Part shown: positions 1 to 64,000 of the stretch, piece by piece
Position numbering within the stretch: the stretch's first letter is position 1
Layout: the number at the start of each line of letters is the position of its first letter
Assembly (NCBI GenBank): GCA_963752255.1
Contig: CAVVXT010000014.1
Span: forward strand, 128,001 to 192,000
Length of the DNA stretch: 64,000 nucleotides
Direction: 5' to 3'
From: Nitrososphaeria archaeon
GTDB taxonomy: Archaea; Thermoproteota; Nitrososphaeria; JACIWG01
Position numbers and translations under genes: made by a program
Notes under the pieces: model-generated
The model's database searches: none
The model's input: only the letters and a program-made list of their open reading frames with translations
Told to the model about the DNA's origin: nothing

Positions 1-2488
1 TAGCCTGACTACCCACCTCGATGTGCGTGCTTTCTTCAAGGTCCGGGTCTATTGTAAAGTAGACTTTTATATCTATAATCGGTTCAGCCTTTTCTTTTAT
101 ATGGGATAGACTAATTTCAGATATTCTTTTACCATATTTTTTGATCTCCTTGTGCAGTTCCTCCTCTTCGAGAAGGTTTTTTTGTAACGTTTCAGGAATC
201 TTCTCCGGCGGAACAAGCAGCTTATTTGACACATCCTTTACTAAATCGGTCGTCGCCTGCACCTTCTCCAAGGCTGCGTCTCCTGAAGCAAAAATAATCC
301 TTTCTACGCCATCCTGGATGTGCTCTACTTTGACTATCTTTATTAATCCGATGTCTCCTGTTCGATCCATGTGCGTTCCTCCACATGCTTCGACATCATG
401 ATTTCCGATCTTTATTACTCTGAGCTCTTTTCCTGGTACTGCACCTCCTTGATATAGCCTATAACCGTATTTCTTTTCAGCCTCCAGCCTAGGAAGCTCG
501 TATACTTTAACAGGTATGTTTTCTCTTACGATTTCATTAGCTATTTTTTCTATTTTCTTGACTTCTTCATCTGAAATGTTAGAGTAATGCGTTATGTCGA
601 GTCTGGATTCTTTAATGTCCTTTTGTGCTCCCGCCTGCCATACGTGCTCTCCTAGCACCTTTCTAGCTGCGCCGTTTATAATATGTGTAGAAGTATGGTG
701 TATAGAGAGTGCTATTCTCCTATCTTTATCTACGTGCCCAGTAATTGTTGCGCCAATAGATGGTACGTTGTCTACAGTATGAGCGATTACTCCTCCTATC
801 TTCATTACTTGGGTGACATTTGCTTCCCCTTCTTTCCAAACAATCTTTCCTAGGTCTGAGAGTTGACCTCCACTTTCCGCGTAGAAAGCAGTTCTATCCA
901 AGATTATGTTATTTTTCCATGTAAATATTACTTTAGCCTCAAAATCGAACAGTCTTGTGCTCTTATAGAACAGCTTTTCGGTGAAAGGAATTTTTTCTTT
1001 TATTATTACTTCTTCTAACTCGTTTGTCTCTTCCCTTTGAATCTTGGGCGCATGCATCTTAATGATTGACGAGAAGAAGTCGGATGGGATTTCAACTTCT
1101 AGGCCGATCTCATTTGCCTTTTCTTTGACCTGCAAGGGGTGTATTCCGTGCGATTCGTAGAATTCTACAAGTGTGCTGTTCGGCACCGTCTTATTATTAC
1201 CCTTTTTTAACGAAAGTAGGGTCTTGGAAACATATTCTATTTCTCTCTCTAGCGTCCTTTGGTACTTCTTTGTTTCCACATCTGTGAGTTCAATTATTTC
1301 TCCTCTAGCCTCTTTCAATTGCTTAAAATGCGGTGACCAATATCTTATTTGGAGCTCCATTAAATCTAATAGTTTATCTTCTTTTGAGAACTCACTTAAT
1401 GTTCTATAGATTCTCCGAAGTAGCATTCTTGCGAGGTATCCTGTTTTAACATTAGAGGGCACAACCCCTTCGGAAAGGAGGAATGAAAGTGATTTTGTAT
1501 GATCTAGAACTGCGCAAAGTTTTTCGAATGGCTCAATAGCTTTTCGATATTCTTCAAGACCCATTCCAAGTCTTTCTGCGACTAATTTTCTACTGTTAAA
1601 CAACAGCTGTGGGAATTCTACTTTAAATGCGCCCGAAAGCCTTCCTGTCTCATATAGTACTTTTTCATCTACATTTATTCCGATCATTTCTGAGAACTTG
1701 GGTAGGAGAGGGCCAAATATCGCATGGAATGCTGTTGATTGACCAGTGCTTAACCATGCCCATCTTTCCATCCCGTATCCGGTGTCAACTGTTTTTACAG
1801 GTGTGGGGATCCAATTCCCGTTTTCCATCTTATAACACATGAAGACTAAGGTTGAGATTTCGAGCCCATCGATTACAGCCTCTACTGCTGGTCCAGCGTT
1901 TCCTCCACCAGACCAAAGGTGTTCCTTGTAGGAGACTTTTTCGCTTTTAACTCCAAAAACTTCTGTTAAAAGTTCATGATGATACGAAACCGTTTGATCC
2001 TTCCAATATACTTGATGGTCAGGGTAATTGAAGGCGTGAGCTCCTCCCATTTCAAATATCGTCAGATGTCTTCCCGACGTAATTCCAACATTATCAATAT
2101 CTTCAAACCTCAAGCAAGGTTGACTTACGACAAGGGGGTTTGCTGGTGGCGGAATCTCCCCGTTTGTAACATATGGTTGAAAGTCGATAATGCTCGCTAT
2201 TGTAAAGAAGAGGTCGTCTCGCCATCTAGCAACTACAGGACATGGGTTGATGATTTTGTGTCCTTTTGACTTAAAAAAATTAAGAAATGTACTTCTGGTC
2301 TTATTTAGATCGAGGTGTATTTTCGTCGGCGGATTATATATGAAACTATTTTCGACACAGGGGCTTTCTCCGCAGACGTCACTAATCTGCTGTGACCAAA
2401 AGTAGGAACCACACTTCTTGCATTGTTGTCTAAGAAAATGGTTCTCTTTAAAGTATGTTAAATCGAATTCTTTAACGTCCATAGACAT
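1..2488 (-). CDS. alaS: Alanine--tRNA ligase (3' end runs off the window)
   Basis: Read manually on the minus strand from ATG 2488 (MSMDVKEFDLTYFKENHFLRQQCKKCGSYFW). Motifs FTIASIIDFQP, VDTGYGME and editing-domain HHTSTH...ACGGTH. Absent from the ORF track because there is no stop in the window. Confidence 0.95.
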   Translation of the reverse strand, partial: MSMDVKEFDLTYFKENHFLRQQCKKCGSYFWSQQISDVCGESPCVENSFIYNPPTKIHLDLNKTRSTFLNFFKSKGHKIINPCPVVARWRDDLFFTIASIIDFQPYVTNGEIPPPANPLVVSQPCLRFEDIDNVGITSGRHLTIFEMGGAHAFNYPDHQVYWKDQTVSYHHELLTEVFGVKSEKVSYKEHLWSGGGNAGPAVEAVIDGLEISTLVFMCYKMENGNWIPTPVKTVDTGYGMERWAWLSTGQSTAFHAIFGPLLPKFSEMIGINVDEKVLYETGRLSGAFKVEFPQLLFNSRKLVAERLGMGLEEYRKAIEPFEKLCAVLDHTKSLSFLLSEGVVPSNVKTGYLARMLLRRIYRTLSEFSKEDKLLDLMELQIRYWSPHFKQLKEARGEIIELTDVETKKYQRTLEREIEYVSKTLLSLKKGNNKTVPNSTLVEFYESHGIHPLQVKEKANEIGLEVEIPSDFFSSIIKMHAPKIQREETNELEEVIIKEKIPFTEKLFYKSTRLFDFEAKVIFTWKNNIILDRTAFYAESGGQLSDLGKIVWKEGEANVTQVMKIGGVIAHTVDNVPSIGATITGHVDKDRRIALSIHHTSTHIINGAARKVLGEHVWQAGAQKDIKESRLDITHYSNISDEEVKKIEKIANEIVRENIPVKVYELPRLEAEKKYGYRLYQGGAVPGKELRVIKIGNHDVEACGGTHMDRTGDIGLIKIVKVEHIQDGVERIIFASGDAALEKVQATTDLVKDVSNKLLVPPEKIPETLQKNLLEEEELHKEIKKYGKRISEISLSHIKEKAEPIIDIKVYFTIDPDLEESTHIEVGSQA

Positions 2489-2613
2489 AATAATAATACC
2501 CACCTAAAGGAGCGAATATAGTCTTTTCTCTTTTGATTCATGGTGGTAAAATAGATAAAAAGGAAATATTTTAAATAGTGGATAAATTAGCAGTTATGCA
2601 GAGCTGAATAAAG

Positions 2614-2913
2614 ATGGAGTACGTTTATGCTGCATTAATATTGCACAAGTTGGGTAAAGAAGTAAATGAGGAGAATGTTTCTAAAGTGATTTCGGCTGCA
2701 GGCGTCGAACCAAATCCTGTAAAGGTGAAGGCACTTATTGCTGCACTAGGGGAAGTTAACATAGATGAAGCGCTTAAAGCCGCTACGGTTGTCGCTCCTG
2801 TAGTAGCTGCACCTGCAGAAAGGAAAGAGGAAAAGAAGGAAGAAAAGAAAGAAGAGAAGAAGGAAGTAAAACAAGAAGAAGCAGTAGAAGGCTTAGCTTC
2901 GTTATTTGGTTAA
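2614..2913 (+). CDS. rpl12: 50S ribosomal stalk protein P1/L12
   Basis: [12 protein letters not shown]-terminus, Ala/Glu/Lys-rich hinge, GLASLFG C-terminus. Confidence 0.97.
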
Positions 2914-2918
2914 TCCCT

Positions 2919-3782
2919 CTAATTGAATCCTTTTTCCTTTAGAATATCATATATTGTTATCGCCTTTAGTTGATACTTCGATAACAACTGTTTTACATCA
3001 TCTTCTGATATGTAATCTGAATTTATTGCAAGATTCTGTGCTTCTAAATAGGCTTTAGCTAAACTTTCTCCAATAGTTTCTCTAGTGTAGTAGTTTGAAT
3101 TTACTGATATGTTCTTTGCGGAAGCATAAGCTGATACTATATCATTCCTAAACTTGTCCACGTCTAATGCTAGTTCATTATCGCTAACAACGATATCATC
3201 TATGAGGGCGTAGGAGATCGAAAGACCAGCCTTTATCGGCTTTATATTCAATCTGTTTAGTAATCCTGCCAACTTCGGTGATATTATATCTCCCCTCCTT
3301 GCAACTACTGTATCATTTGCAATCCAGATACTGCCGCCGTCAATCTTAGTTGCAACACTTGCTTCTTTAAATTCGCTTAGAACTGGACCAGGAGCTAATC
3401 CTGTGTTACCAGCCGGAATAAGAATCTCTTCAGTTGCTACATCACCTGCCTTTGCAGGTAATGAAATTTTATTCTTAGCCAAAAAAATAGATAAATTGAA
3501 TGGGTTCTGGTCAGTGAATATTAATAATATTTGTCCAGAAAATTTACTGCTGATCTTTTTAACTCCAGTGAGTTTTGAGCTCTCTAAGGCTTTTAGAGTA
3601 ACCCTGTTCTTTATGACTATAAACTTTGCCTCTTCTCTAAGTATCTTCCTAAGCATCATAAGCTGTACTGATCGGACTTTCTCAAGTTTTGCCAAGCATA
3701 GATACCTGTACTGTTTTGAAAGTGAAGAAATCTTGGTGAACAGTTGCTCCTTCTTAGCTGGATATTTTGTCCTCTTACTCAT
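2919..3782 (-). CDS. rpl10: 50S ribosomal protein L10/P0
   Basis: AKAGDVA..IPAGNTGLAPGP motif; position after rpl1. Confidence 0.95.
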   Translation of the reverse strand: MSKRTKYPAKKEQLFTKISSLSKQYRYLCLAKLEKVRSVQLMMLRKILREEAKFIVIKNRVTLKALESSKLTGVKKISSKFSGQILLIFTDQNPFNLSIFLAKNKISLPAKAGDVATEEILIPAGNTGLAPGPVLSEFKEASVATKIDGGSIWIANDTVVARRGDIISPKLAGLLNRLNIKPIKAGLSISYALIDDIVVSDNELALDVDKFRNDIVSAYASAKNISVNSNYYTRETIGESLAKAYLEAQNLAINSDYISEDDVKQLLSKYQLKAITIYDILKEKGFN

Positions 3783-4438
3783 TCCCTAACACCCACCAAC
3801 ATGCTTTGAGGTTTAGACATTGTGAGCTTTACGAAAATCTTCTTGGTGTTCTTCTCACCTTGCGGCAATTTTTTTTCAATGGCGCTGTAAACTGCAAGTA
3901 TATTTTCCGCAACTTGATCATCAGAAAGCTCTTCAATGCCTACCTTTGATGCTACAGAAAGCTGGCCTCTAGTTCTTACTCTCACCGAAGATCTAAATCT
4001 CGCTATAAGGTTCTCTATAGGTGCTGTAGAGGGCACCGGTGTGGGCATCTTGCCACCTGGGCCCAAATACTGGCCAAGGGCTTTACCGATTCTAGCCATC
4101 ATAGTTGGATCCGCGCAGAAGAAATCATACTCTTTAGACAGACGTTTAGCCTCTTTCTTGTTGCCTTGAAGTCTGTCCAACTGCTCTGGTTCTACGACAA
4201 GATCTGCTCCAGCTCTTCTTGCTCTAAGCGCTAAATCTCCTCCGCAGATAAAGCAGATTTTGGCTTGGTTGCCGGAATAATAAGGAAGTTGTACTACTTC
4301 ATTTATTGTTATGTTCTGCTTCTTGAAGTCGATATCTTTAAGTGTAATCACTGTTTCAAAAGACTGTAGAAAATTTCGTTTAACCGTATTGCTTCTTACA
4401 GTCTTAATCAATGATACAATTTGATTTTTGGTAAGCAA
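3779..4438 (-). CDS. rpl1: 50S ribosomal protein L1
   Basis: KRNFLQSFE, LGQYLGPGGKMPTP, VKLTMSKP motifs. Confidence 0.96.
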   Translation of the reverse strand: MLTKNQIVSLIKTVRSNTVKRNFLQSFETVITLKDIDFKKQNITINEVVQLPYYSGNQAKICFICGGDLALRARRAGADLVVEPEQLDRLQGNKKEAKRLSKEYDFFCADPTMMARIGKALGQYLGPGGKMPTPVPSTAPIENLIARFRSSVRVRTRGQLSVASKVGIEELSDDQVAENILAVYSAIEKKLPQGEKNTKKIFVKLTMSKPQSMLVGVRE

Positions 4439-4475
4439 TTCAACTCACGGACATTTAATCCAAAAGTGCTTCTTT

Positions 4476-4982
4476 TTAAGATTTTGCTTTCCCGTTCTCT
4501 TCTTTTAGTTTTTCGTCGTAGAGTCCCTTCTTTACCTCATCTAAAACTTGCTTTGGTGGTTTATCATCAACTTTTAGGCCCATACTTACACATGATCCTA
4601 AAACTTCACCAACAGCCGACCTCGTTGTTGCCGAATAGGATTTCTGTATACAGATTTTAGCAACTTTGATAAGCTGTCCAAATGAAATGTTTCCGACGTA
4701 GTCCTTTCCTGACGTGCCCGCACCCTTAGGTATTCCCGCTTCCTTCACCAATAAAGCTGATAGGGTTGGTATACCCACTCTTATGTTGAAAGCTTTAGTT
4801 TCAGTATCTACTTCAACAAATACAGGTACCCGCATACCCGCATACTCCTTTGTAATATCATTGATTTCCTTGACTATGGCAACAACGTTGACGCCCAGAG
4901 GACCAAGCGCGGGCCCTAACGGGGGGCCTGCATTAGCTTCCCCTCCTGTTATCAACACATTGACGACTTTCTTTTCACTCAT
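4476..4982 (-). CDS. rpl11: 50S ribosomal protein L11
   Basis: GGEANAGPPLGPALGPLGVN motif; ATG 4982 preferred as start. Confidence 0.97.
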   Translation of the reverse strand: MSEKKVVNVLITGGEANAGPPLGPALGPLGVNVVAIVKEINDITKEYAGMRVPVFVEVDTETKAFNIRVGIPTLSALLVKEAGIPKGAGTSGKDYVGNISFGQLIKVAKICIQKSYSATTRSAVGEVLGSCVSMGLKVDDKPPKQVLDEVKKGLYDEKLKEENGKAKS

Positions 4983-4991
4983 TTTTCTCAC

Positions 4992-5435
4992 CTATTTTTT
5001 TGAAGACTTTAAGTAGCTTGAATCTACCGTCAAAGACAGTGGGTAAGGGGCGTCTAAAAGCATAACAGTTACCTCCATTTTTGATAAGTCAATTTTTGTC
5101 ATTTTAGCTTTCATTCCTTTGAATGGTCCCATAACGATGTCAACAACTTCTCCCACGGTATATTCTGTTATAGCAGGCTTCTTTATCAGTAGTTTCTCAA
5201 AATCTTCTACTTTGAGAAGCCCTGGAACTAGTTCCTTAACATGTTTAATACCCGAAATAGCTTCTCTAACATCCTGCCCACTTTTGGATTCGATTATTAG
5301 ATACCCTTTCTGAGAGGTAAGGTATATTATGCTATAGGTTTGGATCTTGTTTAGAATAGAATTCCTGTAGATAAAGTTTGCCGTATTTTCTTCTTGCCCT
5401 CCTGTCGTTCTTATAGCAAAAAATTGATTTTCCAT
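4992..5435 (-). CDS. spt5: Transcription elongation factor Spt5 (NusG)
   Basis: FAIRTTGGQE NGN domain; KOW motif VGEVVDIVMGPFKG. Confidence 0.95.
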   Translation of the reverse strand: MENQFFAIRTTGGQEENTANFIYRNSILNKIQTYSIIYLTSQKGYLIIESKSGQDVREAISGIKHVKELVPGLLKVEDFEKLLIKKPAITEYTVGEVVDIVMGPFKGMKAKMTKIDLSKMEVTVMLLDAPYPLSLTVDSSYLKSSKK

Positions 5436-5444
5436 ATATCAGCT

Positions 5445-5621
5445 CTACACCTTTCCTAGTGAAATAAAACTCGCTATGACCTTAATTATAAAACCGATTC
5501 CTCCAACTACTCCCATGCCCAATAAAACTAATTTAAGGTAGAGTTTGAACTCTGCAAAGGTAGTTTTCTTGGTCAGCCTTAATGTGCTGGCATACGACTT
5601 TAGGAGGCTCCTTAAGCCCAT
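5445..5621 (-). CDS. secE: Protein translocase SecE/Sec61-gamma
   Basis: 58-aa ORF read manually: MGLRSLLKSYASTLRLTKKTTFAEFKLYLKLVLLGMGVVGGIGFIIKVIASFISLGKV. Canonical position upstream of spt5. Confidence 0.92.
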   Translation of the reverse strand: MGLRSLLKSYASTLRLTKKTTFAEFKLYLKLVLLGMGVVGGIGFIIKVIASFISLGKV

Positions 5622-5659
5622 TTAAATCACAGCTCATAAAACCCTTCTTTTACATATTA

Positions 5660-6481
5660 TTATATCTTTAAAGCTTCTATTGCGTATCTGTCAAAGAAGT
5701 CTTGTAGACTCCTGTACTGTTTTGATGAAAGTCCCTTTTTGTCGACGAGTGCCTTAGGTTTATTGAGTAAACTTCTCTCAAATAACGAAAGTAACAGCTG
5801 CTCATCAAGGTTTTCGAGCAGGGCGTATTTTGGAACTATATGACCTATTGCTATGCGCTCTTTCCTCAAATAGTTCGAGAAGGCCGTCGCATAATGTCCG
5901 CCTCCGAATCCAACAAAAGCGTCAACTTTCTTAGGCTTTTCTGTTAGAGTTTTGAATAGAGCTCTTGCGACCATCCCTCCTAAAAACTTGTTATTCCATC
6001 TTTCCTCGTCACTTCCTATTTCAACGAAGAAGAGTGGTCTATTATTTTCTGTGGGGCCATGATGAGTTACTTCCATCGATAACGTTATGTTGTCCTTTTC
6101 TGGTGTCTGATATAGTTCTGTCAGATTGCGATAATATTCTGACATATACCATGGATTTGTATATGAGATGTGTTTAGGTTTCCCTCCCAGTATTGCTTCA
6201 TCTTGTAGGTTTCCTGTAGGATGCACGATCAAAGAATTCACTTTTTTTTCGCTCTGATGTTTTGCTAACATGATTATAAGATCTGATTCGTAAGGTAGAG
6301 CGATTTGATCTAAGAAGATGCTTTCAACGTTAATTTGCAGTAGCCTAAAATCTCCTTTTTCTAAAACTGCTTTTCCACAAAATTCTTCTGCTGTTTCCTC
6401 AAGCTGGAATTCTTCTGAAACCCTTTGGGCTATATTTACTCCTGCGGGATCTGTGGTCGATGCTATGAAGTTTATCTTCAA
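5660..6481 (-). CDS. dtdA: D-aminoacyl-tRNA deacylase (DTD2/DtdA)
   Basis: DPAGVNI, HPTGN, EVTHHGPT, FVEIGS, GFGGGHYA motifs; TTG 6481 overlaps the argF stop. Confidence 0.93.
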   Translation of the reverse strand: MKINFIASTTDPAGVNIAQRVSEEFQLEETAEEFCGKAVLEKGDFRLLQINVESIFLDQIALPYESDLIIMLAKHQSEKKVNSLIVHPTGNLQDEAILGGKPKHISYTNPWYMSEYYRNLTELYQTPEKDNITLSMEVTHHGPTENNRPLFFVEIGSDEERWNNKFLGGMVARALFKTLTEKPKKVDAFVGFGGGHYATAFSNYLRKERIAIGHIVPKYALLENLDEQLLLSLFERSLLNKPKALVDKKGLSSKQYRSLQDFFDRYAIEALKI

Positions 6482-7428
6482 AACTTGATTGCACTTTCTT
6501 GCAAGAGTAGAAGGCATATTATTGCCTTTTGTACGTGAAGCCTATTCTCCGCTTCATCGAAGACGACCGAATTCTCGCCGTCTATTACCTCGTCCGTTAC
6601 CTCTTGGTTCCTGTGTGCAGGAAGACAGTGCATGAATATAAAATCGTCCTTGGCATTCCTGACAAGCTTTCTGTTAACCTGATACTTAGGTAGAAATACC
6701 TTAAGTCTTTCTTCCCTCTCTTTTTCCGAGCCCATAGAAACGAACGTGTCTGTATAAACGATGTCTGCATCCTTTACCGCCTCATTAGGGTCATCTAATA
6801 CCGCTATCTTATTCTTAGATTTTTCAGCGGCTTTTTGAGCGAATTCAACAGCATCATTACATGGCTTGAAGTTAGGTGGACATGCAGCGTAAACATTCAT
6901 CCCTGCGAGTGCTCCCCCTATGAGTAGTGTGTTACAGACATTGTTGCCGTCACCTACGTACGATAATTTTAGACCCTGCAGTCTTCCTTTTTTCTCTTTT
7001 ATTGTCTGCAGATCAGCTAATATCTGACAGGGATGATAGAGGTCAGAGAGGCTATTTATTACCGGAACCGTCGCCGCTTGAGATAATTTCATAACGTCAT
7101 TATGTTCGAAGACTCTCGCTGCAATAACTTCAACGTAGCGAGAAAGGACTCTTGCGGTATCTTCGATCGTTTCCCCCCTTCCCAGCTGAAGCTCATTTGA
7201 TGTCAGGTCAATGCAGTGTCCTCCAAGTTGGTACATTGCCTCATTGAAGCTTATCCTTGTCCTTGTGCTTGGTTTCATGAATATCGAAGCTAAAGTTATA
7301 TTTTTCAGCAAAGGCGGATAAACCTCATTTTTTCTCTTCTCCTTCAACTTTTCTGAAAGTTCTATAACTTCAAAAACTTCTTTCGCGTCAAGCTCCATTA
7401 GAGAAAGTAGAGATTTACCTTTAATCAT
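6478..7428 (-). CDS. argF: Ornithine carbamoyltransferase
   Basis: PSTRTR, HPCQILAD, SMG and HCLPAHR motifs. Confidence 0.96.
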   Translation of the reverse strand: MIKGKSLLSLMELDAKEVFEVIELSEKLKEKRKNEVYPPLLKNITLASIFMKPSTRTRISFNEAMYQLGGHCIDLTSNELQLGRGETIEDTARVLSRYVEVIAARVFEHNDVMKLSQAATVPVINSLSDLYHPCQILADLQTIKEKKGRLQGLKLSYVGDGNNVCNTLLIGGALAGMNVYAACPPNFKPCNDAVEFAQKAAEKSKNKIAVLDDPNEAVKDADIVYTDTFVSMGSEKEREERLKVFLPKYQVNRKLVRNAKDDFIFMHCLPAHRNQEVTDEVIDGENSVVFDEAENRLHVQKAIICLLLLQESAIKF

Positions 7429-7467
7429 TTTATTCGCATATACCTCTTTCTAGAAATTTAAAAGCCT

Positions 7468-8376
7468 TTAACTGGATGTAAAAAGTAAATCTACAATCTT
7501 TTCAGGAACGAATTCTTTGAGATCATCGTAACCCTGCCCTGTTCCAATATAAAGAATTGGTTTCTTTGTGGCGTAAACTATTGAAATCGCACTTCCCCCC
7601 TTAGTATCCGCATCTGTTTTGGTTAGAATTACGCCATCGAAATTTGTGTATTTGAGAAACTCTTTACTTTGAGAGACAGCGTCGTTCCCTGCTAAAGAAT
7701 CCCCTACAAAAATCTTTAGATCTGGGTTGACCACTCTAACGATCTTCAAGACTTCTTCCATTAGGTTCTTGTCCGTCTGTATTCTTCCAGCGGAATCTAT
7801 TAACACGACATCTATTTTATGTGTCTTGGCATATATCACACCATCCCTTGACACAGCAGCCGGGTCAGCACCGTATCTTTGTTCTATTGTTCTAACACCC
7901 AACCTACTAGCGTGTTCCTTTAACTGTTCTATTGAACCGGCTCTGTGGGTGTCCCCGCAGACTATAACTAAAGAAAATCCTTTTTTCTTTAAAAGATTAG
8001 CGACTTTAGAAAGCGTGGTTGTCTTACCTGTCCCATTTATGCCTAGGAAAAGGATCACATATGGGGTTCCACCTTCCTTTATGGCTTCTGCCTTTTTAAC
8101 TAAATCTATTTTGGGGATTTCTTTAAAAATTTCTAGAATCGATTGTTTTAGGCTATCTTGAACGAATCTCTTTACTTCCGAAGACGGAACCTTTTTCCCG
8201 ACAATCTTGCTTTTAAGGTTCTTGACTATTTCTTCTGCTACTTCGTATGCGACATCGCATTCGAGGAGAGATAATACTAGTTCATTCAGTATAGGATCGA
8301 GGTCTTTAGCGTTAAGTTCTTTTGTAGAAAGAGTTGAAACTATCGCCGAAAAAGTGTTCTTTAGCTTCTCGAACAA
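7468..8376 (-). CDS. ftsY: SRP receptor GTPase FtsY
   Basis: GINGTGKTTT, DTHRAG, DSAGR, TKTDADTKGG motifs. Confidence 0.96.
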   Translation of the reverse strand: MFEKLKNTFSAIVSTLSTKELNAKDLDPILNELVLSLLECDVAYEVAEEIVKNLKSKIVGKKVPSSEVKRFVQDSLKQSILEIFKEIPKIDLVKKAEAIKEGGTPYVILFLGINGTGKTTTLSKVANLLKKKGFSLVIVCGDTHRAGSIEQLKEHASRLGVRTIEQRYGADPAAVSRDGVIYAKTHKIDVVLIDSAGRIQTDKNLMEEVLKIVRVVNPDLKIFVGDSLAGNDAVSQSKEFLKYTNFDGVILTKTDADTKGGSAISIVYATKKPILYIGTGQGYDDLKEFVPEKIVDLLFTSS

Positions 8377-8379
8377 AGT

Positions 8380-8808
8380 TTATCCACTTTGTCTTTTCCT
8401 TATTGTGCCTTCTACGTTTTCTCTTAATCTTTGAAGTGTGTAGGCTGCCTGTTGTTTCTGCTGGCCTAATTCATTTAAGGCACTCCTAATTTCACTCTTT
8501 TTTTCCTGTAAAAAAATTTGAGCATTTTCAAGGTTTTTCTCTATCACTATGTTTTGGCCTACATTCACAAGCACTTTTTCTGTAACACCCATAGTGCTTG
8601 GCGCATACATTCCTCCACCTATATATACCATCGATTCAAGGTTTTTCCCTTTCGTTAATTCCTCGATCGTGTCTTCAGCATTCTGAACATCATTCAAAGT
8701 AGACATGGCGACATTCTCCCTGTTTGACAGATCCTCTAAATATTCTTCAAGATATCTTATCTGCATTACTTTTGTCTGAAGGTCTTGGTCTTCGTCTTTA
8801 ATACTCAT
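8380..8808 (-). CDS. pfdA: Prefoldin subunit alpha
   Basis: Coiled coil / beta-hairpin (VYIGGG..VLVNVGQNIVIEK) / coiled coil; lies between aIF6 and ftsY. Confidence 0.9.
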   Translation of the reverse strand: MSIKDEDQDLQTKVMQIRYLEEYLEDLSNRENVAMSTLNDVQNAEDTIEELTKGKNLESMVYIGGGMYAPSTMGVTEKVLVNVGQNIVIEKNLENAQIFLQEKKSEIRSALNELGQQKQQAAYTLQRLRENVEGTIRKRQSG

Positions 8809-8861
8809 ATCCTGTGCAAATGTAGTTCAAAAATGTAGGTTAAAAGTGTTTTCAATTATCC

Positions 8862-9524
8862 CTATTTGAATGTCGTTGATAGGTTAAGTAATTCCGTCCC
8901 ATTTGTTAGGCTTCCAACAATTATTCCTTTTGAGTTTCCAAGTATTCCTGAGGAAACAAAGGGCACACCGTTATTTATAGTGCAAGGGATCACGTCCGTT
9001 TTGAGAATCGATTTTATCTCTTGAATTTCCTTCTCCGAGGTAAGAGGATGTACTAATGTTCCAGCGTTTGTACAAAAAATAAGGGATCCTACTGTTAAAT
9101 ATCCAGCTATATTCATGCGTTCAACAGGCACGCCTAGCACATCTTGGATCAGCTTAACGTGGGTCGTAGAAAGGAGGTTTGACGCTACTCCACCGAAGTC
9201 GTTTACAGCGACTAGGTTTCCTATTGCGTTGTAGTTTGAAGGAAAACGTTCGACATTCATGCCTGTCTCAGTCTTTAAACTCTTGAGTTCATCTTCTTCT
9301 ATAAACCGGGATACAAGTATGCCGCTGCTGTTCATAGCAGTTAGAGGGCCAATGATCCTCAAACCATCTATTGACGTATGAACACAAGGGACTTTAACGG
9401 ATGAAGAAAGTTTATCCGCTTTAGTCGGAGCTAACCCTTTTGGTACTAAAATAGCTTTTTCGTTACATTTAAGGAACACTCCAATATTACTTGACCTATA
9501 TACATCTAAAATATTTATCTCCAC
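8862..9524 (-). CDS. eif6: Translation initiation factor 6 (aIF6)
   Basis: SSNIGVF, NAIGNLVAVND, TINNGVPFVSSG motifs. Confidence 0.93.
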   Translation of the reverse strand: MEINILDVYRSSNIGVFLKCNEKAILVPKGLAPTKADKLSSSVKVPCVHTSIDGLRIIGPLTAMNSSGILVSRFIEEDELKSLKTETGMNVERFPSNYNAIGNLVAVNDFGGVASNLLSTTHVKLIQDVLGVPVERMNIAGYLTVGSLIFCTNAGTLVHPLTSEKEIQEIKSILKTDVIPCTINNGVPFVSSGILGNSKGIIVGSLTNGTELLNLSTTFK

Positions 9525-9581
9525 ATTCCATCACATTTTCATTTTTCGATATGTCTGTCATCTAGTAGCTTTTTCAATTTG

Positions 9582-10037
9582 TTATATCATCTCGTTTGGC
9601 GAATATATTCTGCCACAGTATTTACATCTTAGTAATGGTGGATCCTTTGAAGGCAAATAAAATTTGGTTTCAACATTTTCACCTGAATTGGTGATGCAAT
9701 TTAGGTTAGGGCACTTGAACATTCCAATAAATTCTTCAGGCAATTCAAGCGCCCTTTTTTCGACAACCCTATAATTTTTAATAATATTAACCGTTGCATG
9801 TGGAGTTATCAGCGAAATTTTGTTTGTAGTTTCTGGTGACAAATAAATATTCTCGATTTTTATAATATCTTTCCTGCCAAGTTTCTTGCTGGGCACGTTA
9901 ATAGCTATAGTTATGACTTTGCCCTCAGAACCACTGATTCCAAGTATAGATAACACGTGTAATGCTTTTCCCGCTTCTATATGATCTATCACTGTTCCCT
10001 CTAATATCTTCTGCACGATAAGTTCCTTTTCGGACAT
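9582..10037 (-). CDS. pyrI: Aspartate carbamoyltransferase regulatory chain
   Basis: GTVIDHI; Zn site CPNLNC...CKYC. Confidence 0.96.
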   Translation of the reverse strand: MSEKELIVQKILEGTVIDHIEAGKALHVLSILGISGSEGKVITIAINVPSKKLGRKDIIKIENIYLSPETTNKISLITPHATVNIIKNYRVVEKRALELPEEFIGMFKCPNLNCITNSGENVETKFYLPSKDPPLLRCKYCGRIYSPNEMI

Positions 10038-10095
10038 TCCGCTCCCTTATGTACTCCTAATCAGCCCATATATTTTTATTTTAACTTGTCGTATC

Positions 10096-11043
10096 TTGTT
10101 GGAGATGGCTAAAATTAATCCATTTAAAAGCAAAGACGTGATATCAATTAAGGACTTTTCTAGAAAAGATTTGCTATATCTTTTCAAGAAGGCTGACCAG
10201 ATAGAGAAGATGCCTGACGATATTAGAATGCATCTTCTTGACGGTAAAATCCTCGGATATCTTTTCTTTGAGCCAAGCACTCGGACTAGGTTAAGTTTTG
10301 AAGCAGCTATGTTATGGCTTGGCGGTGGCGCATTAGGCTTTGCAGAACCGAAGTTCTCTTCAGTAGAGAAGGGTGAAAACCTTGCTGACACGATTAGGAC
10401 GGTAGAAAATTACGTTGATGTTCTTGTAATGCGGCATTCTAAGGATGGTGCTGCCAGTTTTGCTGCTGAAGTCGCCAAAAAACCTGTCATTAATGGTGGC
10501 AGTGGTACGGAAGAGCATCCAACTCAGGCTATGTTAGACCTCTATACAATAATCAAGGAGAAGGGTTCCATTGACGGTTTGAAGATTGGGTTATTTGGTG
10601 ACCTAAAATATGGTAGGACGGTCTACTCGCTTCTATACGGTCTCTCTATGTTCAATGTAGAAGTTAAGCTGATATCTCATCCTATTCTGAGGGTTAGAAG
10701 AGAGATACTCTTCGATCTTGAAAGAAAAATGAAGATCTCTGAACACGAGAATGTGGAAGAAGTCTTGCCCGACCTTGACGTCCTCTATGTAACTAGAATT
10801 CAGAAAGAACGTTTCCCTGATCTTGCGGAGTACGAGCGCTTAAGAAGTTCCTATTTTGTAGATCTGAAAATGCTCCTGAAAGCAAAGAAGGATCTAATAC
10901 TGTTACATCCATTACCTAGGGTGGATGAAATATCTCCCGAAGTCGATGGCTCTCCGCATGCAAAATACTTTAAACAGATGCTTAACGGAAAAATTTTGCG
11001 TGCGGCACTTTTGGCTTCGATCCTTAACGTGGATTTCCAATAG
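10096..11043 (+). CDS. pyrB: Aspartate carbamoyltransferase catalytic chain
   Basis: FFEPSTRTRLSF, HPTQAMLD, HPLPRVDE motifs; true start may be ATG 10105. Confidence 0.97.
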   Translation: MLEMAKINPFKSKDVISIKDFSRKDLLYLFKKADQIEKMPDDIRMHLLDGKILGYLFFEPSTRTRLSFEAAMLWLGGGALGFAEPKFSSVEKGENLADTIRTVENYVDVLVMRHSKDGAASFAAEVAKKPVINGGSGTEEHPTQAMLDLYTIIKEKGSIDGLKIGLFGDLKYGRTVYSLLYGLSMFNVEVKLISHPILRVRREILFDLERKMKISEHENVEEVLPDLDVLYVTRIQKERFPDLAEYERLRSSYFVDLKMLLKAKKDLILLHPLPRVDEISPEVDGSPHAKYFKQMLNGKILRAALLASILNVDFQ

Positions 11044-11081
11044 GAAAAGGAAAAATAGTGGTCCCAAGCTAAAGGCAGAGT

Positions 11082-11143
11082 GTGATGAGACTAATCTGCA
11101 CTGAGGGTAGGACACGCCCTGTGAAGAAATGCATCTCAACTGA
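11082..11143 (+). ncRNA. Candidate box C/D guide sRNA
   Basis: C box GTGATGA (11082), 12-nt guide, D' CTGA (11101), C' GTGAAGA (11121), 12-nt guide, D CTGA (11140); intergenic. Confidence 0.7.
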
Positions 11144-11252
11144 GATAAAAATAAGAGTTTTCGTATAGTGCTATATGGTTGAGACAGATAGTAAACGTTT
11201 ATCATGCTAAGGAATAGGTTTAAAAAACCATTCTTCAAAACTAAGAAAGGAA

Positions 11253-11340
11253 GCAGGGGTCGCCTAGCCTGGTCAATGGCGTGAGGCTTAGAACCTCATC
11301 CCGCAGGGGTTCGTGGGTTCAAATCCCACTCCCTGCACCA
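11253..11340 (+). tRNA. tRNA-Leu(TAG)
   Basis: Acceptor GCAGGGG/TCCCTGC, anticodon arm TGAGG-CTTAGAA-CCTCA, long variable arm, GGTTCAAATCC T-arm, encoded CCA. Confidence 0.97.
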
Positions 11341-11422
11341 ATTCCTTCTTCAACGCCTATGTCACATGGGTCTGAACTCGTTTTATCAAATTTAAAATAT
11401 TAGAGATGATGATGCTAAATAC

Positions 11423-12439
11423 ATGAAAGTACAGGTAATAGGTCTAGGCAATGTCGGAAGAAGCCTAATTCAGTTGATTGCAAAAGAAGATGAGCATCTG
11501 AAGTCACTTGGTTTTAATTTGCAATTTGTTTCGATTTCCGACTCAGGAGGCTCTGCAATAGATGAACGTGGTCTTGATCTAAATGAAGTTTTGAAGTACA
11601 AGAAGGTAGGATGGACTGGTTTTAAGAAATATAAAAAAGGGTCCACCGCTCTCGATACCATAAAAGGTATCAAAAGTGATGTTGTAGTCGAATTGACTGC
11701 TTCAACTCCTACCGGTGAACCAGGTCTCTCGCACATTAAAGCCGCATTATCTTCTAGAAAGAATGTTGTTACAGCAAATAAGGGTCCTCTAGTAGTCGCT
11801 TTTAATGAACTTGTTCAAAAGGCCAAAGATAATAATGTTAAACTTCTTTACGAGGCGACAGTCGCCGTCCATGTTCCGGTGTTTTGTCTTCTAAGCTCTT
11901 GTTTTATAGCCGACGAAGTTTTAAAGGTTGAAGGCATATTAAACGCTACAACAAACTTTATAATAGGTGAAATAGAATCAGGTAAAAGCTTCAACGGAGC
12001 TCTCGACGCCGCCATTAAAGCGGGATGGGCTGAAGTAAACTATGCCGATGATGTCGACGGCGTCGATGCAGCGAGAAAGGTAGTAATACTAGCCAATTTC
12101 CTATACCACAAAAACTTTAATCTAGAAGACGTCAACGTTGAGGGAATAAGGAAAATTGAGCCAATGATAAGGGAGGCTACAAAATCGAATAAGAAAGCTA
12201 AGTTGATATGTGAAATAATAAAGAATAACGACAAGATCCGGATGAATGTGTCACCCAAGGTTATACCAATGGACGATCCTTTAGCTACAGTAAATCATGG
12301 TAACATGGGGGTTAAGTTCACTTTCAAGACGTGTCAAGAAGTGTTTGTTTCCGCTCAGTTTACAAGTACCATGCAAACTGCCTACTCTATACTTAACGAT
12401 ATTCTGAAGGTTGAAAAATCCAACTGCAACTGTCAATAG
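11423..12439 (+). CDS. hom: Homoserine dehydrogenase family protein
   Basis: GLGNVG Rossmann motif; VVTANKGPL, YEATV, GILNATTNFI, DVDGVDAARK. Confidence 0.88.
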   Translation: MKVQVIGLGNVGRSLIQLIAKEDEHLKSLGFNLQFVSISDSGGSAIDERGLDLNEVLKYKKVGWTGFKKYKKGSTALDTIKGIKSDVVVELTASTPTGEPGLSHIKAALSSRKNVVTANKGPLVVAFNELVQKAKDNNVKLLYEATVAVHVPVFCLLSSCFIADEVLKVEGILNATTNFIIGEIESGKSFNGALDAAIKAGWAEVNYADDVDGVDAARKVVILANFLYHKNFNLEDVNVEGIRKIEPMIREATKSNKKAKLICEIIKNNDKIRMNVSPKVIPMDDPLATVNHGNMGVKFTFKTCQEVFVSAQFTSTMQTAYSILNDILKVEKSNCNCQ

Positions 12440-12446
12440 ACGAAGG

Positions 12447-12471
12447 TGGCGGACTCGATGGGATTTAAACC
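12447..12471 (-). repeat. Degenerate copy of the tRNA-Arg 3' end (att-like remnant)
   Basis: Minus strand reads GGTTTAAATCCCATCGAGTCCGCCA versus tRNA-Arg GGTTCAAATCCCACCGGGCCCGC (19/23 identical); same orientation, downstream of the tRNA. Confidence 0.7.
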
Positions 12472-12557
12472 ATTGTGGGTCTAAATCCATAACTTAAAGT
12501 TTCCCTTCCGTTCGGATGAAAGTCATGACCATCAGTTCTACACTGCGCCATTTTTGT

Positions 12558-12947
12558 TTACGTTTTCGTTCGCTCCTGACCAAACGTTAGGAACAAAGAC
12601 CATGCCGCTGCTGCAAAGCTAATCGCAGCTAATAACGAATCTCTGAATATTGAAAATGGTGATAGAGGAAATCCAAGCGAACTCTCCACGAAGACCCACG
12701 CAAGCAAGACCAAAAGCAACAATGGGACTACGAAGAATCGAGGCCGAAACCTCTTTACAAGAAAGAAAACCAGCATCGGTATCCCCGCTATCTGCCATAT
12801 CCGAGATATCAGAAGCGCATTGCCCGCGCTATTGAGCAAAGAGTTTTGCGAAGATGCGCCGACATCAACTGGTATCAAGCCTAGGCTGAAGAGTATTGAA
12901 AAAACAAACGTGGCGACAAGCACGTAGGAAGTTACTTTCCATTCCAT
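12558..12947 (-). CDS. Hypothetical membrane protein (about 4 TM)
   Basis: Four hydrophobic segments in 129 aa. Confidence 0.6.
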   Translation of the reverse strand: MEWKVTSYVLVATFVFSILFSLGLIPVDVGASSQNSLLNSAGNALLISRIWQIAGIPMLVFFLVKRFRPRFFVVPLLLLVLLAWVFVESSLGFPLSPFSIFRDSLLAAISFAAAAWSLFLTFGQERTKT

Positions 12948-13330
12948 CCCAGCCGATCTCCTCGCTTGAGGAGAAGCGAGGTTGGCTAAAAGTTTTTTGC
13001 ACCGAGAGCAAAGCGGGCTCGGTGGTTTTCTGACCCTTAATTAAGTGCAGATACCTGATTATTTATTTTTATTATATATTGTATTGCATTCAACTTTTTT
13101 AGATTCCCTATATTTGCGTGCGTGTGCTCCCCGTAAATAAACAAAGGGCTACCTTGGAAAAATTCTAATAACCTCAAGATAGCACAGGAGCTTGAAGATT
13201 TTTTAAAGTAGACCAATTAGCACAATTTTTTAATCCTAAGTATCAGTTAGAAGGAAGGTGTGTTAGTGTGTCCCTTAAATCAGATATGAAAAACTTATAA
13301 ACGATATACGATATAAATCGCTAGACTCCT

Positions 13331-14224
13331 ATGAAAGTTGCAGAAGGCATATATTTTATTCCATGTCCTATCGATGATCCTTTATCTTTCACAGGCTCTG
13401 TTGCAATCATCGGCGACACGATAACTATAGTAGATACTGGAATGCCAAATTCACCTGAACAGGCAATCTTTCCCTTCATAAAAAGCATAGGAAGAGATCC
13501 AAAAGAGATCAAACATATAGTTTTGACGCATTGCCACTTCGATCACGTAGCTGGGGTAGGCGAAATAAGGAAGTTTTCTGGAGCAGAGGTTGTAATACAC
13601 GAAGATGATTACCCATACGTTAAAGATCCTGATCTGATTGATTTGGATCTGAGTTCAAGGTTTCCTGATATTCTAATAGACGAACGTCAGTCAAAATTCG
13701 ATCCAGTGTTGGATTGCAGGATAGTGAAAGATAAAGACATTTTGAAGTTTAGTGGCCACGAATTTCGGATCGTACATGTTCCAGGCCACTCGGCTGGATC
13801 GATATGTTTTGTAGAATCTAAACTTGGAGTGTACATTGCTGGAGATTCGGTTCAGGGAAAAGGAGGCGGTACAAGTCCTTTTATTTTCTATAATGCTGAA
13901 AGATACGTTAGGTCGATGGAAATGCTAAGGCATGAGCGTATCAATTTCCTTGTTCTCGCGCATCCGTTTGCCCCTTTCTATAAGGGTGTATTATCAGGGG
14001 AGCAATGCCAGATTTATGTGGAGGCAAGCATTAAAGCAGTGAATGAATTGTCTTCTAAAGTTCTCCAGGTACTCCATAAAGCTCAGAAGCCAATGAGCCT
14101 TACTGAAATATATCAAAAGCTTCCAAACACTGTTGAAGTAACTGTCGGCTCTATTCTAGAGAAGCTTCTCTCGGAGAAAGTTGTATCGGTGTCTAAAGAT
14201 ACTCTACAGTGGTCTTCATATTAG
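13331..14224 (+). CDS. MBL-fold metallo-hydrolase with a probable C-terminal wHTH
   Basis: THCHFDH, PGHSAGS, AGD and AH motifs. Confidence 0.88.
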   Translation: MKVAEGIYFIPCPIDDPLSFTGSVAIIGDTITIVDTGMPNSPEQAIFPFIKSIGRDPKEIKHIVLTHCHFDHVAGVGEIRKFSGAEVVIHEDDYPYVKDPDLIDLDLSSRFPDILIDERQSKFDPVLDCRIVKDKDILKFSGHEFRIVHVPGHSAGSICFVESKLGVYIAGDSVQGKGGGTSPFIFYNAERYVRSMEMLRHERINFLVLAHPFAPFYKGVLSGEQCQIYVEASIKAVNELSSKVLQVLHKAQKPMSLTEIYQKLPNTVEVTVGSILEKLLSEKVVSVSKDTLQWSSY

Positions 14225-14611
14225 TGTCTCCTTATGCAATACTCTCTAACAAAGTCTTTTTTCAAAACCAGTCTGGGACTTTGAGTTACCTTAACTTAAA
14301 TAGACATTAATGTTATCGACAAACAACAGATTTTCGATGTAGACAAGGATCTAAAGTATCCGAATTTGATCGTGCATGTTACAGGTTTCAGTAAACACTT
14401 TGTCAGTTTATTGAATTTCGAGGAAACTGGAAGAACATATAAAAAAAAGGTAGACAATTATGAAAAATGGAGGGAATGGTGGAAACCACTTATCTTGAAG
14501 ACAATTGAAGATGGAAGGGCAAGTTTTGATATGAATAAATCAGTTGAAGGGGATGATATGGATGGTATTAAGCCTGAGGGTAGTAGTAAGGATTAACGGA
14601 GGGGATGAATA

Positions 14612-15001
14612 GTGTTAAGTAGAATCGAACTTTTCTTCTTAAAGGGAGAGCTGAACGTTGTGGGAAATGTTAACTATGAACGTGTGTTGACTTGCAGGAT
14701 AAAGAAGAAGGTAGAAAAGGGGATGAGGGAGTTGGAGGAGACAGTACCACTATTATCTCTAAAGCCACAGCTGAGGGAGTGGATAGGCAATTATGGAATT
14801 GCTGTAATCGAAAAAAAAGAGTATAGTATAGATGGAGGGGAAATGAATCTCTCTCAAAGCGTTAAAGCGGGCCCGGTGGGATTTGAACCCACGGTCCCCG
14901 GCTTCGCAGGCCGATGCCTTAATCCGTACTGGGCCACGGGCCCATATCTCATTCTCACTATTTCCTTAAAAATGCTATCATGTATTTTCACAGACTTCTA
15001 A
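14612..15001 (+). CDS. Hypothetical protein running antisense through tRNA-Arg
   Basis: RBS-like GGAGG upstream; basic helical N-terminus; C-terminus is simply the antisense tRNA. Confidence 0.4.
   Translation: MLSRIELFFLKGELNVVGNVNYERVLTCRIKKKVEKGMRELEETVPLLSLKPQLREWIGNYGIAVIEKKEYSIDGGEMNLSQSVKAGPVGFEPTVPGFAGRCLNPYWATGPYLILTISLKMLSCIFTDF
14868..14943 (-). tRNA. tRNA-Arg(GCG)
   Basis: Reverse complement GGGCCCGTGGCCCAG...TCGGC-CTGCGAA-GCCGG...GGTTCAAATCCCACCGGGCCCG; CCA not encoded. Confidence 0.96.
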
Positions 15002-15151
15002 GATGAGTTTAGATTTGTCTATTTTATTCTGCTCCGACCGGTTAACATATTATCTAAGTTGGGGACGTTTAATCGCTTTAGTTCCTTAATTAAATCGGAA
15101 AACGTTCACCACTTTGGGTCAATCAAAAAAAGCTGATTAGAAAAGTTAATT

Positions 15152-15490
15152 CTAAAGAAAACGTGCTTTCTTTAACTCTCCGTTGACTTTGTTAAATTCT
15201 TTGAAGGTGTCTTTTAGTGAAATCGGCGCCTTTCTCTGCATATATTTACCTGAAATAAAAAGGGCCCATCCAACCGCATCTGATATTGTCGGATCGGGCA
15301 ACGCTACCAAAGCGATGCCGAAGTTAGAAATTTTTTTGCCAACATTTGTTGAATGAGTAATGTTATACACTCTGGGCTTTAGAGAATTCGAGTCTATACA
15401 AGAACCTGTTTTTTTTAAAAAAGAATAATGTTCATCATATTCAGTAGACACTTTTTTAATTTTATTGACCTTGTCTGAGGGCTTGTGCAT
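15152..15490 (-). CDS. Hypothetical protein with a hydrophobic hairpin
   Basis: 112-aa ORF containing GIALVALPDPTISDAVGWAL. Confidence 0.6.
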   Translation of the reverse strand: MHKPSDKVNKIKKVSTEYDEHYSFLKKTGSCIDSNSLKPRVYNITHSTNVGKKISNFGIALVALPDPTISDAVGWALFISGKYMQRKAPISLKDTFKEFNKVNGELKKARFL

Positions 15491-15579
15491 TATTGTACGT
15501 GAATATATTGTCTGTTAATTAAATCACTAAAGGTTCGAAAAATATGGTTTAACGTCAAAAAAATTTTAGCATAAAAAAA

Positions 15580-17163
15580 TTATTGTTCATCAAGTGTTGA
15601 GAGCAGTATGGTTCTTGCTTTATCAATACCTAAGTCGACAAGGTATGGACCTAGTCTTGGACCACTTTCCGTACCTAACAGAATTCTATATAGGAGCTTG
15701 AAGAAATCCTTCGGTTCCAACGAATGTTTTCTTGCTACCTCGAAAACCGCGAACTGTATCTGTTTGGGATCTAGTGTATTAAGGCTTTCCAGGAATTCGT
15801 TCACAAGCTGTTTTTCGCTATCATTTAGGAACACCTTCTTTCTCTCGACTGCCTGCATTTCTTTAGACCATTTTAGTGCCATTCCAATTTTCTGTGTTAG
15901 TCCTGGGTCTACTTCCTTTATCATCCCATACTGCTTAAGCTTGTTGCTTACATATTCTATTTCTTTACCTTCAGGTGCAACTGCGCACAGCTGTACGAGT
16001 AGAGAATATGGAACATGCTGTGAAGGTTTTTCCGGAGGACGTAGTAGGTTGATGTACTCGTACAGCCCCTTTGTCTTGGCGTCCTTCATGTCCTCGGACT
16101 CCTTTTTACTAAAATAGAACTGCTCCAATTGATCCACTTCGTCCATATAGGTCGGTATATCCGAAACTGAAAGAGTCCTCGTACCAACTATTCTCTTGTA
16201 GAGTAAAAGTAAAAGCGATTGAGTTGTCCCATACTCCAACCATGTCTGGGGAGTGAAGACGTTTCCCGCCGACTTGGATATCTTCTTCCCTCCTTTATCC
16301 AGGAACATTTCATATCTGACGTGATATGGGTGAGGATAGTTCAAGATGTTGTCAGACACCCAGTCATTGACCTTAACCGAATCGGCGATGTCTTTACCGT
16401 ATGCTTCATATCTTATATCGAGAGCAGCCCACCTTGCTGCGAACTCAACCTTCCAAGCAAGCTTACCGTGAGCTTCTGTAACCCTTACCTCGCCTTTATG
16501 GCCGCATCCTTGTATAAATTTCTTCCTTATCTCAGCTCCTTCACATTTGTATGACACTTTTTGGCTGCCTTTATCGTAGCTTATAGCTTTTGGAAGATAT
16601 ATTCTGCCACAATTTTCGCATATCGGAAAATATGGTAGCTGTTCTTCATATTTAGTTTGCCCTGTTATTTCTTCAATAGCTTTACCTATCGCATCCACTT
16701 TTTCTAAAATTTTCACTATCTGGGAATTGTAAGCGCCTCTACTATAGGCGTCGTGTCCGCTCATGAATGTATACTTGATGCCGCACATGTCCATGGCGTC
16801 CATAAGCATGGAGCTCATGTGTGACCCATAGCTTTCATGGCATTTGAAAGGATCAGGTATCGTAGAGACAGGATACGCTAAATAGTTGCTTAACCAATCG
16901 GGCAGACCGTAGGGTACCTTTCTGAGCCCGTCCATATCGTCTGAGAAGGCTATAAATTCTGACTTGTATCCAAGATTTTCTATGGCAAACTGAACAGCCG
17001 CTGCTCTTGCGGCATCCGCTAAACTGCCTACGTGGGGAATGCCGGAAGCGCCGAGCCCGCTCTCGACACGTATTAGATTCAGCGGCCTGTTAAGGCTCTT
17101 CTCTCTCTCAATAACCTTATAACCTACTAGGTCTATCCATGTACCTTTCCCTATTATTCTCAT
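15580..17163 (-). CDS. lysS: Lysine--tRNA ligase, class I
   Basis: SGLGASGIPHVGS (HIGH-like), GKLAWKVEFAARW, KISKSAGN (KMSKS-like), SGPRLG. Confidence 0.96.
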   Translation of the reverse strand: MRIIGKGTWIDLVGYKVIEREKSLNRPLNLIRVESGLGASGIPHVGSLADAARAAAVQFAIENLGYKSEFIAFSDDMDGLRKVPYGLPDWLSNYLAYPVSTIPDPFKCHESYGSHMSSMLMDAMDMCGIKYTFMSGHDAYSRGAYNSQIVKILEKVDAIGKAIEEITGQTKYEEQLPYFPICENCGRIYLPKAISYDKGSQKVSYKCEGAEIRKKFIQGCGHKGEVRVTEAHGKLAWKVEFAARWAALDIRYEAYGKDIADSVKVNDWVSDNILNYPHPYHVRYEMFLDKGGKKISKSAGNVFTPQTWLEYGTTQSLLLLLYKRIVGTRTLSVSDIPTYMDEVDQLEQFYFSKKESEDMKDAKTKGLYEYINLLRPPEKPSQHVPYSLLVQLCAVAPEGKEIEYVSNKLKQYGMIKEVDPGLTQKIGMALKWSKEMQAVERKKVFLNDSEKQLVNEFLESLNTLDPKQIQFAVFEVARKHSLEPKDFFKLLYRILLGTESGPRLGPYLVDLGIDKARTILLSTLDEQ

Positions 17164-17204
17164 CTATATAGGGGAAAAATTAGGGATGTAATAAAGAATT
17201 TGCT

Positions 17205-19385
17205 TTACCTGTAGTACGGTTTTATCTCCTTTTCCGGTATCTTTCCTTCTTTTGTAGAGCGAACTCTATTTATCGCTTCATCAACATGTTTCTGTGTTAT
17301 GATAGCCTCATCGGCGTGCTTCTTAGCGTCTTCAGGTGAAGGATACCTTGAGATGTACTCTTGAACAATTTGTGACACCGCAGTATTCGCCACCGACGCA
17401 AGATCAGCTCCTGAGAAACCATCGGTCGCGTCAGCGATCCTCTCGATATTAATTTCTGGAGCAAGAGGCTTACCTTTGAAATGTATCTCAAGAATCTGTT
17501 TCCTCGCATCCTTGTCTGGTAGAGGAACAAATATTAGTTTGTCGATACGTCCGGCCCTAAGCAGTGCGGGATCAACCATGTCTATGCGGTTCGTTGCCCC
17601 AAGGACGATAACGTCGTGAAGCTCCTGTATTCCGTCAAGTTCTGTCAGCAGCTGGCTGACGACCCTCTCTGTTACCATGCTTTCTCCTAGACCATACCCT
17701 CTGACCGGAGCCAGTGAATCGATTTCATCAAAGAAGATTATACACGGCGCAGCCTGTCTACCTTTTCTGAATACTTCACGTATGCCCTTTTCTGATTCAC
17801 CCACCCATTTTGATAAGATCTCCGGTCCTCTGACACTGATGAAGTTGACCTCACTCTCTGTCGCGACTGCTTTAGCCAACATGGTCTTGCCTGTGCCTGG
17901 TAAACCCCATAACAGCATCCCTTTTGGCATCACGTACCCGACTTTCTTGTAGACTTCAGGGAAACGTAGAGGCCATTCAACCGCCTCCTGAAGCTCCTTC
18001 TTTACACTCTCAAGTCCACCTATTTCAGCCCATTTAACGTTAGGTGTCTCCAAGAACACTTCCCTTAGTGCGGAAGGCTGCACATCTTTCAAAGCCTTCT
18101 CGAAATCGGACATCGTAACTTGCAGCTTCATCAGCGTTTCATAGTTTAATCTTTCCTCTTCAAGTTTAAGCTCGGGCAGAACCCTTCTAATAGCCTTCAT
18201 GCCGGCTTCTTTGCAGAGGTACTCCAGGTCCGCCCCTACAAAACCATGTGTAATAGCGGCGAATCTTTCGATGTCAACATCTTCCGCGAGAGGCATGTTC
18301 CTTGAATGGATCTGTAAGATCTCTAACCTTCCCTTCTTGTCAGGAACTTTTAACTCAATTTCCCTATCAAAGCGGCCAGGTCTTCTTAATGCAGGATCAA
18401 TCGCATTAGGTCTATTCGTTGCTGCTATGACTATAACCTTTCCTCTTGCCTCAAGACCATCCATAAGTGATAAAAGCTGGCTTACTACTCTTCGTTCAAC
18501 CTCTCCGGTAACTTCTTCACGTTTAGGTGCTATAGAATCGATTTCGTCGATAAAGATTATAGATGGAGCCTTCTCTTTAGCTTCCTTGAATATCTCCCTT
18601 AATCTTGCTTCTGATTCGCCGTAATATTTACTCATTATTTCGGGTCCACCAATACTGGCAAAGTTTGCGTTGCTTTCATTTGCAACCGCTTTAGCCAGCA
18701 ATGTTTTACCTGTTCCCGGTGGGCCAAATAGCAATACACCCTTTGGAGGCTCTATTCCTAGGCGCTCGAAGATTTCAGGATGTCTTAGGGGTAACTCTAT
18801 CATTTCACGCACTTTCTGTATTTCATCCTTAAGACCGCCTATGTCTTCGTATGTGATTTGCGGAACACCCTTCAAGGCCTCCCCTCTTTCTGAGATCACA
18901 AACTCGGTTCTCTTGGTAATTACAACAGAATCCACATTTGGAGCAATTGAGATTACGTTGAAGATCAACTTACTGCCAAAATATGGGACCATAATATTGT
19001 CTCCTTTTGTAACAGCAAGACTCTCAAGAACTTCTGCAAAGTACCTTTTATCTAAAGGAGGATAACCTTCAGGTGGTATAAGAGTGATCTTTTCCGCTGG
19101 AAGGGCATTAATTTTCCTTACCATGACCGTGTCTCCTAAAGGAACATCTGCGTTATTTCGTGTGATACCATCGATTCTTATGATGTCTTTTCCTTCATCG
19201 GATGGGTGCACTGGAAGAACTTTTGCAACAGTTTTCTTTCTACCTCTAATTTCTATTACGTCACCTGTATGAGTTTGTAGAAGGTCCATAATTGAATAGT
19301 CTACCCTAGCTATTCCACGGCCTACATCGCGTGTATAAGCCTCCATAACCTGAAGTTTTATTAAATCGCTCATGTCCGTCACCAC
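17205..19385 (-). CDS. cdc48: CDC48/VAT AAA+ ATPase
   Basis: N-domain plus two AAA modules ([26 protein letters not shown]). Confidence 0.96.
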
Positions 19386-19390
19386 TATTA

Positions 19391-19903
19391 CTAAATGATG
19401 TTTATATTTGTAAACCCGTCTTTAAATTCCTTAAGTTTAAATTTTACAGTCAAGATTCCGTTCTTGAATGCACTTAATGCAGAAGACGTCTCCACTTCCG
19501 AATCAAGAATTACTTCTGCATTATATGATCGATCTTCGTTCTTGGCATCAAGCACCAGTTTATTCGTTGAAGATTTAAGCTGTATTTCTTCCTTTTCAAT
19601 TCCTGGCAATTCGAAGATAACAACGAGCTCCTTCCTTTCCTTATCAATGTACTGATCGTAAAAGGGAGTCCTTACGTCTTTAGATTGCATAAGGCTGTCT
19701 CCAAATTTCGTTAACTTCGGCATGCCATTATCATTCATCTGTATTGAAAAGCCATAAAATCTTGGTTTATCAAGTTCCTTTACATCCTCACTTCTGAGAA
19801 GTATTCTCATCGATTTCTCAACGTCCTCCAGAGCGTTATCTATCATCTCTTCCAGTTCTTCAAAGAAGTCTTCATATTTTTTATTGTTGCTTTCCTCTTC
19901 CAT
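19391..19903 (-). CDS. hsp20: Small heat shock protein Hsp20
   Basis: YGFSI, ELPGIEKEEI, FKNGILTV alpha-crystallin motifs; upstream of cdc48. Confidence 0.92.
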   Translation of the reverse strand: MEEESNNKKYEDFFEELEEMIDNALEDVEKSMRILLRSEDVKELDKPRFYGFSIQMNDNGMPKLTKFGDSLMQSKDVRTPFYDQYIDKERKELVVIFELPGIEKEEIQLKSSTNKLVLDAKNEDRSYNAEVILDSEVETSSALSAFKNGILTVKFKLKEFKDGFTNINII

Positions 19904-19914
19904 TTCTTACCACC

Positions 19915-19948
19915 GGTTAATTAACCAAAGGTTAACTTTATAAAGGTT
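19915..19948. promoter_or_regulatory. Palindromic heat-shock operator in the divergent promoter
   Basis: GGTTAATTAACC overlapping TTAAC-CAAAG-GTTAA, next to a TTTATAAA TATA box; resembles the Archaeoglobus HSR1 site CTAAC-N5-GTTAG. Confidence 0.65.
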
Positions 19949-19964
19949 TCTCTATCATATACTG

Positions 19965-20412
19965 TTGATGGGTAAGGATAGCATCAAACAGCTCTTCCAA
20001 ATTATCGGAACATACAATAGGTTCAAAATGTTAGAGATGCTTTGCAAGAAACCATTGACAATGAATGAATTAGCTAAAATGCTTAACATCTCTGTACCGG
20101 CAGTTTTAAAAAATCTTACAACGTTAGAGGGAATAGAGATTGTAGCCTCCAGAAAATATTGAAGGTACAGAAGGTCGGCCAAGGAAGGTCTATTATCTGA
20201 CCCAGAAGGTCATTCCAAAGATCATTATTGATGACGAAATTGAGGCGATTGAATTCTACAGAGTGAAGCCAAAACCTGGAAAAGAGGAGGTTGTAGATAA
20301 AAAAGACCTTGAATTAAGAAAGACAGTGCTTAAAATAAAGTTGAAAAGATTGGAGAGGAAGAGGTTAAAGATCATTAAAGAACTTGAAAGATTAGATAAT
20401 GTTAGGATGTAG
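19965..20412 (+). pseudogene. ArsR/HSR1-like heat-shock regulator, frameshifted near 20155
   Basis: The HTH (RFKMLEML..PLTMNELAKMLNISVPAVLKNLTTLE) continues in another frame as GRPRKVYYLT...coiled coil to TAG 20412; one extra A in an A-run. Confidence 0.8.
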
Positions 20413-20459
20413 TTCCCCGATCAAGTTTATAAGATAAATCTGAACCAAGGTCCTAATGA

Positions 20460-21256
20460 ATGAAGACTATTTTAGCACCAATGATGACGGATACTTTAGT
20501 GAAGGTATCAAAGTACTGCATGATTCTATAATAGATTTGGGTAAGACTCTAATTATTGCACCAGAAGGGCTACAGAGTTTTGCAAGCATGAGTCTAACTT
20601 TTCACAAGTCTCTTGGAATCTTAAAAACGGTAACGAAAAATACTCTAGCTTATGTGGTATCGGGTAGTCCTGCTGACACTGTCATACTTGGAATCCATTC
20701 CATTTTTGAGCAAAATCTGATATTGTTATCTCAGGAATTAATTATGGAGACAATTGCACATTCCAAGACTGTTCCACGAGCGGTATAGTTGCAGCCGCGA
20801 TCGAGGGGGCGACAAACAAAATACCTAGCATAACTTTCTCAATGGTTGTTCCAGAAACGGCCATTTTCTTTCTTCACTAATGGATTTGAGTTTTGAGAAG
20901 TAGGTCCAATTGCTAAAACGATAACATCCTAGGTTCTTGAGAAAGGGATTCCTTAGGGTGTTGATCTTTTAAACGTCAATTTTCCACTTCATGTAACCCC
21001 CTTCTACGACGACGCCCATAACAAAGTTGGCTAAGCGTAAGTACCACGATTACGTTTTCATAAGAAAGGATTCTGGAAGTAGACCATACTTTGGATCTGG
21101 GGCAAGAGATTTAGTAAATTCGAGAAATGGACTGACGCGTAAGCGATACGCTATGCCAAAGCGATTTCAATAACGCCGATAAGCCTCAATTTGACAGCGG
21201 AAATCGAAAGAGACAGTCTTAACGAACTTGCTAATCCTGTCAAAGAAAAACTTTAA
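20460..21256 (+). pseudogene. surE: 5'/3'-nucleotidase SurE pseudogene
   Basis: TNDDG, SGSPAD, SGINYGDN..SGIVAAAIEGA and LLNVNFP motifs spread over different frames with several stops. Confidence 0.88.
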
Positions 21257-21272
21257 ACGTTTTAATCAATTC

Positions 21273-21596
21273 TTAGGGTTTGACCTCATCCTTCGAATAG
21301 TATTCTACAGATACGACCGCTGAATCCTTTGAAGACGAAATATAGAGATTTTTTGCGTCCAAAATCACAAAAGAAGATTGTGGAGATTTGATTAAATTAG
21401 CTATCGCAATTTCTTTGCCTGAACGTGTTGTGATAGCGACGGTTATCGAAGAGACCTTAAGAGTTAGACCAGAAAGGGCATCACCATCTCTGAAGACAAG
21501 GAAACCGTCTTCTATCCCGATAAAGTTCAACTTTACAGGTTGTTCAAAAAGATATTCCGAACTCAATTCATCACACCTTACTTCAGTAACGTTCAT
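21273..21596 (-). CDS. Hypothetical protein
   Basis: 107-aa ORF, divergent from the resolvase. Confidence 0.55.
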   Translation of the reverse strand: MNVTEVRCDELSSEYLFEQPVKLNFIGIEDGFLVFRDGDALSGLTLKVSSITVAITTRSGKEIAIANLIKSPQSSFVILDAKNLYISSSKDSAVVSVEYYSKDEVKP

Positions 21597-21626
21597 AACC
21601 TTTGCTTTAATATAGTGTTCGGTAGG

Positions 21627-21914
21627 ATGGTTAGTACACCGTACTATAAAGGAAGAAGCAGAGAATATAAGGTAATGTCAATGCTGAGGGAGGACGGTTG
21701 GGTGTGCAGTCGAAGTGCGATGTCCCATGGCCCCGTAGACGTCTTTGCCGGAAGAGACGGAAAAACGATCTTAGTGCAGGTAAAGTGTGGCAAAGCGAGG
21801 ATGGGGAGATTGGAAAAAGAAGAGCTTGTAAGATGGGCTAAAGCTTTCGGAGCTAAAGCAGAAATATGGTATTTTAGAAACAGAAAAGGTGTTATAAAAG
21901 AGAAGTTAAGTTAG
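21627..21914 (+). CDS. Hjc-like Holliday junction resolvase (PD-(D/E)xK)
   Basis: KGRSREYKV..L..DGW...RSAMSHGPVDV...ILVQVK; ATG 21627. Confidence 0.8.
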   Translation: MVSTPYYKGRSREYKVMSMLREDGWVCSRSAMSHGPVDVFAGRDGKTILVQVKCGKARMGRLEKEELVRWAKAFGAKAEIWYFRNRKGVIKEKLS

Positions 21915-22180
21915 TATTTTTTAATATCTTTGAGCTTAACCTCGTAAAACAGAATTAGCAAGCCTAAAAGACCGAACGCGACTGCTAGAAATCCCAAAGC
22001 GAACATGAAGTATGGATCGTTTATCGCCAAAACCTGCAAGTTCATATATTTCATCCTTCTTGTGTCCTAAGATTATATAACCTTTTAAAAGGCATCTTTT
22101 TCGCTTAACAAAAACATTCACAGGTCCTTCCACAATTCAACAAAAATGTTAAATAGTAACCTTTTACGCAATTACTATTC

Positions 22181-23617
22181 GTGAAAACGCAAAACATAGA
22201 CTCGGAACTGCCTTCTTATGTGATTGGACTAGCGGAAAAAGCTGGAGCTGAATATGCTGAAGCACGTCTCCAATCAGACGAGCACATAGTATGCATGCTC
22301 AAAAATGGCCAGCAGCAGCCCATTGCAATCGGTGAATCTTTGGGACTTGGCATTAGAATCATACTAAATGGTGGACTCGCCTTCTCCGCTACGAATATCC
22401 TTGACAGAATTCAAATACGGGAACTTGTCGAAAACACTGTCAAGAAAGCGAAAGCAACCTCAGAGCTTCTCAAGAATAAGATAAAGTTTAGCAGGGAAAA
22501 AAAGTTAAAGAAAAAATGGCAGGCTGAAGAGAAGGAGAAGCTTGAAGACAGAAACTTTGAAGACATGATTAAAACATTGAAGGATTTAGACGGCATTATT
22601 ATAGAAAGAAAGGAGTATATCCCAATGAGATTTATAGAAATGGAAATTTCTTTTGATAGCAAGATCTTTGAAAATTCTCAGGGAGCGCACATAGAAGGGT
22701 ATGTGCCAAGACTGTATGTCTCAGGTTTTTTAACAGGAATGAAAGGTGATAAAATGGCTCAGAAGTCAATAGAGTATGGAGGCAGTGGTGGATGGGAGCT
22801 ACTTGAGAAACTCAAGATTAGAAATGGATTGGAACACCAAACCAAAGTAATAAAGGACATTATTGACGAAGGCCGTAAGATGGTTCCAGGCAGCTACGAT
22901 ATAATAACCGGTTCAGAAGTCACAGGTATAATGGCACATGAGTCCATCGGACACCCCTTTGAAGCTGACAGGATACTTGGGAGAGAGGCCGCGCAAGCGG
23001 GCGAGTCCTACTTACAACCGTCCGACGTCGGGAGAAAAATTGGAAGTGAACAGGCTAATATCAGCGACGATCCTTCTATTCCTAATTCGTACGGCTTCTA
23101 CCTATATGATGATGAAGGGATTGCATCTAGGAAGAGGAAACTCGTTGTAAACGGTGTTGTAAACGAACTTTTACACAATAGAACTACCGCGAGAACGTTC
23201 AAGACAAAGAGCAATGGCGCAGCACGATCGGTTGGGTTCGACAGAGAGCCTATTATACGCATGGCAAATACTTTCGTGGAAGCCGGAGACTATACTTTTG
23301 ATGAACTCATAAAAGAAGTCAAACACGGCATCTTCATCAACTCTTTTATGGAATGGAACATCGATGACATAAGGCAGAACCAAAGATATGTGGGGCATGA
23401 AGCTTACGCAATAGAAAAGGGTGAAATAGTGAATCCCCTTGTCAATCCCATTATTGAAGTAGCGACAGAAAGGTTGTGGAGCAGTCTTGATGCTCGCGGA
23501 AATAACTTGGATTTTTGGGCCGCGACCTGCGGTAAAGGAGACCCTTCACAGGGCGCTCCCGTCTGGGCAGGCGGACCCAGCCTAAGGTTTAGGAACATGA
23601 TGGTGAAAACCAGATGA
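22181..23617 (+). CDS. tldD: TldD metalloprotease subunit
   Basis: HESIGHPFEADR Zn motif; DDEG, RMANT, CGKG. Confidence 0.93.
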   Translation: MKTQNIDSELPSYVIGLAEKAGAEYAEARLQSDEHIVCMLKNGQQQPIAIGESLGLGIRIILNGGLAFSATNILDRIQIRELVENTVKKAKATSELLKNKIKFSREKKLKKKWQAEEKEKLEDRNFEDMIKTLKDLDGIIIERKEYIPMRFIEMEISFDSKIFENSQGAHIEGYVPRLYVSGFLTGMKGDKMAQKSIEYGGSGGWELLEKLKIRNGLEHQTKVIKDIIDEGRKMVPGSYDIITGSEVTGIMAHESIGHPFEADRILGREAAQAGESYLQPSDVGRKIGSEQANISDDPSIPNSYGFYLYDDEGIASRKRKLVVNGVVNELLHNRTTARTFKTKSNGAARSVGFDREPIIRMANTFVEAGDYTFDELIKEVKHGIFINSFMEWNIDDIRQNQRYVGHEAYAIEKGEIVNPLVNPIIEVATERLWSSLDARGNNLDFWAATCGKGDPSQGAPVWAGGPSLRFRNMMVKTR

Positions 23618-24951
23618 GCGTCGAAATTCTAGATAGGATAATTGAAGCGACGTATTCGAAAGCTCTCGCATTAAAGCCCGACGATATCTCAATTATTTCG
23701 GCTTACAGCGAAGAATCGATGCTGAGGTTCAGCAATAATTCCGTTACGGTGATTGATACACTAAAAGAAGTGGCTGTGTTCCTATATATGGCAAAAGAAG
23801 AAAAAAAAGTTGTAGGTGTAACATCCACTGTAAATGAATCCAATTTAGACAGTTTTGTCGAGCGACTGTTTTCCAGCATAAAATTCACAGAAAAAAGTGT
23901 GGATTACGTTCCTCTTCCAAAGATTAAATCTATTTCTACTTCAAGGAACTACGATAGTAGAATAGAGAAGTTGGGAGAAAAAATTGCTGACTTGGGTGGT
24001 GCGGCAATAAATGCCGCACTCAGGGAAGGGGCTGAAAGAGTTTCTGGGGTCTTAACGGCGAACACAGAATCGTACAAAATAAAGACTTCAGGAGGAGCGG
24101 AAAATTCAGACAAGGTGACCTCGATATCGATAAACGTAAGAGCTTTTTCAGGCACTAACTCAAGTGGTCACGGGCTTTCTTGTGCTGCTTCACTTCCGAA
24201 CTTCAACGGAGTTGAAGCGGGAAGCACCGCTGGTAGATTCGCCAAAGAATCTCAGAAGACCGGCCATTGGGAAGAGGGCGAATATACGCTGATAATGGGG
24301 CCTACTGTAACAGCAGATTTCCTAGAAATAGTGGGTTACTCTTCTTCGGCTTTCCGTGTTGATGCTGGAACCTCTTTCTTAAAGGATTCTTTGGGTAAGA
24401 AGATTGCGACCGAGGATTTAACGCTCGAAGACTATGGAGCAATTGAAGGAGGACTGGCAGGCAGGTCATTTGACGATGAAGGTGTTCCAACTCAGAGAAC
24501 GGGCATAATAGACAAGGGAACGTTAAGGACTTACCTTCATAATTCGTCTACGGCAAAGAAATACGGTACGAAGACTACTGGAAATGCGGGCATCATCGCT
24601 CCTCATCCTTGGAACCTCGTCGTCACGTCAGGAAAATCTGATTTGGATGAAATGATTCGAGAAACTAAGAAAGGGGTCTATGTTACGAACAACTGGTATA
24701 CAAGGTACCAGAATTATGTGGCAGGAGAATATTCAACGCTTCCAAGAGATGCGACTTTTCTTATCGAAAATGGTTCAATAAAGTACGCTATCAATGGCAC
24801 AAGGATAAGCGACAACGTACCGAGACAGCTGCTGAACATCAAGGGGATCGGCAAAGAAAGAAAGTGGATTGAATGGTGGGAAGTGGAAACACCGATATTG
24901 ACACCTACATTGGTTATAGACAACGTTGCAATAACTAAAGCACAGCTATAG
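23614..24951 (+). CDS. pmbA: TldE/PmbA subunit
   Basis: RFSNN, FDDEG, TGNA motifs; lacks HExxxH; translationally coupled to tldD. Confidence 0.9.
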   Translation: MSVEILDRIIEATYSKALALKPDDISIISAYSEESMLRFSNNSVTVIDTLKEVAVFLYMAKEEKKVVGVTSTVNESNLDSFVERLFSSIKFTEKSVDYVPLPKIKSISTSRNYDSRIEKLGEKIADLGGAAINAALREGAERVSGVLTANTESYKIKTSGGAENSDKVTSISINVRAFSGTNSSGHGLSCAASLPNFNGVEAGSTAGRFAKESQKTGHWEEGEYTLIMGPTVTADFLEIVGYSSSAFRVDAGTSFLKDSLGKKIATEDLTLEDYGAIEGGLAGRSFDDEGVPTQRTGIIDKGTLRTYLHNSSTAKKYGTKTTGNAGIIAPHPWNLVVTSGKSDLDEMIRETKKGVYVTNNWYTRYQNYVAGEYSTLPRDATFLIENGSIKYAINGTRISDNVPRQLLNIKGIGKERKWIEWWEVETPILTPTLVIDNVAITKAQL

Positions 24952-24980
24952 TGCATCCCATAGACACCAGAGTTTGGCTG

Positions 24981-26225
24981 CTAGTCTTCGACAATGTGCC
25001 TAATGTACATATGAGTCTGATGTATTGTTTGCTTCTTTCCCTCGTATGTGCCAGTGTTCAGTAGATAGAATGAGACACCGCAGCTGTAGAGTTTTCTAAA
25101 GAAAGCTTCTTCAGCGCTCAGGTTGTGCTCTGGTGGATACGGGTTATAGAAAGGCTCGTAACCGTACTGCCCCCATTTCTCAGGTGGGCCTGAACCCGGT
25201 CGTATTATAAACTTCCCTTCCTTGAGCACCCTAATCGCTTCATCTATGCCCAGAAGTGTTACAGGCTTTGTGGTGTCATCGCGAGTTAAGAGCAGCACAT
25301 ATTTTACACGACATTCGTTTGATAGGTTCTCTTTCCCCTTGGGAACTTCGACGAGGTTTCCTAAGGCGTCTTTTATCATCATAGGAAAACGGTCCCTTGG
25401 AAACATAACCCTAGAGTTGGCATATGACCAATAACATCTGTCCGCGTTTAGGTCGAAGACGCATTTTCTTTCCCCGTTCATTACAGCTTTATAGCATTCA
25501 CCTATCTTTTCTCTTTCTATAGAGTATTGAGCGCATTTGGCTTTCTCGTTCACGATGTTTTCGAGTGGTAAATCGTTGAAGAACTTGGTAAATATTGGGT
25601 GATTAAGGGCGATCTCAGACCTCATATAGAGCCAACTTTCTGTAGCGTAGGCAATGGGATCAGGTTTAAAGAAGACAAAGACATAGTCGTCAGAGTGAAC
25701 TTTAGCATCTCTTATATTATATATTAGTTCATGGAACTGTGAAGTCTTACCCGTGCCTGTTGGTGCGACGATGACGACTCCGTCATAGCCGTGACTGTTA
25801 GGTACGCCAACACATGCGCCGTGAATCGCGTACCCTCCTCTTTTTTCCAACAGACGCGTTGACAAACCCAGTGCGCCAGCGGATTTTGCTGCTCCATAGT
25901 ATTCACAATTAACTATAAGAACCCTGCTTGTTTTAAAATCATAGTAGATGGACGGCTCTAAGTCTTCAACATCATTAATGTCATAGATCCAGCCGTCTAT
26001 TTTATCTTCCTTTGAACCTGGAAACCAGTTAAGCTTCCAGTATTCATACACGTGGCTAGAATTTGTCATCAGCTTTATTCTGACACCACATATGTCGGCA
26101 ACTGCTTCAAAAGGCAGATCTTTGTGGGTTTTAAGAATTCTATCTATCTCCCCTTTATCCTTTACCTTTGGAGGACGACGGTCGGGATAAGTGAAATAGT
26201 TGTTCTTTATCTTAGGGTCCTGCAT
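24981..26225 (-). CDS. PEP-carboxykinase/HPr-kinase-like P-loop protein
   Basis: IHGACV, APTGTGKTS Walker A, HSDD, NSRV, EPFYNPY, YLLNTG. Confidence 0.7.
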   Translation of the reverse strand: MQDPKIKNNYFTYPDRRPPKVKDKGEIDRILKTHKDLPFEAVADICGVRIKLMTNSSHVYEYWKLNWFPGSKEDKIDGWIYDINDVEDLEPSIYYDFKTSRVLIVNCEYYGAAKSAGALGLSTRLLEKRGGYAIHGACVGVPNSHGYDGVVIVAPTGTGKTSQFHELIYNIRDAKVHSDDYVFVFFKPDPIAYATESWLYMRSEIALNHPIFTKFFNDLPLENIVNEKAKCAQYSIEREKIGECYKAVMNGERKCVFDLNADRCYWSYANSRVMFPRDRFPMMIKDALGNLVEVPKGKENLSNECRVKYVLLLTRDDTTKPVTLLGIDEAIRVLKEGKFIIRPGSGPPEKWGQYGYEPFYNPYPPEHNLSAEEAFFRKLYSCGVSFYLLNTGTYEGKKQTIHQTHMYIRHIVED

Positions 26226-26616
26226 CGCAAAAAACCCACTAGACAGCCCTCCTATAAACTTTCAAATGGTGATAGTAGCAAAATGATAGACAAAACGCAA
26301 TATAGTTTAACTATTTTTGGCACTTTAACAATTCTTGATTCCCTTAGAAGTATAGATGCTATTTAACTTGGCACTTCCTTTATTACCTTGTGGATTAAGG
26401 AATAAGTCCGGAGAAGAGGCGGCGATTAAACCTAGCCGACTATGTTGACTGGCGGGGGAAGAAGCTGTCCTAGGATCCCAGTGTTAGATTATTTTTTCAA
26501 CAAAATTTTAATTATTCATAATTTATAAAATAATTATTACTCGAATTACAAAAATATAATTAATATTCGACCAAAAAATATATAAGAAGCATAATTAGGG
26601 GTTAAAGGTTAATTAA

Positions 26617-27996
26617 GTGATTGGTAGAAAAAATATGTTGAATTTCAAAAACGCCATATGGAAAGAAAACGTTACTAGAGTCATACAGCAAATCGGTGAA
26701 AATGAAATAAAATTCGTGAAGCTTCAGTTCACCGACATTAACGGAATCCTCAAAAATTTGTCGGTTCACTCTAAAGGTATCGAGAGCATGTTCGAAAATG
26801 GGCAGTCGTTTGATGGGTCATCTATTACCGGATTTAGACCTATAGAAGAATCGGATATGGTGCTCTATCCAGATCCAACAACATTTGCTATCATACCGTG
26901 GAGGCCCCAGGAAAAATCCTCTTGTAGACTTATTTGTGATGTTTATACTCCTGACAATAAGAGATTTGATGCAGATCCAAGATATGTCCTTGAAAGAGCA
27001 ATTTCTAAATGTAAAGAAGCCGGCATGACTTTTATCTGTGCACCAGAGCTAGAGTTCTTTCTTCTTAAAGAAAATGAAGGTGAAAACCCCACACCTATAG
27101 ATCTCGCTGGCTACTTTGACTATCACCCAGGTGATTTGACTGATGGTTTACGTAGAGAAATAGCAGATTCAGCTGAACTTTTTGGAATAGAAATTGAGAA
27201 ATCACATCACGAAGTTGCTCTAGGACAAAATGAAATCGACTTCAAATACGACGATGCTCTGCAAACAGCTGATAGAACGATAACGATGAAGATGATTACA
27301 AAGACCGTTGCCGCAAGAAACGGATATCTGGCAACCTATATGCCTAAACCGTTCTTTGGAATAAATGGTTCAGGAATGCACGTGCATCAGAGCTTTTGGG
27401 ACGGGGGGGTGACAAAAAACCTCTTCTATTCTGAAGATGAAGGGACAGGATACATTTCTGAGATCGCAAGGTATTTCATAGGAGGACAATTGATGCATGG
27501 AAAAGAGATGGCCGCTATTCTTGCTTCTTGGCCCAATTCTTACAAAAGACTTGTTCCTGGTTACGAGGCGCCGGTGTACCTTGCTTGGGCTTTCAAGAAC
27601 AGATCCCCCTTAATCAGAGTTCCTAACTTTGGGGGGAAAAGAAATGCTGCACGCTGTGAAATCAGATGCCCAGACCCTGCAGGCAACCCGTACCTACAAT
27701 TCGCTGTTCTCTGTATAGCAGGACTAGAAGGTATAAAGAAGAAAGTGAACCCTGGTGCCCCCACTGAGCTTAACGTATACGAGATGAGCTATGACGAAAG
27801 AAAAGCTAAGAAGATCGTCTCACTTCCTGAATCCTTGAAAGAAGCCCTTGACCTGATGGAAAGGAGCGAATTCATGGAAGAAGCTCTCGGCGAGACGTTA
27901 TTCTCAAACTACCTGCAATCAAAGAGAAAGGAATGGGACTTATATAGAACACAGGTAACCGAATGGGAGATTGATCGATACATCAGAAGACTCTGA
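26617..27996 (+). CDS. glnA: Glutamine synthetase type I
   Basis: FDGSSI, HHEVA.GQNEI, MPKPFFGINGSGMHVH, NSYKRLVPGYEAP, EIRCPD. Confidence 0.97.
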   Translation: MIGRKNMLNFKNAIWKENVTRVIQQIGENEIKFVKLQFTDINGILKNLSVHSKGIESMFENGQSFDGSSITGFRPIEESDMVLYPDPTTFAIIPWRPQEKSSCRLICDVYTPDNKRFDADPRYVLERAISKCKEAGMTFICAPELEFFLLKENEGENPTPIDLAGYFDYHPGDLTDGLRREIADSAELFGIEIEKSHHEVALGQNEIDFKYDDALQTADRTITMKMITKTVAARNGYLATYMPKPFFGINGSGMHVHQSFWDGGVTKNLFYSEDEGTGYISEIARYFIGGQLMHGKEMAAILASWPNSYKRLVPGYEAPVYLAWAFKNRSPLIRVPNFGGKRNAARCEIRCPDPAGNPYLQFAVLCIAGLEGIKKKVNPGAPTELNVYEMSYDERKAKKIVSLPESLKEALDLMERSEFMEEALGETLFSNYLQSKRKEWDLYRTQVTEWEIDRYIRRL

Positions 27997-28174
27997 TGGA
28001 AATAAGACTGTTGTAATAATCTTAGTAGAATCGTTTTCGTCCATTTTGAGCGAAGATGCATGTGTAAAGGAACCCAAAGGGATTAGTTCTCTTAGGTACC
28101 GAATGTTAAACTATGCGAGCGTAGCATCAGTGCGAGGAGAGGCTCCGTCAATCCTCCGGTTGTTGAAACTTAAA

Positions 28175-28720
28175 CTATACGATTCTACAAAAGTTCAGAA
28201 TCAACTCTGCGTTAAGTACCTCAGGATGGAATAGACAGCCGTATATTTCTTGATCTTTCTGTTTAATTATACTCGCTATGCAACCAGTTGCAGCGATCAC
28301 ATCGAAACTGCTATTTACCTTAACTATTTTAGAAACCAGAAAATATGAATAGAACTCCCCGCTAGATGCTATAGGATTCTGCTTCTTAATCTTGACCACA
28401 TGTTGACCGATTATTTTTCTATCCAACAGTTCACAACTAAACGTCTTCGCTATTATCTGCATTCCTGCACAGATACCTAGAACAGGCTTGCCTAGCCCAT
28501 TTAGATACTTGAAAGCGTCAATATGATGAAGGTATTCAAAGTCTTTGAGGGAAGTACCACAAATTATGATCTTATCTACATTTACCAGTTCATTTGAATC
28601 GACTTTTAAATAATGTTTTACTTGGAAGACACCATTTACTTTTTCAAGAATTTTACAGATCGGTTCGACGAATTCTAACTCACTTAATCTATCAAGGCAG
28701 ACGTTAACTATCAGAATCAT
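28175..28720 (-). CDS. Class I glutamine amidotransferase subunit
   Basis: PVLGICAGMQ nucleophile elbow and FHPE; stand-alone. Confidence 0.88.
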   Translation of the reverse strand: MILIVNVCLDRLSELEFVEPICKILEKVNGVFQVKHYLKVDSNELVNVDKIIICGTSLKDFEYLHHIDAFKYLNGLGKPVLGICAGMQIIAKTFSCELLDRKIIGQHVVKIKKQNPIASSGEFYSYFLVSKIVKVNSSFDVIAATGCIASIIKQKDQEIYGCLFHPEVLNAELILNFCRIV

Positions 28721-29397
28721 TTCTCTACCAGCCTAGCTTTCTTTATTTCAAACCATCCAGAGTAATTTTTGTAGACTATATCGTGCTCTAAGATTTCTAT
28801 TTCCTTTTTAAAGAAGGGTGCGTTGATAACTGTTGTCTCTATTTCACCACCTTCTCCGGCGGGGTTAAGACCATATTTCCTTGCGTACATCTCTAATTTT
28901 GCTATCATATCATCATTGACGGTCTTTCCCAAGAAGTTAATGTTCAGTGGATAAGCAAAGACACCTGAAATGATTGTCTTGATTTCAACTGATAGGCCTT
29001 CCCTTAGAACCTCGACCTGATCTCTTAACCATAGAGGATTAAAGCACCAAAGAGAAAGTTTGTCGCAGCTTTTCTGTATCCTGCTGGCTTGATAGATTGA
29101 TTTTATAGCTCCTGTAACAACCCCTTCGATTTCAAACTTCTTTTTAGCGATCAATATCGCCTTCTCAAGATCTAACAGTTCCTCTTCCTTCTTTCCTTCT
29201 GTTAGCTTCTGTATCAAAGGCAGGCCTATTGCCTGAGCCTGCAGTGATGTAATGGAAATATTGGGCACATGGAACATGTAACTCTCTCTATTTTTAGAAA
29301 TTAGACTGATCAAACAGACAACATCATGATATCTTCTAGCTTTGTAAAAGGCTAAACATGAATCCTTTCCACCTGAGAAGAGTATGCCGACTCTCAC
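28717..29397 (-). CDS. Diphthine--ammonia ligase family PP-loop ATPase
   Basis: SGGKDS, SYMFH, GAIKSIYQ, PLW, GEGGEIET. Confidence 0.9.
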   Translation of the reverse strand: MRVGILFSGGKDSCLAFYKARRYHDVVCLISLISKNRESYMFHVPNISITSLQAQAIGLPLIQKLTEGKKEEELLDLEKAILIAKKKFEIEGVVTGAIKSIYQASRIQKSCDKLSLWCFNPLWLRDQVEVLREGLSVEIKTIISGVFAYPLNINFLGKTVNDDMIAKLEMYARKYGLNPAGEGGEIETTVINAPFFKKEIEILEHDIVYKNYSGWFEIKKARLVEK

Positions 29398-29586
29398 AAT
29401 GTATCACAGAACTTCAATATCTTATAAATGCTATTCAAAAGGTAGTATAGTATAAAAAAAGATCTTATTATGCACACTAGGCACAACATATTTTATTGAA
29501 CACCAACCATCGCCTAATTAAATCTCGACAAGACTTTAATTCTAGTTAGATTTGTTAAAAGTTTATATTATTTAATTATTTGGGTG

Positions 29587-29669
29587 TTTTGGCCAAAATT
29601 CTCCATCAATTGGTTCTTGACGGATGAATGGGGGCTTAGTTTTTGAGCCCTCAACATTTTGGCCTAAAA
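29587..29669. other. Predicted three-way-junction RNA or paired palindromes
   Basis: GGCCAAAAT...ATTTTGGCC closes two internal hairpins. Confidence 0.4.
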
Positions 29670-29779
29670 AACTGCTATCATCTATCTCCTTTTAATCGAT
29701 GGTTGCAAGACTTGTCTATCCTTAGTTGTGAGTTAACAATATTAAGCCTATTTTTCATTCAATCTAATTTATTCGTTTC

Positions 29780-30050
29780 CCTCCCTCTTTTTATTTAGTA
29801 ATCCTCGGAAAGCTTGGCGACAAAAATCAGATATCTACGATCACATTAGCCGCCGAAAAATATTGGGATTCAATGATTCTTGGAATAAGGATGGCTTTCG
29901 CAAGCACAGTTGGTGTTGCAACGATTCTTGGGGCAAAAATAGTTGTCCTCTCTTCTTAAAAAATGGCTGAGAATCGGTTCATATGGCTTGTTCATAGCTA
30001 TTGGAATAATCTCTGTCATAAGCTCAATTATTGGGCTAAGTATCTTTTAA
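29780..30050 (+). pseudogene. TMEM165/GDT1 (UPF0016) transporter remnant
   Basis: LVILGKLGDKNQISTITLAA (E-x-G-D-K-T-Q-like) plus a TM segment, then a frameshifted KWLRIGSYGLFIAIGI; no intact start. Confidence 0.7.
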
Positions 30051-30355
30051 AAACGTTATCCTGGAAAATCTGGCTGTTTAATATGTTCCGAAGGAAAATT
30101 TAGTGCGTTATCCTTCTCTCGGTGCTCATTTTTTACAAACTTTTTTTTGCATTTATTATGGTTTCGATGAACTGTATGCTGAACAGAATCAGATCCTTAA
30201 GAAATATAGAACTAATAATTTATATAGACATTTTCCAACTGGATAGATACCAACCATGCGCAAGAGAATAGATAAAAAAGAGTTTAAACTTGGTGAAGAA
30301 AGGTCCACCACATTATCAGTGCTCTGGTTGTCTAAAGTGCATTTTAGGTGATTGG

Positions 30356-31193
30356 ATGATTCATGATAAAATAATGGTCTCTTTTCAAGGAGAGTTTGGA
30401 GCGTATAGCGAAGAAGCCGCATTCAAATTTTTTGGCGATAAGATGAAGACGCTTCCCTGTAAAACGTTATCTGACGTCTTTAAAGCTGTAGAAGAAAAGA
30501 AGGTCAAGTACGGCATAGTTCCAGTGGAAAATTCTATTGAGGGAAGCATTTTTCAAACATACGATTTGCTGCTGCAGTCAAACCTTAAAATCTGCGGGGA
30601 GATAATACTCAGGGTAGCTCACTGTCTTATTTCATGCGAGAAAGAAATGACCTCTGTGAAAGAGGTTTATTCTCACCCTCAAGCCTTGGCGCAGTGTAGA
30701 AAGTTTCTGGAGGAGCTAGGATGCATTGTGACACCTACTTACGATACTGCAGGTAGTGTTAAGATGATTAAGGAGAGAAATCTGAGGAACGCGGCAGCGA
30801 TTGCAAGTGAAAGGACGGCTCAAATATACGGCATGAATGTTCTTAGCACGGCATTTAGAAACGAACCCCCAAAATTATACTAGGTTTTTGGTCATATTCA
30901 GCAGGGACCACAAGATGACGGACAATGACAAGACTTCGATAATCTTCTCAACAAAGGACATTCCTAAAGCTCTTCTAAAAGCACTTGTACCACTTGCTAA
31001 GAGAAATATAAATCTCATGAAGATAGAGTCTCGTCCCATAATCGGAAAGCCTTGGGAATATAACTTCTACCTCGACTTTGAGGGTCACAGGGGAGAGGAA
31101 AGGGTTCAGAAGGCTTTGAAAGAATTGGGGATGAATTCAACTTTTTTGAAGATATTAGGTTCTTATCCGAAGGCGAAAGAAGATGCTGTATGA
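30356..31193 (+). pseudogene. pheA: Prephenate dehydratase, frameshifted near 30845
   Basis: FQGEFGAYSE, PVENSIEG, SHPQALAQC in one frame; NYTRFLV and ACT domain KIESRP in the next. Confidence 0.9.
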
Positions 31194-32253
31194 GATCGCT
31201 GAAAAAGTGATAAAGCTTCAGAATGAAGGAAGGAAGATAATAAAGTTCAACGTGGGCGATCCGGATCAGTCTACGAATGAAGAAATTGTGGACACAGCAT
31301 TTAAAGCGATGAAAGCTGGAAAGACAAAGTACGGTTCATCTTCTGGAGAGAAAATGCTTAGAGAAAAACTGGCCGAAATCTACAACGTTAAGGCGGAAAA
31401 TGTAACAATCGCGCCTGGATCAAAGTGGGCAATTTTTTCATCGATGTTTGTCACGCTTAAGAAAGGTGACAACGTTGTTCTTCCATCTCCCCATTGGAAT
31501 GCGTATTCACTTATGGCGCAACAGATGGGGGTGGAAACAAGGCTTTTGAAATGTGAACTAAAATCGGACTGGAAGATAAACGTGGACAAGATGAATGACC
31601 TGATAGATGAAAGAACTGGGATGATAATCTTGAACAATCCGAACAACCCGACCAGCAAGGTTGTGGACGGAAAGACCGTTGAAAAAATAGTTGAATTGTC
31701 AAGAGAAAACTGCTTACCTATTCTTTCAGACGAATCCTACAGCGACATAAGCTTCCTTAAAGTAAGGAGTATCCTAGATTTTCCAAGGGACAATATCTTT
31801 GTAAACAGTTTTTCGAAGACTTTTGCGATGACGGGGTGGAGAATAGGCTTCACGATATCAAATAAAGAATTGGCTGAAAAACTCACGAGGTTAAATCAGA
31901 TAACTATTTCTTGCGTTCCACAGTTCATTCAAGAAGCTGCCATTAAAGCTCTGGAGCTGAGGGATAGAATTGCAGATGAAGTTAAAGAAGTGTATAGAAA
32001 AAGGGTGGAGCTGGCTTACGACATTCTTTCAAGAAGCAAACTGGAATTTTCTAAGGCTGATTCACCCTTCTACCTGTTTCCAAGATGCGGTGGAGACTCG
32101 GAGAGGTTTGCCCTTAGAATGCTTGATGAGGGCGTCGCCGTAACCCCTGGAACCGCTTTCGGAGATTATAGGGAACACTTCAGAATTGCCCTAACAGTCC
32201 CGGATGTGGAAGTTGAAGAAGGGTTGAATAAGATAGCTGAGATGTTTCCATGA
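31183..32253 (+). CDS. Class I PLP-dependent aminotransferase (probably aromatic)
   Basis: NNPNNPT, DESY, SFSKTFAMTGWRIG; lies between pheA and tyrA. Confidence 0.9.
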   Translation: MLYEIAEKVIKLQNEGRKIIKFNVGDPDQSTNEEIVDTAFKAMKAGKTKYGSSSGEKMLREKLAEIYNVKAENVTIAPGSKWAIFSSMFVTLKKGDNVVLPSPHWNAYSLMAQQMGVETRLLKCELKSDWKINVDKMNDLIDERTGMIILNNPNNPTSKVVDGKTVEKIVELSRENCLPILSDESYSDISFLKVRSILDFPRDNIFVNSFSKTFAMTGWRIGFTISNKELAEKLTRLNQITISCVPQFIQEAAIKALELRDRIADEVKEVYRKRVELAYDILSRSKLEFSKADSPFYLFPRCGGDSERFALRMLDEGVAVTPGTAFGDYREHFRIALTVPDVEVEEGLNKIAEMFP

Positions 32254-33077
32254 ACTTGAAGAGTGTTGCGATAATAGGCGGAGCTGGGAAGATGGGGCGA
32301 TGGTTCGCGAGATTTTTTGTCAAAGAAGGCTTTAGGGTTGTGGTCTCAGGTAGGACTCAAAGCAAATTAGCTAAGCTTAAGGAAGATATACCAGAAATTG
32401 AAGTTGCAGAAGATAACGTTGCAGCAGTGAAGGACGTCGACATGGTTGTGATTTCTGTCCTTCAACAAAACTTTGAGTCTGTTATAAGAGAAATAAGCTC
32501 TTATCTGAAGCCTAGGCAGATAATAATCGACATAACATCAGTGAAGGAGTCTCCTGTAAAGATAATGCACAGATACATCAAAGGCTGTGTGACTCTTGGG
32601 ACACATCCGGTGTTCGGTCCCTTAGTAACAGACTGCAACCAAAACTTTATTCTCACCCCAACCAATAATAAAGAAAAGGATTTTGCAGTAGGGTTCAAGA
32701 AATGGCTTGAGGAAAGGGGGTTCAGAGTGAGTGTAATGTCGCCTAAAAAGCACGATTATCTTATGAGCACTGTACTGGGGCTCTCGCATTTCATAGGATT
32801 TGTAACCTGTGAAACCTGGTTGGACATGAATCTGAAGGAATTGAAGAAGGTTAGCGGAACCAGCTTCAAAATGCTATTTAACCTAGTGGATAACGTTGTA
32901 CACTCTGACCCAGAATTCTATTCTGAGCTGCAAATGAGCTTTCCGGACGTAGATAGAATTGAAGAAAGATTTGAGTTCAACGTTAGGAAATGGTTAAAAA
33001 TAGTGAAGAGCAAGAACAAGAATAGATTCACAAATGAAATGGAGAGATTAAGGAAGAACCTCGATAATCTAGGATAG
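32250..33077 (+). CDS. tyrA: Prephenate dehydrogenase
   Basis: IIGGAGKMG, DITSVK, THPVFGP, HD..M..VLGLSH. Confidence 0.93.
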   Translation: MNLKSVAIIGGAGKMGRWFARFFVKEGFRVVVSGRTQSKLAKLKEDIPEIEVAEDNVAAVKDVDMVVISVLQQNFESVIREISSYLKPRQIIIDITSVKESPVKIMHRYIKGCVTLGTHPVFGPLVTDCNQNFILTPTNNKEKDFAVGFKKWLEERGFRVSVMSPKKHDYLMSTVLGLSHFIGFVTCETWLDMNLKELKKVSGTSFKMLFNLVDNVVHSDPEFYSELQMSFPDVDRIEERFEFNVRKWLKIVKSKNKNRFTNEMERLRKNLDNLG

Positions 33078-33205
33078 GCTGCCGCAGACGGGAACTTTTG
33101 TCATCATCTTTCTCGTTCCCTTCTAGAAATCAGTTTGTTTGACAGGTATCCATTGCATAAAGAGACTGCAATCGTCCATTTACTCTGGACAAACTGTTGA
33201 TCCTT

Positions 33206-33499
33206 TTAATCTGCGTGGTCCTTGATATTTTCCGCGTTTCTGCACAACTTTATTATTTCTTTAAAAACGGTTACGCAATCTTCTGGACTTGTCCCAAGTT
33301 GCTTTGCACTATCTTCAATTTTCTTATAAATTGCGGTTTCTCTTCCAGAGTCTAAAACTGGTCTGTTAAACTTCTTTTTTACTTTCCCGATGTCTTTAGC
33401 GAGGTTAACTCTCTCAGATAAGAGCTCCATAATGCGCTCGTCTACGGCATCTATCCTTTTCCTAAGTAGAGCTATTTCTTCTTCACTTGCCAAAGCCAC
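33206..33499 (-). CDS. Chorismate mutase (AroQ type)
   Basis: LRKRIDAVDERIMELLSER..IGKVK..D.GRE. Confidence 0.92.
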   Translation of the reverse strand: MALASEEEIALLRKRIDAVDERIMELLSERVNLAKDIGKVKKKFNRPVLDSGRETAIYKKIEDSAKQLGTSPEDCVTVFKEIIKLCRNAENIKDHAD

Positions 33500-34595
33500 C
33501 GCCTCTTAAAACTCTGGGTAGTAATCCGGCTCTTATGGTGTGGTCTGCGAGCACGATCGCGATCATGCTCTCAACAACCGGTACAGCACGTGGCACAATG
33601 CATGAGTCGTGTCTTCCATCAACTTTTAATTTTACAGGTTTCATCTTCTTGAGGTCGACGGTGTCTTTACTTTTTTGGATTGAAGGCGTGGGTTTAACGG
33701 CTACTCTCAATAGGATTGGCATTCCGTTACTTATTCCTCCTAGGATTCCGCCGGAGCTGTTACTTTTTGTGATCACTTTTCCTCCCTTAACTGTGAAGAC
33801 ATCGTTACTTTCTGACCCCTTCATACTCGAAAGCTTGAATCCGGACCCGAATTCAACCCCCTTTACTGCAGGAATTGCGAAAAGTGCTTTAGCCAGGTCG
33901 CCTTCTAATGTATCAAAAATCGGCTCGCCGAGGCCAACCGGCACATTAAGGGACACACTTTCTATTACTCCCCCTACGCTGTCTCCTTCGTCCCTCGCTG
34001 CCTGAATACTTTTAATCATTTTTTCTGCAGCGGTGAGGTCGGGGCATCTAACTGAATTCTTTTCAACGTTACTTATGATTTCTTTTATCGTCTTCGGTTC
34101 AGCCTTTATGCCGGAGATTTCCAGCGTATATGCGATGATTTCGATATTCAATAAAGCTAACAATTTTTTTGCGACCATTCCTGCCATTACAAAACCGGCT
34201 GTAATCCTGCCAGAGAACCTGCCTCCACCTCTGTAATCGTTGAAGCCTCCGAATTTGGTAAAGGCGGTGAAGTCAGCGTGTCCTGGTCTTGGTGTAAACT
34301 TTATTTTTTCATATGCGCTAGATTCTATGTCTTTGTTCCACACAATCATGCATATTGGAGCACCAGTAGTGAACCCATTGAATGTTCCCGAAACGATTTC
34401 TACTCTATCTTCCTCCCTTCTTTGGGTCGCAAAGAAGCTTTGACCTGTCTTCCTCCTTTCCAGCTCCCTCTGAACAGTATCTTCCGAGATTTCAAGGCCT
34501 GCTGGACATCCGTCCACGACTGTACCAACACATCTTCCGTGGCTTTCCCCAAAACATGTTACTTTGAACGCCACACCTATGGTGTTCACACTCAT
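33483..34595 (-). CDS. aroC: Chorismate synthase
   Basis: FGESHG, PRPGHAD, RGGGRFSGR, GRHD; ATG 34595. Confidence 0.96.
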   Translation of the reverse strand: MSVNTIGVAFKVTCFGESHGRCVGTVVDGCPAGLEISEDTVQRELERRKTGQSFFATQRREEDRVEIVSGTFNGFTTGAPICMIVWNKDIESSAYEKIKFTPRPGHADFTAFTKFGGFNDYRGGGRFSGRITAGFVMAGMVAKKLLALLNIEIIAYTLEISGIKAEPKTIKEIISNVEKNSVRCPDLTAAEKMIKSIQAARDEGDSVGGVIESVSLNVPVGLGEPIFDTLEGDLAKALFAIPAVKGVEFGSGFKLSSMKGSESNDVFTVKGGKVITKSNSSGGILGGISNGMPILLRVAVKPTPSIQKSKDTVDLKKMKPVKLKVDGRHDSCIVPRAVPVVESMIAIVLADHTIRAGLLPRVLRGGGFGK

Positions 34596-35845
34596 GCAAC
34601 CTCCTCCAAGTTCGCACTCAAACATTTTATTGCGCCCCAAAAGTTTGGGAAGGACTTGCTTACACATTCGGCGTTCGTTATCACCGTCTGCCCTTCCGCT
34701 GTTAGGCCAAGTATCGCCGAAGCCATCGCTACTCTATGGTCGTTAAAAGGGTTTATCTTTGCGCCGATCGGTTTAGAGCCAAATATTTTCAAGGACCCAT
34801 CTTCTATTGTTGTTTTAATACACATCTTTTCCAAACATTTTACCATAGTTTTAACTCTATTTGATTCTTTAAACTTTAGCCTACCTATTCCAGTTATTTC
34901 ACTCACACCTTTTGCTCTCGCGCACAGAACACAGAGTGGAAGGAACAGGTCTGGACAGTGGGATACATTAAATTTTATCGGCTTGGGAACGGATTTTCTG
35001 ACCGTAATCGTTTCCCCCTGTTTTTCAACCCTAATTTCCATCATCTCCATAACATCAATTATCACCCTGTCGGCCTGTATGCTTTTTAGATCTAGACCGC
35101 TGACGGTTACCTTACCTGTAAGTGCGCCAGCAACTAAAAAATAGGACGCTGAACTCCAATCGCCTTCAACCTTAAAAGTGGTTGGTCTATACCGTTGAGG
35201 TGGAACCTCGAATCTCAAGTCTCCAAAGCTTTCCACTTCTACTCCAAATTCTTTTTGTACATTTAGAGTCAAAAGCACATAAGGCTTGGATGGAACCGAT
35301 GTGACGGATTTGATGGTGGCTCCATGTTCGATTAGAGGAGCTATCAGTAGCAGCGCTGAGATGAACTGTGAACTCATGTCGCCTATTACATCGATTTTTC
35401 CACACTTCGGCTTACCTTTAACAGATATGATCATATTTTTTTGATAGCATTCTACCCCTAAGTGTTTGAGAGCATCAATCAACGGCTTCATAGGACGCTC
35501 CATCAAGCTCTTGTACCCGCTAAGTTTACATTCTTCTCCAACCAGACAGCAGACAGCGGTAAGAAAACGCAGTGTTGTCCCCGAAGCGCCACAAAAAATC
35601 TCTCTCTGAGGCCTTTTCAACCTGCCGCCTTCCGCGATCAGTTTGTCCTCTTTAACATCCAGCACAACGCCTAATCTTCTTAAGCCTTCTATTGTAGCCA
35701 GTGTGTCATCACACAATAAAGGAGATCGCAGTGTGCTTCTGCCATCCGCTAAGCCAGCACATACGAGTGCTCTATGTGTAACGCTTTTTGAAGGTGGCGC
35801 TTGGAAATTCCCCTCAATTTCACTTTTTCTTACTTTCACTTGCAC
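34592..35845 (-). CDS. aroA: EPSP synthase
   Basis: PPSKSVTHR, SGTTLRF, SSQFISALL, KESNR, DHRVAMA. Confidence 0.96.
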   Translation of the reverse strand: MQVKVRKSEIEGNFQAPPSKSVTHRALVCAGLADGRSTLRSPLLCDDTLATIEGLRRLGVVLDVKEDKLIAEGGRLKRPQREIFCGASGTTLRFLTAVCCLVGEECKLSGYKSLMERPMKPLIDALKHLGVECYQKNMIISVKGKPKCGKIDVIGDMSSQFISALLLIAPLIEHGATIKSVTSVPSKPYVLLTLNVQKEFGVEVESFGDLRFEVPPQRYRPTTFKVEGDWSSASYFLVAGALTGKVTVSGLDLKSIQADRVIIDVMEMMEIRVEKQGETITVRKSVPKPIKFNVSHCPDLFLPLCVLCARAKGVSEITGIGRLKFKESNRVKTMVKCLEKMCIKTTIEDGSLKIFGSKPIGAKINPFNDHRVAMASAILGLTAEGQTVITNAECVSKSFPNFWGAIKCLSANLEEVA

Positions 35846-36368
35846 CTATACCACAACTCTTTCTAACAATTTCAGTAACCTTTTCTGCTACCTCTTCTGC
35901 GTTTAATTCTGTAGTATTAATTACGTAATCAGCTGAATTTTCGTACAAGGGTTCTCTGAAATTAAACATCCTCTTAATTTCCTCTGTTCCGCCTTCAGCC
36001 ATTAAAAGAGGCCGTTTTCCTTCTTGCTTTGAACCCCTCTCTAGGATAGCATCAAACTCCGCTTTAAGCAAAAATATGATTCCGTTTTGTTTGAGCCTGT
36101 CGATGTTCACCCTACTCATGACTACGCCTCCACCACAATCGATAACCACATCTTCCATTTTGGAAACTTCTTCTACCGTATTTATCTCCTTTTTTCTAAA
36201 CACTTCCTCTCCTTCTTCATAAAATATTTGCGCAACCGTCTTCTTGGATTTTTCTACTATCAAGTCATCTGTGCTCACATATTTCCTCCCTAGTTTCCTT
36301 GCTACTTCCTTAGCAACGCTAGTCTTTCCTGTAGCCATGAAACCTATGAAAACTACATTTTCCTTTAT
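35820..36368 (-). CDS. aroK: Shikimate kinase (AroK/AroL type)
   Basis: NVVFIGFMATGKT Walker A, GEEVFR..E, GGG, RPLL; the reading frame extends to an ATA at 36368. Confidence 0.9.
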   Translation of the reverse strand: MKENVVFIGFMATGKTSVAKEVARKLGRKYVSTDDLIVEKSKKTVAQIFYEEGEEVFRKKEINTVEEVSKMEDVVIDCGGGVVMSRVNIDRLKQNGIIFLLKAEFDAILERGSKQEGKRPLLMAEGGTEEIKRMFNFREPLYENSADYVINTTELNAEEVAEKVTEIVRKSCGIGASESKKK

Positions 36369-36374
36369 TTAGGC

Positions 36375-37229
36375 TCACCCTTTTAACGCTTCAACTGCAA
36401 CATCTTTCATTACATCGACGGGCGCTTTGCACCCTGTCCATATTTCAAAGGAGAAGGCCGCCTGATTAACGAACATATCTACTCCATGTATAACTATCGC
36501 GCCGGCTTCTCTGGCATCTTTCAACAATCTTGTCTCAAATGGAACGTATACTATATCCATGACTGCAAGCCCTTTCCTCAAGAGATTTTTTGGAACCAGT
36601 GTTCCATTAAGGTCAGGCGCCATACCGACTGAGGTGCAGTTTATGATCAGATCCGTATCTCGTATTTCATCCTTTAACGACTGATTTTCTAGCTTCTTTG
36701 CCGTGACTGGAATGCCTGTTTTAGCAGAGACCTTGTCAGCGAGTTCCTCAGCCTTCTCTTTAGTTCTGTTCAGTATCACTATGTCATGTGGTTTCTCTTT
36801 TGCGACTGAGTATATGACAGCTCTTGCGGCACCTCCCGCTCCGAGAACAAGAACTTTCATGCCCTGAAGAGATATTCCACTTTTGACCAAAGATCTTAAG
36901 GCTCCTTCTCCGTCCGAATTGTATCCAACGAGGATTCCGCTGTCGTTTACAATTGTGTTAACGGCCCCAATGTCGTTTGCGACTTCGTCTACAGCATCAA
37001 TGTAGTCCATAACTTTGACCTTGTGGGGGATGGTAACATTCATCCCAAGTATGTTAAATGCTCTCATGCCATCAATCGCACCTTCAAGCATCTTCTCCCC
37101 TACCCTAAATGCGACGTAAACAAAGTCCAAGTCAAGGGTTTGGAACGCTTTATTATGGATTATAGGTGAAAGTGTGTGTTCTATCGGATCACCAATAACG
37201 CAGCAGATTTTTGTCTTATACGATGTCAT
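36375..37229 (-). CDS. aroE: Shikimate dehydrogenase
   Basis: HTLSP, NVTIPHK, GAVNT, GAGGAARA, DIVY. Confidence 0.95.
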   Translation of the reverse strand: MTSYKTKICCVIGDPIEHTLSPIIHNKAFQTLDLDFVYVAFRVGEKMLEGAIDGMRAFNILGMNVTIPHKVKVMDYIDAVDEVANDIGAVNTIVNDSGILVGYNSDGEGALRSLVKSGISLQGMKVLVLGAGGAARAVIYSVAKEKPHDIVILNRTKEKAEELADKVSAKTGIPVTAKKLENQSLKDEIRDTDLIINCTSVGMAPDLNGTLVPKNLLRKGLAVMDIVYVPFETRLLKDAREAGAIVIHGVDMFVNQAAFSFEIWTGCKAPVDVMKDVAVEALKG

Positions 37230-37909
37230 AGATTATCACAAGATGAAAGCTCGGACCCGAGCATTTCATATACTTCTCTAAAGCTGTTTAATTCAATCTG
37301 TCCGCCAGCGGATTCTAAACCAGCCCCAGCCGACACGTAAGCAAAATCACTTCCGAATAGGGGTGAGAGCACCCTGCTGATGGAACCTTTTTCACCCATA
37401 CAGAAGGAGATAAGGCGTGTGCGATTCGCAAATTCTTGAAGAAGTTTAAGGGCAGTCAAGTTGTCTTCAAACTTTTCAGCCATCACAACCACTTTACATA
37501 AATCAGCATCTAAACCCATCTGTTTCCTAACGATCTCCCTAAGCTTCTCAATTCCAGGTGTCCCTTTAAAGTCATGGAAAGAAATGAGAACTTTACTATC
37601 CTTTCCTTTAACAAGTTCAATGACTTTCTGTATGTTAGGCGAATTAAGTTCTATGTCGATAAAGGATGCTCCTAGAGAAGCCGCTCTCAAAAGTTCTTTG
37701 ATTCGATCTTTTTCATTTCCAGACCAGAAGCCTCCCTCACTTCTTAGCCTGTTGCATGCTATCCAAGGCCTCTTGAGACCTTTAGGCAACTCGGACCAAG
37801 AACTTCCTATAATATCTATTCTTACTTCTATGAGATCCGCTTTGTTGACAACTTTTACGCTCTTCCTGTCGGTGTTTGTAAGCACGGCACAAAGTTTAGG
37901 TTTTAGCAT
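37226..37909 (-). CDS. aroD: 3-dehydroquinate dehydratase type I
   Basis: EVRID, R..SEGG, SFHDF, CK, MGEKG.ISR; ATG 37909. Confidence 0.93.
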   Translation of the reverse strand: MLKPKLCAVLTNTDRKSVKVVNKADLIEVRIDIIGSSWSELPKGLKRPWIACNRLRSEGGFWSGNEKDRIKELLRAASLGASFIDIELNSPNIQKVIELVKGKDSKVLISFHDFKGTPGIEKLREIVRKQMGLDADLCKVVVMAEKFEDNLTALKLLQEFANRTRLISFCMGEKGSISRVLSPLFGSDFAYVSAGAGLESAGGQIELNSFREVYEMLGSELSSCDNL

Positions 37910-37916
37910 CCATCGA

Positions 37917-38954
37917 TCACCCTGCAAGGGCCTCAAGTAGATCTTTCTGCTCCACTTCCCTGACCACAACCTTCCCTATCCGCTCTGGTAGAACGAGCAC
38001 CGTTTTTCCGTACCAAGCTTTCTTATCCTTCAGCGTTTCTTCGACTATTTTCCTCCTCTCTAGCCTTGTCGAAATGGGTAGGCCAAACTTTTTCAGAATA
38101 TTCTCCACCTCCTTTTTCTGCTCGAATCCGATCATCTTTTCTGCAACATTGCACGCCATCATGATACCTATTGAAACTGCGAAGCCATGTCTTATCTTGT
38201 AATTTGACATCTTTTCTATAGGGTGACCAAAGGTGTGGCCGAAGTTTAAGATTCTGCGAAGGCCCCCTTCTCTCTCATCTCTTTCCACTACATCAACCTT
38301 CATAGAGATACATCTTTCTACAATTTTCTGTATGATTTCTTGATCCTTTGCCAGAACCTTTCCAGCATTATCTTCAAGGAATCTGAAGAAATTTTCATCA
38401 AATACAACCGCGTATTTGACTACTTCAGCTAAACCGTTCAAAAATTCCGCCGTAGGCAAGGTGTCTAGGAATTGCGTGTCAACCAAAATAAACTTGGGCT
38501 GATAAAAGGTTCCAACAGTATTTTTTCTTTTGAAGTTCACTCCAGTTTTACCCCCTATGCCTGCATCAACTTGTGAAAGCAATGTTGTTGGCACCTGGGC
38601 AAAATCCATCCCACGCATAAAAGTTGACGCAGCGAAACCCGTTACGTCGCCTATTATCCCACCGCCTAAGGCTATAAGTAGGGATTTTCGTGTGAAATCT
38701 TTTTCAATAAGTTTTTTCCAAATTAATTCCGCAGTAGCCAAACTCTTGTATCTCTCTCCATCGTCGATTTCGATCATTTCTAAATTGTTATCTGAGTCGA
38801 TGAACTCAGCCACTTTATCTAGCCAGAAGGATGCAATAGTCCTGTTTGTCACAATACAAACCTTTGAAGGACTTATTTTTTCAATTTCTGCATTTATCTG
38901 ATTTAGCACATTCCTTCCAACCACTATGCTGCTGAACTTACTTTTTATCTTCAC
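37917..38954 (-). CDS. aroB: 3-dehydroquinate synthase
   Basis: GGGIIGD, PTTLLSQVDAGIGGKTG, LNFGHTFGH, HGFAV. Confidence 0.96.
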   Translation of the reverse strand: MKIKSKFSSIVVGRNVLNQINAEIEKISPSKVCIVTNRTIASFWLDKVAEFIDSDNNLEMIEIDDGERYKSLATAELIWKKLIEKDFTRKSLLIALGGGIIGDVTGFAASTFMRGMDFAQVPTTLLSQVDAGIGGKTGVNFKRKNTVGTFYQPKFILVDTQFLDTLPTAEFLNGLAEVVKYAVVFDENFFRFLEDNAGKVLAKDQEIIQKIVERCISMKVDVVERDEREGGLRRILNFGHTFGHPIEKMSNYKIRHGFAVSIGIMMACNVAEKMIGFEQKKEVENILKKFGLPISTRLERRKIVEETLKDKKAWYGKTVLVLPERIGKVVVREVEQKDLLEALAG

Positions 38955-39742
38955 TTTAATTCATCCAACTCATGCATCAACTCTTTGAAAGCATCAAAAT
39001 CGAGCTGCTGTTTGTTGTCGCTCAATGCATGTTTAGGGTCTGGATGCACTTCGATTATGAGGCCGTCTGAGCCTATTACCTTAGACGCCTTAGCTAAAGG
39101 TTTAACAAGGTCACTGGAGCCAGCGGCGTGCGAAGGATCGACTACCACCGGCAGGCTTGAGAGCTTCTTGATTATTGGTATCGACGCTAAATCTAAAGTG
39201 AACCTGGTTTCCGTTACAAAGGTTCTGATCCCTCTTTCGCATAAAATTACGTCGTGGTTACCTTCGCTCATAACATACTCAGCCGCGCTAAGCCATTCCT
39301 CTAACGTCGCGCTAATTCCCCTTTTCACTATAACTGGTCTGTTGGCCTTTCCAACTTCCTTTAACAAGGCGAAGTTTTGCATGTTTCTTGCACCTACTTG
39401 AACTACATCAGCTATTTCGCAGACCCGTCTTACATCACGTGGATCAAGGACCTCTGTGACAACAGGTATATTCACCTCATCCTTCACCTTCTTCACAATG
39501 GCTAATCCATTAATGCCAAGGCCTTGAAAGGAATAAGGAGAAGTTCTTGGTTTGAACACCATCGCCCGAAGAAGGTGAGCACCGCAAGCTTTAACAAATT
39601 GGGCAGTGTTGAGCAATTGCTCCCTAGATTCTACAGAGCAAGGCCCTGCCACAATTGTGAAGTCTTTTCCTATTCTTAAGTCGCCGACCTTTATCTCCCT
39701 TTCTTTTTTTTCTAAGACAAGCTTTAGGTCCATTTTTTTCAC
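38951..39742 (-). CDS. aroF: DAHP synthase class I-beta, no regulatory domain
   Basis: AGPCSVES, KPRTSPYSFQG, GARNMQNF, CERGIR, DPSH. Confidence 0.95.
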   Translation of the reverse strand: MKKMDLKLVLEKKEREIKVGDLRIGKDFTIVAGPCSVESREQLLNTAQFVKACGAHLLRAMVFKPRTSPYSFQGLGINGLAIVKKVKDEVNIPVVTEVLDPRDVRRVCEIADVVQVGARNMQNFALLKEVGKANRPVIVKRGISATLEEWLSAAEYVMSEGNHDVILCERGIRTFVTETRFTLDLASIPIIKKLSSLPVVVDPSHAAGSSDLVKPLAKASKVIGSDGLIIEVHPDPKHALSDNKQQLDFDAFKELMHELDELK

Positions 39743-40662
39743 TTTATAAAGGATGAAATCTGCTTGGTTATACCATCAACGTCTAGTTCGAGCTTTTGTA
39801 AGAGTTCTTGGTAGTCCCTTGAAGATTCGCCGAACATATCAGCCACGCCTATTCTCTTCACCCTTATGCCGTGTTCGGAGAGTGCTTCACAGACCGCAGA
39901 CCCCAATCCGCCGATGATGTTGTGCTCCTCTATTGTTACCACTCTCCCAGAGTTTTTGCAGATTTGTATCAGCTTTTCATCCATAGGCTTTATTGTGTGA
40001 AGATCGACAACGGACGATTTTAAACCCTTCTTAGCCAACTTTTTGCTTACATGCAGGGCGAAAGAAACCATTACGCCGCATGCAACTAGAACAAGGTCAT
40101 CTCCATCTTCCAAGACTTTAGCCTCTCCCAATTTGACTTCGTCTTCGTCTACGTAGATATTAGGACAGAAGTCTCTGCCAATTCTCATGTAGACCGGCCC
40201 CTTGGCCATCACAGCCTGTTCAAGGAGACCACGTGTAGACGCGGCATCAGAAGGTATGATAACCCTCATACCTGGTATTACTCTCATCAGGGCAATATCC
40301 TCTAGGCACTGATGAGATGAGCCATCAGAAAAATCGCTCAACCCACCGTGTGTGGTTACGATCTTGACATTTAGATTATCCCTTGCTATAGTATTCCTTA
40401 TCTGCTCCCACGCTCTTAGGATAAACATCGAAAATGCTGTAGCCACAGGGATCATCCCTTCCAATGATAGGCCCGCGGCTATTCCTATCATATCTTGTTC
40501 ACTTATCCCCACGTTTATGAATCGGTCTGGGAACCTCTGTCTAAACAAAGCTGTCTTAGTTGAATCCCCAACATCTGAATCTAAGACTATCAGCTGCCTA
40601 TTCCTTTTCCCAAGTTCCTGCAGCTTTTCCCCTAACGCATTTCTAAAGCTTTCAGCTTTCAT
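39739..40662 (-). CDS. Transketolase C-terminal subunit
   Basis: NVGISEQ, RAWEQIR, DGSSHQ, EEHNIIGGLG. Confidence 0.93.
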   Translation of the reverse strand: MKAESFRNALGEKLQELGKRNRQLIVLDSDVGDSTKTALFRQRFPDRFINVGISEQDMIGIAAGLSLEGMIPVATAFSMFILRAWEQIRNTIARDNLNVKIVTTHGGLSDFSDGSSHQCLEDIALMRVIPGMRVIIPSDAASTRGLLEQAVMAKGPVYMRIGRDFCPNIYVDEDEVKLGEAKVLEDGDDLVLVACGVMVSFALHVSKKLAKKGLKSSVVDLHTIKPMDEKLIQICKNSGRVVTIEEHNIIGGLGSAVCEALSEHGIRVKRIGVADMFGESSRDYQELLQKLELDVDGITKQISSFIK

Positions 40663-41754
40663 TTATATCAATCACCGCTCTTTCGTACTCCTCAGGTGTT
40701 GGGACGTAGTGAAAAAGGTTTTTCTTAAACGACTTTATTCCCCCACTCCTCTCGGTTAAAGCGATAACAACCACAGGTCTAGTCTGGTTTGACTTGAGTT
40801 GCTCAAATATACGTACAAGTTTTTCCGGGTCATGCCCATCCGTAACCATCGTTTCCCATCCAAAAGATGACCATTTTTCCTCAAGTGGCTCTAGCCTTTT
40901 TATTTCTTCCGTGTTACCGTTCAGTTGGAGAAGATTTCTATCGACTATCGCGATAAGGTTATCCAGTGTATGATGTGCACCACTCATAGCGGCTTCCCAT
41001 ATCTGGCCTTCGTTTAGCTCACCGTCCCCTAACAGAACTATGACTTTTCCTTCTTCCCCCTTGATCTTTTTACCCAAAGCTATACCTACTCCAATGGATA
41101 ATCCCTGGCCAAGCGATCCTGTTGAGACCAAAGCTTCCGGCAAATATTTCCTCTCAGGGTGACTTTGCAGCCTTGAACCAAGACTCCCAAGAGACAACAG
41201 CTCTTCCTCGTCGATCGCTTTCTCTTCAGCTAGCATCGCATATAACGCGGAAGCAGCATGTCCCTTGCTCAAAACGAGAGAATTACAGCTATTCATTATG
41301 TTTGGTGAAAACACTCGGAAGATAGATGCGATCAAATCGCTTGCCGATAGAGAAGAAGGAAGGTGACCTACCCCTGTGGAAAATCCCTGCTTCAAAACCT
41401 TTGTTTTTGCGCCCTTGAAAGCTTGGTCCTCGCTAAACGATTTCTTGGAAACATGTTCCTTTAAGGGAACAAGCATGTCGACGAGCATTCTTCCAGTCGC
41501 CGTAAGCTTAATCGGCCTAGTTTTACCTGCTGTGTAATAGGTTAACAGACCGAATTCCCTAAGAATTCTTGAATTAAGTTTAAGGCTTGATAAAGAAACG
41601 TCTGAAGCCTTCGATAATTTTCTGAGAAACGAAGAAGCAGGTAGGTTTCGGCTTCCCTTAATGTTTGAAAGAATAAGTAATTGGTCTTCATTAAGAGCAT
41701 TAAGTAAATGTTTTGCGAGTGCTACTCTGTTGTTTAAGGATATTGGTTTTCCAT
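40652..41754 (-). CDS. Transketolase N-terminal subunit with an in-frame upstream wHTH-like extension; start uncertain
   Basis: GH..SSLS, LSKGHA, TGSLGQG, GDGELNEG..WEA. The frame is open to 41779; ATG 41754 is one base out of frame. Confidence 0.85.
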
Positions 41755-41992
41755 TTCCACTCTCACTTAACGAAATTGGCTACCCATGCCCACTCTCTTC
41801 TAAAGTTCCTAGCAAAGGGGTTTAAAAATGTTACTAACATTCAGAGCACATAGATATAAAACAGACGGAAAACTGCATCCACTAGCGTTTTAAAATAGTT
41901 AACGTAGATTAAGTGAAAACCAAATCTGCATGATCATGTAGTAAAACGCTAAACATTTTATGCGCAACACTTAAAAGGTTAAAAGAGATGTA

Positions 41993-43066
41993 ATGTATTG
42001 GGCGCTGAAATTGTCTGTTAAACCTTTTGATGAAACCGAAGCCCTTGAAGCTGTAGACCAGATCGTCGGCAAGTCTCAGTACGTCAATTATATATCAAGG
42101 CAGGCGTACAAATCAATAGAAGAAGCTCTTAAAAAGTCTCTAGAAAGGTCAAGGGTTGTAATCCCTGTCACGGACCCTACTCGTGTGATTTTAAGGGGGA
42201 CCACATTCCAAATGCTGCTAGATGGGATAAGGAATTATGTAGGTCCAGATGAGCATAAGAAACTTCTTCGAATGTTGGGGGAAGAAATAGGAGAAAGTTT
42301 CGGACATGCCCTCATCGAAACGCTCAAACAAAAGGGAAGACTTCCTAAAACAAGTAAGACTATACTCGTCGTTTGGTCAATTTTTGATAGCTCCGCCAGA
42401 TGGGGGGATATATCAGTAGATCTATTTGATGAAACGAGAAAGCGTGCGGAAATAAGGGTGAGCAAGAATTTCCTAACAAGTGGTTACGAACATGACAGAC
42501 ACCGTCATTGCTCCTTTTTTGAGGGCTACATAATGGGCGTAGCTAATCAAGCGTTCATGGAATGGGGGAGGTGGGTCAAAGGATTATATCCTTCCTCAAG
42601 CATTCTTTTATGCGAATCCATAGTGGAAACACAACAAAATGAAAACTGTATTTTCAGTATGAAATTTAAGGAGGAAGAGTTGACTGGGGCCTGTGACAGG
42701 TTAGTTGAAGCTATTAAAATGCATGATAATGGTAAATGGGAAGAATCTGTAAAACTTTCCTCAGAAAGCTTGGAAACTGCTTTAAAGGAAAAGGTTGATT
42801 GGACCAACGGGAAGTTTAGCTTTAGCCGAGCCTTAACAGTCTTCCCTAAAGTCTCAGTAACTTTACCTTCGTCTAATCAAGCGATCAAATTTAACAAGTT
42901 CGCAGGTGAAGTTGTACGTCATAAACTGGGGCGTGTGGTTACAGACGAAGATTCTCATGCATTTGTTGTTTTCGCAAGAAGGTTCATCACTGAACTAGAA
43001 GAAATTCGGTTAGGAGAAAGGTTAAGGACACTTGTTAAAAGGTCCATTCAGACAGATAAGGGTTAG
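41993..43066 (+). CDS. V4R-domain protein with a HEPN-like C-terminal domain
   Basis: V4R pattern WG..I.VSKNF..HCSFFEGYIMG..E....C.F; then LVEA...GKWEESV..S..SLE.ALK...VRH. Confidence 0.6.
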   Translation: MYWALKLSVKPFDETEALEAVDQIVGKSQYVNYISRQAYKSIEEALKKSLERSRVVIPVTDPTRVILRGTTFQMLLDGIRNYVGPDEHKKLLRMLGEEIGESFGHALIETLKQKGRLPKTSKTILVVWSIFDSSARWGDISVDLFDETRKRAEIRVSKNFLTSGYEHDRHRHCSFFEGYIMGVANQAFMEWGRWVKGLYPSSSILLCESIVETQQNENCIFSMKFKEEELTGACDRLVEAIKMHDNGKWEESVKLSSESLETALKEKVDWTNGKFSFSRALTVFPKVSVTLPSSNQAIKFNKFAGEVVRHKLGRVVTDEDSHAFVVFARRFITELEEIRLGERLRTLVKRSIQTDKG

Positions 43067-43240
43067 ACAGCTATAGTCGTCCTACAAGAAATGATAATAA
43101 ATTTTTTTAACAGAGAATCCTCAACTTTAGACTCGTCTAGGAGAGCATTTGTCTTTACTTCAGAATGCAATAAACGGTTTACGCAGATGGAGAAAAAGGT
43201 AAAAATTATCTAGTAACTTTATTATAAGTGTCTTGGAATG

Positions 43241-44142
43241 TTATCGAATTCTAAGGTCTTTACTTTCACTTCTGCTCTTCAATAGGTAGGCTAAAGATAT
43301 TATAATTACGGCAGCAATTAATAATCCATAGACAATCAGTATTATGGAGTCCGATTCCGAGCTCGGCGGAGAACCTGCTAACGGAGTTTGATAGGAACTT
43401 GCTTCAGTTGACATTCCAATATCGCTATTGTTACAGTTAACATTCCAAAACCTAGAGCTGGAGCTAGTAGTTGTTGCCATTGTGCTGTGGTAGGGTAAGT
43501 AGGTGTTTAAGGGGTTGTTGTTGTGGTTGATGTTATTCCAGTTGTTAAAGTTATTGGTTGTTCCACAGGATATTCAGAACCAGTTGGTAACGTTATTGTT
43601 GTTGGGGTTGTTGATGTAGTAAAGGTTGATGTTGTAGTTGTCGTCGGTAATGTGCTCGTTACAGTTGTAGGCATCTTACTATCGTCCAAAACCGCGACGG
43701 ATGCAGAAGAGCCGTCAAAACATTTGACAAAATAGCGCCCTCCAGGTATGTCCTTCGGTGTTGGGATGTTGATCCAATTGTCACCTATGTAGATACCGCT
43801 TGAGAGTGTGGTTGTGGGATTACGTAGATCGACAACGTTAAAAGTCGGTGAGAATCTGAAGTCGCCAGCTGAAATCTGAGAGAAGCCGTCTGCACTCCAT
43901 ACTAAATAGAATTGGCTGCCTGAAAAAGTTACCTGCGCAAAGTTAAGGGTTAAGTTTTCCCCCACAGTAATATATACGGGTAAAGTCGATATGATATGGG
44001 TTTGAGGAGGTACCCCAACAAGTATGTTTCCAGACGACGCGTTCGCGACCTTGACGAAGGATAAGAATGATATAAAAGTAACTGGAAGCAGTAATGCTAG
44101 TATTATGACTGTTTCCTTTTTATTTAGTTTTTGCACCTTCAA
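43241..44142 (-). pseudogene. Split Thr-rich cell-surface protein, paralog of 45794-47233
   Basis: Signal peptide, shared domain and Thr linker stop at 43507; the TM anchor lies in another frame (43241-43480). Confidence 0.65.
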
Positions 44143-44215
44143 CTTAGACAGCTGCTAATAATAAAGTAGCACACTAACTGCTATTTAATCTTTTGATTAT
44201 ATTTGCAGTGTTGTT

Positions 44216-44605
44216 TTAAAAAAATTTTATTTTAGTTACGGGTTTGCTCAGAGAATATATTAAGTCGGCTCTTCTCAGTAAAGTCCAATCGTAACCGACC
44301 TCTATGGACTGAATAAAATCTATTATCTTCCTCTCATGTTCAAGCTTATAGATCGTGAACATCAAAATGACCGCCGAATTATCAGATTCAATTTTTAGGC
44401 TCAACATTATTCCCAACCTAGCATATTTTTTGAGGGAAACCTTCAGCTTATCAAGCCTCGTGGGGACAACGTTTGATGCAGAAAAAGTGACATAGTGTTC
44501 GAACCTATTTTCTGTGAGACCCCTTCTGAGGTACATTATAAATAAATCTTTAGAGGACAGGGCAAGGTGTGGCCAGTCGGCCTCCGACCTCCTTGGTTCT
44601 TCCAT
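44216..44605 (-). CDS. Hypothetical protein
   Basis: 129-aa ORF, no recognised motif. Confidence 0.5.
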   Translation of the reverse strand: MEEPRRSEADWPHLALSSKDLFIMYLRRGLTENRFEHYVTFSASNVVPTRLDKLKVSLKKYARLGIMLSLKIESDNSAVILMFTIYKLEHERKIIDFIQSIEVGYDWTLLRRADLIYSLSKPVTKIKFF

Positions 44606-44723
44606 TCGATTACATTATCTATAGGCCCCACTTTTTGGGCTAGGAACCCTGTCAGACCTTGAAAATGTTTTCGCCAAATTTTTTATATCGTGTTCCAGTT
44701 ATAGTCTGGTAGAGTGGTAAATA

Positions 44724-45644
44724 ATGAGAATTTTCAAGCCGACTAAATATTATAGTACATATAGCGCCTTACATCCGCCAGCCTTTGAAGTGGAGCCTGG
44801 TGAAACATTCACGGTCGAAACCGCAGACGCATATAGAGGGAAAATTAGGTCAGAATCAGACCTGCCAACCCCCGATAGAATACCTTCCGAGAATGGTAAT
44901 CCGCAAAGTGGTCCGATCTACGTCAAAGGCGCAGAAAAAGGGGATGTGCTTTCTGTTGAAATAGTCGATATAGTGGTTAATGCAAACCACGGTGCGACAA
45001 CGATAGCCCCGGATATGGGGGCTTTAACGCGCACGAACAATACAAGATTATTAAATGATCCTCTTCCACCAATTACAAGGATATGTCCTATAAAAGATGG
45101 TAAGATCTACTTCTCAAATAGAATTATAATACCTATGGAACCTATGATAGGGACAATTGGGACCGCTCCCGAATTTGAGTCAATAACGAGCTTATCGCCT
45201 GGTCCTTATGGGGGAAATATGGACTGCCCCGATATATGTATCGGCAACAAAATCATGTTACCAGTCAACGTTAAAGGTGCTCTTCTCTTCGTTGGAGACG
45301 TCCACGCGGTTCAAGGCGATGGGGAAATCTCTGGTTCAGCAATAGAAGTGCCTGCGGCATGCGTTTTGAAAGCCGATTTGATCAAAAAAAGAAAGATAAA
45401 CTGGCCACGGATAGAATCAAAAGATTACATCATGACGGTTGGTAGCAGTAGACCATTAGAAGATGCCTCAAGAATCGCACTCACTGAACTGATACTCTGG
45501 CTTGAGGGAGAATATAAATTCGATAAACTTGAAGCATACCAGCTTTGCAGTCAAGTCGCAAAGATGAGGGTAGCGCAAATGGTCGATCCTCTCTATACCA
45601 TCGTCGCAAAGTTTCCAAAAAAATATCTTCCCAGAATTACATAA
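44724..45644 (+). CDS. Acetamidase/formamidase family protein
   Basis: GPIYVKGAEKGD, GGNMD, GDVHAVQGDGE. Confidence 0.92.
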   Translation: MRIFKPTKYYSTYSALHPPAFEVEPGETFTVETADAYRGKIRSESDLPTPDRIPSENGNPQSGPIYVKGAEKGDVLSVEIVDIVVNANHGATTIAPDMGALTRTNNTRLLNDPLPPITRICPIKDGKIYFSNRIIIPMEPMIGTIGTAPEFESITSLSPGPYGGNMDCPDICIGNKIMLPVNVKGALLFVGDVHAVQGDGEISGSAIEVPAACVLKADLIKKRKINWPRIESKDYIMTVGSSRPLEDASRIALTELILWLEGEYKFDKLEAYQLCSQVAKMRVAQMVDPLYTIVAKFPKKYLPRIT

Positions 45645-45793
45645 CACCAAATTTCTCTGTCCCAAAATCCAGGTGTAAAAAATTGGAAAAGGGAATACCC
45701 TTGTTCTTAATCATAATTAAGTAGAGGCAGCTGGCTTCAAATATGTTAAGGTTTTGTAGACTAGGTTACCGAACCAGCTCAGATTTCCTATGT

Positions 45794-47233
45794 CTATTTT
45801 CTTCTACTCCTTAATAGAAGGATTGCGGCAGCCGCCACTATCGCAATAAATATCACTAGGACAGCAGGTATTAGTAAATTTGATTCAGGACCAGATGGTG
45901 TAGTTGTTGATGTAGTTGAGGTGGAGGTTGTTGTCGTAGACGGCGTGCTTGTTGTAGTAGAGGTTGAAGTTGTTGTAGATGTTGTTGAAGTTGTAGATGC
46001 CGAAGTTTGACTGGTTTTTGTACTTGTAGATTGGGTTGTAGTTGAAGGGCTTGTCGCAGTTGTAGTAGTTGTTATAGTTACTGTTGAAGTTGTTGTAGTT
46101 GGTATCGTCGTAGTAATCGTTTTTGTGGTTGTAGTGGTGGTTGTGCTCGTCGTTGTAGTCGTCGTGGTTGACACCGTAGTCGTCGTTGTAGAAGTTGTTG
46201 TAGTTGTAGTTTGATTAACTGCGTCTTCCAACGTAATTCTATGTGTTCCTATCGATGTTATAGGCACCCTCACTGTCGTGTTAAAGAATCCTGAGCTGTT
46301 CGTCTGCGCTGTGCCCATGGTCGCATTATCAAAATAGATGGTTACAACCGGTGGGTGAAAGTAATTGCCTGCGATTCTAAGAGAATCGTTGACATGAACC
46401 TGGACCGTAGCGAACCCTGTATTGTTGCCGAACATGTCGCCGGGAAGGGGATAAACGTTACCAACCTGAAGAAGGCCCCTTCTGCCTTCCATATAATCGG
46501 CTTCGGCTTGGTATCCTGTTGCAGTGTCATTACTAAAAAACTTGATCACATCGAATGTTATCGGATTTTCTCCAGCTGGCATCCACTGTTTTAGGTCCGG
46601 AGCTGTAGTTGCGTATGCGAAATGACCTTGTGCGTCGGTTGATACTGTCGCAAGCGTTTTATTCACAGCTGCAATGGGGTCATAATAGGTTAACTTCACA
46701 GCACTGTTTGCGATAAAAGCAGTGCCTTTTAGAGAAATTGGAGAGCCTCCTGCCCCCTTTGTAAATGGGGTGACTTCTAGTATTGAGAGCATGTCAACGT
46801 AGTTGTTTGAAACTGCCACAGATGTTGCGCTACCGTCAAAACATTTTACGTAGTAGTGTCCACCAACCACCGCCGTTGGTATCGAAATGTTAACCCAATT
46901 GTTGCCTACATAGATGCCGTTTGAGAGCTTTCTGGATCCATGTAGGTCAACGATGTTAAAAATTGGTGAAAACTTGAAGTCGCCTATTGAGATCGAAGAG
47001 AAGCCGTCTGCACTCCATACCAAATAGAACTGGCCACCTGAAAAGGTCACGGCTCCAAAGTAAACACTAATGTTTCCACCTGCACGTACGCTTACAACAG
47101 GGGCAGGCAGCGTGGTTAGACCAATAAGTATGTTTCCTGTAGACGCCTTCGAAGCAGGCGTGAATGGGAAGAAAGCTATGAACATTGTTGAAATAAGTAT
47201 CGTGAGAAATATTACAGTCTTAGTCTTTTTCAT
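45794..47233 (-). CDS. Membrane-anchored Ser/Thr-rich cell-surface glycoprotein
   Basis: Signal peptide, beta-rich domains with NxT/S sequons, about 105-aa T/S stalk, C-terminal TM plus RSRRK. Confidence 0.85.
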   Translation of the reverse strand: MKKTKTVIFLTILISTMFIAFFPFTPASKASTGNILIGLTTLPAPVVSVRAGGNISVYFGAVTFSGGQFYLVWSADGFSSISIGDFKFSPIFNIVDLHGSRKLSNGIYVGNNWVNISIPTAVVGGHYYVKCFDGSATSVAVSNNYVDMLSILEVTPFTKGAGGSPISLKGTAFIANSAVKLTYYDPIAAVNKTLATVSTDAQGHFAYATTAPDLKQWMPAGENPITFDVIKFFSNDTATGYQAEADYMEGRRGLLQVGNVYPLPGDMFGNNTGFATVQVHVNDSLRIAGNYFHPPVVTIYFDNATMGTAQTNSSGFFNTTVRVPITSIGTHRITLEDAVNQTTTTTTSTTTTTVSTTTTTTTSTTTTTTTKTITTTIPTTTTSTVTITTTTTATSPSTTTQSTSTKTSQTSASTTSTTSTTTSTSTTTSTPSTTTTSTSTTSTTTPSGPESNLLIPAVLVIFIAIVAAAAILLLRSRRK

Positions 47234-47370
47234 ATCTTCTTTACACCTTCGTACATAGACAGTCTTTAAGAAAACCGCATGCTTGTTATTTATCCTTTTA
47301 CCATTTAAAAAAAGTAGAAAAGTAGAAATTAAAAGATTTTGTCGATATTGATTATTAACTTTTTGATTTC

Positions 47371-47769
47371 TTACTGTGATAATGTAAGGGGCACAGAGGC
47401 TAAGATCGCTACGGCGCCTGATGAAGTAGCCTGCCCTATTATAAATATCTTTGCGCCAACGACGTTACTTCCTACTTCGTAAGAACCTGTCATTGTGCTT
47501 TTGGTTGCTGTAAAACTACCTGAATGTAAGACGCTCCCATTTAGGTCAGCTCCAACGATATAGCTTTCTCCTTTTATCAAGCCTGAAGCTGTCCACATTA
47601 TTGTGTCACCTACAACGTAACTTGTCCTGTCTGTAATTATTGTGTAGGTGGAGGTCGTTTTTTGAAAAAGGTAGTTTGATCCTCCTCCAAGAATTAATAA
47701 TATTACCGCCGCGATTAGAGCGCCTTTAGCAACCCTCTCCTTAAATTCTGACATATCTTTCCATTGCAT
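47371..47769 (-). CDS. Small exported or membrane-anchored beta-rich protein
   Basis: N-terminal TM; TDRTSYVVGDTI motif. Confidence 0.65.
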   Translation of the reverse strand: MQWKDMSEFKERVAKGALIAAVILLILGGGSNYLFQKTTSTYTIITDRTSYVVGDTIMWTASGLIKGESYIVGADLNGSVLHSGSFTATKSTMTGSYEVGSNVVGAKIFIIGQATSSGAVAILASVPLTLSQ

Positions 47770-48230
47770 TTATTTTGCATAGATATATCACTTACCTAGA
47801 ATCATTCATCAATTATTATTATGACTAAGGTTAAGTTGTCAAAATGCTTCGGCAACAGGCATATGCGTACGCTGTTGAATACGTTTTAAATAGCACAATT
47901 TGAAAATGAGTTTAGGCTATAACAACAAAACAGGCTCAATTGTTCACAATTTAACCTTCATATTATTCTTACTGAACTCATGCCAAATCATCGCTAAAAT
48001 TGATCTAGATCTATCCACGACCAACCCCATCGTATATTCATCATAATGTTGGCCTTAGATTTTGATGCACCAGAAAAATCATCCAAAGAATTTATTGCAA
48101 ATATACTGAGGTCATTTTTTTATCTGGCTGCAATTTTGGGTTAGCATTAGATTTTATTTTCCTAAAAAGGTTTGATCTGGGAATTATCTTTATGACCTTA
48201 AGGGGTTCCATCTTTTTTGATAAATAGGCT

Positions 48231-48404
48231 GTCAAGTCTGTTAAGTCGGCGTTAAGTTTGCCGTTAAGTTTGCTGTTAAGTCGGTGTTAAGTTGTGCGTT
48301 AAGTTTTCCGTTAAATTTAAGTTTTTTAACGCCAAAAACTGTGTCCGGTTTTTACCTCATCATTTTCCAGTAGACTTGTCTGGGGCATCTGTTAAGTGTT
48401 AAGC
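48231..48404. repeat. Phased GTTAAGT direct-repeat array
   Basis: Exact copies at 48240, 48251, 48263, 48275, 48286, 48298 and 48391; variants at 48231, 48310 and 48398. Confidence 0.85.
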
Positions 48405-48953
48405 TGTTTTCCTTGACGCAGCATTTGCAGGCCTTTGTCCGTCAATTGGGCCTTTACACCATCTGATCCAGATGTCAATATCACGGTTCCCTCTTTCTAG
48501 TACTTATGCAGGTAGTCTCAGGCGTTCTCCCTGGTAGTCCCAAATTTTGTCCCCCTCCATATTGAATAATGGAGGGTTATTAGGGCTCAATTCAAGCCTT
48601 CTTAGACAAATAGAAAACGCGTCGATTGTGGAGGATTGGCACGCTAGAGTTATGGTACAAGGTCTGGTCAAAGCAAAGCTAAAGCCTACCGATCGACTTA
48701 GAATTACAACGTGTAAAGACTATAGTAGATTGATAAAAATCCTTACATCAGTTCTTTAACATTATAGTTTAACGCTTAAGATCCTATATTTCTGCCTGTT
48801 CTATCGTTGATCATTAACTTCTTTGTTCTTCGAACTGTTTCTCAAAACCTTTTCAATCTCCTCTTTTTTTGATCAATCATTTGAGGATATCTCATGGAAT
48901 AGTCTGAAGTATACAGCACGTGCCGCATAGACATCTTTTTAGCGATAAATTCT

Positions 48954-49538
48954 TCAGGTCTCTGTTTTACTTTTTCCTCTTCGCTTAAACTTTGGACATG
49001 CCGTACATGTTAATGGGTGTTCCTTTACGTTCATCTTTACCAAATTAACTTCCTTTGTCTGATCCAGCCGACGCCAAAATGTGCAGAAGCCGTCTTTATC
49101 GATCATCTTACAGCCATATTCGCGATCAGAAGCCCTAAGACTTGCAATCATTTGCAACGAGTCTACGCTTTCCAAAAGCTTTTTGAGCCTTAAATCAGCT
49201 GACCCAATACCTTCTTTGAGGCTTGTTAATTCGTCATCAACTCGAGACATCCTCTCGCTGAGATCTTTTATCGTTTTCACTTCCTTGAGCTGATCGCTTA
49301 TATCGTCAGCTACTTTGGTGAGCTCGTTTAACCTCGCATTTAGTTCATCTATCCTTTTGTCTAGCTCTGCGACCTGCGTAATCTTGGGCTGATGGCTTTC
49401 GTACGGTGATATAAGCTCCCAAGTCTTGTAGCTGCTTCTTCCCAGCTGTTTCCCTATTTCTCTATAGCTTAAGCCATTTCTTCTAAGCTCCAACGCCTTC
49501 CTTGTCAGCTCGTCGTCATCTCCCTTTTTCCTTGGCAT
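48954..49538 (-). CDS. HTH / coiled-coil / Cys-rich protein, mobile-element-like
   Basis: ALELRRNGLSYREIGKQLGRS HTH, long heptad region, C..C..CxxC tail; ATG 49538. Confidence 0.75.
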   Translation of the reverse strand: MPRKKGDDDELTRKALELRRNGLSYREIGKQLGRSSYKTWELISPYESHQPKITQVAELDKRIDELNARLNELTKVADDISDQLKEVKTIKDLSERMSRVDDELTSLKEGIGSADLRLKKLLESVDSLQMIASLRASDREYGCKMIDKDGFCTFWRRLDQTKEVNLVKMNVKEHPLTCTACPKFKRRGKSKTET

Positions 49539-49539
49539 A

Positions 49540-49588
49540 ATAACGTTATATGATAACGTTATATAAGAACATTTTATAATAACGTTTG
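49540..49588. promoter_or_regulatory. Tandem ATAACGTTAT palindromes (operator candidate)
   Basis: Perfect copies at 49540 and 49553, partial copy at 49579, immediately upstream of the HTH gene. Confidence 0.6.
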
Positions 49589-49795
49589 ACAAAAAGCTGG
49601 TGCCCAAACATATCCGTATACCCGTTTATATTCATCGGACATGAGCTCTTATATCATGCTCCAACTTAAACCGAAGTCCTTTTCAAGCTGCTTCATTATG
49701 TCTGTGCTCTCGGTCATACTCCTATCCCCTTTTGAGCGATACTATTGCCCTGTTGATATAGGGTACCCTATTGTCAACTTTGACAGTTGGTCAAG

Positions 49796-49881
49796 TGATG
49801 GCGGATGATGAACGCCGATGATGGATGTTGATGGTTGATGATGGAAGATGATGATCGTTGATGATGACTGTTGATGACTGA
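49796..49881. repeat. Degenerate (T/G)GATGATG low-complexity repeat
   Basis: More than 10 GATG units in 85 bp of intergenic DNA. Confidence 0.7.
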
Positions 49882-50676
49882 GTCTGGCTAATAGAATAGC
49901 ACGGGAACTCTAGGAAAAGCCTCAGACAGCTATTACAGATATTGTATGAGGTTTGGAGAGGGAATTAAGAAAAGGATAAGGAATGTGGACACTTTTACCA
50001 GAACCATTTATCATCATCAATTATAACTTACCAGTATTTGGGTTTATTATAATATCTAAGATTGTACCCGCCGATGTCCTATAATGTACCTGACTGTTCG
50101 ATTTTATGCATGTGATTGTCCCATAGTTGCAAAGGAAAAAATAAGGATATCGTTTAATAATTTGAACTAAGAATTCAAACGGTTTCTTAAATTTGGGGAA
50201 AGACATCCAGCATGTCCATGCCAAGGAAAATTAGGTGAGGTTGACAATCAAGCTCTGTTGTAGGGGGCAACCATGATTTGATTTCATGGAATGGCCGGGT
50301 TTGGCGATGCTTCAGTGAGGTTTATGATTTTGCCGCAAAGAACTATAGATAATCATGAAATTTACTATAAAAAACCAGTTATCATAGGCTTAAGGATACA
50401 GTTTTCAAAGATAGTTTTCCACAATAGGAAATATGAAAAATCCTTTATTGCTAATTCATATTTTTTCCTTAAACTAAATAGAAGAAATAAATGCTACATT
50501 TAGTTTTAAAGGTGCTTGTGTTTATTTTGCGGCTTTGACAGAGCTAGTTTATTTATTTCTTTTAATGCTATATGTCATTTTCTTATTATATTACAATTCT
50601 TAATGAATTATCATGTTGTTATACAAACGGTTTTAAAGTATTATATACGAATTAATACAGTTTTTGATAGCGCTGT

Positions 50677-52104
50677 ATGAGCAACAAGGGTAATCAATCC
50701 TACAAGTGGGCTGTTCTCCTGATAACTTCAATTGGCGCTTTTATGTCCCCCCTCGATAGTACAATAGTGAGTGTTTCACTTCCATCGATAGCATCAGGCC
50801 TAGGCATCGATTATGCTACGGTCATATGGGTTCCAACCGCGTACCTGACATCCCTTGCCGTTCTCCTTCTGACCGTTGGAAGGCTGTCCGACTTAAGGGG
50901 AAGGAAAATGCTATTCATCTCGGGGCTTTCTATATTTGTTTTATCGTCATTGCTCTGCAGTCTGTCTAACTCTGGTCTTCAGCTCATAATATTCAGGTTT
51001 ATGCAGGGAGCTGGAGCCGCATTCATGGGATCTACTTCAACCGCTATAATTACAGACGTATTCCCAAGCAAAGAAAGGGGCAAGGCGTTGGGGATAAACA
51101 CGATGTCGATCTATGTGGGACTTTCAGTTGGCCCAAGTCTGGGCGGTTTCTTAACTCAGCTTCTCGGATGGCGCTCAATCTTTTACATAAATGTTCCAAT
51201 AGGCGTCCTGACTATTGTTTTAGCCCTCTCAAAGTTAGAGGAATCCATGACCAACCCCCAGAGGAAACGTTTTGACCTGTTGGGGGCATTAACATTTTCT
51301 TGCGGCCTCGTCGCCCTATTGGTGGCTCTTACATTGAGCGGAAATTATGGATGGGGGGCTCCCATATTCAGCCTCCTGTTAGCTGGTGTGTTCCTATTGC
51401 TAATCTTCATTCTCATTGAAAAGAAAAAGGGTGCTGAAGCCATGCTCGACATTTCACTCTTTTCCCACAATAGGCTGTTTGCAGCCGCAAATTTCTCCGC
51501 CTTATTGAACTATACATCCTACTTTGGTGTGAGTTTGTTCATATCGTTCTACCTCCAGAGGATCCTGAACTACTCCCCCTTGAGAGCGGGGATCATACTT
51601 TTCACAATGCCAGTTATCATGTCCATTTTGTCTCCTTTCAGCGGCTGGATTTCCGACAGAATTGGTTCAAGAACTTTAAGCTCGTCGGGCATGTCTCTTA
51701 TGTGTCTTGGGCTCCTGCTTATGACAACATTAGACGTCAGTTCTTCCTCTTTAGATGTGTCGATTAGGCTCTTTATCATAGGCTTTGGTATGGGGCTATT
51801 TTCCTCTCCCAATACGAGCGCTGTGATGGGCTCCGTTGAAAAGGACAAATTGGGTGTAGCATCCGGCACGTTGGCGACGATGAGGTTCTTAGGACAGTCA
51901 ATGAGCCTAGCTGTGATGGGTGCCATCGTTGCTACAGTTGTTCCCAGCAAAGTTCTATCCGATCTTTTCATAGGCCTTTACCCTTCCGGTAGCGAAGTTG
52001 TAGCAAAGGCCTTCGTAGAAGGAATAAGGCGAGCATTTATCGTTTCAGCATTTATAGCCGCCTTAGGCGTCTTCACATCTCTAGTTAGAGGGAAGGGAAA
52101 GTAA
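50677..52104 (+). CDS. MFS transporter, DHA2 (EmrB/QacA-like)
   Basis: LDSTIVSVSLP, GRLSDLRGRK, GPSLGG; about 14 TM. Confidence 0.93.
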   Translation: MSNKGNQSYKWAVLLITSIGAFMSPLDSTIVSVSLPSIASGLGIDYATVIWVPTAYLTSLAVLLLTVGRLSDLRGRKMLFISGLSIFVLSSLLCSLSNSGLQLIIFRFMQGAGAAFMGSTSTAIITDVFPSKERGKALGINTMSIYVGLSVGPSLGGFLTQLLGWRSIFYINVPIGVLTIVLALSKLEESMTNPQRKRFDLLGALTFSCGLVALLVALTLSGNYGWGAPIFSLLLAGVFLLLIFILIEKKKGAEAMLDISLFSHNRLFAAANFSALLNYTSYFGVSLFISFYLQRILNYSPLRAGIILFTMPVIMSILSPFSGWISDRIGSRTLSSSGMSLMCLGLLLMTTLDVSSSSLDVSIRLFIIGFGMGLFSSPNTSAVMGSVEKDKLGVASGTLATMRFLGQSMSLAVMGAIVATVVPSKVLSDLFIGLYPSGSEVVAKAFVEGIRRAFIVSAFIAALGVFTSLVRGKGK

Positions 52105-52263
52105 AAGAAGCTTGGAAGCAAAGATAACTACTGTATCCTCTATTAATTTACACAGCGAGATTCATAATATCCTTCGAAAAACATGTACTTCAAACTAATT
52201 TTGTCTTGTTGGCGAACTTAAACGCTTAATAATTGATGGTTTACTGAGTTGCATTAGGTTTAG

Positions 52264-52728
52264 ATGAAAGTTCTAATCGTCTATGATTCTGTTTCTCCTA
52301 TGAAGTTGACGGCGAAGGTGGCTGAAGCGATTGTTGAGATGTTGAAGGAGAAGGGAATTGAAGTTGACTCCTTCTTCGTAAACGATATTGACAAGGCTAT
52401 TGTTAAGAACTACGACTGTTTAATTGCTGGTGCGCCCACGATGGCTTTCAGGGCATCGAAAGGGATTATGCAGTTTCTTAACGGTTTGTCAAGCAAAGAA
52501 TTTTCTGGAAAGCTGGCTGTTGCTTTTGACACTCAAATTTAGTCAAGGTTCAGCGGAAGCGCAGCTAAGGGTATAGAAGGCAAACTTAAGGGTCTTGGTT
52601 TCAGGCTTGTCACCGTTCCTCTGATTACGTACATAGAAGGCAAGGGGAACGACTTGCATCTGAAAGAAGGTGAGCTAGAGAAAGCCAAGAAATGGGCGCA
52701 AAGAGTTGCAGAAGCTCTATCTAAGTAG
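52264..52728 (+). pseudogene. Flavodoxin-like protein interrupted by one in-frame TAG (52540-52542)
   Basis: IVYDS..T.KVAE, GAPT, AFDT; the same frame continues SRFSGSAAKGIE...GELEKAKKWA to TAG 52728. Confidence 0.85.
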
Positions 52729-52986
52729 GACCACTTACCACCTTTAAATCTGCCATCTTCTATCTTATGATGTCAGTGCGTCCCTTCTAGGCAGTTCTCC
52801 TACTCAGCGACCTGTTTTCAAACGAAATCCCGGTATCTGGGATGAAAGGAGAGGTTAACAAGTTTTTCGGAACACAGCGGTTTAACAACAGATCTGCAAA
52901 GATCCCTGCAGGCGCCATGAGTTAAACCTCCTTTTAACCGAACGATTTAATTTCTGACTTTGTATAGCGTTTGGTACGGGAGGACT

Positions 52987-54024
52987 GTGATGAGGTTCGA
53001 TGTAGTTGGGTTAGGAATAAGCGTTATAGATTGCCTGCTTCTAGTAGAAGATCCTAATGTAATTTTCAAAGGTAAATATACTCAGTTTAGACCTGACATC
53101 GAGCTCCCTGTTAATTCTAGGAAGTTTTCCAAATGGTCAATTCAGGGAGGCGGATTAGTAGCCACAGCGATGGCTGCGGTCGGCCGTTTAGGTGGAAAAG
53201 CAGTGATGATATCAAAGGTTGGAGACGATGAATGGGGTAAATTCGCTATCTCCGATTTTAAGAAGTACAACGTAGAGACAAGCCATGTATTCGTTGACAA
53301 AGGCATCCAAACTTGGCTGACTTTCATCCTTTTGGGCAAGGATGGTACTAATCAGTGGGTAGAAGCCAAGTATCTCAAGGACTTTAACCTACCTCCAGAC
53401 ATACGCCGTGCAGCTATGTGGGCGATGGCAAACCCACTGACCGCAGAGGAGATGAAGAGACACGAAATCTATTCAAATGAACAGCTAGATATTTTGACGG
53501 AAGGAAAGGTGCTCAATTTAGGGGAATGCTCCGATGCAACCCTTGATGCTGCCCGTACGGCCAAGAGGAATGGTGTTCCAACTTGCTATGATATGGAAAC
53601 CTATTCGCATCCTAAACTGCTCGAGTTCTTGAAGAACATAACATACCTCATTCTATCTCGAAAGACGGCGATGGAGTTCACCAAGGAAACGGATCCCGTT
53701 GCCATGTGTAAGAAGCTTCTCCCGTATGGCCCGGAGGTTGCTGGGGTCACACTTGGGGAGGATGGCTCGGTGTTCGCAGTCGGGAATGAAGTCATCGTCC
53801 GAAAAGCGTTCAAAGTCCAAGCTGTGGACACAACTGGTGCTGGTGATGTCTTCCATGGCGTTTTCAGCTATGGGATTGCCCAGGGATGGGATATTGTTAG
53901 AGCAATAGAGTTTTCGAGTGCTGTATCGTCCATTAAGTGCACAAAAATGGGAGGTAGGGCAGGTATCCCCAGTCTGACGGAGGTCGAAGCATTCCTGAAG
54001 AAACGCGTTGAGGAGATACGCTGA
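52987..54024 (+). CDS. PfkB family carbohydrate kinase
   Basis: GG..A..AVGRLG, VGDD.WG, DTTGAGDVF. Confidence 0.92.
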   Translation: MMRFDVVGLGISVIDCLLLVEDPNVIFKGKYTQFRPDIELPVNSRKFSKWSIQGGGLVATAMAAVGRLGGKAVMISKVGDDEWGKFAISDFKKYNVETSHVFVDKGIQTWLTFILLGKDGTNQWVEAKYLKDFNLPPDIRRAAMWAMANPLTAEEMKRHEIYSNEQLDILTEGKVLNLGECSDATLDAARTAKRNGVPTCYDMETYSHPKLLEFLKNITYLILSRKTAMEFTKETDPVAMCKKLLPYGPEVAGVTLGEDGSVFAVGNEVIVRKAFKVQAVDTTGAGDVFHGVFSYGIAQGWDIVRAIEFSSAVSSIKCTKMGGRAGIPSLTEVEAFLKKRVEEIR

Positions 54025-54401
54025 CACTACGATTCAGCTTCTGTTTATATCTTTGGAGGAAACGCGTATCCTATGTTACAGCTTCCTTGCATTCAGGTAC
54101 TCGTCAAATTCGGGGAAAAGCCAGAGAGGCGGCTGCGTTCATACTTTTTCTAGTGCATCTAATAACGGAAAGGCGAACCTTAAACTCTCAAATCCCATAA
54201 CGTTTATGAAAAGTAAGGGACACCCTGAACCTAAAAGTGTTACGACTGACGAAATGGCTAAAATTTTTCTTGCCTTTTTCTTTTACTATTGTAGGCATAA
54301 AAAAATATTATTTTCATCATACATAAGTTAATGCTTTAGTACATCAACCATGTTTGCCTTCGTAAATAGTAAATTGGTTACTACCACTTCTGCACAGTCT
54401 T

Positions 54402-55496
54402 TTAGTCTTCTCTCCATTTGAACAGTCTTACTGCGGCCACAAAGATAACCACAGTGATCACGCCTGCGACGACAAGGTCTACGGATGCCTGTCCAAAGTT
54501 TCCGTAGATCATGACCGCGTTAAGGCCGTCTGTAATGTAGAACAGTGGAAGCACGCGTGCAACATACTGCAGATATTGGGGCATTATCGATATGGGGAAG
54601 AAGGTGCCTGCGAGAAACATCATCGGGAAAGTTATGACGTTTCCTATAACACTGGCTGTGTCTGTGCTCTTGGTAATTGTCCCCACCAGCATACCTAACG
54701 AGGCGAAAAGTATCGGACCCAGAACAAGGAACGGAACAAGCCAAATTGAAAAAGTGATATGTGCACCAAATAGGAAAATTCCGACACCGGTCATGAACAG
54801 GAAAGATAGCGCTGAAAGAACAATATAGAACAGAACCTTGGAAGTCAACCATTCAAGTTTTGTGAGAGGTGTCAAAGACAGTTGTTTAAAGAGCTTCAAT
54901 CTCTTGTACTCTGAAGAAATGTTCACGAGAGAAAACATAGGACTCACAAGAATGGAGAAACCTATCAAGCCCGGGATCAAGTTATCAACGTATGAAATCA
55001 CTCGAGAGTTCACAGTGGCCCGATTAACCCCTATAACAGGCGAGCCTCCGTAACGCTTCAGATTGAAGCCATTTATCACACCGGTAACGGTTCCGATAAC
55101 GATGACACTGGAGCTTTGCGCGGGATTTCCATATAAAGTCACGTTAACTGGTTTTCCGGCTAGGAAACTAGAAGAAAAATTCTCTGGTATAATTATTCCA
55201 TCGGAAGAGGAGTGCGCAGCTAAATAATTTGAGAAATTTTCTGATGCGCTTACCTGTATTATGTGCACGGTGCCAGTGCCGTTAAGCGCCTGCACGAAGA
55301 AGGTTGAGACCTGGCCGGCATCCTTGTTTTGAACGTAAAGGTTAATCGCGCCATTGGAACCACCGGAAAAGATGGCACCGAAAATAATTATTATAATAAC
55401 TGGAAACACAAGACCAAAGAACAATCCGACCCAGTTTCTCAAGTATCCACGACTGAACAAGCGAAGATCAGCAACCGTTCTTCCCAAACTTGCCAT
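54402..55496 (-). CDS. ABC-2 type exporter permease
   Basis: LIPGLIG, LTPL, PMMFLAGTFFP motifs. Confidence 0.9.
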   Translation of the reverse strand: MASLGRTVADLRLFSRGYLRNWVGLFFGLVFPVIIIIIFGAIFSGGSNGAINLYVQNKDAGQVSTFFVQALNGTGTVHIIQVSASENFSNYLAAHSSSDGIIIPENFSSSFLAGKPVNVTLYGNPAQSSSVIVIGTVTGVINGFNLKRYGGSPVIGVNRATVNSRVISYVDNLIPGLIGFSILVSPMFSLVNISSEYKRLKLFKQLSLTPLTKLEWLTSKVLFYIVLSALSFLFMTGVGIFLFGAHITFSIWLVPFLVLGPILFASLGMLVGTITKSTDTASVIGNVITFPMMFLAGTFFPISIMPQYLQYVARVLPLFYITDGLNAVMIYGNFGQASVDLVVAGVITVVIFVAAVRLFKWRED

Positions 55497-55501
55497 AGCG
55501 A

Positions 55502-56464
55502 CTAGCGCCTCCGATTACTGGGGTCAGAATTACCGTTTTCAATCCTAACTTCTTCCTGCCTATCTATTGCTACACTAACGAGCTTGACAAACACGTCATC
55601 CAGACTGTCGCGACGAGTACGGATTTCTCCCCAGTCGAGTCCCGATTTTTGGACAGCGGCCAAAGCCGTTAAAGCGTCAATCTTTTGCTTGAGACTAATG
55701 CTGATCAAACCTTTACCGTTGTACTCAACGTTCAGATTCGTGTTCGAACGGAGATATTCAGCTAACTCTTCGGACCCGTGAATTTCAAGATGTTCACCAG
55801 AGCCATGAGCTTCAATGATCTCGTCAGAAGTTCCCATAGCCACTACTCGCCCGTGGTTCATAATAGCCACCCTATCCGAGAGCTGCTCAGCCTCTTCAAG
55901 GTAGTGTGTAGTTAAAATCACGGTTTTCCCGTTGCTCTTCAATCCTCTAATTACTTCCCAGATCGCTCTTCTCGCGTTAGGGTCTAGTCCTGTGGTTGGC
56001 TCATCAAGAAAAAAAAGCTCGGGAACATTTACAAGCGCAAGAGCTAGCCCCATCTTCTGTTTCTGTCCTCCTGAAAGGTTTTCGAAAAGAATACCTGCTG
56101 AATCCTCAAGCAAAACTTCTTTAAGGATAGCGTCCGGGTCAACGCTTACGCCAAAAAGGCTTGCGTAATATTTTATCGCCTCCCTTGGGTTCGCCTTTTC
56201 AAAGAAGGTGAAGTTCTGCGGTATAACACCAATTCTTTTATGCAGGTCGTAGCCCTTTTCCCAAGGGTCAAGGCCCAACACTTTCACACTACCGTCATCC
56301 CTCTTCCGCAAACCCTCCAAAATCTCTATCAGAGTTGTTTTACCGGCTCCGTTCGGGCCGAGCAGAGCAAAAACCTCACCTTCGTCAACAGAAAATGTAA
56401 CTTCATCCACGGCGTTTAAGTTACCGTAGCGCTTTCTGACAGAAGAGATTTCAATCGGAATCAT
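55502..56464 (-). CDS. ABC transporter ATP-binding protein
   Basis: GPNGAGKTT, LSGGQ, LDEPTTGLD, TTHY. Confidence 0.95.
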   Translation of the reverse strand: MIPIEISSVRKRYGNLNAVDEVTFSVDEGEVFALLGPNGAGKTTLIEILEGLRKRDDGSVKVLGLDPWEKGYDLHKRIGVIPQNFTFFEKANPREAIKYYASLFGVSVDPDAILKEVLLEDSAGILFENLSGGQKQKMGLALALVNVPELFFLDEPTTGLDPNARRAIWEVIRGLKSNGKTVILTTHYLEEAEQLSDRVAIMNHGRVVAMGTSDEIIEAHGSGEHLEIHGSEELAEYLRSNTNLNVEYNGKGLISISLKQKIDALTALAAVQKSGLDWGEIRTRRDSLDDVFVKLVSVAIDRQEEVRIENGNSDPSNRRR

Positions 56465-56755
56465 TTAAACAACAACCTTATGCGACAAAAGCGTCTCCAA
56501 ATGTTCAAATCAGGTTAGTTTAAAGCCAAGACATGTTCACTTTTACATATGTTGATTCGCGTTCCATTAAAAAGCTTCCTCGGATTCCTCTCATAGAAAA
56601 GCTATTTAAAAGGTTTAAAGAGCATCTGTAAAAAATAGCTATATTATTTTTTGATCTATATTGGTAATTTTTGCAATGGTTTTTACTAGATTTTCGCCTT
56701 TGAAGTTTCTGCTAAAGATAAAGTTCTATGTTATATATATGTATATAATCAATAA

Positions 56756-57523
56756 ATGGATGTTGTAGAGTTGATAGAAAAACCAGAATATGGCAACTGG
56801 GTTTCAAAAAGGCTTATCATTTTTTCTTCTGTACTGGGATTAGGGTTCTTGGGATTAGTCCTTCTTTCAAAGATCTTTGCTATTCCTGCTGGACTGTTCT
56901 TCTTATTCTCAGCGTATTTTACCTATGCTCGTTACAAGTTCTCTCCCAAAGGTGGAAATGTACAAGGACGTATACTTGATTTGCTACTGACACATTTGGA
57001 CTGGAATGGAGAAGGGTTAATACTAGATGTAGGCTGTGGAAATGGCGCTCTCGCTATCAAGCTCGCTCACAAGTATGCGATAGCTCGGGTAATAGGGATC
57101 GACTATTGGGGAGGAAACTGGGAATACTCGAAAGAAGCATGTGAATCTAACGCAAAGATTGAAGGGGTTGCTGATCGTACAACCTTCCAGAAAGCAAGTG
57201 CCACAGCTTTGCCTTTTGAGGATGAGCATTTCGATGCCGTGGTCAGCAATCTGGTATTTCATGAAGTAAAAGATGTAGCAGACAAACGTGAAGCTATCAG
57301 AGAAGCATTGCGTGTGTTGAAGAAAGGTGGGAAATTCGCTTTCCAAGATCTATTTTTAGTTAAGCGGACATATGGAGACCCAGATGATCTAGTTACTACT
57401 CTTCTTGGTTGGAAAATAAGAAGTGTGGAGTTCGTTCATACGCGAGATGCAACATTTATTCCACCAGCGTTGAAACTGCCTTTTATGGTTGGAACCATCG
57501 GGGTTATCAAGGGAGAGAAATGA
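56756..57523 (+). CDS. Class I SAM-dependent methyltransferase with an N-terminal TM
   Basis: LDVGCGNG, LPFEDEHFDAVVS, RVLKKGG. Confidence 0.9.
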   Translation: MDVVELIEKPEYGNWVSKRLIIFSSVLGLGFLGLVLLSKIFAIPAGLFFLFSAYFTYARYKFSPKGGNVQGRILDLLLTHLDWNGEGLILDVGCGNGALAIKLAHKYAIARVIGIDYWGGNWEYSKEACESNAKIEGVADRTTFQKASATALPFEDEHFDAVVSNLVFHEVKDVADKREAIREALRVLKKGGKFAFQDLFLVKRTYGDPDDLVTTLLGWKIRSVEFVHTRDATFIPPALKLPFMVGTIGVIKGEK

Positions 57524-57717
57524 GCGTTAGCTATTTTGGGAGTCAATTAAATGAATACTTAATATACAAGTGAAGCTATTTTGTAATTATTATTCAATTA
57601 AACAAATAATTCAAAGATGCCGTTTATTGACATCTTTTTTGAAAAGTTAAAATAAAGGGTTCCTGAACAAACAACCTTCAAAGAATATGGCGTCTCTTAG
57701 ATTCTAAGAGACCGTGA

Positions 57718-58587
57718 TCAGTTTCGATAAAAGCCACTTGAAGGCTTTACTTTTCCCCCATCTTTGATGAAGGTGCCTTCATCCAGTTCTCTGAATGCTC
57801 TGATCAGCTCTTCCTCAGTGTTCATAACAATGGGCCCTCCCCATGCTATTGGCTCATGTAGCGGTTTACCTGCGGCAAACAAAAAGCGAACGCCGTCTTT
57901 CGTACCTATTCTTATGGTGTCACCGTCACCGAAGAGAGCGCAGTGCTCCGGCCTGATCGATGAACCACTTGAGTAGGCTGATCCCTTGAATATGTACGCA
58001 AACGCGTTCCACCCCCTTTTAATAGAACGCTCGAAGGTCTTACCGGCTTTCAATTCTATATCAAAATATTCGACGTCTACAACTAGGTCTTGAACCTGCC
58101 CATCTATTCCATCGATCTTACCCGCAATAACCTTAACATTTGCCTCTTCCGTTTCCATAGAGGAAATGAATTCTTTTGTTACACCACGGTATCTAGGAGC
58201 AATCATCTTCCTTTTAGCAGGTAAGTTTACCCAGAGTTGGAAGCCCAGCATCATGCCATCGTACCTTCTTGGCATTTCCTGATGAATTATCCCTGAGCCT
58301 GCGGTCATCCATTGGATGTCACCGGAAGCGATCAACCCGCTGTTGCCGATGCTGTCGCCATGCTCGACTTCCCCATCTAACATGTAGGTGACTGTCTCGA
58401 TTCCTCTATGGGGGTGCCAGGGAAAGCCTTTAATATAGTCCTCAGGGTTCTCTGAACCAAAGTGATCAAGGAGCAGAAAGGGGTCAAACAGTGGAACCTC
58501 ATTGTAGCCAAAGACACGCTTAAGCCTTACCCCTGCCCCTTCAAGAGTCAACCTGCTTTTGAGAATTTGCCTAACCATCCTTTCCAT
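57718..58587 (-). CDS. Pirin family protein
   Basis: GFPWHPHRGIET, WMTAGSGIIHQE, QLWVNLP, GPIVMNT; ATG 58587. Confidence 0.95.
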   Translation of the reverse strand: MERMVRQILKSRLTLEGAGVRLKRVFGYNEVPLFDPFLLLDHFGSENPEDYIKGFPWHPHRGIETVTYMLDGEVEHGDSIGNSGLIASGDIQWMTAGSGIIHQEMPRRYDGMMLGFQLWVNLPAKRKMIAPRYRGVTKEFISSMETEEANVKVIAGKIDGIDGQVQDLVVDVEYFDIELKAGKTFERSIKRGWNAFAYIFKGSAYSSGSSIRPEHCALFGDGDTIRIGTKDGVRFLFAAGKPLHEPIAWGGPIVMNTEEELIRAFRELDEGTFIKDGGKVKPSSGFYRN

Positions 58588-58860
58588 TTTAACATCACAA
58601 CACAAGTTATTTCTTAACCTACCTAATAATGGTAACGATCCAGTCTTACTTCGGATGCGAAATAACCATTCAATATTAGGGTTCGAGTGTGGACGGTTTA
58701 AAGTTGATGAAGATAAGATATGGACAAGTTCTGCTGGAGACTCCATCGTTATAAACTGTTTAATCTTTTTATCCCAAATATTCAAATAAGCCCTGAAGTT
58801 CAATTGATTTTACATTATCTTTAGTTTCCAAAACAACAGTAAATTTTTAATTACACAGTT

Positions 58861-58930
58861 ACGCGTACGAATGCGTGCGGGTGGCGGTCCTCCCGCCGTT
58901 CCGCGGAATAAACCCCGGGAGGGAGGTAAA
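58861..58930 (+). ncRNA. Candidate cis-regulatory pseudoknot (riboswitch-like) upstream of queT
   Basis: GC-rich island in AT-rich DNA: GGCGG/CCGCC stem, CCTCC(C) complementary to SD GGGAGG, inserted TTCCG/CGGGA hairpin. Confidence 0.5.
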
Positions 58931-59041
58931 TTGAATTTGGAAAAAGAAAGTAAAATAGAGTATAGTAAGAGGAAAGAATTCTCGCTATCTATTCTGATAA
59001 ACCTTTGATAAGGTGATTGATTAACGCAATCTAAAAAAGGA

Positions 59042-59500
59042 TTGAAACCTACTAAAATACAGCAAATTGGTATCACCGCTGTATTCGCTGCAACATACGC
59101 CGCACTTGGTTATCTATTCGCGCCCATTTCATTCCTCGCCATACAAGTTCGAGTCGCTGACGCAATTCTCCCATTAATGGCGTTGTTCGGTTGGCCGTCA
59201 TTAATAGGCGCCCAGTTAGGACTATTCATATTGAACCTGTCAAGCCCGCTTGGACTTATCGACATGACTCCTATATTTGTCTTCATTCCACCATCCTGGC
59301 TTGTAGTCAAATATGGTGTTAAAGCAGTGCCCGTATATGTCGCTTGCATAGGCGTCTGGGTTGGAATTGAATTGTTCCTCGTCTATAACGTGCCGCTACT
59401 GTTGACTATGCTTTACGTTGGTATAGGCGAATCCATAGCGCAAATAGGAATAGGATTTCCTCTCTACTACGCTGTCAAACGAAGGCTCGGATTGAAATGA
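59042..59500 (+). CDS. queT: QueT family transporter (7-deazaguanine precursor S-component)
   Basis: AVFAATYAAL...PISF.AIQVRVAD...G...G....NL.SPLG.ID; GE motif. Confidence 0.85.
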   Translation: MKPTKIQQIGITAVFAATYAALGYLFAPISFLAIQVRVADAILPLMALFGWPSLIGAQLGLFILNLSSPLGLIDMTPIFVFIPPSWLVVKYGVKAVPVYVACIGVWVGIELFLVYNVPLLLTMLYVGIGESIAQIGIGFPLYYAVKRRLGLK

Positions 59501-60104
59501 CTATAATCCGTTGTCTCGCGTGTCCATCGTTCGCTGTCGAATATCAGGCCATAAACCGCAAATACGGTTTTATGACCTTCCCACTTTTTTAGATAACGAA
59601 TTTATACGATTTCATAAAGCGCAAGTTAAACATTTCACTAAAATCCTCGACAAATACAGGGACAAAATTGAATATGCAGTTTATCCCGACTACGAATATG
59701 ACCAAATATGTTTGCTCACACTAAGGGTCTCCGACGCGCTTATACCTATAAGCTATAACAGGAGGGTAGGTAAGGCCGCTATATACGGCACAGCGCTAGG
59801 TGCCATGGTCTCCAACATCTTATCATTCTACGGCTTCTACGATCTGTTTCTTGGGACGGTCGCGAACTTCTTTGCGAGCTACGCCGCCTACATGTTTTCG
59901 AAGCGTGAGGGCAATCTATGGAAAGTCTTAGCGGCGGTCTCATCGTGCGCAGTAGTGATCTTCTTCATAGGCTTTCTCCTGTTCCATCTAATATTAAACT
60001 TGCCCTTGGAATCCTCGTTAATCGGGATATCCATCGGATCCTTCGTTTCGATCGTCCTGCTGGGAATGATCTTGATGGTCGCTTTGGGAAGGATATACCG
60101 ATAA
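59497..60104 (+). pseudogene. Chimera: frameshifted soluble N-terminal fragment joined to the C-terminal part of a second QueT
   Basis: ATG 59497 overlaps the queT stop; T6 frameshift at about 59585; FLDNEF..YAVYPD, then LRVSDAL..G.ALG...SN...FYG.YD. Confidence 0.6.
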
Positions 60105-60278
60105 TTTACGGTGGAAATTTCTCAGCCTTCCCGTATTATCGACTTGCTCGCCTGGAAACCCCTTTTTGTCAACTTTTCAAATCGAGGTGGATCGAAATTC
60201 CAGTTGGTTTAGATGGTACAGAAATGGTTCTCTCTTTGTGAACAAAAATTTATATAGATTTAGCAATTTTTAGGAAGT

Positions 60279-60878
60279 ATGTCAGAAGTTCTAGAGAACC
60301 ATATTGTAATAAAGCTTCATCGCCCCAGTATATATGAAAAATTGTTCTTCCTTACCTCAGGAATTATTATAAGTGTTCCCTTTACTTTCTTTTTGGAGAC
60401 TCTAGCTGACCAGTACTTTCTTTATATACCAAAATTTTACTTTACTATCTTTACTGTCGCAATTCTGGCGCCCTTAATTGAAGAATTCGCGAAAGCCTAC
60501 CCATTATTCTTTCGCCATGGTGAAACAGAGAGGTCAATTTTAATCCTAGGTCTCCTTGTGGGATTGGGTTTTGGTTTATCAGAATTTTTTGTCTACATAT
60601 TTGTATATGGTGCACCAATATATTCGAGGATTTCTGGTATAATCTTCCACGCATCCAATACGTCTATAGTCGCATATGGAGTAGCAAAAAGGCGAATTCT
60701 CCTCTTTTATTTTATTTCAGTATTTTTTCACTCCATAATTAACCTCTCAATATTAATTGGAAATTTCTATTTAGTAATAGGATTTATTTGTACTCTATTA
60801 TCATACTTCCTTCTATTTTATTTTTTCGCAAGAACAAAAGAAAACTTCTGTAGAGACTCTAGCTGTCTACCTAACTAA
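60279..60878 (+). CDS. PrsW-family intramembrane protease
   Basis: APLIEEFAK, GLGFG.SE, FHASNT, FHS.IN. Confidence 0.85.
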   Translation: MSEVLENHIVIKLHRPSIYEKLFFLTSGIIISVPFTFFLETLADQYFLYIPKFYFTIFTVAILAPLIEEFAKAYPLFFRHGETERSILILGLLVGLGFGLSEFFVYIFVYGAPIYSRISGIIFHASNTSIVAYGVAKRRILLFYFISVFFHSIINLSILIGNFYLVIGFICTLLSYFLLFYFFARTKENFCRDSSCLPN

Positions 60879-60990
60879 AATAAATTAATAAAAACATAAA
60901 ATTAACTAATTTATGATAATTTCGGATAAAAGAAGATTTGTGTTAAAATTGTATTAAAATTTAAATATTGGTTTTTTTACATTTACAAGC

Positions 60991-61989
60991 ATGAAATACA
61001 GACGTCTTGGAAAATCTGGAGTAAATGTATCTGAATTATGTCTGGGTACCATGGGATTTGGAGACGAAGTTGATGAGGCTACTGCTGCACAAATTATTAA
61101 GAGGGCCGCTGACTTAGGAGTCAACTTTGTTGATACGGCAAATGTTTACGCCAAAGGTAGGTCTGAAGAAATCGTGGGTAGAGCGATCAAGGGCATGAGG
61201 GAAAGCCTCGTTCTGGCTACAAAGGTCCGTCACGAAATGGGAACTGGCCCTAACGATGAAGGATTAAGTCGAAAACATATAATACATCAAGTCCAAGAAA
61301 GCCTCCGCAGGCTGGACACCGACTACATCGACATCCTATACGTTCATAGACCAAGCAACGTAGATATGATGAAGGGGTTCATCGGAGAGCCTGTGCCTTT
61401 AGAGGAGACACTCGGGGCTCTCACTGATCTGGTCAGATGGGGAAAAGTTCATTACATTGGATGCTCAAACTTTCCAGCTTGGCTTCACTGTAAAGCTCTT
61501 TGGACAAGCGATGTCCATGACTTTGAGAAAATGGTTGTCAGTCAGCCTAGATACAACCTCCTCCAAAGGGAGATCGAACGCGAAATTATACCTTTCTGCG
61601 TAGACCAAGGGATCGGAATTGTACCATACAGTCCTTTGGCTGGAGGATCTTTGACTGGAAAGTACAGGGCCGGTAGTCCTCCTCCAAAAGGCAGCCGAGG
61701 TGCTATCAAACCAGGATTCTTCCCGAGACATGGATTTCACTGGGAGGACCCGCACAACCTGAAGGTAATTCAAGGTTTAGAAGCCTTCTCAAAAGAGATC
61801 GGCAAGCCAATGGCGCAGATCGCTTTAGCCTGGATGCTTGCCAACCCTGCTATAACCTCGCCCATTATAGCCGCTACTAACACAAGGCAGCTTGAAGAGA
61901 ATCTGGCTGCAACAGAACTCAGTCTCAGCAAGTCTGATCTTGAGAGGATTGACCAAATAGCGCCAGTATTAGGACCCTACTTCACATAA
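60991..61989 (+). CDS. Aldo/keto reductase
   Basis: LCLGTM, DTANVY, LATK, SLRRLDTDYID, YSPLAGG. Confidence 0.95.
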   Translation: MKYRRLGKSGVNVSELCLGTMGFGDEVDEATAAQIIKRAADLGVNFVDTANVYAKGRSEEIVGRAIKGMRESLVLATKVRHEMGTGPNDEGLSRKHIIHQVQESLRRLDTDYIDILYVHRPSNVDMMKGFIGEPVPLEETLGALTDLVRWGKVHYIGCSNFPAWLHCKALWTSDVHDFEKMVVSQPRYNLLQREIEREIIPFCVDQGIGIVPYSPLAGGSLTGKYRAGSPPPKGSRGAIKPGFFPRHGFHWEDPHNLKVIQGLEAFSKEIGKPMAQIALAWMLANPAITSPIIAATNTRQLEENLAATELSLSKSDLERIDQIAPVLGPYFT

Positions 61990-62246
61990 TGGATTAAACT
62001 AATATAACGTAAGATTTAAAGAAAATTCATGCTAATATATTGCATAATATTTCGGATTATGGATTATTAGAAGTGCACAGTTTACCATTTGCTTTAAAGT
62101 GATTGCGTAAGAGTCGCACTGAATGAAGTAGATTTGAACCTCGTGCTATTTGTATGAACAACAATGACCTCAGTCATTACCCTCTAATAGTTGTCTAGCC
62201 GTTTAAAGGTTAATCATTAAATAAATAGCTAATTAAGATGTAAGGT

Positions 62247-63217
62247 ATGGTAAAGAGTCGCGCTGCCTTTTTTGAAGGCCCTGGTAAAGTTTATCTGAAA
62301 GAGCTTGACATCGCACCCGGTCCTGACCAGGTTCTTGTAAAAACTTTTCAGGCATCGATCTGCGGTACTGACAAAATAGCTTATCGAGGAGACATTTCTG
62401 GGGAAGTTAAGCTGCCGATCTTTCCCTGGGGGCATGAAGGCGGTGGAACAGTGGTTGAAGTGGGATCCGAGGTGAACGGTTTTTCGGTTGGCGATAAAGT
62501 GATGTCATTTGGGAAGGGTACCTACGCCGACTACGTCTTGTTTGATGTGCCGTATGGCTGCCTGCCTGCTCCTGAAGGCGTGGACATGGACATAGCCTGC
62601 TTAGGTGAACCTTTGACGTGTGCCGTTTTCGCTAGCCAGCTTGTTAGTAAGAGTATACAAGTAGGCGATATCGTCGCTGTAATCGGTGCAGGTTTTGCAG
62701 GCCAAATTCTGGCACAAGGTGCTAGAAAGGGGGTGCAGAAAAGGTGGTTGTTATTGATATTGTTGACGAAAAACTTGACCTTGCAAAACGATTAGGTGCG
62801 AACACAATCGTGAACCCAAAAAAAGAGAACCATGTAGAAGCTATAAAGGCCATCTCTGATGGCCGAGGTGTAGACGTTGTTGTTGAAGCTTCAGGTTCGG
62901 GGGAAGGGTTAAATATTGCATCAAATATCGTCAGGCGCAACGGAACCATTGCTATTTATAGTCACTATATGAAACCGTTTACCGTCAACATGTACAGATG
63001 GCATGAAGATGCGCTTAATATAGTGCACACATGTCTTATGCACCGAACAAAAGAAGAGATGGTTGTTGGTATCAGAGATGCATTCAGGCTAATAAAACGA
63101 GGTATATTCGACGTTAGGCCTCTACTAAATCGTAAGTACAAGCTTGAGGAAATAAAGGAAGCTTTTGAGAATGAAATAGTTGATCAAACGTCCATAAAGA
63201 CATTAATCCTACCATAG
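62247..63217 (+). pseudogene. Zn-binding (MDR) dehydrogenase, frameshifted near 62730
   Basis: ICGTD, GHEGGG, GAGFAG in one frame; the NAD-domain remainder in another; one G missing in a G-run. Confidence 0.88.
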
Positions 63218-63413
63218 CTTTTCATTTTGTGACTACTCAGAATGTTTAAGGCAGGCTTATAAGACTCTAAACATAAAAATTATCGAAGTTTAACTGTACA
63301 TCTTATATTAACGACGCGTTCAGAAGAAAGTAAAGTTGAATTTATTATTCAAGTTGACTTTTCTATTGGATGAAAATATAAACTTAAATACTACTTAAAA
63401 TAATTTCCTGAAC

Positions 63414-63632
63414 ATGACTAATCAACAGCGAACAAAAAAAAACTTTAAGGGATTTGCAGTTCCAATATTAATTCTTATTATTATTATCTCAATGTTAATT
63501 GTTGCAGGTTTCACAACTAATGCAATATTGTTCCAATTTTTACTAGCGTTACTAGTTCTTGTTATGGCTGGTTGGATGATTGTACCTCTATTATTACCAG
63601 GTTCGTTCAAAGGAAGAACGTTTAATAAATAA
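63414..63632 (+). CDS. Small 2-TM membrane protein
   Basis: Two hydrophobic helices in 72 aa. Confidence 0.55.
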   Translation: MTNQQRTKKNFKGFAVPILILIIIISMLIVAGFTTNAILFQFLLALLVLVMAGWMIVPLLLPGSFKGRTFNK

Positions 63633-63796
63633 TAGTTGTTTTCTTTTTTTCAAAATGTTTATAAAATTCATATAATAAGTATAATTAAATCTAGTATTTT
63701 GTAAAATTGAATAAATAAGATAACAAATGATATAAAGTAATATGATATAATAAAAAGATAGGAGAGTTAAAATAGTAGTGTTCGTCACTATATACC

Positions 63797-64000
63797 ATGG
63801 GTCAAGAACCTAAAAAAATGGATAGAAGGAACTTCATATATGCGGGTCTTGGTGCTGCAGTTATAGTAGTAGGCGGTGTCGCGGTATATTCTTTAACTCG
63901 AGCGCCACAAATTAGTACAACAACTGCAACAACAACTGCAACAACAACTGCAACAACAACTGCTTTTACAACATCTACAAAATCAACATATAGTCTACCA
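63797..64000 (+). CDS. Tat-signal exported protein with a Thr-rich linker (partial)
   Basis: MGQEPKKMDRRNFIYAGLGAAVIVVGGVAVY, then (TTTA)x4 from a 12-bp tandem ACAACAACTGCA; runs off the window. Confidence 0.8.
   Translation, partial: MGQEPKKMDRRNFIYAGLGAAVIVVGGVAVYSLTRAPQISTTTATTTATTTATTTAFTTSTKSTYSLP

Follow-up and report, generated by a model that had tools for sequence, protein, structure and literature searches.

A candidate 7-deazaguanine riboswitch with a ribosome-binding-site pseudoknot in the leaders of archaeal queT genes

The queT locus and its leader

The window analysed here is a 64,000-nucleotide stretch of DNA from a Nitrososphaeria archaeon. It includes an intergenic region with a Pirin gene (minus strand) on one side and two queT genes (plus strand) on the other, and within this region lies a GC-rich block of 50 nt (~58877-58926). 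The block has a G+C content of 74%, against 29% and 28% in its flanks and 41% in the window as a whole. Read on the plus strand, it comprises in order GCGGGU, GGCGG-UCCUC-CCGCC, GUU-CCGC, an A-rich run ending in AAA, CCCCGG, two further bases and GGGAGG, with TTG codons at 58931 and 58937 on the 3' side of the latter. As originally noted, a TATA-like sequence, TTTTTAAT (58844-58851, plus strand), precedes the block; it is the likely promoter of the leader.

The short TTG-initiated ORF and the queT gene that had been proposed to follow the block were both recovered. The ORF (58931-59008, plus strand; 25 codons) reads as an N-terminal relic of the queT that the element originally controlled: its final residues, ..KRKEFSLSILINL, are similar to ERKTFTLSIVIAALYAAL at the beginning of the QueT of L007, a locus from a sister genus, and the in-frame TTG at 58937 corresponds to the conserved TTGGAAAAA with which relatives start. 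The first queT paralogue (59042-59500, plus strand; 152 aa; Pfam PF06177, E 5e-19) is in the same frame as the relic, with three stop codons between them, and shares only 30% identity with the QueT behind the motif in L007. The second paralogue, an ORF of 197 aa (59511-60104, plus strand), matches PF06177 from residue 70 (E 2e-16); its residues 67-196 share 56% identity with L007 QueT over 130 residues, the first helix being absent, and this portion is, judging by its sequence, orthologous to L007 QueT. Because a relic N-terminus, a divergent first paralogue and a 56%-identical ORF devoid of the first helix follow one another, the original queT seems to have been split through the insertion of another queT. 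Another genome of the same genus retains both the relic ORF and the paralogue-1 gene. Since the controlled start codon opens merely the 25-codon relic, control of queT in this window would presuppose either translational coupling or some effect at the mRNA level, and the link between element and queT is here an indirect one; at the majority of other loci, queT begins right behind the ribosome-binding site (RBS), its start codon lying 6-12 nt away.

The window sequence by itself proves nothing, because its fold energy is not exceptional: the minimum free energy of the leader is -34 kcal/mol (z -1.53), and 18 of 200 shuffled sequences are equally stable. We therefore turn to its relatives. A covariance model built from 80 distinct instances of the motif (R1) matches the window copy with an E value of 4e-14, and a second copy in the same genome, on another contig and in front of a third queT gene (L013), with 2e-13, giving three queT genes and two motif copies in this organism.

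Distribution of the motif and the genes behind it

Twelve of 61 related genomes encode QueT homologues, and the motif lies upstream of QueT in nine of the 12 relatives' loci inspected (L003, L004 and L006 have none). The comparison of upstream regions from related archaea, which had been set out beforehand as a check, places a motif of about 55 nt before queT, queC and queE-like genes in three lineages, namely Nitrososphaeria, Bathyarchaeia and Asgard archaea. Scanning a species-representative genome collection with a pattern of three conserved blocks returned at least 119 loci. Among the 119 matches listed, 75 carry the 5' half, which the pattern left unconstrained, and two more are cut by a contig end; these 77 archaeal instances come mostly from Bathyarchaeia, several from Nitrososphaeria and two from Asgard MAGs. 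The 42 bacterial matches among those listed have neither the 5' half nor the rest of the motif and were rejected as products of chance in GC-rich DNA. A metagenome scan, whose pattern fixed neither the RBS nor the loop, yielded at least 120 loci, and 105 of the 120 matches listed were judged true instances and 15 chance. Four pattern matches on viral contigs, which have no anti-RBS and no A-rich block, were likewise set aside as GC-rich chance. Among the matches listed, the motif was thus seen only in archaea, the bacterial, viral and 15 metagenomic chance matches being without its remainder.

Within the window's class, R1 matched 15 of 151 genomes, with eight of nine and six of nine in two families and none of 81 in the largest family. 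At the level of the window's phylum, 31 of 151 genomes had a match at E<=0.01, 28 of them below 1e-5. For the Asgard phylum the count was 25 of 151, or 23 of 151 after removal of two matches at E 0.005-0.01 that are tRNA genes and hence false positives.

The genes behind the motif belong largely to one pathway. When the downstream ORFs of the genome-scan matches listed and of the instances found by the model were scanned with Pfam, 113 of 119 proved to be QueT. Split by source, the 64 ORFs of at least 90 aa behind the genome-scan matches listed comprise 60 QueT, two radical-SAM proteins, one QueC and one protein without a family, while 53 of 55 ORFs behind model-found instances are QueT and one is a radical-SAM protein. 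The QueC assignment is borne out by NCBIfam (TIGR00364, 195 bits against a cut-off of 150); the radical-SAM proteins and a partial ORF in L123 have their best NCBIfam matches in QueE families, below the curated cut-offs. Within the 124 metagenome and viral pattern matches listed, 97 of 115 ORFs match a custom-built QueT profile and one more (L212) is a radical-SAM protein. Two motif-associated ORFs, of 277 aa in L030 and 245 aa in L245, have no Pfam family. This set of queT, queC and queE-type genes is the one controlled by bacterial preQ1 riboswitches (PMC11625349; here and below, statements from this source refer to the part of it available to us).

Promoter phasing across the instances bears on where the transcript begins. 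When 110 distinct instances are lined up on the first G of GCGGGU, their A+T content climbs from a background of 55-65% to 85-94% at -33 to -29, and in the window TTTTTAAT occupies -33 to -26. With the usual archaeal spacing between TATA box and start, transcription would begin 3-6 nt before the motif (58877), which fits the additional P1 pairs at alignment columns 4-6. With such a start, the 5' hairpin ACGCGT/ATGCGT that formed part of the original prediction would be left largely untranscribed. Besides, this hairpin fares poorly in its own right: it can form (-5.4 kcal/mol), yet with a z score of -0.68 it is equalled by 45 of 200 shuffled sequences, and comparable hairpins occur in four of eight family members folded. 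It is thus not conserved and does not belong to the motif.

Two covarying stems and a pseudoknot with the ribosome-binding site

In an alignment of the 80 distinct instances, the top Watson-Crick-compatible pairs by de novo mutual information are columns 17-32, 16-33 and 6-44, and these define two nested helices, P1 and P2. In the window, the 5' strand of P1 (U-GCGG-G, 58876-58881) pairs with 58900-58905, the 3' strand proper being CCGC-G (58901-58905). Its core of GCGG (58877-80) and CCGC (58901-04) is invariant (columns 7-10/39-42), while the flanking pair (columns 6-44) is formed in 76 of 80 sequences by six types of pair (GC 60, AU 5, GU 4, CG 3, UG 3, UA 1; four unpaired). The closing pair of P1 (columns 11-38) is G-U in 80 of 80 sequences; since G-U pairs arise only when the plus strand is read as RNA, the signal stems from an RNA and not from a DNA operator. 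P2 corresponds to the GGCGG/CCGCC stem of the original prediction, here with strands 58883-58887 and 58893-58897 and the loop TCCTC. Columns 16-33 pair in 78 of 80 sequences (GC, UA, CG, AU, GU) and columns 17-32 in 75 of 80 (UA, GC, UG), and at the two central pairs of P2 both sides have changed in 12 and 14 sequences. An alternative GUG/CAC register for P2 is broken by L109 and L042, whereas the chosen register covaries.

Taking both stems together, 83.5% of cells in the alignment are paired, and double changes occupy 67 cells where shuffling yields 29.1, none of 500 shuffles reaching 67, although many of the sequences are close kin and such shuffle statistics overstate the support. The covariation score is 0.184, compared with 0.009-0.063 when the 3' strand is slid, and RNAalifold independently recovers P1 and the core of P2. 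On the other hand, the inserted hairpin that had been drawn between TTCCG and CGGGA did not hold up: only three of its pairs are invariant, the other four fail in 50-75 of 80 sequences, the 52% of cells paired equals that of shuffles, no double change was seen, and its CCG belongs to P1.

The two stems leave several strands unpaired. A single U lies between P1 and P2 (58882) and is invariant (column T12) in alignments of both 80 and 127 sequences. The junction GUU (58898-58900) leads from P2 back to P1; its G and last U are conserved, the latter wobbling with G58881, and GAU, GUGCU and GAGUU occur among relatives. Behind P1 follow an A-rich linker (58906-58912) that ends in an invariant AAA and varies from about 5 to 13 nt in length among relatives, and the invariant block CCCCGG (58913-58918), which has no supported pairing partner: for its pairing with the 5' CGGG, with the CCG before GUU or with P2, no variant compensates (L175, L176, L178). 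Because the search patterns themselves prescribed GTTCCGC, AACCCCGG and, for one scan, GGAGG, invariance there is by construction, and the 58 instances found by the model are the sole set that tests it. In these, CCCCGG varies only at its first C (to A or U), apart from CCCCAA in two sequences. The U after P1, the G-U(-U) of the junction, AAA and (C/A/U)CCCGG are fixed even in a divergent Asgard subgroup, and across phyla some 20 unpaired positions show little or no variation. Covariation is uninformative about the roles of the most conserved nucleotides, which do not change at all; presumably, they form the ligand pocket and tertiary contacts.

The Shine-Dalgarno sequence GGGAGG (58921-58926) is complementary to CCTCCC (58889-58894), which makes up the P2 loop and the top of the P2 3' strand, overlapping the latter at 58893-58894. 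This complementarity had been predicted for the window, and the relatives bear it out by compensatory changes: their anti-RBS, typically CCUCC, likewise consists of the loop and the first bases of the 3' strand, and the helix it forms with the RBS, five to eight base pairs long, engages the complete Shine-Dalgarno sequence. In the 80-sequence set, GGAGG was fixed by the pattern and only the flanks of the helix are informative, with columns 25-71 paired in 15 of 16 and columns 26-70 in 52 of 78 sequences. As an alignment of 127 instances made with MAFFT misregisters the RBS columns between lineages, the pseudoknot was scored by a separate helix search. In the 24 instances without GGAGG, the mean score of the helix between a sequence's own loop and RBS is 6.23, against 4.87 and 4.69 for cross-pairings with consensus partners, and 20 of the 24 exceed their own cross mean. 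Matched loop and RBS variants include CUCGCA/UGCGAG, CCUCGCA/UGCGAGG, CCACC/GGUGG and UUCGCA/UGCGAA, as well as UUUCCGAC with GUCGGAAG or GUCGGAAA. Among the metagenome matches listed, 100 distinct instances have GGAGG in 88 and CCUCC in 87 cases and a helix score of at least 5 in 99, and all 12 that are without GGAGG are compensated (e.g. ACAUCUC/GAGAUGU). The covariation that was to be looked for in the original prediction is hence found in two stems and in a loop-RBS pseudoknot. RNAalifold also offers a local CCCC:GG-GG hairpin that would mask the RBS. It never varies, and with GGAAG as the RBS (L170, L171) just two of its pairs are left, so that it is at most a putative mask.

Across the instances, the loop is mostly 3-5 nt long, and the anti-RBS extends into the 3' strand of P2 by its uppermost two or three nucleotides. 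Because these two or three nucleotides are shared, a fully formed P2 and the pseudoknot are mutually exclusive, an arrangement that has the design of a switch. The lower pairs of P2 might remain formed, with the pseudoknot helix stacked on top of them.

What drives the choice between the two structures is the point at which the possible explanations part. That no ligand is involved, with the leader acting as a constitutive damper of translation, as a 5' structure that stabilises the mRNA or as an RNA thermometer, strikes us as highly improbable; while RBS-masking helices do occur without ligands and the fold energy of the window copy is as ordinary as stated above, neither a thermometer nor a damper calls for invariant unpaired nucleotides, of which there are about 20 here, or would be limited to the genes of a single pathway, queC and queE included, rather than serving membrane proteins generally. 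Recognition by a protein, be it a regulator or a pathway enzyme such as the transglycosylase, would account for the invariant blocks equally well, the 5' GCGGGU and the GUUC of the motif are tRNA-like, and R1 cross-matches the two tRNA genes mentioned above. However, no conserved neighbouring regulator gene was seen in the downstream contexts inspected, where the motif usually stands alone with queT, its persistence across Thermoproteota and Asgard archaea would demand an equally conserved protein partner, and the combination of small size, RBS pseudoknot and transporter or biosynthesis genes matches known metabolite riboswitches, so that we deem a protein-binding leader improbable.

We therefore favour, as the probable reading, that the element is a candidate cis-acting 7-deazaguanine riboswitch of an undescribed, archaea-specific class that sequesters the RBS in a pseudoknot. 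The riboswitch proposed in the original prediction draws support from conservation, covariation and the association with one pathway's genes, while the ligand is suggested by gene context. In the mechanism we propose, the element would sit at the very 5' end of the mRNA, with P1, a one-by-two-nucleotide junction, P2 with its anti-Shine-Dalgarno loop, the A-rich strand ending in AAA-CCCCGG and the Shine-Dalgarno sequence following one another. In the first state, P2 would be fully closed and the RBS free. In the second, the top of P2 would open and the loop pair with the RBS; the resulting H-type pseudoknot would be stacked on P1 and the lower part of P2. A 7-deazaguanine, preQ0 being the likeliest, may bind to U58882, GUU, AAA and CCCCGG and stabilise the pseudoknot, which would shut off translation of the gene for preQ0 transport or biosynthesis. 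That ligand binding turns expression off is assumed here by analogy with the bacterial preQ1 classes.

The candidate ligand and the relation to known riboswitches

Archaea incorporate preQ0, from which archaeosine is made, directly into tRNA by means of ArcTGT. The genome from which the window derives (94.7% complete) encodes a tRNA-guanine transglycosylase (TGT; 202 bits) and a PTPS/QueD-like protein. Searches of the same genome found no convincing QueC (25 bits only, inside a 429-aa ORF) and no convincing QueE (the query reaches 21 bits), and QueF stayed below the Pfam cut-off. With a TGT present and no convincing queC or queE, salvage of preQ0, and preQ0 as the ligand, are most likely, and with its three queT genes and two motif copies the organism looks like a preQ0 salvager. 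Where the motif precedes queC and queE in other lineages, end-product feedback by preQ0 is the simplest reading. The same architecture might instead respond to preQ1, 7-carboxy-7-deazaguanine, the archaeosine base, guanine or queuine. The queT/queC/queE context points to the 7-deazaguanine pathway and to no single intermediate in it, the substrate range of QueT is not established for archaea, and bacterial preQ1-I aptamers have been solved with both preQ0 and preQ1 (PMC11625349). Still, we consider a ligand other than preQ0 unlikely: direct use of preQ0 through ArcTGT agrees with the TGT of this genome, free preQ1 is not expected here given a QueF below the cut-off, and end-product feedback on queC and queE fits preQ0.

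As for known RNA families, Rfam 15 at gathering scores returned only two tRNAs elsewhere in the window and nothing on the element, and over 58780-59080 no model matched the element at E<=10; two CRISPR-repeat models at 59013-59048 (E 7.8 and 9) lie outside it. Six loci from other lineages had no match at E<=1. None of the preQ1 models, preQ1-I (RF00522), preQ1-II (RF01054) and preQ1-III (RF02680), matches the element, in keeping with the earlier remark that no consensus of a known class could be recognised in it.

The closest parallel is preQ1-II, the COG4708/queT motif, to whose topology the element had been likened. Both precede queT, regulation by preQ1-II is, or is predicted to be, purely translational, and in both the whole Shine-Dalgarno sequence pairs with the loop of an upstream hairpin as a pseudoknot (PMC11625349). 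The sequestering pseudoknot of that comparison stands, whereas the P4 insert does not: preQ1-II is an HLout pseudoknot in which a P4 hairpin separates P2 from the RBS strand, but the element has no supported P4, and the CCGC that would have been part of it pairs with the 5' GCGG to give an extra outer stem enclosing the anti-RBS hairpin. In the gamma-mode pocket of preQ1-II and preQ1-III, a trans Watson-Crick cytosine, a uracil at the minor-groove edge and two inclined adenines are found together with U-A-U triples (PMC11625349), while the consensus of the element has no U-rich strands for such triples and its likely ligand is preQ0. Besides, preQ1-II is given for Bacillota only (PMC11625349), and the element is archaeal. 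We thus place the element outside preQ1-II, its presumed mode of action being that of a pseudoknot riboswitch that sequesters the RBS.

PreQ1-I (types 1-3), which is also linked to genes of queuosine biosynthesis, resembles the element in its compact pseudoknot, whose G-C-rich P1 leads straight into an A-rich strand, in the conserved U and C at the helix junction and in the use of RBS nucleotides in its second helix (PMC11625349). Yet the element measures about 55 nt, not about 34, a whole hairpin being inserted where class I has L2, and its RBS pairs with the loop of that hairpin and not with L1 or L2. Nor does the element show an obvious counterpart of the specificity dinucleotide (UC/AC) that class I has ahead of the P1 3' strand; GUU occupies this place unless the first C of CCGC is unpaired, a matter on which covariation is silent, as that C-G pair is invariant. 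PreQ1-III likewise precedes queT and docks an anti-RBS in a hairpin loop onto its 3' tail (PMC11625349). It is, however, about 100 nt long, with five helices and a pocket far from the RBS, and is described from Ruminococcaceae and metagenomes only (PMC11625349), whereas the element comprises two helices and a pseudoknot in about 55 nt.

Of the riboswitch classes known from bacteria, archaea reportedly employ a small number, chiefly TPP and fluoride (the part of McCown et al. 2017, PMC5473149, available to us). Like the element, these two are cis-acting sensors of a metabolite or ion in archaeal leaders, but they are bacterial classes that also occur in some archaea (same part of PMC5473149), whereas the element was seen in archaea only, among the matches listed. 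In the literature searched we found no riboswitch class restricted to archaea and no described archaeal queT or preQ0 leader motif, although supplementary motif tables might list one; in the accessible part of a preprint on noncoding clusters (10.64898/2026.10.21.760802), preQ, queT and queuosine are absent from the main text.

We lean, with less confidence than for the riboswitch itself, towards a broader view in which the element would be the first riboswitch class confined to archaea and a fourth, distinct sensor of 7-deazaguanines, tuned to preQ0 and built as a 5'-end toggle between a hairpin and an RBS pseudoknot. Common to Nitrososphaeria, Bathyarchaeia and Asgard archaea, it would either be older than their split or have moved along with queT, it would mark a widespread salvage of preQ0, and it would tag the ORFs without a family in L030 and L245 as players in the pathway. 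If true, the element would represent a fourth solution to the recognition of 7-deazaguanines and establish Shine-Dalgarno occlusion as a regulatory principle in these lineages, conserved from relatives of the ammonia oxidisers to Asgard archaea. As a compact and easily synthesised RNA of 55 nt, it would make metabolite sensing by archaeal RNA directly testable, and in the genomes of uncultured archaea it would serve to flag both preQ0 salvage and genes of archaeosine metabolism that have so far gone unannotated.

queT reading frames behind the motif

On the window's own copy of the leader motif, the region that follows (58931-60104) looks like one queT inserted into another. The motif-proximal ORF has 25 codons and is a relic of a queT N-terminus; the orthologue of this original queT lies at 59511-60104, lacks the first helix, and carries an N-terminal region of 66 residues ahead of its QueT-orthologous part. 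Between them, at 59042-59500, sits a queT paralogue distinct from the gene of the relic, in the same frame as the latter yet separated from it by three stops. In loci of a sister genus (L007, 1440-1480, and the equivalent places in L009, L010 and L011), the start codon of the controlled ribosome-binding site begins a 7-codon ORF, which reads MEKIEIV-stop in L007; L011 has TTA where TTG would be expected. At these sister-genus loci, QueT begins a few bases further on, in a different frame, and the arrangement may be a uORF-coupled one.

Variant leaders and model specificity

An Asgard subgroup (L189-L199, L201 and L202) carries a divergent subtype of the motif: the GUU junction is expanded by two nucleotides to GUGCU or GAGUU, the A-rich linker is longer, the ribosome-binding site is GCGAGG with a matching CUCGC loop, and the inner hairpin, P2, is reduced to only about 2 bp. 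R1, the covariance model of the motif, also picks up tRNA genes, whose 3' halves it matches with E-values of 0.005-0.01 (L200 and L203, from Asgard genomes G368 and G312), and its matches with E above about 1e-3 require inspection. One queT from a genome in the window's class (L003, about 1950-2130, reverse strand) is without the motif; its leader instead contains an extended, perfectly paired hairpin, CUGCUAGAAGCC ... GGCUUCUGCUAG, and may be another kind of regulatory RNA.

Candidate genes of the 7-deazaguanine pathway

Elsewhere in the genome carrying the window (contig C12, 153136-153921, reverse strand), we observed a weak QueF-family match of 22 bits, below the cut-off, within a 191-aa ORF that adjoins the PTPS/QueD-like gene; this could be a GTP cyclohydrolase I-fold protein or a QueF-like archaeosine enzyme. 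Two true motif instances precede ORFs of 277 aa (L030, 5727-6557, reverse strand) and 245 aa (L245, 246-980, forward strand), for neither of which Pfam returned a family at E ≤ 0.1. Both are candidates for genes, so far unannotated, that act in the transport or metabolism of 7-deazaguanines.
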